64,000 bases of DNA from Paragordius varius (lineage: Eukaryota > Animalia > Nematomorpha), in contig OZ176055.1 in NCBI GenBank assembly GCA_964247055.1, positions 4,340,001 through 4,404,000 on the forward strand. Reading direction: 5' to 3'. The notes below the pieces were generated by a model. It saw nothing but the letters and a program-made list of their open reading frames with translations. It searched no databases and had not been told where the DNA came from. A program made the translations under genes and the position numbers. Of this stretch, positions 1-64,000 are shown in pieces. Each line of letters begins with the position of its first letter. Within the stretch, counting starts at the first letter, position 1.

Positions 1-261
1 AATTAAATAAATCTGTTACAAATTGTTTATTTTTATTAAGAGGCCATATCCCAAATAATTACACACGCTTTTAACGGAAATATATCTAAAATCGAACGGT
101 AGATACATTTTTCGGGGGAGAATGTATTTTGATTTGCGATAAGGTAGAAAGTTAAAAATAACTTTCATTTATCCATTAAAAGGAAATAAAATTTAATTAG
201 CCTTAAATGTAAGAAAATATCTGCTTAGAATATGTGTTTTTCTAAAAATTCAATAAAAATA

Positions 262-471
262 CAGTATGAACATTCATGCTGGCCTATTCCCATTATTGTT
301 GGCTGAATGGCAACACAGTAGTATATAAGTAAAAACAACAAAATGTAAAAATATTTTTTTCTATCTTACATTATTAATTTGTTTTTAATTATAGACAAAA
401 TTTGTTTTATAATTCATGCTATATTACTAATTGGCTAATATGTGAATAAGCCAGCATTAATGTACATACTG
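262..471. mobile_element. TA-flanked Tc1/mariner-type MITE in an SYCP1 intron
   Basis: Imperfect ~30-bp terminal inverted repeats CAGTATGAACATTCATGCTGGCCTATTC ... GAATAAGCCAGCATTAATGTACATACTG, with TA on both sides (260-261, 472-473). Confidence 0.7.
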
Positions 472-490
472 TAAACACGCAATAAAAAAC

Positions 491-3400
491 CATGTTTAAT
501 TGTTGGATTTCTGATAATCTTGATGTGGTTGTTTCAAGTTCTTTTCTCTGTTCATCCACCATATTTTTCAAAACAATGCATTCTTCTTCCTTTGCTTTAA
601 TTGTTAGTCTTAATAATAAATAAATATATAGTCAACCTTAATTTTTCAGTGTCCAACTTTAATAAATCCTTTTCACGATTCAAATAATTAATTTTGGTTT
701 CATGTGATTCACATTGTTTTTTGTATTGTTCAAGGTTCGCCTATTGAATAAATTTTAATTAATGTGAGAATTCAAAAACTGATATTACGAAACAATCATA
801 AATTTCATTCTTGCCTGTTATTAGTCAAAAGTTATATAAAAATATTATAATCGAAACAAAATATAATATTTTTTAATAATTAGTGCGAAAATGATAAAAA
901 TCGTAATTTAACGAACAAGTTAAAGAATTACCCCGAATAAAAATCAACGTGTAAATAAAACAATTATCTGGATTAAATGCATTTTTGGATGATTAGTTAG
1001 GTGATAAATTTTCGCAAGACCCTACATAAAGCTTTTAATAGCTAATTATAAAACTTACACAATTTAAAAATACTCTAAGGATACTTTTATTTTTGAATTT
1101 ACAGAATAGTATTGGAAATTTGTTTTGGGATAAAAACTCAAATTGTTTTAGAAAAATTATTATTTTTACATAATTTGGAGATCCACATTATTTTCAAAAA
1201 AGTTAAATCCTAGACGTATGTAGGAGAACTAAATAATCAAAAATTTACCGAAATAATATATTTTTTTATCTAATATACGTACAGTAATTTCAATTTCGTG
1301 TTTTGTGGATATTTCGAGTTTTGATTTTGTTTCCAAAAGAATTTTCTTAAAATCGGTATATGTTTTTTCGGCAGCATCCTTTTCATTCAATACCATTTCC
1401 TGTTAAAAATGAACTTAAACAATATAAAATTTATTTGAAAATTATACATCATCTATATATTTTAAAAATGAAAAATCCTGGCTTTGGGATGTGTTTTCGG
1501 AAAACCGGTGGATCCATTCAAATCCAAATGTCATAAAAATATAATTATTAATGAATACCCCGACAATAGCTTCGCCCTTTTTTCAAATTAGGCCCCCAGT
1601 TCGGGCCCACTCTGTGTAAAAAACGGTTATTTTGAAAACAGAAGTCCACAAAAATTGTGTCTTCGAGACAATTTTCCGGAAAACGTGTTGGACCATTCAA
1701 TTTCATATATGATTTTTTTTACTTTTTTTCGATTGTGCCGAACGTCGGCTCGCTTTTTTAATTTAGGCCCTCTTTTTACCCGCTCCCCCAGTAAAATGCC
1801 ATTTTTTCAAAAAAAATAAGTCAAAAATATTTTTTTGAATCTATTTTTTGCTTAAGGTATGAGCCGTAAAAATTCAATAAGGAATCCAGGTATTCCCTGT
1901 TAAAAGGCAAAAATAGTCAAGTGTTTCTTTGATGATAGCTGCTAGGTAAAGAGATACCCACTAAAAACTGACCCGTCATATCAAATAGCGTGCCTTTGGG
2001 GCTAAATTTCAGAAAACCTTTCAGGCCATATGGGTTCAATAACTGCTTAAAGTATTACCCGTAAAAAGTCAAAAACTTAAGTCGAGCGGATTTTTTGAAA
2101 TTAGCCGTTAATTAGGCGCCCTTCAAACCCTGAAAAATGCGCCACCGTAAAATATTTTTTTGATTTTGAGGCAATTTTTCCGAAAACTAATTAGAGCATA
2201 TGGAATCAATCATGATTCCAGGTATTCTCCGCAAAAAGGCAAAACTTTTAATCAAGCGCCTTTTTTGTATCAACCTCAGGGTAGGGACTACCCGCCTAAA
2301 ACTGCGTCATCATATATAAATTGCGTTGTTTAAAAGTTAATTTTCAGAAAACTTATCAGGCCATATAAGTTTAATAAGGGCTTAAAATATTACCCATAAA
2401 AAGGTAAAAATTTAAGTAGAGCTGTTTTAAATTACCCCTTAATTAGGCCTTTGCCCTGAAAAATGCGCCACCATAGAATGACTTTTTGGTTTTGAGGCAA
2501 TTATGCGAACCCATGAGAGCATATGGAATCAATAACGACTCCAAGTATTACCGAATTAAGGCAAAAATTTTAATCGAGTGTTTCTTTGTTTCGCCCCTGG
2601 TTAGGGGGCTACCCGCGTAAAACTAAGTCACCATATCGATACAGCATGCCTTTCGAGCCAAATTTTAGAAACTAATATGAACATATGGAATCCTAGATAA
2701 TTCCAGATATTCCCCATATAGAGGCAAAAATTTTCCCAACGCTTTTTATATACCTGCTCCTAGTAAGGAGCTACCCGCCCTGCGCCACTATATAGAAATT
2801 GCTTTGTTTTGGAGATAATTTTCAAAAAATTTATGAAGCCATATGAACTCATTAAAAGCTTAAAATATTAATAACTAGGTAAAAATTAAGGTAAGACGTT
2901 TTTTTATTAGCCGTTAATTTGGGGACTTTATGCCCTAAAATTAGGGCATCAATAACGATTATTTAGTGTTGAGGCATTGAGTTACCCGATGGTATTGAAG
3001 ATGATCCCAAACATTTGCCCTATAAAAGCAAAGAATTCAACTTAGCGCTTTTTCCATATAGGTCTATGGGTAGGGGTCTACCGGTCTAAACCTGAGACAC
3101 CATACAAAAATGGCGTGGTTTTGGAGCTAATTTTCAAAAAACTTAAGAAGCCTTACGAGTTCAGTTAAACACATTTCTGGGGAATTTGTATAATAATATT
3201 CTTTCCTTTAAGAGAGGACCACAAATGATTTACTTTTTATATCCCTTAATCTCAGCTCTGTGAACACAATTTCAAAATAAAACTTTTAACCATTATTTCG
3301 CAAAACGAAAATCTTAAAATAAATCCAATGTTGAATATTAACTTTAATAAGGGAAGGTTTAAATATGGTCACAATTTCGAGTAAACAATATTTGAGCCTA

Positions 3401-6400
3401 TGCAAATACCTAAAAAATAATTATAGACATTCTTTTTATTAAATATGTTTTTTATTATTTTTTTATCTCCATTAGCTCTATTTATTGTAACTAATTAAAA
3501 ATAATTATCAATGAGACTACATCACAGCGAAGCGTGACAGGGCCAGCTAGGAAAAATATAAGTCCTATATCACTATGGTTTTATAAATTGTATATAGCGC
3601 TCTAAAATGAAAACTCAATCGCAATTAAAATAAAAAATAATACCTTTTCCATTTCTAACGCTTGATATTTTTCATTCATTTCCTTTAAGCTTTGTCGAAG
3701 TTCATCTAAATAAATTGTAAAAGATTAAACCCAAATTTCGGAAGATAAGTTTGTAGAAACACAATTGTAGTATATGGGCTTTGTAAATTATTTACTTTTG
3801 TAAAGAAAAAAATGGATGAAACAATTTTTTAATATCAATAATATAACTGGCTAATCTAAATTTTAAAATGTATGAAGCCCATGAATTACCATTTTTTTCG
3901 TATTTTTTTAAGGTTAAAAATAATTTTTTATAATATAACATTTTTCAGTCTCGAAAACAAATTTTTTTCCACCAAACGCTATATTTTTTCAAGCAAATGC
4001 AACAATTTTTCAAGCAAACCCAACATTTTTACAATATTAAATTGATTCCAATGCCAACTACTATATTATATTTCCAAATTATATTCTGAAAACGTTATTT
4101 ATTTTAGACCAAAAACTTTTGAAATATTTGATTAAACGATCCAAAATGTTAATGATTGCAGTTTATTCAAAATTCGTTAATGGTTAACGAAATTTAATTT
4201 AGTTTTTAGTATTATTGTTTAAAATACTCTAATACTTAAATATATTATTTAAAGTTTAAAAAATATATTTATAAAACTAACATAAAAACCTTGAATTGTT
4301 TGCTGTTCTGCTATTTGTTGACTTTTCAAGGAAACCAATTCATTTAATTTGCCGAATCTATAAAAAAATATAAGCTAAGGTTGTAACTTATTTTGTAAAT
4401 TCTGTTGGTAGTTTTTGCATTTGTGATCCAGATTGGCCAATTTTTGGTGCAATCCTTTAAAACGATCATTCAAATTTTCCATTTTATTGCCAAGTGATTT
4501 TTTATAATCATGATTAATTGTAGAAAATGATTGAATATACATCGGAATATCGTTTTCCAAATAACTTTTTAGCATTTTGTTAGCATTCTACAAGTTTAAA
4601 ATATATTTAATCGTATTATGGTATTAATATATTAATATTTATCAAATATGTATTTCAAATAAATGATGTTACCCTCAAAGGTTTTCCAACTTAAAAAATT
4701 GCTCTAGAAGCCGTTATTTCAATTATATTAGCGGAATGGCCGAACTTAATATTAGCCATTTTTCGAGAGAGTAACGGCTACAAAAACTTTAATTTTACAA
4801 CTAACGTAACCATGTCAAAAAGAGTAGAAGTTAATTGGAAAAATTGTGTTACAAAACAATATGTTTATTGATACAATGATAAACAATCATAAATTCGGAT
4901 GAAAATGCTATATGATAAAAATTTTTTTATCAACATAATTTATTTTAAAATAAATATGTATAGGGCTTTTTACTCCAATAAATTATATTGCGAAATTAGT
5001 CACACTCAATTGTTTTTGGTAGGTATTTTAATTTAGTAATTTTACGAGACTTGAGATCAGTAATCCCAAAAATTTCTCCAAAGTGATGTTACAAAAACGG
5101 TTTCTGTTCCATCCTTATAGCTTTAAATTTTGGCATTTAAATGATAATACTAATGAACTAATATTAATGATAATAAAATTTTCTTTATATCCACAGAATA
5201 CAAATGTCCAATTGATTAAGTTTTTTATATTTCTACCATATTCAATTATTTTTCAAGCCCCTTTAATTTCGGTTCTACAGGTAAGAGCGCTTCCTATTCG
5301 GAAACCTCTGACTTAAACATTCCATAGTATTACATGGTGCTCACAAAAATGAATATATAATATATACAATAAATCATTCGATACCTAAGAGCATCTGTAT
5401 ACCGAATATTATATAAACGCAATTAAATATCACCAAAAGTTATTTCCTTTTTCTGCTATTCGCGAAAATTAAAATCGCGCAGTTTGTCCTGTTTAATAAT
5501 AGAATTAAGAAAACCGCTAGCCAAATTATTCATGTTAATGTCTATCCTAAATACGAAATATTTTCAAGATTTTTTTAAAGACCCTACAAAAGACTAACAT
5601 TTTAAACTGGACTTGACCATGATAATTGAGTTAATGAAAATTGCTATCGTAATAATATTTTTTTATTTAAACTATCATATTTGAAAAGATAATCTAATAA
5701 TATAAAAAATCGCATCTTTGTGGAAATACTAGCTTGATTCTAACAACTTTTCCATATAATTTGAATTAACATTTTCACGATTTGCAGGAAAAAAATTTTA
5801 TCGACACATTTCTAGATTCAAATAGTTTTTATATTTAATCTTTTAAACCGATTTAATATTGGGTTATAAAGTTAATATAAAATTTAAATAATAATTAAAA
5901 AAACTACCGCATAATTTTTATTGGTTTAACACACTTTGCAAAAGCCCTCCCTTAAATATATATAAAACCTAAATAATATTTGTTCAAAATTTATCCTTGT
6001 GATAAATAGTTATAAACTTTTAAATATACTTATTATTATTATGGGCGATAAAATATATTTTATAATAATTATGAATAAATATAACTAACAGATAATAGAG
6101 ATCAAAAAATATTACAGATCAACAATATCCATGGTTTAATTTAACTGCAAATGTATAATTTAGAGTTATGATTATATGTTATGTAAAAATTACCATTAAA
6201 TTTAAATTATCCCTCTCAATGTCTAATATTTTTTCCATGTTTTTCGGCAAAATATCATTTTCAAACGATCTAATCTTGTCCTGTGCACATTCTATATATA
6301 ACATTTGATTTTGAAATCACATAAGTGGCAAATATTTATTGTAAAATCATAAATTGCCTAATGCTTATAGTTAACGATTCTTCAACAAAAGTCGGTTTAC

Positions 6401-7661
6401 TATTATATAAACCGATATTTAAATTTATTTTATTTAATTGAAAACAGCGGTGCTCACCAAAAATTTAGAAGGTCAAAATCTTTTTATTCTCGCGGGACAC
6501 ATCACATGCTATACTCTTACGCAATGATTGACAATCAATAAAGATTACATAAAAACGTTAATTATTTACTATAAACTTTAATAAAATAATTCAATATTCA
6601 GTAACAAAAAGAGTACCCAAGTCATTATGCAATGTATTTTTTATAATTAGGAGGGCCTGATGTTCTTCGTTCAACTTGGATTTCGACAATTTTAGTTCTT
6701 CAACAATTTCCGTTAATTCCTCGATCTATTCTCAAATATTTAAATTAAATTATATATGAGTTTATTTATTTGGTCGTCTTTACCTGTTTATTTTTTGCAG
6801 CGTTTTCATCTTTGTGAATATTCTCTAGATCATTTATAAATATTTGTTTAGATTTGACTAAAATATACATATTGTAAACTTGCATCTTCTAACTCGTGAA
6901 TCTGAAATTGGGACGTTTCTTCCAATTCACAAAATTTTGCTAATAAATTCTACCATTTTATATTCTTATAAACCTCGTATTTCTCAGTAATATAGCCAAT
7001 AGTGCCATCAATTTTATCCTTAGTGTTTAAATCTAAAATTTATCAATATTAAACATAATTTAAATTGCGCAGTCATGGACCCGAAAAAAGTTTTTAATAC
7101 GTGACAAAGATTTCGAGTAGTTTCAATTCTATAATAATTATATTTGTTACTTGGTGGTTATTTCATATTGATTTTCTGATAGTTGCCTATTGGTGTTATT
7201 AAAATTTTCGTTTTGAATCTACTTATATAAATATATACTTTTAAATCAGTATTAGTTTTCTGCAATATTTCGATCATAATTCTATTTTGTTTTAGAGTTT
7301 GATCCTTTTGTGTTAAAAATGCATTACTTGAAATTTAGTTTTATCCTCCATTTCAGATTTCCATTCCTGAATTTCGGATGCCTTTTCAAAAAATAACTTT
7401 TGTATATTATGGCTTTCTTGTTTTATGGTCATATAATCGGTTTCTTTATCCATATATGGTATTGCCTTTGCCACCTCTTTCGAATTATTGGCATTATTTT
7501 CATGAATTTGCGGACTAACGCGGGTAATTATTTTTTCTCAGGGTTAAATATCGAAATACCGTTAGATGTATGAGAAGTATTGTCACTATCCTGGGCAGAA
7601 AAACCAAAATTTGGAATTTGCTAGAAATTAAATTTATATCACATACGATAGTTGGGAACAT
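491..7661 (-). CDS. SYCP1: Synaptonemal complex protein 1-like coiled-coil protein (5' part; gene continues beyond the left edge)
   Basis: Phase-consistent GT-AG exons from the ATG at 7661 down to 491-608, including 7560-7620, 7328-7536, 7239-7304, 7151-7218, 7055-7128, 6974-7032, 6880-6949, ~4389-4583, ~3645-3709, ~1283-1399 and 637-740. The spliced protein contains LFFEKASEIQEWKSEMEDKTKFQDQTLKQNRIMIEILQKTNTDLKIQNEN...IETTRNLCHVLK. This matches from memory the conserved N-terminal SYCP1 motif (human LYKEAEKIKKWK...LQENRKIIEAQRKAIQELQ...NATRHLCNLLK) and is followed by long heptad coiled coil. The exact start codon is less certain. Confidence 0.75.
1480..3180. repeat. Degenerate tandem array of ~160-180-bp units with A/B alternation (~330-bp higher-order unit) in an SYCP1 intron
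   Basis: Unit starts of the type aggtattccc/aagtattacc recur near 1888, 2059, 2219, 2385, 2543, 2704, 2862 and 3009. Recurrent motifs are aaaaggcaaaaa, GGGTAG-N3-CTACCC, ccatatgg and ttaattaggc. Confidence 0.8.
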
Positions 7662-7815
7662 AAAAAGCAGACGATTACCAAAATTTTACATAATGTCATA
7701 GATAGCATATAAGGTATAAAATTAAAATTTATTTAGATATCTATAATATTATATTGAGCGTATTCTTATCCTCCACCCAGCTTCTGACGCCTTTAAATCT
7801 CTTGCTCAAGTAATT

Positions 7816-7897
7816 TTATGAAACATAGGGAGGTTTTATGTCCTTGTTTTTTAATATTTCATTAAATATCCATTCGGTACTGTCATAAATGCCAGAA

Positions 7898-7933
<36 letters not shown>

Positions 7934-10457
7934 AAATTCGAATATTATTTGCAACAATATGGAAATTTTACTGTAAAATTATTTTAATCAAATCGAAAAT
8001 GACTAAGAATAGGAACCCGCCCATTTTATGTGCGGCCCGCGATAACTTTGAAAATTATTGGGAAATAAGGCTTACAAATGTTAGTGAAATTGATATTTCT
8101 CAAACAAATTTTCTGAAAAAATCAATTCAATTGGCAAAACAAACAAGAAAACATTGTTTTCAGTTGTCTTATAGTTTTACTTTTAATATTAAAATATTTA
8201 TAAATAAGTACAAATTTTGAAATGCGGCCCGCAAAGCCGTTTGTGTTGGAAACCCCTGACTAAGAATATTAAAATTAGGACGAATGAAAAAACTAAGGTT
8301 TTAATGGTTGGTATTAAATTTAAATAAAAAGAGTTGCATTGAGTGAGAACGTAATTAGAATGTTTTTAAAATATTTTGATACATATTTTTGAACATATAA
8401 TTAGATAGATATATACATTGTTAATAATTACAAAATTATATTAATAAACTTATTAATTGCTGCAGTTGGAAAAAATTTGTGCTTTTCCAGTTGTGAGTAC
8501 TGACTAATGATGGTGGAAAATTGTGAGATAATGGCTCCTGGACTTAGCGCTCTAATATCATCTTGTTTATTTATAAGAATCATTAAGGGAATGTTTTTTA
8601 CAAGGGAATGACTTATAACATTTTCTAAAGTTCAAAAAATAGCAATTAGAATGGTAAAAAAAGCAATGACTATGCAAAAAATAGTTATTATAAATTACTT
8701 ACTAAAGGCATTAAGACAATCTGATATTCTATCAATGTCAGTTGAATCTATGATATAGATTATAGCATGGGCATCATTGTAATACTATAATAATGTATGT
8801 ATATACTAATATTAAAATTAACAGCAATTTTTAACCCAATATAAATCTTTATTTAATTAAAATCGATTAAAAATATAGAACATTTTTTTTGTCAAGTCCA
8901 TCATGCGACGCCAAATAGATTAAAAAATTGTTTTTATAGTTTTGCTGAACAAAAGTTGGCTTTTATCTATGTTTAGATATTAATTTATAATTAGAGAATT
9001 TTTGGGATGGATTTCGGGTATGGTGATTTTTCCTAAAGAAGACCTAAGGCTTCGACATCGTCGATTAAGTGTTTCGTTGCTTTTCCATGGAATGCATATT
9101 CATGATATATTAAAGGATAATCTAATTTAGGTTTGTGCTGCAATTTTCGTTTACGTGGAATTTGTAATTTAATTTTGAGTTTTGCAATAGCACAACTCCG
9201 AAAAACAGTCAGTGTCTTATATTTATTAAGATTATTTGTACATTTGCATCCCAGGGAAAAATCCGATTTCTATGATTGTGGACTACAGCTTAAACAACTA
9301 GGCATGAATATACAACGGAGCGACAAGGATGTGTTCTCTCACCAACTTTTTCAAACTGCATTAAAGGATATTACGGGACGCAGACAGATAACAAGGTATA
9401 AAATCCTTGAAAATAGAATATCGTCCACCCACTAGGCCGACGACACTATACTAATAACAAATTGACACGAAAACCTCAAGAATCTCTGCTACAATTAACC
9501 AATTATGTATAACGCACAAAATTATAATACCCTACCATTGATGAATCATCAAAAAGACTAATACAATGCATAATTTATAGAAATCCTAAAACGACCAGCA
9601 ATAGCACCTACATGGGACGAATAGCAATAGAAAAGTAATTTGATCAATATGACAATTATATCATCATGTGGCATAAGCTAAAAGCTAAAATCAGATCTCT
9701 AAACTTTCAAGCATGCTAAGACGCAGAGAGCTGAACATTAAAAAAAGAAGGGAGGAATATTCGTGCTTCCAAAATGTGATGATGAAAAAAGAGCTGCAAT
9801 TTATTAAGATTGATAAATAGAACCTGACATCTCCTTGTTCTGCATAAGCCTTTACATAAACTACTACCTACGGATGAGACCAGGACCATAAACTCCAAAT
9901 ACCAACTATAGGAAAAGTAAATACGCCCGAAAAACGGAAACGGTGCCGACGAAAGAAAACAAGTATTCTCGCCTATACAGAACAAACTGACAAAAAATTT
10001 AGCAATTAATCGACTCGTACAATCCTATGACATATTGGCATCTTTTAACTTATTACTGAAATAAACTTAACTCCTAAAATTACCTAATTCATTGATTAAT
10101 GATTGAAAAGTGTATTAAGTATTGTAATTGACAGATAATTACTTTATCCCATAAATTTTGAAGATCATCCTGACCACCCAAATCCCAAAAGCACATTTTG
10201 TTTGATGAATGATAAGTAACATTTGCAGCTATAGTAAACCAAATTAGAAACCATTCATTCCTATAGTGGGAGTAATAGTTTTGCTTATAATTCGCTCGTT
10301 TTCATATTTTTTGGAATTTGATTTGACTTGTTCCAAAAATGTCTAGGATATAAATATTAAATACAGTTTTTCCGGAATTATCTAACCCAAGAATTAATAT
10401 ATTGTATTCGTCTTTACTGAAAAAATAACGAAAAAGTCCTGATATCAATGAAAACAT
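7816..10457 (-). CDS. ARFRP1: ADP-ribosylation factor-related protein 1 (small GTPase), 6 exons
   Basis: Exons 10365-10457, 10252-10342, 10143-10228, 8703-8784, 8450-8624 and 7816-7897 splice in frame: MFSLISGLFRYFFSKDEYNILILGLDNSGKTTFLEQ...FWDLGGQDDLQNLWDKYY...IIDSTD...NKQD...EWI...KPPYVS*. G1, G3 and G4 motifs and the ARFRP1-type N-terminus are present. Confidence 0.93.
8010..8258 (-). mobile_element. hAT-type MITE in ARFRP1 intron 5
   Basis: Right end ttggaaacccctg and GCGGCCCGC subterminal motifs. The 8-bp direct repeat ACTAAGAA flanks it at 8002-8009 and 8259-8266. The left TIR is decayed. Same family as 55661-55902. Confidence 0.7.
9000..9990 (+). mobile_element. Decayed RTE-like non-LTR retrotransposon RT fragment, antisense within ARFRP1 intron 3
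   Basis: Residual RT motifs: GFR (~9009), KAFD-like (~9047), RQGCVLSP (cgacaaggatgtgttctctcacca at 9321), *ADDTILI from YADD (9433-9456), and a basic GK..KRKR.R 3' tail near 9920. Multiple stops and frameshifts. Confidence 0.7.
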
Positions 10458-11555
10458 ACGTTTTTTTATAGTAACATAATATCATCAATATAGTATGGTA
10501 TTTCTTCCATAGTGAAACAAAATAATTATATGCATTACCATATAAAATATTTTTCAATTTAAAAATATAAAATATTGGGAGGCTAAAATTTAAATTGCAT
10601 ACTGTATAACGATTATTGATTACAAATGTTCATATGTCTACGATACAAATGAGAGTTGGTAACGCCATGCCTAATAAAAATCAAATTTATAAATATTTTA
10701 TTTTGTATAATATCGGAATTAAAAAACTCCATAACTTGATATTTCTTATTATCTACCTAAAATCAAAATTTTAATGATATTAATGTATCAGCTATGTTAA
10801 CACCACACATGACCTTGTAGGGAGTGTTATATATGGAAATTTATTTATCTTAAAAATTTTGTAAGTAATCAAGCCAAATAATAACTACCTTAAGCTTTTT
10901 AGCCGCATAAAATTTTTTTCAATAATAAAATGAAAAAAAATCCTCATTCGTAACTTTTTTCTTGCCATTTTTCTTTTCACTTTTTGTTCTTTAATCTTTT
11001 GGAGTTTTATATCCCAGAGGTCCATTTCGTAAATAAACTACTTTGAAATTTTCCAAACATTGTTTTCATGTATTAAGAGCTTATATTTATTCCAATTTTG
11101 TGACTTCTAGAGTCTAAAATTTGGACAGCTCCAAAACAAGAGGGAAGCAAACAGCTGATATAAAAACAAAATATTTCTGCTGATGTAGCCTTAAGGCTTT
11201 TTAAAGTTAATTATACTTCTAATTAAATTATACAATTATTTGCTGTTGCATTAGCGATATAAAAAAATTTATAAAAAAATGGCGGCAAAAAATAAGGATA
11301 TTTTTACATTTTCAAATTTTTTAGAAAAAAATTTGTATAATGTGCTTAATAAACTAGAAAGCATATTAAAACCGGCTAAGATTTAAAATTAATTGCTCTG
11401 GTCAAACTATTCTTAAGATAGAGGGTTAAAAAATAAATAATTAACTTCAATGCATTTAATATTTTACTACATTTTGAGATTATACCCTCCCAGTTAGAAA
11501 TAAATAATATTATGATTCGGGACCAATTTTAATATGCAATATATATGGCCATTTA

Positions 11556-12690
11556 GGCGCATTACACGGTGTCCAAAAAATATCATGATGAAATGCATTA
11601 ATAAAAAGATTATAAGGTATTACCTATATTCTGGGAAAATGTATCAGGATTTTCATGGTGCATTTGGTGTTGGCTCTTCCGTGTTCATTAAATTTACTCT
11701 TTGTGGTATCTGGTCCTTATAAAAACCAAAATTGGCTTAAATAGAATTCTATTGGTGAAAGCTAATTGCTTTATTCTAAAAATATTAGTAAAATATAACA
11801 TCTACATATAAAAAGCAAAATATTTTTATATTTAATTATAGATATGGGTTATCAAAGTCCAATTTTTTTCACTCTTTTAAAATGGGCATATTCTTTTTAA
11901 ACAAATGGATTGCGCGATAAAAATAAATTAATGCTAAATTTTGACACCAAAAAAAGTTTTTCCCGAAAAATGAATCTTTTGCTTAAAAATTCAATTTATG
12001 GCAAAATTTGTGGAACCCTAATTCATTATTTTAAGATATGATAGAAACGGTGTAAAAACGCTTTCTATTAAAAAATGCTATTAATTAGAATGCTGAACAT
12101 TTCTTTTATCTCAGAATTATAATTTAAAGTTCGTTTGCGTTTAGTTTGAGTGAATTTTAAAAAAAAATTTGTTTTTTAACATAAATTCGATGAACAAATT
12201 TTTAACGAAAATTCCGAGGCGATAGAATTGTTCAACATCAAATTATGTAGAAATAGTGTTAAATATCTTTAAGAGATTCTATCCGTTTCCATCATGCCAT
12301 AAAATAGTGTGCAGTATACACCTTAACAAAATTTTTCTATAAATTTTAAAGCAAAATCCATTTTTCGAAAAACCCTTTTTTCTCAATTAGCACATACTTT
12401 TGCGTTTTTAAATTAGCCCATTTTAAAGGGAAAAATTTAGAACTTTCGGAAACCACATTTTAAATTATTTTTCTTTTTTTACGTTTATGATATATATATA
12501 GTGATATTTTGAATGAAACTATTTTTCTAAAGGTGCGCAAACGCTATTTTTATATGGAGCAGTTACCACAAAAGTGCAAATAATTTCTTAAATCACTCGT
12601 AAGCGCCAAAACCAAAAGCACCATAAAAATCCTGATATTTCCTATCAGAATATATATACAATATTATCAGGATATTTTTGTACACAATGA
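11556..12690. mobile_element. Degenerate foldback/long-TIR non-autonomous element
   Basis: Left arm motifs (tcaggattttcatggtgcatttggtgttggc, ctctttgtggta, aaaatgggc, ttcccgaaaaatgaatcttttgctt, gatagaaacgg) recur in reverse complement at ~12280-12640 (ccgtttccatc, aagcaaaatccatttttcgaaaa, gcccattttaaa, taccacaaaag, gcgccaaaaccaaaagcaccataaaaatcctga). Confidence 0.65.
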
Positions 12691-13638
12691 TAAAAAAGTA
12701 AAATATCAGTTTTAAACCATTTTTTCTGAAAACACATAAACTCATTTCAATTCAATAGTATTTTTTCATTTATGCATAAATTTACCGATATATTCGGCCA
12801 TTCTAAATGTTTCAACCTTACCCCGTGTAAATATAGGGGTTACCTAATTCTCCAATTATATTATGCAATTTTACGGATAATCTGTAATAACATATAAATT
12901 CAATGATGCTAAAATACCTTTACAAAGGCGTGATTATGGTCGAGAGCCTCTTAATTAACTCATGAATAGAGTTCGATAAAGACCCTTACACCGAAATTGA
13001 GATTCTGAAAATATTCCTAAAAACTCATGATCAAAATTCAATTAGCGCCATTCGATTTTGCTTTACACACTGATCACGATACCTTCACTAATACAAAGGA
13101 CTCCTGTCCTAAAAAAACCGTTTAAAGTCTCCTTTTTCCTTTTTATATTAAAAGGAAAGTACTTAAATGTATCCATGATGGAAAATTGAGTTTCGATGTC
13201 GCACTCTGTACTCCACAAACACACACAGACACACACACTAGCAGTGTAAGGGTCCGACGCCTTATCTAATACCATCACGCTTCTTAGCCTACCCCTTATA
13301 TAAATAAACAAGTCCGCTATCCGCTCTTTGAATCCATTTTCCAGAAAACATGTGAAATCACCTATATTTAATTACAACCATTTACATTGCCTCATGAATG
13401 CGCTGATCTTAAGCTACTTTTTAGAATATTCCTGGTTACAGGCCCAAACTCCATAAAATAAGCCTCATTTTAAAAGAAAGTTGAGAAAAACTGCATCATA
13501 AAAAATATATTTTGATATTGAATACAAATAAATTAAATTGTTGCAATAAAGTAATGTACGTATGAAAAATCACGTTAGGAATCTGTTTATTAGGATATGT
13601 TTATATGCAACTTTTTTAATCTTGCAGAAAGTATATTG

Positions 13639-15013
13639 CAGGGGTGACCAACCTTTTTTATCCGCGGGCGCGTGTAAATATTAAGTATTAAAAGATTTAT
13701 TTATAACTTTTTAAAAAAATATATGTATCTCTCTATTTACGGACTGGGGTGACTAGCATAGGTCATTAAAAAATAAATATTACAAAAATAATTTTTATAC
13801 AGAATTTTAATTTTACCAAAATATATAATGATGATTCAAAAGACATCTGGTAAATAAGTATGCAAATACTAAAATATTACATTATTCAATTTACTAAATT
13901 TAAATGGATAATTAATGTACATTTTGCGATTAATTTCGGATGATTGAAGTAAAAAATGGATTGTAGCTCTTGGCAAAGATCTTTATAATTTACCACATTT
14001 TATGGATTACTGCACACCAGGTTTTAAATAATTGACATATGCTTCAAAATAGTCGTTAAATAGAAAAGAGTGCCGCACCGCACTTTTGAATTTAGTTAAA
14101 AGGAATTGGTGTTGGCATAGTTGACCAGTTAATATTGATGAAAGATGGTTAAGTCGTGCTGCAATTTTAGAAAGATTAAGACAATTTAAATAAAACTGCT
14201 ATTTAACAGACGAAAGATTATTTATGTTCACTATTAAAAGATCTAAAATCGCTTCTTGATCTTGCATGATGTAATATCTCAGAAAAATTGCACTTGCAAA
14301 CAGTATAAAACATTTTTTATGGAGTAATCCGAAATGCTTTTATAAATGTCGATGATATTGAAGAAAGATTTTTGATACATAAACTTGAATAGATTTTCAT
14401 GTTTTATCACCGTTTGTTAATATGTTGAATGTAAAACTGAAACTACCATTTTTAAGCAAATTTGCCAGATTGGATGTCGAATATAAACTCATCAATCGTT
14501 AACATTTGAAATTTTGGCTGAAAATTATCCTGATGTCATAATATGACGTAAATGTGGAAACACTTGATGTTTTTTTTTAAAAAATATTTAAGAAGATTTA
14601 TATGCAATTCAGAAAGTCTTTCAAAATTGGGTTCATATGAAGTCAGTGCAATCAGACAAGATTTCAAATGTTTAAAGTTAATCGTGATCTCTGTTTAGTT
14701 TTAATGACATTCATATGAGAAAAAGCCGATTCACATAAATATGTGGATCTGAAAAAAAGAATTGAAAAACGCAATAATTTTCCAAATATATAGGTATTTA
14801 TCTTATAATTTATATTATATATATATATATATATATACATATATATAAATATTTGTTAACAGGTAAATTTTTTCAAATACAAATGAAAATAAATTGTAAT
14901 TTTGGGAAAAAAACTTCTATGCAGAATTTTCTGACATTTTTCAGAAAATTCAGGCGATCACATTTTAAAATTCGCGGGCACGAAGTCAGCAATCGACCGT
15001 TTGGCCACCCTAG
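13639..15013 (-). mobile_element. Decayed hAT DNA transposon (CAGGGGTG-type ends)
   Basis: Ends caggggtgaccaac...ccgcgggcgcg and cgcgggcacg...gtttggccaccctag. The interior has stop-riddled fragments resembling hAT transposase (VRW-like and HCxxHQE-like remnants at ~14060-14280). No intact target-site duplication. Confidence 0.5.
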
Positions 15014-15339
15014 ATGAATATTGTAACCTAATTCACCAATAATTGTTTCAAGCCGAATAAGTATTTTTATATAGTCAAAATTCTTATTTATAACAATGTG
15101 AAAGAGATTTAATATTTAAGAAAGCAGTAAACGTTTAGTTCAGTTAATCCATACATCGTAATTTATGTATTATACACTTTTTAATGATCCCGTTTCTAAT
15201 GTCCATGGTTTATTAGTAAAAAATCACATTAAATTTTAAAATAATAACATTATTTTATATAAATAACCGAATTAAATATATAACACATATAATATAAATT
15301 TATTTTAGCAAAAAAACAAATTTAATATTGCAAATTAGA

Positions 15340-18300
15340 TCACATAGATAAAATACGTTTAAAAATATCTTTTAAACGATCACGAAGATCTTGTAAATTA
15401 GGAGTATTCAATGAATCATGTGTTTGTAAAGTATCAGTCTGAGATGAATTGTTGAAAAAGTTCGCATATCCCATGGCGATATATGCCCGAAAAAGGGAAT
15501 TAAAGGCTTTGCGAACGCCGACCAGACGAGCGGCTAAAAAGTACATAAAAAAATTAGAAATACAATGTGTGCTTTTTTAATATTTTAGGTTATATATAAA
15601 AAATTAAAATCTCCAAAAAATTACCACAATTCAATATAACAAGTTTTCTTAATACACTCATGATTTCGTACACTTAACTTTTTATATTAATTGCCTAAAG
15701 AAGTATATTTTATGTTTGAGTCAGTGTTTTATTTTACAGTGTAGTTTTAACATGCTGTATAAACTTTTGTCATACATATTAAAGATTTTACATTAGGGCT
15801 AAAAAAATATATACCGGTATCGGTATTCCTTGTTACAAATGTGACCAATGGATCCTTATCCAATATGATTGATGTTGAACCAATAACATGAGGCGATGTA
15901 TTCTGCCCAGATTTATTATTACCATAAAGTTCAATCTTTTGACCCGCACCAAGGAAAACTAGGGCTGATGGATGAAACGAAGAAATGTCCCTACACATGG
16001 ATATATTTTGTCGATGTGGAAGCTTTAACTTTAAAACACATACAAAAATTAATAGTAATATTTGAATAGGTTTAGTGGGTATTTTATAAAATGGTGAAGG
16101 ACTTTTTAAATAGCAGTTTTTGGTTTTTTTTATTTAAATAAGATATAAATTAAAATTATATGAAGGTCATGCTATACTGTAAAATATAGTTATAGCCCTA
16201 ATGAACGCTTTCTGAATTAAGGAATAGCCAATTGATTTTTTTATATACAATAGATATATCTATAGCTTTGTGCTGCATCTATATCAGATAGAATTTTTTG
16301 GTAATAAATAATTAAGTGAATTAATTATATTTCAAGAAAGATATAACTATAATTTATCAAATTGCAAAATAGGAATTTATTTTTACGTTACAATTAGATT
16401 GGCACAGGTTTGTCGTAAGAACTTTCATGCCGCTTTGTAAAAAATGCCTTTAAAAATCTTTTCATTATTATGAGTTTTCGAAAAACCCAAACTCAGAGCG
16501 ATGTTTATATAGTTATGTTAAAAAAAATTTTAAATGATGGAAAAGACTATGAAAATTTTAATTGTATCTATCTGAATATATTTCATTATTAATGATAAAT
16601 ACTGTATTTAAATATGTTATCCAATCTGTGTCATAATTTGATTTATCCGAACATAATGATTCCCCAGAAGGCATTATTAAAACTGAGCTATTGTCAATAT
16701 TCAAAGGATTATCTACAATAAAATATGGTTAAATTTGTAAAATCATTTAAATAGATAAAAATACATTGTAAAAACTTTATTTTTTGTTTTATATTTATAC
16801 TCGACAAAAATTACTAATAGTAATGGAAAATTCACGTTTTTAATAAATTAAATTATTGCTAAATTACATAACTCCAATTAATAAAAATAACACCTGAATT
16901 TCCCATACCATTATCCGTTTGTTCATCAATGTTATAGTTTGTGTACCTAAAATATAAGGTGTATTTGGTTAAACAAAAGAATATACCATGGATAAACATA
17001 ATTAATAATTTATTCATATATTTTGTTTGATTTGAATATGTATTATTATTTTTTGAAATTTTACAAATAAAATAAATGCAAGGGAAACCTTTTAGCCAAT
17101 AATCTGATTGTTTCTTTATAGAGCTTTCCTCTGCGAATATCACCATAAACAACTTTGGCTACGTTAGGGTAAAAACTGGAACCCAAAATTCCCTTTTTTG
17201 TTAAAAATATTTGATAACATAAAATATTACAACAACCGAAATCTTGTAAAAATTAATAAAAAGTAAGTACAAATGATTAAATTAACTTTTAAAAGTTTGA
17301 AATCATTTGCATCGAGAGAAAGGATAGGATCTATCTGATTTAGTTGCTCATTTGTCAAATTGTAAGTTTGATTTCTGTATACGAGTAATATTTATAAATT
17401 CGTTGTTTTAAATTTGTCAAAATCTACAACACCTTTTAACCTATAGGCCAAATAAAATAACATGCAATTATTGTCATAAATTTAAAAATCAAATAAAAAA
17501 GTTACCAAATATATTCTTGTTAGTATATGTTTATTAATAAAAAAAAATTTAAAATCAAAAAATCTAAAACACTCAAAATTTAATAATTCAAAATAATATT
17601 AATGGAAATAAACCTGTATTTCGTATGAGAGTTAGATGAGGTGCGCTCAAAAGCCATTAAACGATCATAAATATCGTCACTTAAAATGCCAGCCGACCGG
17701 GCCTCACCCAATAATTGAGATCTTATGCTATCAATAAAGGTTACATTTTTGGCATCAATACCATTTTCCTCTTCAAACAGAGTTTTATACTCGGGCCCCG
17801 TAAATTTGGCTCGTCGCCAGGCAGAATAGATGTTTAACTGTAAAATACCAATAATATATAATTTTACTTATTGCTTTTATTCGAATAAAATTAGATTATA
17901 TAAATAGAAATAAAGACAAAATGTATAAAGATGGCAAATATTTTTAAAAAAGTTACCCATAAATTTTAAAAGATTAATATTTTCTATACATGTATAATTA
18001 CAATATAATATATAATTGCATGTGTCACCAATTTACTTCTCCATTTCTTTTTCGCAAAAACGAGTGGTTATATTTGATACTTACATTTAAAAGAGGTTGA
18101 AAAAAAATATTTGCCTTTTAATTTTTGCGCTTTCCCTTCATAATATTGTATAAAAAATGTGATTTTACATGTGCTAAATGATCACTAGCAGGTGCAAGGG
18201 CATATTTTTCTTTAATGCGTTTCAATGAACCCAGCAAGTATTCCTCATTTAATTTCGCGTTATTTCGATTTGTGTTCGAATTATCGGTGGTAATATCAAG

Positions 18301-21300
18301 GCCGCCACCAAAATTGTTGAAATGAGCCGAATTCGAACTGTACAATAAACTTCGATTGTGGGACATTGAGGCTGTCATGTTAGCTATTTGATCCTCATAA
18401 CCCAAAAATGTGGCTTTTGCAAAAGCCAAAGCTAATCTTGGATGACAGTTCATAGTAATTAGGCGTTGTCCCAAATGAGTAAGGCTATAAACATTACAAA
18501 CACTGTATTAGACTATAAATTGATAGAATCTGTCATTTTAAAATAATTAATAGACAACGCAACTTTTGAGATTTTTATTGAAAAATTGCATTAAGATAGG
18601 CTAGATTGAGCAAAGTAACAGGTTTGACTGCTTACGAATGCAAAATCATTCATGCTCATAAGCAGTCATTACCACAAATCTAAAATAGTCATTCGATATT
18701 AAAGAAAATAAGTTGATGTTTGGCCCCAATAGTTTCAATAATATATAAATAACAATTAATTCAAATTCGTTATAATTAGTAAAAAGTTTTTCCACATTAT
18801 ATTTATGTTTTACACCTATATTATATTTATTTTATTCATATGAAAAAGGTATGTTTATAGTTTTTGACTACAGTTACAATGAGGAATCTATTAATATATG
18901 CATGCATAACCGATCAGACCCAAAGCCTATTGTAAGTTAATTCAATAATATATTTGAAAGTTATAGCTTGGTCCAAGGACATTATTGGATATTTAATGTG
19001 GAATTATATAGCAAAACAAATACTTTTCATCCAAATCAAGGAAACCCAATTCATGCGTAAGTATATCTATGGCAGACCGAACGCCACTTTGAGTTGGTGG
19101 AATAATAAGAGAACCTAAAAATGCTTCAATGTTAGTCGGCTCTTTCTCTCCAACATCGTTTTTGGTTGAATCGGTAGGTTTGCTTGTTTCCATATCAGAA
19201 GAATCGGTAATATTATTGTTATTAGAGTCAATAAGCGAAAGAGGTGTGTTTATATTTTTTGACTCATTATAATTGGAGCATAAGAGTTTTGTTTCGAGGA
19301 CTATTGTTTCCAAAGGTATTCTTTTATAATATATAAAAGTTTACATATATTAAAAACTTGTATAAGCCATGTAATCAAAAAGCTCCATTATCGTTTTATC
19401 ATAACAATAAAGTCCGTGATATCAGAAAAGTTTTATATATTTCGGTAAACAAATTTAAAGGTACATGAACTTATATAATAAAAATAAATTTATATGAGTA
19501 ATTAATCAAACATTAATTTCAACATAGTTTTATCTAATTTGTAGAGGTTATAATAAACTACATTTTACAAATTTAAAGGAAAATAAACTGCGAAACACTA
19601 AAATCATTGAATAAAATGTTTATAGAAAGCTTATATATCTCAAAAGTAAAGGGTGTCATGATTCATGGTTGATAAAATCCTTGCAAAAGAGATGTTTTGA
19701 CAGAACATCAAATATTAACTTTCAATATATTTAGATCAAAATATAACAATATATATATATCATTTACAATTCAAATTCACTCTCGAACAATTCAAATCCA
19801 CCCTCAAATAAAATATACGTTTTTTAAGATAAAAAATTACCTTTTGTATATATTTTTAAAAAATAAAAATTTTGTTTTAAATTAATGTAATACTAAAAAA
19901 ATAATAAACTATGCCATAAAGATATATTTTATAAATAATGAGTTATATTAGTTCGATACACATAATTTATTTTTTGTTCAAGAGTGAATTTGAATAGTTC
20001 GAGGGCAAATTTAAATTGTTCAATGGTGAATTTGAACTGTCATTGGTATATTTGAACACCTTAAAATTTCAGGCTCAGGATATGGTTGCATAACTTGAGT
20101 AAACGTTTCTCTCGGGTACAAATGATAACATTGGCCAGGGCGAGTTCGACCAGCCCGGCCAGCTCTTTGTTTAACGTTAGATTTGGCGGCCCAAACTGTG
20201 TCCAGGAATGAGATACCGGTCTCACTGTCATATCTGCGCCACATTATTATACTTTATTTTAAAACATAGAATAATAAATTATCAAAATTTTTAGGTTAAA
20301 ATGATTAACTTAACATTGAATTTTAAATTTGCGCAAAATTATATAAAAAAGAGAAAAGGAAAATAATTTATTTAAAGTATATCATCTTTGTTAAATGACT
20401 AAATTTCCATGTAAATAGCATGTCTGCAAATTTTTAAAAATCCTTGTAACTTAAACCGTAAAAATTTGGCGTTAAATAATATTCTTTCCTTCATATCTGC
20501 AAAATTATCAAATAAAAATAATAATCTGTTACCCTATAAATATCATATAAATTTGCCTGTTAAAAAATTATATATCAGAGTGTTTGTTATAACTTAATAA
20601 ATATTGAAAATGCGTTGAACAATAATAACACTTAAAATTTGGGTAGAAATGATTTTTTACATTTTATTGACAAATGTGTTAAACTAAGGCTAAAAATATG
20701 AAAAAACAATGCCAAATTTTTAATATTTTTAATTGTTATAAAATATGTGTTGACTTATGTTCTTTAGCTAATCCCGTATCTACGACATATGTCACATCAT
20801 TAATAGTTAAGGATGTTTCCGTTATATTTGTCGACAAAATAATTTTTCTTGTCATTGGGCTCTTGCCTAGGGCTTGGGGTGAGAAATTTGCTTCGGAAGA
20901 GCTATTTTGTTGTATCAAAGTTCTTACATCTTCAAACACACGTGCTTGTTCATCTTGAGGGAGGGAAGAATGGACTGGAATAACGACAATATCGCCTATG
21001 CAAAAAAAAATAGTTTTTGAAATAATAAAATTATTAGCAAATTGGTGAAACTTTTTTAGTCAAAAACCATATAAATAATTTTTTTATTATGATCTTAATA
21101 ACACGGGTTAGGTTTAACCTCATAAAATTGATATAATTGAAGGTAAATTGGTCAATGTAAATTTCCGTACACTGATTCGAAAACTATTTGTAAAAATTAT
21201 ATAAAATATGTGGACTATATGATCTAAATTTTTTTAGAAAACATTTAAAATGTCAATAGGATTTTAGATTTCATTTTTAAAAATTTGTAAAATGTCCAAA

Positions 21301-23869
21301 AAAAACCAATCGAATGAGATTAATAAAGCAATATCTATTTGCCTGACTAAAACAAATTTAACCGAATGATATGAATAAAAACGGTTGTTAAAATGTCAAT
21401 AATTATAATAAAAATATATGAGTAAATTTGTAAACTATGATGTATAATTTGTTCAAAATTTAATAATGGCGTAGTTAAAATCAAAATTTAACCCAAGCTC
21501 CCATCACCACTGACTTGTCCATAATTTTGTCCTTTTCCAGACATTCTGGCTTCTCGAATCCGTTGAATTTTAATGGCATTGGCCCATGTTTCAAGTTCAT
21601 CTCTGACACGTTTAATTTCTTGCCACCCAGGTAAAAATACCAAAATGGCTCCAGTTGATCCATTTTGATGATTTTCCTCCGTTTGTGTTTGTGATGAATT
21701 CATTACTAAACAATCTCGTCTATGGATGTACTTAATGGTATCTACGACGGTTTTAACGTCAAATTTGGGTTGGACATTATTGGAAACTTCATTTTTTTGA
21801 TTTGCCGTTTGAGTAGTTGTTCTTTGATGATCAATATCCTCGTTCACTATGTCATAAGTTGGTAATTTGTTAGCGGGTGATTGCAAAAGGGTTTGCTAAA
21901 TAAAATATAAAGCTTCTGTTGAATAAAAGGGATATAAAGGGTACTCTTTATAAATAAGATAAGCCAAAAAGTAAAAATATTCATCGGTTTAATATCCAAA
22001 TTTATTTCTTCTTTTTGTTACACAATATTAACAACAAATTTATCACTTTTTAATTGTGAAAAAACTGATATTAAAAAATCAATTTATTTTAAAAGTTCAA
22101 TAAAAGTACCGATATATGTTTCTGCATTATAGATTGAAAATCCGGAAGAAAATAAGATTCAACCGGATGAAGGCGACCTTGGACATTTATCACTGGGCAA
22201 TCGTCAAAATATCTAAATTTAAAAATGATATAACATAAAAATTCTATCATAGATTTTAGGATTGACTAGGGATCGCAATGACCGCTTATATAAATAAAAA
22301 CTTTAAACTTTTTAACAAATTAATATCACATAATTCAAATTATTGTATAGAAGTAAAAAACTTAATAAAAAAATAAAATTTTATTAAATTTGCATTAATT
22401 ATTCGTATTCAAACATTAACCTTTATTATTAGTTTTAAAACACCATATATTATACGTTTGTGGGAATACGACCTATTGATGATGTATTCATAAGCAACCA
22501 AACCGATTATTAATATTTGATCGGTCAAAAACCAACCACATATACAATTTTATAGTATCTATTAATAAATGTTTCATTCAAAAGTGTCTCATTATAATTC
22601 GAAAACCAAACTTATTACTTGGAAAATTTTTGAGCATCAATCGTAGCGCTCATAAGGACAACATGGAGAGGTATATGACCACTATTTTGAGCAATATTGC
22701 TATTTAGATCTTCATTAGATAAAATGGATTGCTGACCAAATGTGGCTGCTTTGTTTTTACGAACAATTTTCTTTAGAACCGCAAGGAGGAAATCGGTCAA
22801 AACATCGTGTTCATGTACCTCATCAACTATAATGTGGCTAACACCTAATATTTATTCAGCAATACACATAAATATATTAATAAAAAACTGAGATATTTAG
22901 ATATATTAGATGAAAAATGAAAAAAATCAGTTTGCAATCTTTTTTACAATCCTTTACCATAGGGTAAAATGGTTTTAAACATTAATAAAAGTTTAAAGTC
23001 CTATCTAGGGCTGACAGCGATAATGGAAAAACTGTGCAGTTTTGGATTAAAATTAACCAATTTACCAACAAGCCTTATTTTTAAAAAAATCTTGATAAAT
23101 ACTTACCCAAAAGGTCAGGATTCGTTTGTAACTTTCTCAACAAAATCCCAGGTGTGCAAAAAAAGATTGGAGCTATACACTTGTTGTCAATATTGTTTCC
23201 CATTGAAGAACCAAAAAAATCTCTTTTGTGGTGAGTATTAGTTTCATTAACATTATCGAACCAGGAACCGGTATTAGCGCTTGTATTATTCAATAAATCT
23301 AACCCAAAACGCGAATATTTTGGAAGTGATTGATAAAGACGGACTTGAAAACCAACGTTTGTGAAGGCATAATTGCGATCGGTTTGAGATGAAGCGTGAG
23401 TTGTTGGATCCAGGCCTAATGCTTGCATATCTAATGCATCTACCATCTTGTGAAAAAAAAGTAAGGGGACAAAATAAATTTATATTGGATGACTTTAAAT
23501 AAATATATGAAAAAAAGTTTATATTCATAAAATTTTCATTATATATTTTATATCTGCTAATAGCAATGATATAAGTAGTCCATTTATAAAATTTAATTAT
23601 TAGATATCTGATATCCATGATTCAAAATTGTTTGCGAAAGATGCAATTTTTCAATGATAAAAAATTAGATCAAATAGTCAATTTCACAATAAAAATATTT
23701 TATACATGATTGTAGACAAAAACAAATCATTTTTTCGCCTATTAGCTAATATTATAATTTTCCATTAGTAAAATAAAAAAGCTAAAATTAAGCCCTAATT
23801 AGTTATGGATAAGTGCATGTTTTACATTTGACTTCAATTAATGTTTAGCAACACCATTTATATATACAT

Positions 23870-23905
<36 letters not shown>

Positions 23906-26706
23906 CAATCTCATAACTTATAGGTTTGAAATTACCATAATTGTCTTATCAAATTATATATAAAGTTCGATGGTATATTTTCAAACTTTTTATTATCACA
24001 CATTTTACAGTTTTTATAACCATTTCATAGAGTAAAAATTAATTATCATAATAACTAGAAAAGTAACTAACATTTAACGAAGTTCGCGTTTGTTTTCGTT
24101 CACCCATTTCATAAGCTACACGGTCCGTTAGTGCTATGCAACTCATTCTACGCGGTTGAGTTACACAAACGTTAGTTTGAGCCGCGGTTCGATTGCTCAA
24201 CGCATGTTCTCGAATGTATTGAGGGACCTGAGTCGATTTCCCGGAACCGGTATCACCCGTTATAACGGTGACGGCATTGTTTTCAATCGTTGATAGTATG
24301 GTGTCTCTAGAAACAAAAAAAATTTTTTATGGAATTAAATTGGTTCATAAAGGGATAATTTTGTTTTGGATATCTCTTCTTTAACATCAAATTAATAACT
24401 TTTCAAAAACTCAAGAAATTTTCTCTGTAAAGCAACCATATCTAAAAAGACGCATTTTTATGTTTTAAATAAAAATTTATATAAGGTGTATTTTAGATGA
24501 TAAGAATAGATTGGACATTTAGTTCTTAAATACCGTGTGAAACAGAATTTTTCACATCGATATAACTAAGATGAATTCGAAAACTCACGTTGCCTGTTTC
24601 CTTGACATAAAATTTATAACCTTTTAAAATCAGAGAAATATCTGCGGGTATAAAAGAAAAAATCACAGCAATGCTAAAATAAGTAAGGATTAAAATAAAA
24701 AATCATATATGTGGAAAATTATTTACCAACTAAATATAAAATCAAAGATAGAATTTTCAGGGGACGATATATACCTGTGAGCGTAAACTGGTAAAGTTTT
24801 ACGAAACATTTCCATAGAGTTTTTGTGGCGATTAGATTTGATTCGATTTGTGTAAATTTTGAAAGCTTCTTCATTAATCCAATCACTTTGCGTTTTAGTC
24901 AGGGGTGTCCATCGTTTATTCCATATAATGTCTCTAACCTAGTAATAATATTTGTCACCATCATCATATAGGGTAGGACTCCGTATTCGGAGTTTTCGTA
25001 CCACGAAATAAATCATATTCATAATATACCATTTCACCCTTGAACAATTCAAATTCACCCTCGAACAATTCAAATTCACCCTTGAACAATTCGAATTCAC
25101 CCTCAAACAATTCAAACATCCTACAAATAAATTATGTGTTTCCGAACTAATGTAACTCATTATTAATATGAAATAAATGTTTATGGGATAGTTTATTATT
25201 ATTTCAGTATTATTTTGATTTAAATCAAAATTTTGATTTTTTCAAAATATATTAAAATATAGATAATTTTTAATTTTAAAAAAATATATTTTATGGTATA
25301 TATATACTTCGTAGTAATCTGAGGCGATTTTTTACGTAACACATGCCCTTGTGTACAACTAATGATTTTATAGATCATTAGAACTAATCTTTGCCGTTAG
25401 CGCATTATCATGCCCCAGTTAACACTGCAGGGAGGTGACAATAGGACATGTGAAAATAAAAAGAAAAATATAAATTTATTTTCTCATATGAAATCAAATA
25501 TGTAGTGTCTCAAAAATGAAATCAATACCATTTATCTTCAAGGAAAAAACCTATTATGTAAGCGATAGAAATTCGACAGAAATAAGAAAAAATATATATT
25601 AGTTGTATTAAATAATGACGTTATCATAGTTTTGTTTTAAACATATAGCCTAAATCTAAAAATGTATATTACCGTTTGTTAACACCAAATTAAAAAAAGG
25701 TAATAAAAAATTATATATTATTTATAAAAAAAGGTTCCCCCCAAAAAATAAATGGAAAATTTAAATTAGTTTAATAATGTTACTATTTTGGTCTGATTTA
25801 TTGGCATATTAGACGTTGGGATGCCGGCCTGATTCAAGAGGCTATATATATCCGAATTTTCATATGAAGTTTCATCCAAATCTTCTTCATCAAGGCTTAA
25901 AAGACCTTAACCATTTCACAAATAACTTATAATTTTTTTTATAAAAATGTCGTTAAATTAAATAAATGGCTTAAAACAAATTTTAATGGTCGCATTTTTT
26001 AACATATAATATTATATATATTTGGCAAAAATTATTGAAATACTACAAAGTAATAATATTTTAATAGATGTAACACAAGAAAAAAACCTTTTTCGTTTTC
26101 CCTGTTTGGGGGCATATTTTGAATAAGGCTCAATTTGGCCGTTGGTATAAAGATTGATGCTTTATAAGAGAGATACTTTTCGGCTTTCTGCATTTCAGAC
26201 AAAAATGAATCAATATCATTCGAGAGTTTGCCATCATCAATGCATATTTCGGATGGTGGATTCATCCTTTCAAGTTGGCGAAGTAGGTAAGGATCAATAT
26301 TCTGACTGGGCTTTATGGCTTTTTCTTGATCGGAGGCTAAATCAAAACGCTCATCCAAATAATTTAATTCCTTAAGGAGCTTCATGGCATTCGCAATATT
26401 ATGCCTTTCGGCTAATAGCTTACGTTTAGATACAGATTCAAATACAACATGTTTTGGCCATCTTAATAAAAGAGTACTCTTCCAAAGATTTGAATTTGCA
26501 TGTAAGAGCGAACATTTTGTAACGGGTTTGTTATTGTCCCCAAGCTTAAGGGATATCTTATTAAACAACTGAACAAATTTAGTCTTTAAGGAACCTAGAT
26601 ATATATTGCTATATGTACCATTCGGGTCTACATTGGTTTCCACTACATGATAGGCATGTTTAACACTATAAAAACGAAGGTGTTGCTTTTTAAATCGCGA
26701 AAGCAT
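15340..26706 (-). CDS. DHX30: DExH-box RNA helicase, DHX30-like, with N-terminal dsRBD and putative mitochondrial presequence
   Basis: First exon [14 protein letters not shown]...[26 protein letters not shown] resembles the DHX30 dsRBD ([24 protein letters not shown]). Motif [14 protein letters not shown] (~24230-24270), [18 protein letters not shown] (~22810), [28 protein letters not shown] (20150-20175), HA2 and C-terminal exons, stop at 15340-15342. Confidence 0.8.
19766..20038. repeat. Inverted pair of 21-bp minisatellite clusters (TTCAAATTCACCCTCGAACAA) in a DHX30 intron
   Basis: About 2 copies on + at 19766-19808 and about 3 copies on - at 19975-20038. The flanking sequence is shared with the array at 25033. 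Confidence 0.7.
25033..25116 (+). repeat. Four tandem 21-bp units TTCACCCT(C/T)GAACAATTCAAA in DHX30 intron 1
   Basis: Directly visible tandem copies at 25033, 25054, 25075 and 25096. Confidence 0.9.
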
Positions 26707-26742
26707 GGTTATGGTGCTTACAAAAGTGCACACATGTGAAAA
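26707..26742. promoter_or_regulatory. 36-nt spacer between the divergent DHX30 and OGG1 start codons (putative bidirectional promoter core)
   Basis: The DHX30 ATG is at 26706-26704 (-) and the OGG1 ATG at 26743-26745 (+). OGG1 has an in-frame TGA at 26737-26739, and the DHX30 frame has no upstream ATG before it closes. Confidence 0.65.
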
Positions 26743-29700
26743 ATGCTGGAGACTTTTGTTAAATCCGCAAATTTTAAAATCCCAAAGCAACAACTCGATT
26801 TAAATATAACCCTTTTTAATGCACAATCCTTCAGGTTAAATGACATTTAATATATAGATGGCACAAAATAAATGACAATAATTATCAGGGTGTTATCCAT
26901 TCTAATGTTTGGGTTTTAACTCAAACGTATGATCAAATTTCTTGCAAACTTTACGATTGTAATAATCATGTCAGTGATCTAAAAACTCTATTTTTTAGTA
27001 TCTATTTTAATAAATGATTAGATTATTTTAATTTAAACGTTGATATTAACCATAACAAGGCGTATTGGTTTGAACGCGATCAAGCACTGAAAAAGTTTTG
27101 TGATTCTCTCCATGGTTTACGAATTTTGCGTCAAGATATCGTTGAAAACTTGTTTTCTTTTATTTGTTCAAGCAATAATAACGTTAAACGAATCACAAAA
27201 ATGATCCAAAATTTGTGCACCAATTATGGCAATAAAGTAGTTTTTATTTGATAATACGGTAAAAATTAGAAGACAAAACTTAAAAAGGATTTTTTGTCCA
27301 AGCAGACATATTTTTATCATTTTATTCAATTTAATTTAAAAATATGTTTTGCAAATGGTTGTCTTTTTAAAAAAATTGTATTTCAATTTTCATAATTTTA
27401 TAAATTCAATTTTAACTGTAAAAGTTGCCCCAAGTAAACGGTATTGATTGCTTTACTTTTCCAACCGTCCAACGCTTAGCTCAAGATAAATTAATAGTTG
27501 AACAACTTAAATCTTATGGTTTTGGTTACCGCGCGAAATATATTTTTGAAGCTGCAAAATATATCCAAGAAAAGGAAGATCAATTCAGTATGGTATAAAA
27601 CATTTATTTTAATCAATCAAACAAATTAACAAATGATAATTTTCAATTATATGTATGAGGCGAAAACGGAATAATTTTTGCTGTAAACTACAATTAAAAG
27701 AAAAAGCAAGCTGATTTAATTAAAACGTTCGTCAGATCGGCTTTAGCTGTCTATTGAATTTTTAATTTTTCAAATTTTAGCCTTCATCAAGGGGTCTTAA
27801 TTTTTGTGTATCTAACCCTTTTATGTTATTATATTGAATGCCACATTTGACATTGCTCAATGTTAACTTATATAAAATAATATAGCTTTTATGCACTTGT
27901 TTAGAATTCTTACCATAGAGAATATTACGGATAATTATCAACAATTGTTTAATTAGCCTATGTTTGATCATATGTGTTATCTATATCTTCTTTGGAAAAT
28001 ATTTATATAATGTTTGTATTTACATTAATCGGAAATGAATACTCCAATAAAGTATAATCTCTGTCATGTCCCGAAATTCCAACAGCATAAATTTGAACTT
28101 TAAGATGTATATGATGTAGAGAAAATATTTTAAAATTACTCATTTGCTTATCAATGCCTTTTTAATACTTAAGAGTGTACCGTAATTCTTTTACTTTTAT
28201 ATATATTGACTTCCAAAATTATATCAAAAGTGATGATTACCTGTTAGATATAAATAGCAAAATCTTATTAAGGTGTATGTTAAAAAAATTTGATGTCACC
28301 ATCTTTAATCCGACACTATCAATTTCCCGAATTGCAAAATGCAACAATAACGAAATATTGAATATTCCATATAACGTTCTGTATACTATGCACTTTAGTT
28401 TTTTCAAAAAATGTTCACTTTGGACTAAATTTAAGTGAAAGGGTTATAGATAAAAGAGTTAGTGTTTTAAAAGATGCATTGTCACATCGAGTTCTTAATA
28501 AAACAAGTTTCTACAAAATAAATCTTGCTATACAATGCAATATCAGTTTAAATAAAATCTGTTAACTATGTGTAACAACTGATATATATTGAATATAAAA
28601 TGCTTAGCATAATGATAAAGGACATTTCTATACATAAAAATTCTTTTCCTAAAAAATATAAATTTTTGAAAGCCTGATTATCTAGCCCAAAATAACGGAT
28701 TATATCTGGGGACAAACCGAAGCAGCCGATCGAATCAAACTTATTAATGAATTATCAGTATTTTAATAGTTAATAAATATCAAATTTTTTGATATTAATA
28801 TTTATAGATTTAGGCACACACACAATATATATATATATATATGCAGTTTTAAACAAAGAAAATGGTGATATTATCACCAAGGCTTCGTCATGGTTAGCCC
28901 ATTTACGCGATGAATGCACTTACTCACAAGCTCACAAAGAACTAATTCAAATCCCCGGGATTGGACCTAAGGTTAGTCATTATTTTATTTAACGCATAAT
29001 TTTGTAAGATTATTTAGAAGCATTAGTTCAAAGGCTAAATTTTATCCAATTTGTATTGTTTTTAGGTGCGTCGAATATGAATAATATAATATATAGAGGA
29101 TTAGATAGTTATCTATTTTATAATTTAAACTAATCCTAAATAGTAACTTTAATGGTTAACATTTCGCTACTCTCATTATCTAAATAAGGACTACATTTTA
29201 TCATTACTATTTACGTATTCAATTATAATTCCATGGTATAATTGGTATTGGTTTTATACCTTAACCCATTTTTCATTTTTGCTTTGTTAAATCTTTTTTT
29301 GTTGTTTGATTATAAATATCTTTTAAATACTTTCTAAAACTTAAACAAAATAATTTAGGGACCTATGTTCACTAAATTAATGAATACATAGTTAGCTTTC
29401 ATTTTTTCGTATCACTAGTAATCTTTTTTAGGTGGCAGATTGCATCTGTCTTATGTCACTAAACAAAATGGAAGCGTTTCCAATCGATACTCATGTATGG
29501 AATATTGCGAAAAATTTATATCACATACCTGCCTTGCATGATAACCCACACAAATTGCAGCAAAAAACATTAACACAAAAAACTTACAATGATATCGGTA
29601 TATATATATTTTTTACACTCTAATTGCTTGGTTATTATAAATATATACATATATTTTAATGAAAACCCCTAAGCAATAAAAGCACTAAAAACTTACCATA

Positions 29701-30176
29701 AAATCGCGGTTATATACTTTTTGGATTCTTTTTTTGTTTTCACGGTGATTATTTTACAGTAATTTTTGTCACAATAAAATTATAATAAAGAGAAAAAGAC
29801 AAAAAGTAAAAGATGAATGATATGTTTTGTACGGAACCCCATTTTGACCATTATTTTTACCATATAACCTTATAAATCCAATTGTCAACATTGCAACCCA
29901 AATGGTATAAAAAAATATTATTTTTTTAATTTATTTTTGATTTGTTTTTATAATTTCAATTTTATTCGAATTTCATTTACATCAATAAATTTATTTTATT
30001 ATATCTAAGCCCATTTTCCATTTTATATATTAGGTGATTTTTTCCGTTCCTTATATGGACCATATTCAGGGTGGGCTCATTCTTACTTATTTACTTTTGA
30101 TTTAAGAAAAATGAAGTTGCCAACAAATGTTAAAGTTTCCTCAAAATCAGCAACCGTGAAAAAATATAAAAAATAA
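26743..30176 (+). CDS. OGG1: 8-oxoguanine DNA glycosylase
   Basis: Exons 26743-26834, 26858-26997, 27022-~27237, ~27424-27588, ~28847-28971, ~29432-29597 and 30034-30176. Protein MLETFVKS...LFNAQSFRW...[26 protein letters not shown]...GFGYRAKYI...[17 protein letters not shown]...PIDTHV...[13 protein letters not shown] shows the HhH-GPD motif with catalytic Lys and Asp. Confidence 0.95.
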
Positions 30177-30554
30177 TTTAAGATGCATTTTTTATATATG
30201 TGCAATTCTTATTTATATTATAATAAATGGTATTTACAATGATTTTTAATAAATATCAAACCAACGTTACCAAATGGATGTGCACTTCTAATTTTAAAAA
30301 ATAATTATCACTCTTAGCCATGTTTTTTATAGGTTGGTGATAACAAAAAATGACTTAAATTGTTAAATTTTTCAAAATACTATAAAATATATTTATTAAA
30401 TATAATATTTACTGTTTGGTACACAGATGTCACATGGGAATATCGCTTTTTAACTTAAATAAGCATGATCACATAATGTAAATTTTAAAATAGGTATATA
30501 ATGATTTAAGTGATTGCATCCAAATATTACGTTATAAAAATTATTTAGTTGTTT

Positions 30555-33500
30555 TCATTTATAATCGCCTTGTGCCTTAAGCTGCTCTGGTGTTTTAGAT
30601 TTTTGGTTTATAATGACTTTTTCGGAAGTTTTTTCTGATTTAACAGGTGAATTTTCCACATAGGGATTGATTTCTTTCGTAGGGGAAGATGGTGTAAAAG
30701 GATCCAATCTAAACAGTACATAATTATTTATTTCAATCCATAATATAAAGTTGGTTTTTGTTAATTAAAACTACTTTGTGGTATTAGCGTACGATAAAAA
30801 TATCCCAAGCAAAATAAAATGCTCATGCATAGGACAAAAAAAGTACGAATAGGATTGAAACTGAAAAAGTTATAGAACTTAAGTTATAAATCAAATAATT
30901 GGAAAAACTATTCATAACCTCATCCATGAACGATCCTCCGACTAAATTTTACTGAAACGCTTATACAATTACCAACATTTTAATTATGCCAATTAATTGT
31001 AAAAAGCGGGGCTTCGAACGGGAACCGGGGTTTCTATGATTTTAAGAGTAACCGGTTCCGTTGAGTTGCAACCACCCCGGTTTCGGTTCCACCTTTCCCC
31101 AATAGTTCTGGTAAAAAGTTATAAAATTTTTGTCCTGAAGCATCTAGTTTGTAAATATATACAGCAATATATATAATGTCTAAAATAACACCATATTATA
31201 ATTAAATATTAAAGGTTTCGATCGTTATTTAGAGTCAAAACCACATGGAGTCGCACAAACACATGAATGAACATATTTTAAGAATCAGTAAATATTAGTA
31301 TTATTATTGATGGGCATATATGTGCAAAATATGTGAATAAAATTGGCTTAATTATAAGAAGGCAGCCTAATTATGTTCATCGCAATAATAAAAATTATTT
31401 ATGCGCATAAAAACATGAAAAATGGGGGAAGATAGGAACATCTAAAAAATAGGCTGAACAAAAATATGTTTCAGAGTTTATTATTTAATATATAAGCAGT
31501 CAAATATTTTTTACGAAATGTTTTACATAGTCCATTATAAAAACTCTTTTTAAAAACACTTTCTTGCAATAATTCACTATATGAAAGTTGATTTAAATAA
31601 AATATGATTATCAAAAACATATATTAAATTACAAAGCTCTAAAATGTATAGTTTTGAAAGTTCCGGACTCTAAATTTAGATGGCATCCAAACCCATCTAA
31701 AACAAACAGCTGATCAATAAATATTAAAATTTCTGTCAAAATGCAAACAAAAGCACTTTAAAGTCAATTAATATTACTTGTAACCAAAATATATACTTTG
31801 CCATTTTTCATAACGATTTAAATATTGAAAAAAAAGGAGACAAAATAATTATAATACGGGTATCATATTACATTTTTAAAAATATTTGCTAATGGATATA
31901 AAAAGCCATGGCATTTTAAATCTAGCCCGATATCTTAAGTATATTTTATGATAAACTAGAACTGGTCTAATTTATAATTACCAAAATAATTTATCGATCT
32001 AGATTAGACATTTGATACAATATTTAATTTCATATATCTAATTAACATTATTTATTTAAGTTTAAATTTGCCTCGTAAGGTATTAAAGTTCCGTGTTATT
32101 AAGGAAATTAAATTAGAAACCAGAATCAAACAGAAAATAGAAAAAATTTATATTCAAAGCTTGGCCTTACTTTAAAAAATATCAAATAGATTTTATTAAA
32201 CTGATTTTCAAAAAATTAACATTGGCTAAAGAATCGACAAAAAGCTCAAAACACCAATAATTTATTTACCTGCTCGTGTTTCTAGATACCGTTTCAGATG
32301 AGGACAGATAAGTATCACTAGTTGAACTAGAACATTCTTCGGTTTCATTGGCTGAATGAATGGTCGGATCGGGACTTTTAGATAGGGGCGAATGATTAAT
32401 ATCACTTTTTGTCGGCATACCGCTATCAAATCGAGCTAAATTCCTTTTTGAAGCCATATCATAGTTGGGTAAATGACCGTCACCCCTTATATTTGCATGT
32501 GCAGTATTATCATTTGGATACTTTGAGGTTTTATGGATCATCAACATTTTTTTCCCAATGTCCGCTTGGTGACTTTTGTCTTTTGCGTCGTTGACATCTA
32601 GGTCGGAATAATAATGTTTTTCATTCAAAGAGGTGTTACTGTTTGTCGTGGTTGAACTACTACTAGGGGTACTTACATTACTACTATAACTACTGTAATT
32701 ACTTATGTCAATAATTTCTCCAATACTTCCTCCTCGTGTTAAATTTTTTGAATCCATAGGACTTAACATATTGTCCAGTTTTGTTGTTCTCTTGCCCTTT
32801 GTACCATTAAAATTTTTGTAATTGCCATTTTTGTTTGCATTGTTTTCGTCGATTGAATTTCTTTTCGGTTTAACTCGACGTCGTTTACGTTGAAGAAGGG
32901 ATAGAATCCATAATTCTTTGCCTAAACCGTCTTGAAATTCTCTGTTTTCTTGTGAAGATTTCCTACCATTTTTTGCATTGGAATCGTTGTTTTGATCAGA
33001 GGGTGTTGTTTCATATCCTTTATAGCGATACAAGTAAATTAATATGATAGCTAGGATCATTGTTGATGCCCCCAAAGTTCCAACTATACCAACAACCCGT
33101 AAAAGATTAAGCCTTCGATTATACAAAATGGCATCTTTATCAATGCCTATTGTATTATGCGCTAAGCGTATTGTTTCACTTTCCATGTTATCAACACCAT
33201 CTCGTTTGGCATGAGAATCAATGTACCTAGTTAATGCAGAATCAAAATCAGTTTTATTCGTCGTTTCTTTTAATGCATTATATTGCATTTCAAGGGATAT
33301 TACAGGGGCGGGTTCATACATTACTCTGTGATTTTGGGCAACGCCAAACGCATATATAATGATACAAATACCAGCTAAAAAAATGAGCGATAAGACAATT
33401 ATCATATACTGAAACCAAGTGAAATCTATCATGAAATCATTTGTGCCATTTTTACCTATTTTTCCCGATGAAGGTGGTGGTGTATCAAATTTAAATTTGG

Positions 33501-33927
33501 TATTTTGCATTGATTGATAATTTTTATTCATGATTTCGTCCGTGAAATAGCCATTGTTTCTAGCGATTGACTTTTTGGAAGCGTTGCTTGATAATTTATT
33601 TGTTGTAGCTAAGTCGGAATTTTTGTAACTGTTTAACTGTTCAAAATTATCTTTTGCGTTAATGGTTTTGCGATTTGCGTTACTTGATAAGGTTGTTGGA
33701 TGATTGACTAGATGTTTGGAATCACTATCTTGCTGAGAAAATTGATTTGTAGGGTGTTGTCTCTTCTGAAGCTCATAAAAATTATGAAGATGTGATCGTA
33801 TCCCATAGTGAGGTGATAAAATTTTCGGATATTTTTCTTTGGAAATATTTTGTTCCCAAGGCGTCTCAGAATCACTATAATAATCTATAGGATGTGGAAT
33901 TAAATTAGCTGTATCATGTGTGGCCAT
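30555..33927 (-). CDS. Two-TM membrane protein, neurensin/TMEM74-like core with long Ser/Thr/Asn-rich tails (~600 aa, 2 coding exons)
   Basis: Exon 1 is 32270-33927 with TM1 WFQYMIIVLSLIFLAGICIIIYAFGV and TM2 LRVVGIVGTLGASTMILAIILIYLY, preceded by IDKDAILYNRRLNLL (compare neurensin VDTHAVQFNSALD). The ORF stop lies inside a donor AG|gtaaat (phase 2) that joins in frame to exon 30555-30708 (LDPFTPSSPTKE...GDYK*). The family call is tentative. Confidence 0.6.
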
Positions 33928-35164
33928 TATACGATTTTTTATTCGTTAGCTGTTTTATTATCCCTTCTTTAAGACAAAATAATTATTTTTGGTATTTTCT
34001 TACGAATTAGAGCATAATTTACATTTACAGTCCATCGCTAACATCTAAATAAATGAAAAAGTGTGTTAAACAATTAATTAAATTAGTGTTTTTTTTCATT
34101 AAACAAAATTTTTAAAATAAATTACAGAGTCAAAAAACCATATATATATATATATATATATATAGATATGTATGTAACTAATATTGGCGTAGGAGTTTTT
34201 TCTAATTTATTTTCTATTGCAATCTTCCATGAAAACTTAACATCTACTACAAAAAGTGAATATGGGAAATGGATTAGGTAAAAAATCTATAAAATATAAA
34301 AGCCATTTTGTGTCCCTTTGTGTTCACCTCAATTTTAAATATTGTATATATTTATATATTAACTTCATATACTAGTTAAATTAATCAATATATATTGCTT
34401 TATTTAATTATTTAATAATATTGGCGTCATTTTTATAAAAATTTATATAGGATAAGATTATTGCATTAAAAGTAAGTCTCCTCTTTTTATTCGACGCTTT
34501 GAGAATTCTCCACCATAGTTAAATTTATATCCTTTTGATTGCTTTTTTATGGTTTTAAAATCAGTTTAAAACCTATATATTAAAATCCCTTTAATGATAT
34601 AAAGAGGATTTTATATCAATTGACAAATACATAAATTTAAAGCTTAAGAGTATAATTTGTAAATCACTTCGCACCTTTATTTGGTAATAGGAGAGAAAAT
34701 CAATAAATATTGTTTACCTAAAGAGTCACCGCAAAAATATTATGATATTTAGCTGGGGTCGAGTTAGAGTTGTGTTATGTAAATCCTATGCCTTTGTGTA
34801 AGAAAATTTATTTTTAATAAATTATTCTTATTTTTCTTTACACAAAAATTGTATAACGACAAATTATCAATGAAGCTTAAAATGTATCAAAACATTTAAA
34901 AACTATAGTGGAAAATGAAAATATACAGACAAAATTTAAGAAAATAAAACAATTATTTTTTCATAAAGACAACCATATTTTTTAAAAACTTGATTTTTTC
35001 AAATCGCAGATAAAAGAATAGCATTATAAATGAATAACAAACACACTGATACATTTACTAGTACATGTAGTATTAAATTAAGGATTAAAAAGGTATGGAT
35101 GTGTTTTAAGAAAAAGTATTTATCTTTTGTTTTTACATTTTGTCTGTATAATTTCAAATTTTAC

Positions 35165-35256
35165 TGGAAACTAATAAGTGCACAATAGTTGTTGAAAATG
35201 ATTAACTATGTGGAAACTAATAACTGCACAATAGTTGTTGAAAATGATTAACTATG
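35165..35256 (+). repeat. 46-bp tandem duplication
   Basis: tggaaactaataa(g/c)tgcacaatagttgttgaaaatgattaactatg occurs at 35165 and 35211 with one mismatch. Confidence 0.9.
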
Positions 35257-37530
35257 TGTGTGTATATATAAAGAGGTGAAAAATGTCAATTATAGACACA
35301 TAACCGGTGATTAATCTCAATTATAAATTTACCTAATAATATTAATAATGATAAAAAATATAAATTATTTATAAACATCCCCGCATAATTTTCTCTTTCC
35401 TACTTAACAATAATCTTATTTTGTGTTGATATTCGATTTCAGGATTTAGAAAGATTTAAAGTAGAAAATAAATCTCTAATACCACCAATTTTTTCTTATT
35501 GAAAAACACAAATATAAATAAAATCAAAGGCAATACACACCAGTTAAAATCCTTAATGTTAATCTTTATCTATTTATAATGGTAAATGACGGATTGATTA
35601 TGTTTTGTAAATTTCGATTATCATTATATTATGGATTTTATCTATTTATCTACGAGTTTTAAATATTAAATTACATAAAGATCAATTCTAGGGATTATGT
35701 TTCTAGTGCTAACCGATATGATATAAAATTTAAAGCCAAATTTTTAAATTTTCTAGTTTGTTAATATATATATATATATATATTTAATTACCCCTATATT
35801 AAAGATGTCAGGACTGTTAACCTATCAGAAAGCTAAATTTTTAGATAAGCCGAATAAAAATTCGATAAAATTTGGCTAGAAGAAACATCATCTGTTATCG
35901 CTCCAAATAAAGCTAAAACTTTAACTATATGAACAAAACATTAGAATGGAAACTGTTTTTGTGGAACTGAGTTAAGACCCTAGGGTTTTTGAATCTGAAT
36001 CAAAAAAATTATGATCAAAATTATTTTTTTGTTTTTTTTAATTTATAAATATTTTTCATATGGTTTAGACAATTTATAAAAAATAAAGTTTTTAATACTT
36101 AGACAAGAGTGACAGGAAATGATAATTTGTTGAAATTTATAACTATGATATTTATTCGAAATACGCGAAATTATTTAGGCTCTATCATTTAGAACCCAAA
36201 TCAAAATAATTGCTATTTGGTTCATCATCGTTATATGAGATCTTTAGCCAGAATCAAAAAAATTGACCTATAACACGAAACTAAAAAAGTTTGTATTTCG
36301 ATCACTAAGAAAATACTAAAATATATAAATATGTTATCAAAACCATTTTTGTGGTTTTGAAAAACTAGTATTTCCAAAAAAGATAATTGATCTTAAGCTG
36401 AATTATGATACTTTTAGTAACAATGGATGCCATATTTTGTATGCGCTAGATCTTTTGATGATCCTTTTTTGAACGAAAAATCAACATCCACATTTAAAAT
36501 CATGATTTACTCGGCAAAGAGCTCAAAGCGTATTTGAATCATAAATCTTACATTATCCTTTAACATACATTATTTTAATTATTAAAAAAACTAAACCCTA
36601 ATGTTTTTACGCAATCACAGCTTTTGGTATCATCCTTAAAAATTTAAACGGAATCAGTCCGACTATATTCAATTTATGAAATTTAACCCTGATTTGCTTT
36701 TAACAAATATTTATGTATTTGTAGTTTTGGATAATTGAGATTACCATATGTTTTAATTTTTATTGCGCGATCTTTTGCAAATCTTAGAGGCAACGTCGTT
36801 TAAATTGTAAAATCTAATTTATAAAATTTTTAAACGTTAAAAATAAATTTGGCCTACATACAAAAGTATCAAAGGAATCATCCCATAAACTATGCAAAAA
36901 TTGTAATTTACATAATATCAAACTTAGGTTTTATAAGTTTTAGGAGAAATATATTTATTTCTTAAAAAGCATTATTTTTAGGTTTTTGGTTCAACCTGCC
37001 TTAAATGACTACTTACTTTTTGGTTTTTTATCAATAAAACATCATTTGAAGCATTTTCTAATTAGTAATTTTGCATCCCAATGAAAATCATATCTTTAAC
37101 TAACTTTTACCGATGATGCATTTTATAAATGGATACATATGGATTTTATTTGGGTTAAGTCAATATGAACTGCTTTTGAATGCTCTCTCGTTTATTTATT
37201 TAATAAGAACACCATATAACATTAAAATAATTAAAAAAAATCTTAAACTATAACTATTATGTTTCAAGGATAATTATAACCGAACATTCTCCTTACAAAG
37301 AAGCTTATTATTCAAAATTTGAGGTATCAAACAAAAAACTCTCTCATTCATCACCTTGTCTTAAACGCATTCAAAATATTTGCTGAGACTTTGATTTTAA
37401 ATTGAGATTTTTCATCATTCAAAAACAGATTTATTATGTGCACCATTAAAAACAAGTCATAAAACGTATTAAAGGGAAGTGTAATTTATCTCAAATAAAT
37501 TTTTAGTAGATTTTTATCGGCACCTTCAAT

Positions 37531-37760
37531 CAGAGGCGTAGCTTGCATTTCTGGCCCCCCGTGCATAAATCCGTGATGGCGCTCCCCTCTATGCAAACCC
37601 TTGCATTTAAAATAAATAATCGAATTTAAACCTGGGTTATTTTGTATTATTAAAAATATAACTCTTAAATACCTTTTTTTGAAATAAAATTAAAAAATTT
37701 CGAAATCCGGCGCCCTTCAACTATGGCGTCCTGTGAATGAGCCCCCTTTCCTTCCTGTGA
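37531..37760. mobile_element. hAT-like MITE remnant (CAGAGGCGTAGC end, GGCGCC subterminal motifs)
   Basis: GC-rich island beginning cagaggcgtagc, with ggccccc and ggcgcc motifs typical of hAT ends. The second end is not resolved. Confidence 0.35.
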
Positions 37761-39736
37761 TGCAAAAAAGCGATTGTTTTATTAAGGTAAGTTAGAAGCC
37801 CATCATGCAATTAAAGAATATAAAAAAAATGTATCGTTATCTAAGCAACACTAATACACACCGTATAACATAAAAACCTCTTTTTTAGGGAAAAAATTAA
37901 AAATATTTGCAAAGAAGAAATTAGGCCCCCGTTGGTAGTATTATATTGCTTCTTAAAGTAACCTATAATACTGCTACTGTTTCTCTCCTAAATTGATTTA
38001 ATTAAAAAAAATTGAATATTAACTTTAACTATTTTACCTGTTATGGAAGGGGATCAATCATAGGAATAATCTCTTCATATGTAATGAATCAATTATCTTA
38101 AAAAAAACTTAAAGATATTATTACCTCATCATTCGTTATGATAATAAAAAGGCATATTTTCAATCATTTTCGCAATTATCGTGCATAATTGTATTGAAAT
38201 ATTATGTTTGTTCAAGTGGATGTTATATATATATTTTCCTTACATTTAGGGAAAAAAATAAAGGAGGATAACAGGTAGAAACATCAGCAATTTTTCAACG
38301 ATACCCATATTATAAGAAAAAATCAAAATAAAAAATTATATAAAAAATACTCGTGGAGTTCAAAATTCGTGTAACAGAATAAATATTCATTATTTTTTTA
38401 ATAAATAAGTTAATAAAAGATGGATTTTCTTCATTTTTTTCCTTTAGTAAATTTAGTTATTTACTATTATCATTATTTAATTTATTTCTATCGATTATTT
38501 CTTTTGTCGCTTTGTCATTCATAGTTTAGCGTGTGTGGCATTCTATTTTGTCCACCCTGTGTTATATATATACATGTCCGCAAAACTAATTCTATATAAA
38601 ATGCTTCATACAATCGGAGTTTTTAATGTGCATAAATCAATTTTCACATCGTAACTGGGAAAATATAAGGGATAAAAAATTGCGGGTTTAAAGACAGTTT
38701 GATAAAATATCACATGAAAAATTAATAAATGTCCTGTTAAAATTCAAATTTTAGGATAGAGTATATGACCCTTGTTAAAGTTTGCAATATAGCGATGTGC
38801 TGTACGACTAAAACAAGGCTAAAATAATGTTTAAGAAAGTAATAAAATATTTTAGTAATTTGAATATACTCTTACGATAATTTACTTTTTTTCTCCAAAA
38901 GGTTAGAACCAACTTATTTGTTTATAGATAAGTTTAAATATTAGTTGTACCTCTTATGCAGAAACTTATTTTTCAAAACTACATTGTCTCTAAATAAACT
39001 TTAAAATTAATTAAATATATTTTTACCAGTGTTATTAATTTGACCTAAAACCAATATTTATAATAAGTTAGTTAAACAAAAATCATTTTGTTGATTAAAT
39101 AATTTTATACTAATCTTGGTTAATGAAATGAATTAATCTCGAAAAATTATACAGGCGAAAATAGACATTCTACAAAAACTACTATAAAATTGAATCTAAA
39201 ATGGACAAATGAAGCTTAGGAATAAATAGAATAAATGATTAACTGAATACAGTGACACTAAACTAATTTGATAAATTTAATAAATTAGGCTGTAAATTTA
39301 TTATAAGTATATTGAGTTGTTTAGAGCCATAAATATATGTATTATAAGATTTGTGGAATAATATGAGTTTATATTAACACAAAAATATATAATTTCTAAT
39401 ATAATTTGAGCATATTCTACAATTTGACTAATGTAATACATATACAAAAAGTACAAAAGAGTAATTTTTTTATATATGGTGAGCATTTCAACACACACGA
39501 AATTTTTGATACAAATCATTCATTTAACAGGATCCGTTGCATTTTTCGTCTAATATCTGGGATATATTTAAGTTTTTGAGCAAATTTAACCGGTAACGAT
39601 TTCGAATTATCCAACCGTTTGAGATCAGTATAAAAGGATACATAGCTAAAACATCACATAATTTTTATAATACAAAGGTATAAAAACTGATTTATATGAA
39701 GTTTCCTTCAATTTAAATTATTAAAACTTTAAACTC

Positions 39737-42700
39737 TTACCAAATTTCATGTGTAGCAAACAACTTTGTAAAAAAATAAAACCTTTGATCACAATCTTCT
39801 ATGTTTTGTGATTGGGCGAAAGGCTTATTAGCAGGCGCGATACATTTTATATGGTCGCCACTAGTTGTGCTACCGTTTTCCCAAGGATCTATTATCATTT
39901 GTAAGTCGTCGATAAATTTGATAGTCACCTATATCAGAATGAATAATCACTGTAAATTTACGTTTTATTAAATATTTTCCCACTTTAATTAGCATATAAA
40001 AGTTAGATTTGATATTAGAATAGATTAGAGCAAGGATTCTCTTCTTGACTTATTTATAGGTATAAGAAGTTCCACTTTGTTTTCATAAAAAATTCAACTA
40101 CATAACTCAACTAGTTGGAAATTATGAAAAATGACAAAATTTATTTACTTTTTTCGTGGTATCATCATAAAGACACCAACACAAACCAGGTATGTTACAA
40201 GAAATCAGATTATCATCTGAATTTTTTGCATTTTTGACATACTGAGCCCTGGACTTTTGAGATTTTTCTAAACTAATGATGGATCTTATATGGGTAGGAG
40301 CTAAAATGTTTTCATTGAGTCTGTTATGTTGAAAACGGTCATTCGTAATATTTCGATTCCCTAAATAGATAATATAATTAAATTAAATATGTGCATCCGC
40401 ATAAATGGGTATTTTAACTGTTAGATTAATGGTTTGAATGTTGAAATTCACCCTAATTCTTTGGACCTGTGAATCATGTGATATATACAAGGGAGAACAT
40501 TTTCAATAGGGCAAAAAATATAAAATTAACATTATACAAAATATGTAACCTTTAAGGCCATTTAACTTCCTATCAATTTGGATGGTTAAGTCTGTTGGTG
40601 CTTTCTTTAAATTTGTAAACCTTTTACGATCTAAGGATTGAGATCGTTTAGCCAAAGATTTGAAATCATTGATAAGGCGAGGAGAACTATCATTCAAGAA
40701 ACTATCGTCAAGGGACCCAATTACACTTACCTTTGAGGGGTGTTTCCATGGGATCGAAAGCTTAAAAATATAAGTGAATGAAATAATTAAAAATGTCCCG
40801 AAAATATAAAATGTCCAATTACTCTTAATCATTTTTAGAGAAAAATTATCCCCAAAATACAACCTAAAATTCTGAAAGTGTAGTTTATAAATAGGTCGGT
40901 ATTCAAAAATTTCACAACATTTTGAAATCCATTGGTTTGATTTTATAAAAGATGACGTAACATTTTCAATCTTGTCAAAAAATTTGAATTCATCCTTACT
41001 TCATTATGCTTGTCCCGTGTGTTCATGTATTCTTTTTTTGTTGAAATAATGTTATTCGATTGACACGCATTGATATTAAAATCATCATGAACGCTAGTTT
41101 TATCTTTTAAATGTGCAAATTGTTTATTGTTTGTATTAAGAGATGTAACAAGGGTTGGCTTTAAGCCTAAAACGATTGGGAATGGAGAAAACATAAATGT
41201 TTCATTATCCTTCATCATAATAGTTTTGGGTGAATTGGAATTGATTGTGGTGGACATAAAACTGCCTTCACTTGGGGATAATGTTGTCCCGTTTAACATA
41301 TGTAATTGTTGTTCACTTAAACATTTTTGTACACTCAATACATATTTGTGTGCCATCGCTATATGTTGCAACTCTGCATATAAATGTATATAGATTAAGC
41401 AAAAGATGTATACGCATTTCCAGATAATACGCAACATTTATCTCAGGAAATAGAGATAATAACTAAAATAAGGCTATTAAAGATTATTATTTATCTAAAA
41501 CGGAGAATCGCATGCCAATTACATATAATTCTGATTACATTTTATTAATAACTAGATGATACTTAAGGGATTAAAAACGAGTCCTTGTTTAGTTCGCAAA
41601 TCAAAAATGAATTAATCATAATGAATAAGAACATGGTTCAGTATAGATTTTAGCTTATAATCTCAAAAATCACCAATTCAATAACTATTAAAAATATTTA
41701 CCTAATAAATTTTCACTCCCTCTTGTATTATATGACCCATTTTTGGAAACATCTGACATTTCCGATTTGTGATCCAAAATTAGAATACTTTGTAAGAATT
41801 TATCCGTTATATCACTACACCGCGTTGATGATTGAATTTTTACGCCTTTGGACATGATGTAATTTGGTTTTGAAGTTTGACCCATTAAATTATTCTCAAA
41901 AAGCTTAACTTGCAGAGATTGGCTATTTTTCTCGTTTTTCATATTGTTGGTGGTTATAAGAATGCGTTTCGACCCTTAAATTAATAATTATCATTTTTTG
42001 ATTAATAATTATAATATATTTTTTATTAAAGGTAATGGTTAGATTTAAATAGAGTTTACAGTCAATAAAATGCATTTTCACTTTTGAATAATGTTTCTCA
42101 AGAAATGTGTTTATAAATACAAAGCTAAACTCAAAACAAACCCAAAACATTTCAGATTGTAGAAAAAAATAAAAATACCGTCATAAAATTGTGTCGTAAA
42201 ATCTTGCGGCATATTCTCCATAAGTTGATGTTTAGCGTCCGGTCCATACAAAGTAATTTTAGGCGTTTTTGATTTAATCAGTTCTACAAATCTAATATTG
42301 ATACAATAAAAGTTAATTTATACACAAAATGTAAGAATTAAATGACAAATTAAAGTTACAACCATATTTTTAAAACCAAAATAAGTTATGGAGATGATGT
42401 TTCATAATCATAATCATTTAGGTTAAAAGAATCATTTTGTTTTACAAAAAAAATATTTGACTTTTAGTTGCTACATTGTCTCTTTTATTTAAATTTTACT
42501 GTATAGTATAAAGCTTCACACATATTGGGGCAACATATAAATATAAATTTATCTCAAAATGTGTAAACTACTTGTAAGCCAATTCATATTTCTTCCAATA
42601 CGTACGTGGTAAAGTATCCAAGGTATATTCTAAAATCTTTTCATTAACACACGCAGAAATGGGTGATTGAATATGATAATTTTTACCATACATATCATTT

Positions 42701-45700
42701 GTGTCAGAGTTCAAAAAACTAGCGTAATCAAAATCACCATGGTTATTTTTATATCTATGCGCTTGTTCACTTTCATTTTTTAAATGAGATATTTTAATAG
42801 ATGATGTACCATCGCCTGATATAAGCATTACTTTGTATGGTATATTAGAGACAATGTTTTTCGCATCCTGACGACCGTTTTTGTTGGCAGCAGATGAAAT
42901 CATAAAAGATTGATTATTTTCATCATAAACTCCCTTATAAAATTCGAGTTGGACTGAACCATCCATCAAAATCGATAACTAAAATATACAATGTTTTCAG
43001 TTTCTTCCAATTTTTTTCCATTAAATAAATGAAAGGATATGTAATAATGTTTTTCTATTTACTTTTGACAGTTTTTATAGTATTTTTGAATAAATTTAAT
43101 TAATGCTGAAATATAATATTATTACAGTCATGTATCCTTTGTTTTATCTAAAATTTATTTTTTTTCGTTAAATGGGTATAAATATTTGGTAAAGAATGGA
43201 AAAAACAAGAGCTATATGGTATTCTTATAATTTTTTGATAAAATATGATATTGTTAATACCTTAGAGCTCTTGTTTTTTTATTCTTTACCAAATATTTAT
43301 ACTCATTTAACAAAAATAAATAAATTTTTGATAAAATAAAGGATACATGACTGTATATATTAAAATTATATAAAAAATTTTCGGGAAAATAATATAAAAT
43401 TATATAATTGTTTACATAGGTATTTTTGTTCCTTTGGCGAATAGGTTTAAGCCGCGTTGTGTTTAAGGGTGTAAGTTTAGAATGGTGATTTTGTCGAGAA
43501 AGATTAATTTCTTTTTTAGCAGTTGAGGTTAATACGTTGGAACAAGTGAGTTTAGAGAAGTCAGTGTCAAAATCGTTCCTTAATACTAAACTTTTATCAA
43601 GATCTAATAATATATAGAAGTATAAATATGTGATTGGTAAATGTGAATATAAGATTCATAAGTGTGTGATTTTGTTAGATAGTCTATGATTTAGAAATTA
43701 TATATAAATATACCATATAGTTGAGATTTAAAGGATGACAGAAAGTTGTTTGTTTTAATTTCTACATTTCGACCGTATCCACTATCCTCTTTATAATGAG
43801 ATCCATAACTAAAGAAATATAAAATACATGCAGGGAAAATATACATATGGTTAATAAACATCTTACAAATACATGTAAATTAAAAAACTTATTGATTTTA
43901 GAAATACAGTCATACTTACTTTTTTAAATTTTAGTTTATTATTAGAATGAAAATATGTAATCGATTCTAATATTAATTTATATATCTATTTTTAATTCAT
44001 ATCTGTAATCATTTTAGTTAGATAAAAAGGTACAAGCATATGGCGGTTTTTCCTAAAAAAGTATTTGTCTATTTATCTTTAAAATTTAAACCTATAATTC
44101 TAAATTTATAGTTAAATATATTACCTAGCAGACATTTCATTCAAATACGATTGTATAAATGATCCCATACAATTATTCACTCTGCCTTGATTAAACTGAG
44201 ATAAGTTAGGTTCCTTTTTAAAATTTTTTTGGTTGCTGTAAAGCCCTTGACCAGAGCCATAAGAATTTGTTTGAGATGATGCACCTGAAAAATGGCCAGA
44301 GTCTTTACGAGATATACTGCCATCAGAGGATAAGATTGGAGAAGTACTTTCTCCTTTAAATATTCCATCAACATTTTTTAGGCTTCTTGTGAGCTCGTTT
44401 TTGTTTTGATGTCCCTAAAAAACGTAATAGCCAGTGAATAATGTATAGAATAAGATTGGTTTTATATTTATTTGTAATTGTATTTTTTTGTTATGTAATA
44501 TATGTATAACATTATTTTTTCGTGGATTTAAAAAATAGTTTTAAAGAGAATCCACAAAAGTTTCCATATAAAAAAGTTTCAAAAAGGTTTATTTTTGATT
44601 TTTATATTGTTTATAATTAAAAACACCCAGACACTGATTGTGATGTGTAGGGTTTGCCAAACTTGGATTGTATTAAATTTATTATGGAAAAAAAGCGCCT
44701 AATTGCCAGCATGAATTAATTAGTTTAAAGACGCTAGCCATAAAAAACACCTTTTATAAAGAATGGCTACTGCTAATATAATCCGCCCCATTAAAATATA
44801 TAAATTGTTTTATATTTTAGAAATATTCCCCTTAAAGTATTAAATTACCATTCTAAAATCATGTTGATTATCCGAAATGTTTATGGGTCTTTTATCAGTG
44901 GAGGATACATTTGTTGCAAAATATTCTCCCACCTCATGGATCGTTGATAATTTAGATAATGTCTTTTCATTATTCGCAAAAATGTTATTATTTAGGACAT
45001 TATTTCCGTTATTCTGTAAAAAAGTTATATAAATTAGCATATTCTTTAAAGATGGATCCATTATATGCCATAAAAAATATATTTTATGTTATGGTATAAA
45101 AAAGTTTTTTTTATGTTTCTAATTAATGTTATTGAGATGTATCTTTTTTATAATTTTGGAGAAAAAATCGCAACTGATATCCTCGGTTAGCTCTATAAAT
45201 ATTAAAATCCAATTTTTTTTGCTATAATTAAGATAATTAGTAGCAAAAAATGGTTAATTTAATTATCATTTTTCGATTGTGGTAAAACATTGTTTTCAAA
45301 ATTTAGATACACCTTTTAAGGGCTTAAAATAGTCGTTAATGGTGAACATATCTTTGTGCGGAATTACCCATTTAAAGTTATTGCATTTTTATGCTTAACA
45401 ATACAGAAAACTAGGATGGCATCACTCATGATCAGCTTTTTTTTAAAAAACAGCGCCAATTAAAATTAATTAGCTCACACCCTTTACTATTCCAAAATTT
45501 TAAATAAGGCCCTATTTAAGGTTATAATCGTTTTTAAAGTTGAGAACAACTTAGAGACTTCATAGTGTGTGATTTTTTACCGTAGTAGTGACCCAAATTT
45601 TTTTTAATCCTTTTTTATATTTTTTTCCCAAAATCTATATAAGATTAATTAATATATATTATTTAATCAAAGATTTTAATTTTAGATAATTTTTAAAAAA

Positions 45701-47890
45701 AGGGTCATGATGCAGAAAACGACCCGTTTATATTCAAATCTATTATCGGGGAAAATGGGTCACTCTATGTATTAACCTAGATTGTTTGGGTTTAGAGGAA
45801 ACAATCATAGCCCCCATGGTGTTAGACAAATCATAAAGAATTTTTATACCGAAAAAAGCTTTTAAATTAACAACTTTAAAATAAAAATATAAAATTTAGT
45901 AATTACTTGATATAATTTGTTTGAAATGGAAAAATCTGATCTGTTTTTGGAAGTAGCTACGCTTTGTATCTTTAGAAAAGGGTGTTTTAAACCATCTAAA
46001 TTGGCAAAAAGTTTCGATAAATTTTAAAATTTATTAAAATTCAGAGTTAAAATTATAGAAGTTTAAACAGTTAAAAATATATTTTTTATTGGTAAAATGA
46101 TGGTTTTTAATTAACATTATAAAAACGAGAAATGATGCGTTTCAAATAATTAACTCTAACCTCTAGCAGTTATTCGTTTGTTTGGATCTGGTTGTAGGCA
46201 ATGAAGTATCAGGTTTTGCGCTGGAACACTCACATAACTATAATATTTAATAATACGAGTAAAAACGATATACGAAGAGTTTACCCAAAACAGTCACCAC
46301 CAATTACGAAAAGTTAAGCGCATATTTTTAATAACCCTTAAATTAATGGAGTAAAAAACGTAAAAATTTAAAGACAAATATTTTTACAAAGTCAGCTAAC
46401 CTAGGTTGCGATATATGGAATTGAGATGTATATGAATAACATTCATTGTATATTTCACAATTGTAACATCATTGGTATTATGAAAATTAACATTTATAAA
46501 AGTGTGGCTGCCTTTTCAAAAAATATTTTTCTTTTAGTTTTTGTGTTTTGTCTTAATTTTTACACCTTAAATCAAAACGTTTTTCTCTTTTCGTTAAACT
46601 AAATAAAATGTTTCAGGAAATAGCAAATGATTTGAATATGCCATATAAGATTAAAACAAATTAATGTAGAAACTTGGGAATAGTGAAATCGCCCTGAACT
46701 ATTCGGCTAAATGTCGTTTCCACACTATGGGTATCAAATGGGGGTTTCCCGCACACCAAAGTATAAAGAATGCAACCCAAACTCCATATATCCACGCCCA
46801 TTCCATGGGCCCGACTATTTACAGTTTCTCTGGAAAAGTAAATTGTTGAATATAAATATCCCTCATATAATATTTTTCCAATCATAATATTTTACAAATT
46901 TATTTTTATATGCCTTAATAGCGAAAAATATACTAAAAGTATTAAAAAATTGGTGAGTATAATGCAAATAATTTTTTCGTTCGAAAGCATTACAAATTAT
47001 AAATACAAATGGAATATATTTAATATAAATTGAAAAAAATAAGCATAAATAATTCAATGATGTTTTTAATAATATCATAAGGTTAGGATTATTTAAAAAT
47101 GATATATACATTATTATAAGTTTGGAATATTTTTTTCTCATATAAAACGAAATTAAATAGTGTCTTTTAATTTTATAAATTGATATTTTAATTTTGTTCA
47201 AAATAGATAAATAAAATTTTATTTATGCATCAACTAAAATATAAATAAAAAAAATGCGTACGGAGATATAAAGTTGGGTGTTCCGCACATTGTAAAATGC
47301 TTTTCATCTGGTTTTCGAAGCATGATAGAAAGCCCGAAATCAGCAATTTTCTTTAATATATATAAATTAAATATACTATGTTCAATGATTTGCTCAATAA
47401 AATATTTGATACAGTTAAATCACGGTGAATTATGGAATTTGAATGCAAATAGTCAACTCCCTCAAAAATTTGGCGCATAAATAATTTAGCTTGAGATTCA
47501 GAAATACCCTTATAATATTCTTTATGAGTTTCTATATATTGAGATAATTCTCCCGAATGGCATATTTCCAATGAAACATACACATAATTATCATCTTCAA
47601 AACATTCATAAAGCTATATTTATATATTTTTTTACTTTAACAATATTGATATGATTCAATTGAGATTGTATTTTAATTTCATTTTTGACTCTATCTACCA
47701 TATTTTTCGCCCGCATAATTTTTTTATTAATCTGTAATATAAAAAATTCAAAAACCATTTTAAGAGCAATGTCTTGTTGGTTCTTTCGATCAAATGATTT
47801 ATAAACAGTGGCAAAACTTCCTTTACCCAAAACATTAAATAGATCATAATCCTATGCAAATTATTTTTATAAAATTACCTTTAAGCTCAT
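39737..47890 (-). CDS. PLK4: Polo-like kinase 4 (SAK)
   Basis: 12-nt first exon (MSLK), then [17 protein letters not shown]...ALKM|[21 protein letters not shown]...[11 protein letters not shown]...KIADFGLS...[11 protein letters not shown]...[12 protein letters not shown]...PPFDT...HPFL. The DSGHFS degron is at 44286-44303. Polo-box-like exons follow, with a terminal exon at 39737-39928. Confidence 0.9.
43125..43353. mobile_element. TA-flanked palindromic MITE in a PLK4 intron
   Basis: ~100-bp inverted arms starting CAGTCATGTATCCTTT and ending AAAGGATACATGACTG, with TA at 43123-43124 and 43354-43355. Confidence 0.8.
43400..43800 (-). mobile_element. Possible Penelope-like element pLTR fragment with a decayed hammerhead motif
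   Basis: The minus strand reads TAAAGA-GGATAG-TGGATA-CGGTC-GAAA-TGTAG (~43762-43795), a degraded CUGAAGA/stem II/GAAA arrangement, followed by ORF-like debris. Confidence 0.3.
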
Positions 47891-48092
47891 GTCCACATTT
47901 CAAATGTAGCGGTTAGTGACCATATGGCTATACTATTGTTAGTATGCACTAATGATTCAAATGCAACTTGATATGACTTTTTCTGTAAAAAAATTTAAGG
48001 GCAATATCTCTGTTATAACAGTTGTTAAAATCCGTAATTAACGATAAAGGATAATTAAAGAATTAAATGAAATTATAAATAGAAATTATAAA

Positions 48093-48195
48093 CGATATGT
48101 GAAACCCTTCGTCAATAGTAATCGCAGACTAGTTTCGTGCTTGTTAGCACTCATCAGTACGACACAACTATTTGACTTGGGGTTTTCACATATCG
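48093..48195 (-). ncRNA. Minimal type I hammerhead ribozyme motif (intact core)
   Basis: Minus strand: ...UCGUA CUGAUGA GUGCU-AACA-AGCAC GAAA C-UA-GUC UGCGA... It has the catalytic core, a 5-bp stem II, a palindromic minimal stem III (ACUAGU), a GUC cleavage triplet (48129-48127), and stem I UCGUA/UGCGA extended by AUAGU/ACUAU, GUCA/UGAC and a 15-bp outer helix. Confidence 0.8.
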
Positions 48196-48383
48196 ATTTC
48201 GTATATATATCCAACTTTGCAATTTTGGTATAAATGCAGTTGGTTATACGAATTTAAATTAAGAGTTAATTTTCAGTTTATTTTCAAATTTTCAGTTTAA
48301 TTTTTATAAATTACATTAAATTTAATTTAAATTTGTATAACCAACTGATATCAAAATTGCAAAGTTGGATATATATACGAAAT

Positions 48384-48486
48384 CGATATGTGAAAACCCC
48401 AAGTCAAATAGTTGTGTCGTACTGATGAGTGCTAACAAGCACGAAACTAGGTTGCGATTACTATTGACGAAGGGTTTCACATATCG
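48384..48486 (+). ncRNA. Second hammerhead motif (mirror copy, cleavage triplet mutated)
   Basis: CTGATGA at 48422-48428, GTGCT-AACA-AGCAC, GAAAC-TA, then GGT (48450-48452) in place of GTC, which loses the invariant U16.1. Confidence 0.6.
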
Positions 48487-50314
48487 TTTATAATTTCTAT
48501 TTATAATTTTATTTAATTATCCTTTATCGTTATATTACGGATTTTAACAACTGTTATTACAAAACATAACCAATCCGTTAATTACCATTACAATATCTTT
48601 GTTAACCCAAATGCATTAAATTTAAATAAAAACTGAATTGAAACTCACATTACCTTTTATTTTTTTGTAAGCGACTAAAATATAGGGTGCCTTAATACCC
48701 TCGTTATTCTTATAAACACTATGCTAGTGAAAAAGTTTTTTGGTTATAAATTCATTATAAAACCTATCTCTCTTGTATTAGTTTAATTTATCTTTTTTAC
48801 AGTTATTAACTTTTAGAGACCCAAATTTGATATGTCAAAATGGATAACTTTTTGAGTTTTTGAAAGTTGGAATAATTTGCGTATCTTAAAAAGTATTTAA
48901 CAACCATCACCTTTTCACATTATATTTTTTATTCTTTGGGTTAGTTTGAGTTTGAAAGGTTTTTTATTCAAAATATAATTAACTAAAATTGTTATCATGT
49001 AATAGATAAGGTTTAAAATTTTTTATAGTTTTGGGATTTTTGGAGTTTAAAATTGGGACTCCAGAACACAGTTAAAACGCACAGCTGATGGTGAAATAAA
49101 TCAAATTTTTTTGGTAAAATGTATCATGAAAGCTTTTAAAAATTAATTATTTACATTTTCTAATATGCCTGTTACAATAAATATTTAAAAATGCATTACC
49201 TTTAGGGGTAGTTTATCCCAGAGCAATCTATAATTTGTAACTTATAAAGTAATTTAATTAAGCTGAATATAAATATTTAGGCGCATAATACATAAAAAAT
49301 ATATTAATCGTAAAAAAATCTTCAGCTCAAACTTTTTTGCCGTTATCTACATTTTTAAATTATCAATACAGTCATTAAATGATATTATGAAGGTGGATTA
49401 TTAACTTTAAAAAGCTTTTGAGCAGTATTTTACCAACATAAACCAGATATATTTAATTTTGAATATAAGCTGTTCGTTTCAATCGTATTTTGAAGCTGTT
49501 CCAATTTTGGACTCTTAAATTACATAACTGTATAAAATATTAGATACGGAGCAATGCTTTATAAATTAATTAAAATAACTTTCAAAAGAATGGTTAAATA
49601 CAAAAACGAGCTTTGGAATATAAAATTACCTCAATAAGTCTTCACGGACAAAAAAGGCGATGTCTTACTAATTTACAAATTGAAAAAAAGGTGTATATAC
49701 TTTACCGTAAATTTATTGAAAGCTATGCATTTTGATTTTATAATAAAGAAAACGGACTTGGCATAAACAAATTTTTGCATTATATAGAATATTTATTCAT
49801 TGTTGGGCAGTTAAATTGAATTATAAATATGCTTATAACAAATCCAATTCAGTCGAAGATATTGGTAATAGCAAAAAGAGAATGTCTTATTAGGCAATAA
49901 CAATAATTGGATGAATGTCATAATCTAGCATTTGAAATTATTTGCGCATCGGCTCTTATGGTTTTTTTAAAAACAAGTCTATTAGAGGCGGCAAGAATTT
50001 AACAGTTTCGCAGTCTACAAAAATAAAATATTTAAATATCTGAAAAGATAATTACATTAATATGTCTTATTGTTCTTCGTTAAGTGTTAATAATTTGTGA
50101 ACAACATATAAATAATTAAATATGTTTTTGATAATTTAAGAAATATATTGTTCATAAATTCGCGCTTTTATATAATTTATAAGGAAATACACTTTCTATT
50201 ATGTTTGATGATTACTGTATCAAATATTAGTTAGTTCATTATTACATATGTATTAGTTTATGGTTTAAATCCATTAAGATTTTTTTAATTTTTTGTCATT
50301 TTATATTCCTTAAA

Positions 50315-53300
50315 ATGTATCACATTGATAGACCTATATTTGAAAGAAATAATTTTGAACAGGAATTCCCCAAAAAATCCCACCGTAGCGGGGATAAGTT
50401 ACATCATTTCCTCCAAAATGCCAAAAATGACATTAAAAAAAGAAATAACAAAAAGATATGTGTTGGCTGGATTATAAATTTAATACCCTGTGTTTCATGG
50501 CTCCTAAATTATAAACAGTCCTTTCTATTACAAGATATCATTGCAGGATTAACAGTGGCATTTATGCATATTCCACAAAGTATTTATACATATAAATATA
50601 GGTATGGCTTATGTTGCCCTTGTTCCCTTACCCCCAGTTTATGGGCTTTACACTTCATTTTTTCCAGTTTTGGTGTATTGTTTTTTTGGTACTTCAAAAC
50701 ATATCTCACTCGGTAATATGACATATTCTAAATATTTATCGGCCAATTTTTCCAATATACTCTCATATATTAGTTAATATTTATATAATTAAGTATATTG
50801 ATATTATTATTTATGCCCTATGAGATTATATCGCAACAATGTTTGTAATTCAACACCCAAATAAATATTCATTGTTTTTATCATTCTAATTTTAACATTT
50901 TTAAAACAGGGCAGTTTTTTTTAACGGACACATTAACTATATTTTAATGCACTTATTGTAATATTAGGATAGAATGTATGCAAATTTTATATATATATAT
51001 ATTTTAAAACCTCACATTTTTTCTAAATAATGCAAACCGTTTGTCAATACTATGACTTAAAGATTATTGATATATTGTTATGTAACCTAATTTACCTTTT
51101 AAGCTACCCAATAGCTTTTATAGCAAAGGTTTCCGATTAGTTTTAATCAATTTATTCGTTATTTTTTTTAAACAATTTTAAACTTTTTTTATCTATAAAA
51201 ACATATTTTTTTTAATATTGATAAACTGAATTTTAAATTAATTATTTTGACTTGTGATAACGGTCGGTTATTATAACAATTACGGCCAATTTTTACGCCT
51301 TTCTGCTAAAATTTGTAACATTTTTTTTGCTCTAGGCTAATTTATTTTTTAATCAATTTATCATTTTATGATTCTAAGAAAAACAATAATAGTCATCAAC
51401 TGTCGTTATCTAATTTTTGATATTCAATATAGGTTTTTAAAACACGATTTTTTTGTTATTTATTGCATATTTCTACAAAATAAAACCAATACCGTGTTTA
51501 ATTTGAATAATGTATTATCATCAGCAATTCTTAAAGTTCATCATTCGAAATGATAAACTGCGATTTCACAATCAGGCCTTTTTAGATATATAAATATAAA
51601 CTCAAAATTCAAATTTCGTCCAAAATGTAATCATTGAAAGATAATTTTATATTAAATTAATATAAGTCGCTTTAGAATTTTACCACAATTATGGTTTTGC
51701 TTTTTCTAGGAACTTATGCCGTAGTATCTATTATGATTGGTAACGTTGTCACATCCAACTTGAATGCTCATACAAAATCCTTAAAATCTCTCGACACTTT
51801 TTCAAATGTATCATCTCAAACCAATTTGTTAACTAGTATTTCTACACCTTCACCTCAAGATGCCAAAATTCAATTAGCAATAAGCATTGCACTTTCTATT
51901 AGTCTGCTAGTTGGAATTATGCAAGTAAAGTTTTTATTAGTAGTTTAATTATTTTATTTCAAATTATAAAGTCTCGTTGAGGGCTTTTTAGGTCATTAAA
52001 CTATTTTCGCATTTCTATATGTCGGTCGGAATATTTATATGTTATTTGTCGTTTTTTTCACATAATTTTTTAATCCATTTTTTTATTTAATTCACGAAAT
52101 ATTTATTTTTTTTCAATGCGTTTGACCATGATAAATTTAAAATTTATTGCATTAATAATATTAAACTAAAATTAACCTGTATTTTACCTAAATTTTTGTT
52201 TAGATAGCGATGGGAATTTTTCGGATTGGTTTTATTACAATGTACATGTCTACTCCGATCGTTCGAGGTTTTACTACAGGCGCTGCTTTTTACGTGTTTA
52301 GCTCACAGCTTCAACCTCTTTTTGGACTTTCCAATTTGGATAAATATCAGGGTGCGTTCAGTTTACTCAAGGTTTGTGGCTAATTTACAATTAATTATAT
52401 AATAAATGTTTTTTTTAAAAATATATGGAATGGTATATCTATAATTATTTATATTCTAAACAATTTAAATAATTTCAATTATCCTAAAGAATATGTGGTT
52501 AAAATCTAGTTTGATTAAATTTTGAGGATAAAAATTTTGGAAAACTTACATATTTATTATACCTATAAATTTATTATAATATATATATATATATATATAT
52601 TCACTGATTTTCTCTAATTAATTTAACCCATGTCTAGGAATATTTGTAAAAATGTTAAGTAATAATAATAAATTATATCTTATTAGACTTGGTATGAATT
52701 TGCCGCAAATCTTCGTTATTCACACATACCGACAGTTGCGCTCTCTATCACATGTATATTGGTTCTCATAAGCACAAAAGCGCTAACTTCTCGTTTTAAA
52801 AGTTATATTCGCTATCCGATACCGATCGAATTTTTATTGGTTTATATAATTAAATATTAAATATTTATGTGAATGTTGTGTTTAAAACTTAGATATCTAG
52901 TGATTTGATTAGTTTTTAATATATATTTGTGGCTACCTATTTTTAACGATAAAAACATCTCATTTTAAGTTATCATAATCAACTTTCTATATTATAATAT
53001 TCTATTAATAATATGAACTTTGTCTAAGTGTAATTTCATGGATATAAAAATGTAATAATGACGGTTCTAGCCTTATAATAATTATTTTATTATTGCTAAT
53101 AGATTTTGATAGGAACTGGTGTTTCATACTATTTGAATCTAAAAAAGAACGGTATTAAAGTTGTTGGAAAGATCCCTGAAGGGTAATTATTTTTATATTT
53201 TAACATATTGGCGTATCTTTGATAAATTAAAATTATAATGGCAATGTATTTTTAGTAAATTTAATATAATATACTCTTAAAATTTGATATATTTCTATTA

Positions 53301-56300
53301 AAAAAATATTGCTCTTTTTAAATGTAGTAAAATTATCATTAATTTTTTTTGCTTGTATATATTAGATTACCGAGTTTTCAGATTCCAACAACTAAGTATT
53401 GGTCTTCCAGTATACCCTCGGCTTTTGCAATAGCAATGGTAGCGTTCTTTACTTCCTATAGTATGGCTAAAATATTGGGCGAAAAACATAACTATGATGT
53501 TAGTTCAAATAAGGTAGAAACAACATTCAAATTTTATGATTTCCATTTTCAAAACATTTTACATTTTGACGAATTAGCGAATTCTGGATATATCATAATT
53601 TATTTATCATAAAGTGAAAACAATGTATATTTTCTGGGATTTATATTTAAATTTTTATAAACTCTAATAGGAATTATTTGCTTACGGTTTGGCATCAACG
53701 ATAGGCAGTTGTTTTTCAGCAATTGCTTGTAGTGCTTCACTCTCACGCAGTTTGGTTCAAGAAAATGTTGGAGGACAGACTCAGGTTTTAAAAAAAAAAA
53801 CGATAGTGTTACGCACAAAAATCGCGAGGATTTTTAATAATTTATTTTGCACTTTATTTTAAGTTTAATTTTAAATAATTGTTTGTTAGATATATCTTAC
53901 TGTGTTTCTTTAAAATAATTAAATTGTTAAATTTAATTTTCAGATATAAACTATTTCATTGTTTTTACAACTTGGATAATTAAAAATTATTCGATTAAGT
54001 TTTCAGTACAAATGTTTTATCAATAAAAGTCAAACACCTATATTTTAAATTTTCTGTAGCTTACCGGATTCATATCTTGCCTTTTACTTTTAGCCGTTAT
54101 CCTTAAAATTGGGCCAATTTTTGAACCCTTACCGCGGGTATATACATTAATTCTGTTTTTGAAATACATTTATTATTTTCTTTTTTATCAATTATTCAAT
54201 AATTTGCACAGATAATAATTAATCTATTTGTGTGATTTAAGGCAATTTTAGCTGCAATCATTATGGTAGCATTACGTGGAATGTTTTATCAATTGTGTGA
54301 TGTCCCACAACTATATAGAAAAAATCGTGTTGATATGGTGATTTATTATTACATAATTATTGATTTAAAGCTCGTTGTACATAATTTAAAACGATAAAAC
54401 GTTTTATATATCTAGTCCATATTTTTGGTGACTTTCTTTGCTACGGTGATTCTTGATGTTGATATTGGATTAGCCATTGGTGTCTTGTATGGCCTTTTAA
54501 CGTTAATAGTAAGGACGCAAAGGTAGTTTTCACTTTCTTATACTAAAAAAATCCTTACGTTTGTAATATACATCATAGTTTTAGAGTACAAAATTACATT
54601 TTTATTTTTTAATTGGATGGTGCATCCAATTTTTTTAATTATAATTTTAAATTTGTTTTTACACAAACAAATATTTATTGAATATCATTATACTGCTCCA
54701 CAAAAATATAATATTTTTAGCTGTAATTTTCCAAAATATTATATAAATAGACCATCAATCAAAGTTTTGGGACATTTACCAAACACAGAAATGTATGCAG
54801 ACCTAAATAAATATTCTTCAGTAATTGATTTCATTATTATTTTGATCTTAAAAATAATTTATAACGCATCGTTTTTTTTCGTAATATTGAAGGCTCAACC
54901 AATACCTGGAATTTTGATATACTCATTCAATTGTTTCATATATTACGCAAATGCTACTATATTCCGCGATAATCTATATAATAAGTATAAATGGGCTGAG
55001 GCCACTAATCAAATGGTTTTCACAAATGAAGAAAATACATCTCCAACTTCTCACAAAAAAATAAGTTATTATTTGCTAAATATCATTTTTTAGCTCTCTT
55101 AATAATAAATTTTAATTTGTTGCCCAAATGTTTATACTTTTTAAAATTTTGATTTTAACTATTTAGATGGAATAACTAATGGGAAATTATCTCCGCTCAG
55201 AATACGGAAACCACATAGCAGTGTTGATTTAAATGATCACCATATGAAAATATTGGATCGTTCACATAGCGTATATTTTACTATCTAATACCATACCTTT
55301 TCCACAACTATAAACATTATTTTTTACAAAAGGACAAAAAAATTATTATAATTTCCACTTCATTTGAAGCTGTTTTCGAGTGGAAGATAATGCCTTTTTT
55401 AAAAAATGCTGATGATGTGTTAAAATGAGAAAAATATATTATTGTGAAATTTTTTTACGCATAAAAGGCAAATTCGTATCAAATATTATAAAGAATAAAT
55501 TTATCTATCCTATATTGAAAATAGACATTTACGCCCGTGGAGTTGGTCAAACATATTAAAAAGACATCTACCCTTAGTCCAAATAAAAACGGTATATCGA
55601 TTTGAATGATATGTTACAAATTAAATAAAAAATTTACCTTTGCTATATCATTATTTAAATCAGGGGTGTCCAACACAAAAGGACTTTGAGTGCCGCATTT
55701 GTGGGCATTCATATGCAAAAAAATAATATAACAATTTTTTCTGCTTCTTGCCAAATGGATCGACTTGTTAATTAAAATTGTTTAGGAAATATCATTTTAC
55801 TAAGATTTTATAAGCATATTTTCGCAAATTATCATTTGCCAAATTTTTTAGATAAAGTCTTGGAAGACCGCATGCTGTCCACTGGCCGCCTGTTAAACCC
55901 TGATTTATATATAATAAATGCTTATCAGATATTTGAAATATCCCAAACCTTTACTTATTTTCTATAACAAATCTCCTTTTACCTTTATAAATTTTTATTA
56001 CAAATATTCCAAATACACATTGTATAAAAATTTGATTGATTTTTATCCCTTTTTGTCATTTTGCATTAATATTACAGATGATCGTTCCAGTCGGAAAAAT
56101 AGTAACAATGCTTACGAAAACGATATAATAGAAGATGAATTTGGGGATGCACCTCCAAACGTGCTTACTCGTTACAATAGCCTCATTGAGTCCGGGACTC
56201 GACCTATCGTTCAACTTGTCCGGGATCCTTTCAGCCCTTTACCCATTTTAACTGCCGTTGAAATAGGTTCTGAAGAAACTAGGAATGACGGAAAAACTAA

Positions 56301-58296
56301 GGAAATTGAAAACGACGAAAGTAGTAGTAATCAAATTTCTACCACCGTTAATATAGATAATGATACTGGAAACAGGTTAAACATTTTTTTAACTCACGAA
56401 AGACACATACTCACCTCTTACATAGGCGTTAATATCCAACAATATGAATATATATATATACCAAGTATAGTCATAAGTTTTTACCGGTTTTTTGTATAAA
56501 TACATGTAATTTCGAAACAAAATCCATTATTTATTTTATCAAAATTGTACATCGGCTTTCATACATTTCACTTTTGGGCCAGAAAAACTGATTAATTTTG
56601 CGGCAAAATATTCGCCAAGCCATTTTCTAACGTTTTCGAAATTATTGAAGTGCTGCTCAGCGGTGAAACCGTGTTTCCCATAAATAAATAATAGAGCATG
56701 ATCACCATATGTTACTTGCAAACGATAAATCAACACCCTTTTTTTGGTGGTAATGCGGGCCGCAAAAATTTTCTTTCAGGCACAAAATTCGACAATATTA
56801 TTGAATGATAAAAATAAGTCCCTAGTTTTTTGTAGACTCAACTTATGTGTGTGTGTGTTTGGCGTTTAGTGTCAGATGAACAAAATGTGGTATGTATCAA
56901 ATTAATTGTCTGTGTACTTTTCGCTGACGTCTTCTGAAACCAGTGATAACTTATGAATACACCTAATATATATATATAATATATATATATTGATGGATCT
57001 ATTGTGTTTTAATTAATTTTATAACTATGGCAAAATAGACTATTTATATTCATTTTTTGGAATTTTACATTAAACCTTTATTGTTTTAAACCAATTAGAT
57101 TTTTTTGCGAATCCAGAGTTTTCATATTTAAACGAAAGATTATTAATTTAATTTTCTTTTTTGAAAAAAATAACAGAGAAACCGAAAAGCCTAAAAATTT
57201 GAAAAATTTGCCACAAACAATACTTTCCAATATCCGTTCATTCATTAGTGGTTCTAATGATGTGGCTAAAAATTTGTCAGAACCAAAACAAAACAATCTA
57301 TCCTTTTTATCTAACAAGAAAAAAAGACAACCAGAAAAAACTGATGTCTCGAAGGACGTTGATGAAATTACAAAAAAATTAAATGAGCCAAAAAAAGAAG
57401 TTGAAATAAATGGGAAAGTAAATTCAATTGCACCTTTGACCCCAACTACTGAACAATCTATAAGAATTGGAGATTCTGTAAATTCTGATTTGGTCAAAAG
57501 TGCTCCTGAATTTCATGCTAAGGTATTTGGTTTTCACATTTTTTTATCAGTCGAGTAATAAATTTGACTTTTTTAGCACACTGGTTTTTTATACCAGATA
57601 ATTATTGATTTTTTTGGTTCAAAAACTATTTTTTTCGTTTTTGAAGTAACATATCTTATTATATAACATAAATCCAAAAAAGTGATTCAATGTTATGATG
57701 GCTAAAATACTCACAAACTAAATTATATCACTTTAGCGGTTGTATCTTTAATGATTTTAATTAACTGTAAATTGCATGGTAATTTATAAGTTATTATTAA
57801 TGCTGTTTTTAAAAAGCTCATTATTTGTAATACTAATTGTTTGATAGACCAATTGCTTAATTGATATATATATATATATATATATATCGCAAAAATATTA
57901 AACCAACCCATAAATTCTAATTGTATTTTACCTTAAATATTAATAGAATGTCAAAGCCATAATTATTGATTATACTTATGTTTCATTCGTGGATACTGTG
58001 GGCATTGAAACACTTGTGCAGGTAATATATTTTCTAAAATATTAATTGGACCCACAAAATATTCATTAATTATTATTATTATTCCTAAAAAACCTTATTT
58101 ACAATCTTATACTATTTTTTATGCTACTTAGATCGTGAAAGATTTTAAAGAAATTGGAGTCCATCTCTATTTTGCCGCATGTAATGATAATGTGATGGAT
58201 GCCCTTGAAAGATCTAAATTTACCGAACACTTTGGACGCGATCAAATATTTTTAACGATACACGATGCAGTGTTAAATGCAACATCACTTTTATAA
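50315..58296 (+). CDS. SLC26 family anion exchanger (prestin/pendrin/SLC26A6-like) with STAS domain
   Basis: Phase-consistent exons for most of the gene: [11 protein letters not shown]...[19 protein letters not shown]...[32 protein letters not shown]...GFTTGAA...[38 protein letters not shown]...STAS ([11 protein letters not shown]; [19 protein letters not shown]; FLTIHDAV*). One junction in the STAS insert (55270-56078) is unresolved. Confidence 0.92.
55661..55902 (+). mobile_element. hAT MITE in an SLC26 intron
   Basis: Ends caggggtgtccaac and gttaaaccctg, with an 8-bp flanking duplication ATTTAAAT/ATTTATAT (7 of 8 match). The terminal ~40 bp are shared with the MITE at 8010-8258. Confidence 0.8.
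56461..56966 (-). mobile_element. Internally deleted Mos1-like mariner in an SLC26 intron
   Basis: TA-flanked ~30-bp imperfect TIRs (CCAAGTATAGTCATAAGTTTTTACCGGTTT / TTAGGTGTATTCATAAGTTATCACTGGTTT). Residual peptide [21 protein letters not shown] resembles the Mos1 C-terminus (EQRFDSYESVKKWLDEWFAAK). Confidence 0.75.
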
Positions 58297-58670
58297 ATTA
58301 TTTAGTTATCAGAGTTTTTGTAAGAAAGAAAAATTAGTATTTTTTTGTTACCTTACTAAAAATAATCAAAAACAATTTATATAACCCAACAATTACATTA
58401 TAATCATTGGTACTATTTATTTTTTAAGATTTATAATGATTCAAATGGATGTTCGGAAACAATTATTAATGTATTTTTTAATTAGCTGGCAAAAATTTAT
58501 TTTGTTAAACTACTAATAAATTATATTATGTGACATATATTTATTAATTTTTCTAAATTACTGCGAACTATAAATGATCTAATTTTATCTAACAATAATC
58601 ATATTTAAAACAAATAGACATATTTAAATTAATAAATATCTCATTGAGGTAATATGTTATATAGTATATA

Positions 58671-59649
58671 CCAAGTGTAGTCATAAGTATTTAACGGTTT
58701 TTTGGTAAAAATACATTTAATTTTAAAGGAAATCAATTTGCTCAAAATATATCCATTGGCTTATATCATTCGCCCATCTTTCAGGTAGCATATGATTGTC
58801 ATGCCAGAAAAAAACCGATTGTTTTTTGCGACAAACCATTCGTTAAGCCATTTTCCAGCCTCTTTATCTACATGTTGCTCTACAATGTGCTCCATTGATG
58901 CGAAAATGTATTGGTAAGAGAGCGGCAGGTCAGGAGAGTTCAGCGGATGCGAATGAAATTCCTATTTATACATATAACGTTATGTAATAACGGTTTTACC
59001 GGGTTTTAAAAGTTTATAATGCCAATACCAATCCGTTTCCCCCAGACACAGAGCATGAAAGTGAACGCCATAATTTTTCCCACTTTGGCAAAATAAATTT
59101 ATTTCTTATCCCCCATAGAATGCAAAAAAGACTTTTGTGGCGTTTAGTCAAAATATCACAAGTCACTTTGCGAATTTCGATTTGACGTTTTTCAAATTGT
59201 GTCCATTTACCAAGTATCTCTTTACCGTTGCTCGTTGACGTCTGTAGAGTTTTTTGGATACATGTGATGCTTCTGCCATGTTAAGTCAGCATCCAAATAC
59301 TTTTGCACTTAATTGTTGTGGTTGCCGGAGCGCCCACTCCCTTTAACCTTGAAATCACATTTTTTTTAAACTATGGATTACATGTTTTAACAGATGGAAC
59401 ATGTTAACCATATGTCTGTACAAGCAAAGAATGACTTTTAACAGCCTTTTTCTTCTGACGAAAAAAGAGTAATGCATGCCGCGAATGTTATTTTTCAAGC
59501 ACAAAATTGACATGATTACTAGATGATAAAAATAAGACGCTACCTTCCAGCAAACTTAAATTGTGTGTGTTTGTAGTTTCAGATGGAAATGAGGTATGTA
59601 TCAAATAAATCGTCTCTTAAGTAAGACGGTAATGACATACTGCAACTGG
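58671..59649 (-). mobile_element. Decayed Mos1-like mariner (longer copy)
   Basis: The left end ccaagtgtagtcataagt is shared with 56461. The minus strand keeps N-terminal transposase remnants (HALLFFF.QKKKAVKSH.LLVQTYG.HVPSVKTC; compare Mos1 KKTAAESHRMLVEAFGEQVPTVKTC) and C-terminal remnants. The right TIR is poorly conserved. Confidence 0.7.
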
Positions 59650-59949
59650 TATAATCATCAAAACATTTTCCGGAAAATATGTAAACCAATTCAAATTTAA
59701 TAATGGATGTTTTTTGTACCATACTTAAGGTGACCAGATTTTTTGAAGGAAAAAGCGGGACAAATCTGAGAAGGGGGGGGGGGTGTGGGGGTCATTGGGG
59801 GGTACAACCAAAAAATTTTATACAAAAAATTTATTGTAATATTTATTTATTTTAAACAAAATACATTATAAATATAAGAAAATTTGTACCTTACAGGTTG
59901 TTTGTACCTTATTCAATAAATTATGTGCACGAACAAAGGGTGAAGTGAT

Positions 59950-60710
59950 TGTAATATTCTAGAAAAAAATAATAAAGACGAAATCATCACAAATTGCGCT
60001 GGGTGATGCAAGAAGCGGCACAAAAAATATTTTTAACAATTTAGCGAATAATCTTAACCAAAACATTATTGGCAGATACACAACGCTATTCAAACAGCTA
60101 CTGATTTGTTACCCCTGGATGTGGAAAATATAGATGTTAAAATGCTTGGATATTGTAGAACTGTTGGTTAGCTCTTTTGCCAGCGATTGAAATATTTATA
60201 AAAATGTGATCTCCTAGAACCCTATTTTTTATCACAGGACAAAGGTCAAAATTCCAAGTCAAAAAAGGTTAGAAAATAATTTTATACCATTACCTAATCG
60301 CAATATTATAAAGCATCCAGAAAAACAAGGCTCAATGAATAGCCAGAATATAAAAATGTTTTTTACAAACAGAAACGATTATTTGGAAGACAAGACGGTG
60401 CACAATGACACTTTTGTATGAAGTCTCATTATTAAATAAATATATTGAATGAAAACTTATATTATGGACAACAGAAAAAAATACTTAGGATAGAAATGGT
60501 TAAAATAATCATTTTTAAACAAATTATGTTCCATACAATAATATTTTAATTGTAGAATTTGCATTATCTTTACCTGAACCACTGCTATTGAACGCGTTTT
60601 TCCACAGTAAATTAAGTAAGGACACGGAATCAAATTTAAATGTTGAATAAAAGCCATTTTATGTGTTAAAATATAATTTGACAAATGAAGACTTATACAA
60701 TATTTTAAGT
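59950..60710 (+). pseudogene. Inverted, deleted second copy of the hAT transposase sequence inside the Blackjack element
   Basis: The plus-strand segment around 60075-60142 matches the reverse complement of ~61760-61828 at 64 of 68 nt. 60560-60710 mirrors the dimerisation-domain region at ~60800-60970. Confidence 0.75.
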
Positions 60711-60743
60711 AATTTTGTTTTTTAACACAAAAAAGAAATTATT

Positions 60744-62489
60744 TTATTCTTTGGTATATTTTTTGTTTGAGTGAATGCGTTTTAGCAGATTGTCATCATT
60801 TTTTAAAATATTGTAGAAGTCTTCACAAGAATTTGTCAAATTATATTTGACAGATAAAACGGCCTTTAAAGTTTCAACATTTAAATTTGATTTTTCCGAT
60901 GTCGACACCTGATTTACTGTGAATAAAACGCGCACAGTAGCAGCGTTGGTTCCAGGTAAAGATAGTGCGAATTCCACAATTTTTAAAATATTATTGTATG
61001 TAATATAGTTGGCTTCAAAATGATGAAATATTTCCAACCATTTCTTTTCTACTGTATATTTTTCTTTTGTCCATAATTTAAGTTTTTCATTATTAATATA
61101 TCTTTTAACTAATGATTCTTCAGAAAAAAGATCATTTTCTGAAAGATTACTTTTTGAGAATTTTTGGGAACAGATATAATCAAATGATTTTTGAACATCG
61201 CACCAATTAAATTTTGATTTTAATGTTATCCAATGAAAATGATCAATTCCATTGAATTGTGTAGTCCAGTCTTCTAAATAATCTTTACAGTTTGTATAAA
61301 ACATTTTTATATGTTACAGGATATCTTGGCGATTAATTTAGCCTTGTTTTTCTAAATTATTTATTATATTGCGGATAATGGTATAAAATTATTTTCTAAC
61401 CGTTCTTGACATTGGAATTTTAGGTTACTAACTTCATTGGCTACTTCGATTGCCTAAATTTTGTCACCTTCTATAAATTTAATAACATTTTGAAAGAGAG
61501 TAGCTTGATTATGTTAGAATTCTAACCATATTTTTGAAGAGTCACTTTCAAAAAACTTTTTTAAGTTGTAGGACATTTGTCCTGTGATACAAAAATGATT
61601 TTAAAGGATCATACATTTTTGAAATTCTTTCGATAGCTGGCATAAAAGCTAACCAACGAGTTTTACAATATCCAAGCATTTTTTGATATTGAACTTCTGC
61701 ATTTTCACAGAATTCTTTAAGCGTTTCAACACGTACCGTTTATATATAAAAAATATATTTTAACAACTACATTTTCCACATCTAGGGGTAACAAATCAGC
61801 AGCTGTTTGAATAGCGTTGTGTATTATATGCGCTTCACACCCATCGCCAATAATGTTTCGATTAAGATTTACTGCTAATTTATAAAAAATATTTTTTGTT
61901 CCCCTTCTTGCTTTTCCGAAGTTCGTATTGGTGTTGTCAGCGCAATATGCGATGATTTGGTCTTTTAAATTATTATTTTTCTTGAATATTCATTATTGAT
62001 AAAAATTAATTATTAAAGTGGGAAATAATTTTGTTTCCTTGTGATTTAATGCATCAGAGTATAGCAATATGAAATTAATTTTCAGAAAATCTTTTTGTAT
62101 TTCAGAAAATGCATGTGGCGAAAGGACATTGGATACAATGGCTTCAACCTTTGTACGGGCACATGTAAATTTTTTATTGATTAAGGTACGAATAATCTGT
62201 GAAGGACATCTAAAATGATTGTAATTAACGGCGAAACGTAGTGACAAATCCTTTTCTTCCTCTCCAAAAGCGGTTTTTGATAAAAATCGCTCATTTTGTA
62301 AGATGATGCCGCCATATCTAAACATTTTAATGTTTTTGTGTTTCCATATGCTTGCTTGCCGCCATGTGCTAAGGTGAAATCCCCCTCGCATAAAGAGCAT
62401 TTAACAAATGATTTATTCTTCGTTTTTTTGATAAAAGGAAATTCTTATATTAATTCATCGGTAAATTTACAACCTCTTTTTGTACTCAT
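60744..62489 (-). pseudogene. hAT transposase pseudogene (zinc finger, catalytic core, C-terminal dimerisation domain)
   Basis: MSTKRGCKF...VKCSLC...; KFTCARTKVEAIV; D(A)LNHK; ADNTNTNFG; GCEAHIIHN; KTRWLAFMPAIER; LSLPGTNAAT.RV. Interrupted by stops and frameshifts. Confidence 0.85.
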
Positions 62490-64000
62490 ATTTTTAAATT
62501 AATATTAGTAATAAAAAAATATTATATTACCTTAATTTTCTGGAGTAAACGTATAAGCTATTGATATGTGGTATCAATTTGTCTTTTTGATAAAGTTGGC
62601 AGTAGGATGAAGCAAAGTGTATAATCATATTATATAAATTCGGAAAAAAATAAATATTTTTAATTTAAAAGTAAAAAATTTTAATTTAAAATTAATATAG
62701 ATTTTCAAGATAACTAATGATAAAAAAACGGATAAAAAAAATAAATTTTTTATAATAAATTTAAATGTATTTAAAAAATTTTATTTTTTATAATCGTGAA
62801 AAAGCGGGACATTTTAAAAACGTACCGGGACGCGGGACAAAGTGTGAAAAGTGGGACTGTCCCGTCAGCGGAAGGTCTGGTCACCCTACTAATGGATGAA
62901 AATAGCTCAAACTTTGTGATGGCAATGAATGTCTAAAAAAGATAACACAAGAAAGTTTTTTTGATAAAAACACTTATTTATTGCTTTTATGTCATTCAAA
63001 GAGCCATTTTAATTTTTTGTTTTTTTTTAAAAAATTACCATCACATCCATTATTTTCTTTGGAAGGCTTATAATTTTTAAACTTCAAAGACTAGAAATAT
63101 AGTTTAATGTATTGTTGAATTTTATAACCATTATCTAATAAATTTAGAGTTATAGCTATGCATTTTATTCACTAGGTAAAATAGCTATGATAATAATAAT
63201 TTTAATTAAAAAAGCTAACCAAAAGCTTTTTTTTAGATTATTTTTGTATTTTATACTTTAACCAATAATTATATTAAAATAATTTATATGATTTTCAAAT
63301 TAGTTTGTATGTGAAAATTTTTGACTTGTTTAACACATGGATGCAATACATTCATTTCAATCCTTTGATTCAAATAGGGGTAGTTGATACCCGAGGCCTG
63401 TTTAAAATTAAATACTTTAAAAAATATGGAAGGAATTGAAAGCCTAGCGAAATTTTGCACTTAACATTAATAAACCGAAATATATAAAAAATTTATATAA
63501 AAATACTTAATATTACTTATTTTAATATAAAACGCAAAGGCAAAAATTTAGTCCACGTAACATGTCATTGAAATTGAAAAATAACACAAAATACACCACA
63601 TTCTCTATTCCTATCAATGTTAGATGTTTAAATAAAAATTATCTGTAATTTTATCTTTAAAATTAAATCAACACGATATTATGCAAAAATTTTGTAAAAA
63701 AATGCGTCGAAGTAGTTTGACATGGAACTTTTTAAAACAAAATTTTATTTAGATATTTTAACTTATTTATATAGTCTTTTTAGGATGGAGACAAGAAAAC
63801 AAATTGGGATTGTTTCCTTTACTAGTTTTTTGAAAAATCAATTAAATTTAGTTTGGGGTATTTACCCAATTCGAAACGAAGTGTTAAGGGGTTGAAAATT
63901 TTGACCATATAAAGACAAATATAACTTTTAGATCAGATTGATTTAAATGACTAATACTATTCTAAAAATTCAGTTCTTCGTGCTCTCCCGAATGATATAA

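Follow-up and report, generated by a model that had tools for sequence, protein, structure and literature searches.

A head-to-head pair of hammerhead motifs in Paragordius varius as a probable insertion of a dispersed retrozyme-like family

Insertions of Penelope-like elements (PLEs) often contain an inverted 5'-truncated copy and carry a tail of 30-40 bp at one end (PMC8557442), a feature published as unique to PLEs (PMC8557442, PMC11167929). A purified PLE protein was able to cut both strands of the DNA and to extend them, and priming of two strands from two start sites has so far been described only in vitro, for one lizard PLE. For the lizard PLE no reads are reported to start or stop at the HHR cut site. 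Dual hammerhead ribozymes (HHRs) on opposite strands, 100-700 bp apart, were noted in 2014 (PMC4209133), and animal retrozymes were proposed to be non-autonomous derivatives of PLEs (bioRxiv 10.64898/2026.07.22.740005). In non-LTR retrozymes the HHR is of the canonical metazoan type I, with a 6-bp helix I, a UAC internal loop and a 5-bp helix II.

The window analyzed here is a 64-kb stretch (64,000 nucleotides) of the P. varius genome. It contains, at 48016-48590, a head-to-head inverted duplication with an HHR in each arm (Table 1). We estimate at about 85% the probability that this segment arose by a single retrotransposition of an ORF-less, non-autonomous, retrozyme-like HHR family, integrated by PLE machinery acting in trans.

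Table 1. Positions of the features of the inverted duplication within the window
Feature	Position	Strand	Basis
Left target-site duplication copy, CAATATCTCTGTTA	48002..48015	.	13/14 match to 48591-48604
Inverted 5'-truncated arm, unit ~329 down to 73	48016..48262	-	BLAST and end mapping
Extended helix I/outer-helix hairpin around the HHR, 103 nt	48093..48195	-	RNAfold
Type I hammerhead, predicted intact, 43 nt	48121..48163	-	Descriptor match; equals family consensus
Direct arm, unit ~20 to 365	48263..48590	+	BLAST HSP 20-371 and end mapping
Mutated hammerhead copy	48416..48458	+	Fails descriptor; Rfam HH9 21.9 bits
34-nt 'tail', one-sided 3' extension, direct arm only	48557..48590	+	Outer-end comparison
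Right target-site duplication copy, CAATATCTTTGTTA	48591..48604	.	13/14 match to left copy

The repeat search revealed main arms at 48061-48231 and 48348-48518 with 98% complementarity, together with collinear inverted pieces on the outer side (48011-48038/48534-48561 and 48039-48062/48509-48532) and on the inner side (48237-48262/48322-48347). In a global alignment the two arms match at 230 positions and are separated by 4 substitutions and 4 indel events. The original prediction, made from the sequence of the window, placed a palindrome with a ribozyme in each arm at 48011-48561; the palindrome was borne out by the arms and by an exact hammerhead core on both strands, but its end was not, since the right arm runs 34 nt further, to ~48590, which leaves the arms unequal in length. 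The 59-nt 'loop' of the palindrome (48263-48321) proved to be additional 5' sequence of the right arm. When compared with the family unit (L019:1482-1936), the inverted arm gave a minus-strand BLAST HSP at 73-334 (96.6%), and its outer end lies at the 'short' terminus, without a tail. The tail of the direct arm measures 36 in unit coordinates. The two copies of the target-site duplication (TSD) agree at 13 of 14 positions, CAATATCT[C/T]TGTTA, and the boundary can be placed only to within ~5 nt, since TGTTA and CAATATC are themselves similar to sequence of the element. No coding capacity was found; the sole ORF, of 52 aa at 48322-48480 on the minus strand, spans the HHR hairpin. This copy has no tandem part of its own. 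The locus lies ~120 bp upstream of the likely start codon of a kinase gene.

An exact 29-nt core, CTGATGAGTGCTAACAAGCACGAAACTAG, occurs at 48157-48129 on the minus strand and at 48422-48450 on the plus strand, with a chance expectation of 0. In the minus-strand motif helix I is formed by GUCGUA/UGCGAU and has 6 bp including two G-U pairs, not the 5 bp previously assigned to it. It is followed by the core CUGAUGA, helix II GUGCU-AACA-AGCAC (5 bp, loop AACA), GAAA, and helix III C-UA-G, which has 2 bp, a UA loop and the palindrome ACUAGU that had been claimed for it. The core then runs into TC to give GUC, with C17 at 48127 and the predicted cut 3' of C17. This motif has the type I core (C3 U4 G5 A6 N7 G8 A9, G12 A13 A14, A15.1-U16.1 and H17) and all three helices, with helix I open, helix II closed by G10.1-C11.1 and helix III closed. 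On the plus strand the core runs into GT, placing G16.1 at 48451 and U17 at 48452; because U16.1 is replaced by G the A15.1-U16.1 pair is broken, and by G16.1 this copy fails the hammerhead core. A descriptor consisting of a 6-bp helix I, the core, a G10.1-C11.1 helix II, GAAA, a short helix III, U16.1 and H17 matched only the minus-strand copy in the 64-kb window, and matched none of 200 shuffles. These results agree with the earlier assignment of a putatively intact ribozyme to the minus strand, with GUC and a cut 3' of 48127, and of a copy mutated at the cleavage triplet to the plus strand.

The Rfam hammerhead models, to which the original prediction pointed as a check, recognized both copies through Hammerhead_HH9, the minus copy at 26.7 bits (E = 2e-4, 48117-48168) and the plus copy at the lower score given in Table 1, but no match in the 64-kb window reached the gathering score, which for HH9 is 52, a cut-off of the model and not a biochemical test. 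In the HH9 alignment score was lost in helix III and in the outer helix I. The motif follows the Rfam consensus alignment in having its UAC internal loop 6 bp along helix I. It resembles the canonical metazoan type I HHR found in non-LTR retrozymes more closely than it does the 'min-HHR' described from the pLTRs of PLEs (PMC4209133). Each HHR of the palindrome lies within its own 103-nt hairpin, with an outer helix of 15-18 bp and a folding energy of -42.7 kcal/mol (z = -7.7; 0 of 200 shuffles folded as well, RNAfold). The competent monomer fold (-9.8 kcal/mol) was less stable than a misfold (-12.8 kcal/mol), and an intermolecular ACUAGU helix contributes about -4.8 kcal/mol. When two 52-nt cores were folded with RNAcofold the double-hammerhead was not the MFE; this topology needs a pseudoknot, and only the energies of its parts were therefore compared.

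The distribution of the element was determined in the whole 110.5-Mb genome. With the 29-nt core and up to 2 mismatches 208 HHR cores were found, against 0 in a reversed control, and BLAST with the element returned >140 pieces. Other HHR families also occur, with scores of 32-33 bits in RF00163. The family has no ORF and is built on a 455-bp unit, which also forms tandem arrays with a period of 444-455 bp (444 bp x 2.4 copies in L014, 455 bp in L019) whose head-to-tail units each carry a type I HHR. In the first 100 cores, 17 (-,+) head-to-head pairs were spaced at under 1 kb, against 4 tandem neighbours and no (+,-) tail-to-tail pair. Two cores that lie close together are thus most often head-to-head (17 of 21 such pairs). 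Solo 5'-truncated copies of the unit occur as well, and most copies are dispersed 1-2.4-mers with an inverted arm, not long arrays. Copy number and inverted and tandem layouts were what the original prediction had named for a genome-wide check, and its description of a non-coding, inverted-duplicated unit similar to PLEs or retrozymes is supported. The copies are 92-98% alike; the family is young and small.

Thirteen inverted loci were compared end by end. In all 13 the outer ends lie at unit ~304-334 and ~346-368, with a gap of 18-59 bp (median 34) between them, and the inner junctions vary from locus to locus. Exact TSDs of 12-18 bp flank 12 of the 13, the remaining one being the window copy with its 13/14 agreement. 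The insertion termini did not coincide with the HHR cut site, indicating that the ribozyme is not what defines the ends of integrated copies. Within the family the HHR was 2.3-2.5 times less variable than the remaining unit (16/1537 versus 256/10549 changes, the latter count covering unit positions 20-330 with the HHR included). Analysis of covariation in the HHR and its outer hairpin gave 0 compensatory changes and 39 broken pairs within the family, which is too young for covariation to inform.

Autonomous PLEs are resident in the same genome, where seven GIY-YIG matches at E <= 0.001, all above the Pfam cut-off, and 59 reverse transcriptase (RT) matches were found. One autonomous ORF of 787 aa has homologues that carry PF00078 and PF01541, and a Pfam search with the ORF itself gave no significant family; it is identified as a putative PLE by the GIY-YIG genome match, by motifs recognized by eye and by the domains that the homologues carry. 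The identical head-to-head layout occurs in several PLE families. PLE RT and GIY-YIG ORFs, which the original prediction had named as something to look for near the arm, are present in the genome, but no sequence or HHR in common with the unit was found in the PLEs sampled. BLAST of the unit against about 39 loci obtained with GIY-YIG or PLE-protein queries returned only AT-rich noise and one unrelated nested fragment (L065), and in the autonomous PLEs sampled, about 30 loci, neither an HHR nor similarity of a 3' end or pLTR to the unit was found. An RT fragment beside another copy (L024) proved to be a separate decayed element outside the TSD of that copy.

The steps by which the palindrome would have originated follow published PLE biochemistry. 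A GIY-YIG endonuclease would make a staggered double-strand cut, giving rise to the 14-bp TSD, and both exposed 3' ends would prime reverse transcription on the element RNA, presumably by the RT of a PLE. One start would be internal, near unit ~330, and the other ~35 nt further 3', near 365, and the difference between the two start sites would be the 'tail'. The two cDNAs would extend towards the 5' end of the RNA, stop at unit 73 and 20 and be joined there, yielding two head-to-head arms and hence the palindrome. The hammerhead would be cargo of the element RNA. Its motif is of the canonical metazoan type I with an unstable, palindromic helix III of 2 bp, and at the level of the family self-cleavage would probably take place only on pairing of two sense copies, whether these belong to one tandem transcript or to separate RNAs. 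Cleavage of such paired copies would free monomers for circularisation, as described for animal retrozymes.

At this locus, on the other hand, the ribozymes appear from the folding models to be bystanders, one being mutated at positions 16.1 and 17 and the other buried. The predicted fold of a read-through transcript has 220-236 arm-to-arm pairs and -350 to -366 kcal/mol, and such a transcript would probably form a ~240-bp hairpin that buries the ribozyme, in line with the earlier suggestion of one long sequestering duplex. The minus-strand HHR could take up its fold only if transcription began within the element and proceeded outward. Two mirror-image ribozymes acting together as a dimer had also been proposed. 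They lie on opposite strands, so that each transcript carries one sense HHR and the antisense of the other and no intramolecular dimer can form from a single transcript; in addition, the sense HHR of the plus strand is the mutated one. The special status implied for the palindrome is likewise unsupported: no other pairing is as common in the family as head-to-head, which is a by-product of integration.

Several observations count against PLE integration in trans and an HHR cargo: no sampled autonomous PLE has an HHR or sequence in common with the unit, the HHR scores well below the Rfam gathering thresholds, the family has zero compensatory changes, and the TSD in the window has one mismatch and overlaps element-like microhomology. 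Other origins have to be weighed. LINE-style twin priming, two separate events or a rearrangement after insertion could replace two-strand priming by a PLE; twin priming of L1 yields 5' inversions, and no partner PLE with a matching 3' end was found among the loci sampled. However, twin priming on one RNA produces adjacent, non-overlapping segments, whereas both arms here span unit 73-329, and a single TSD brackets the two arms. The absence of tail-to-tail pairs (0 versus 17) and the tail at 13/13 loci point to one stereotyped mechanism that matches the in vitro data for PLEs, and we consider these alternatives unlikely. The locus might instead be a hairpin-RNA gene that was exapted between two divergent genes and yields endo-siRNA or miRNA, as the near-perfect hairpin of ~240 bp predicted for read-through RNA, the matches to Rfam long-hairpin miRNA models (E = 1e-15) and the nearby start of the kinase gene would allow. 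Those matches reach 77 bits against a gathering score of 230 and occur on both strands, and so reflect a generic hairpin shape; the structure is, moreover, wholly explained as an integration by-product common to many loci, which makes such a gene quite improbable. The plant miRNA families themselves (MIR7533 and others, none above 77 bits) were rejected as merely reflecting the long hairpin.

A long inverted repeat between short direct repeats would also suit a foldback or MITE-type DNA transposon, the arms being terminal inverted repeats for a transposase and the hammerhead incidental. The arms are unequal, however, with an inner junction that differs at every locus; the outer ends are asymmetric by ~35 bp, TSD length varies from 12 to 18 bp, and the unit is also found in head-to-tail tandems and solo 5'-truncated copies. 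Because these are traits of a retroelement and not of cut-and-paste transposition, a DNA transposon is largely refuted and we regard it as very improbable. A palindrome produced by the collapse of a chimeric fold-back long read would be in keeping with the assembly problems caused by inverted and tandem PLE structures (Craig et al.), but the arms are not identical (4 substitutions, 4 indels), a TSD flanks the structure, no fewer than 17 independent loci repeat the layout with a separate junction at each, and every one of the 13 loci examined in detail has its own TSD. An artefact of this kind is thus improbable in the extreme.

The palindrome is real, and it is one ordinary insertion of a family of roughly 200 copies, not a special two-ribozyme device; by analogy, its head-to-head shape corresponds to the known footprint of Penelope-like integration. 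Taken singly the locus would matter little, as an integration by-product with one ribozyme dead and the other probably sequestered. The family counts (TSD in 13/13, one with a mismatch; tail in 13/13; 17 versus 0) support two current ideas, namely that animal hammerhead 'retrozymes' may be mobilised by PLEs and that in PLE integration both strands of the DNA may be primed, starting at two neighbouring sites inside the RNA. Tentatively, and with considerable doubt, the short/tailed asymmetry at 13/13 loci may represent a first footprint, in vivo and across a whole family, of two-strand, two-start-site priming, with retrozyme-like RNAs copied in trans by a sequence-unrelated PLE. If that footprint is true, dozens of palindromes could serve as ready hairpin-RNA sources for silencing the family through small RNAs. 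Being young and small, the family may offer a convenient model for trans-mobilisation by PLEs and for dimer-dependent hammerhead processing.

The family resembles animal non-LTR retrozymes (Cervera & de la Pena 2020, PMC7229834; Li, Clavereau & Pollet 2026, 10.64898/2026.07.22.740005) in being ORF-less and AT-rich, in the tandem occurrence of its unit, in carrying one type I HHR per unit with a 6-bp helix I, a helix II of 4-5 bp and a short palindromic helix III, in TSDs longer than 4 bp and in its proposed dependence on PLEs. It departs from them in that its 455-bp unit reaches or slightly exceeds the top of the size range known for such units (150-450 bp) and that most copies are dispersed short multimers with an inverted arm. 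Unlike the Xenopus retrozyme families, which are linked to a PLE pLTR, it showed no sequence link to the pLTR of a resident PLE in the loci sampled.

With PLE insertions (Craig et al. 2021, PMC8557442; Frangieh et al. 2024, PMC11167929) the family shares an inverted 5'-truncated copy that abuts a direct copy, partial pLTR-like tandems, an HHR in the repeated part, a one-ended tail of 30-40 bp and a variable TSD length. In contrast to PLEs its element has no RT/EN ORF, and its HHR is canonical metazoan, whereas the 'min-HHR' of PLEs combines a short helix I with a long helix II and has a base bulged out behind A9. The dimer-dependent type I HHRs of newt and salamander satellite 2 and of Schistosoma Sm-alpha (PMC4209133, PMC7229834) differ from that of the family, in which helix I extends into an unusually long outer hairpin of ~45 bp. 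They share with it the UAC internal loop at 6 bp in helix I and a short palindromic helix III, and because helix III is short and palindromic two motifs would have to pair to make it stable.

Two exact copies of the 29-nt hammerhead ribozyme (HHR) core CTGATGAGTGCTAACAAGCACGAAACTAG were found in the window, where none is expected by chance, one in each arm of the palindrome. The core of the minus-strand copy is followed by UC, giving A15.1-C-UA-G-U16.1-C17 with C17 at 48127, exactly where the original prediction had placed it. The plus-strand copy is followed by GU, so that U16.1 is replaced by G (48451) and C17 by U (48452); the G at 16.1 breaks the A15.1-U16.1 pair. A descriptor was built that demands helix I of 6 bp, the core, helix II with a G10.1-C11.1 closing pair, the GAAA stretch, a short helix III, U16.1 and H17; across the 64 kb it picked out the minus copy alone, and it matched none of 200 shuffles. 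Each HHR is enclosed by a 103-nt hairpin with an outer helix of 15-18 bp (-42.7 kcal/mol, z = -7.7). The Rfam hammerhead models gave sub-threshold support: Hammerhead_HH9 matched at 26.7 and 21.9 bits, and both scores fall below its gathering score of 52, and at gathering no Rfam match was obtained in the entire window. The HH9 alignment lost score in helix III, which has a 2-nt loop, and in outer helix I. Good alignment was obtained for the core, for helix II and for helix I's internal UAC loop.

The predicted palindrome was confirmed. A repeat search of the window revealed arms of 171 nt (48061-48231 and 48348-48518) that are 98% complementary, with further outer and inner inverted-repeat pieces collinear with them. 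When the two arms were aligned globally, 230 positions matched, and the differences came to 4 substitutions plus 4 indel events. Its extent had been underestimated, since the right arm extends some 34 nt beyond the end first proposed. Both arms were mapped onto a 455-bp reference unit (L019:1482-1936, another locus of this genome). The right arm spans more 5' unit sequence (from 20 versus 73), indicating that the 59-nt "loop" of the palindrome is extra right-arm 5' sequence. The flanking target-site duplication (TSD) copies, CAATATCTCTGTTA and CAATATCTTTGTTA, are identical at 13/14 positions; microhomology with the element leaves their exact boundary in doubt by a few nt. An assembly artefact, which could also yield inverted arms, was excluded by indirect arguments: the arms differ from one another, a TSD is present, and many parallel loci have a like structure.

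Features of the insertion, its neighbourhood and the autonomous element (window coordinates unless a locus is named)
Feature	Position	Strand	Remark
HHR core	48157-48129	minus	exact match to CTGATGAGTGCTAACAAGCACGAAACTAG
HHR core	48422-48450	plus	exact match to CTGATGAGTGCTAACAAGCACGAAACTAG
Left arm	unit 334 to 73	minus	mapped onto 455-bp reference unit
Right arm	unit 20 to 371	plus	mapped onto 455-bp reference unit
TSD, left copy	48002-48015		CAATATCTCTGTTA
TSD, right copy	48591-48604		CAATATCTTTGTTA
Protein-kinase gene	46661-47860	minus	Pkinase exons
Candidate kinase first exon	ATG 47890-47888	minus	4 codons, M-S-L-K
Candidate kinase intron	47878-47852	minus	27 nt, GT..AG; precedes GxGxxG exon
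SulP/SLC26-like gene	from about 50315	plus	
Autonomous PLE	L035:5238-8551 (G000:C1:4914237-4917550)		787-aa RT+GIY-YIG ORF, no stops

The window palindrome is one copy of a multi-copy family of the retrozyme/Penelope kind. In the assembly (110.5 Mb, 44 contigs) the 551-bp query gave 144 matching pieces, most containing one arm only, and the HHR core with up to 2 mismatches occurred 208 times, in 97 cases on the forward and in 111 on the reverse strand; the reversed control gave 0. Head-to-tail units with a period of 444-455 bp were also present. The locus census covered about 20 of roughly 150 or more loci, and 20 loci were mapped onto the reference unit. HHR variation was 2.3 to 2.5 times lower than in the remaining unit (16/1537 positions changed, versus 256/10549 over unit 20-330, HHR included). 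No compensatory changes were found within the family alignment, whose copies are 92-98% identical, indicating that the family is young and covariation uninformative. Another palindromic copy, with a 14-bp TSD, lies 2.5 Mb downstream (L004).

Among 35 copies, HHR positions 16.2/16.1/17 showed three independent mutation events with 4 changed bases (window 48451-48452, L002 and L007), out of 16 changes across the 43-nt HHR; the cleavage/ligation junction may be a mutation hot spot, or this small count may be a chance cluster. Six loci (L001, L002, L003, L011, L018 and L025) have a 5' end at unit position 19-20, directly 3' of a G+C-rich hairpin (CTAGG...CCTAG); this position may mark where transcription begins or where reverse transcriptase stalls. 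A 119-nt hairpin at L024:1837-1955 that fits the Rfam MIR868 model (E = 4e-4) proved to be no miRNA gene but the inner junction of a further head-to-head insertion belonging to the family.

The first 100 cores listed included 17 (-,+) head-to-head pairs less than 1 kb apart, 4 same-strand tandem neighbours and no (+,-) pairs. Paired cores were separated by 189 to 636 bp, with an inner junction particular to each locus, and 12/13 inverted loci examined had perfect direct repeats, 12-18 bp long, straddling their outer boundaries. With TSDs removed, the two outer ends of each of the 13 insertions fell into separate zones: one within unit 304-334, where most lie at 327-334, and one within unit 346-368, where most lie at 361-368. 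The median difference was 34 bp. This systematic inverted layout carries the marks of Penelope-like integration.

A genome search for GIY-YIG gave seven matches at E <= 0.001, all above the Pfam cut-off. One locus, L035, apparently holds an intact autonomous Penelope-like element (PLE), with a pseudo-LTR-like direct repeat of 133 bp and an inverted 5'-truncated copy upstream (arms of 544 nt, 94%); no hammerhead was detected in it by Rfam or regex. Its 787-aa protein had 59 genome matches from several families, many as adjacent (-)/(+) pairs. Database homologues from arthropods, Hydra and Trichuris share 31-35% identity and carry PF00078 and PF01541; for the ORF itself, Pfam gave no significant match. 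Neither an HHR nor likeness to the 455-bp unit was found in about 39 loci fetched with GIY-YIG or PLE-protein queries, and thus no trans-acting partner was found. Other hammerhead families scored 32-33 bits with Rfam RF00163 (gathering score 34), with thousands of candidates in a rough first-look count; these also form head-to-head pairs, for example at C5:3207224(-)/3207593(+), C4:786579(-)/786995(+) and C5:11946728(-)/11947169(+).

The insertion sits between two divergent genes, encoding a protein kinase and a SulP/SLC26-like protein. An in-frame TAG directly upstream of the second kinase exon requires some splice; with the candidate first exon, the distance from the insertion to the kinase start codon downstream of it would be about 120 bp. 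Elsewhere in the window, a 553-aa open reading frame (32266-33927, minus) had a weak, sub-threshold match to Neurensin as its only Pfam match, and a search of 5.8 billion proteins detected no homologue.

The original prediction had offered two fates for a transcript of the palindrome, of which one survives. The two motifs lie on opposite strands, so that one transcript contains one sense HHR and the complement of the other, making an intramolecular dimer impossible. Sequestration, on the other hand, was supported by fold prediction: in read-through RNA from either strand, the two arms would be joined by 220-236 base pairs (-350 to -366 kcal/mol), and the HHR is predicted to be buried in this long duplex. 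The sense HHR of a plus-strand transcript is the mutated copy. The intact minus HHR could be presented only by a transcript initiating within the element and heading outward, which would need a second RNA as pairing partner. Energy calculations favour a misfold pairing C3-G5 with CUAG (-12.8 kcal/mol) over the cleavage-competent fold of the monomer (-9.8), and an intermolecular ACUAGU helix contributes about -4.8 extra.

The layout of these motifs is that of the canonical metazoan type I HHR of Cervera and de la Peña, in which an internal loop comes after the 6 bp of helix I, helix II has 4-5 bp, helix III has 1-2 bp and closes in a small, palindromic loop, and cleavage is poor as a monomer and good as a dimer (PMC4209133, PMC7229834). 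Dual HHRs on opposite strands, 100-700 bp apart, were reported by Cervera and de la Peña 2014 (PMC4209133). The inverted layout, TSDs and end asymmetry are likewise published for PLEs (Craig et al., PMC8557442; Frangieh et al. 2024, PMC11167929), and purified PLE protein cleaved and extended both DNA strands (Frangieh et al. 2024). In the loci mapped to the unit, the HHR cut site and the insertion termini do not coincide, in agreement with PLE insertion in vitro, which does not require HHR cleavage. The locus is thus a new member of a kind already described, and the family as a whole exemplifies how retrozyme-like RNAs are probably integrated in the PLE manner.
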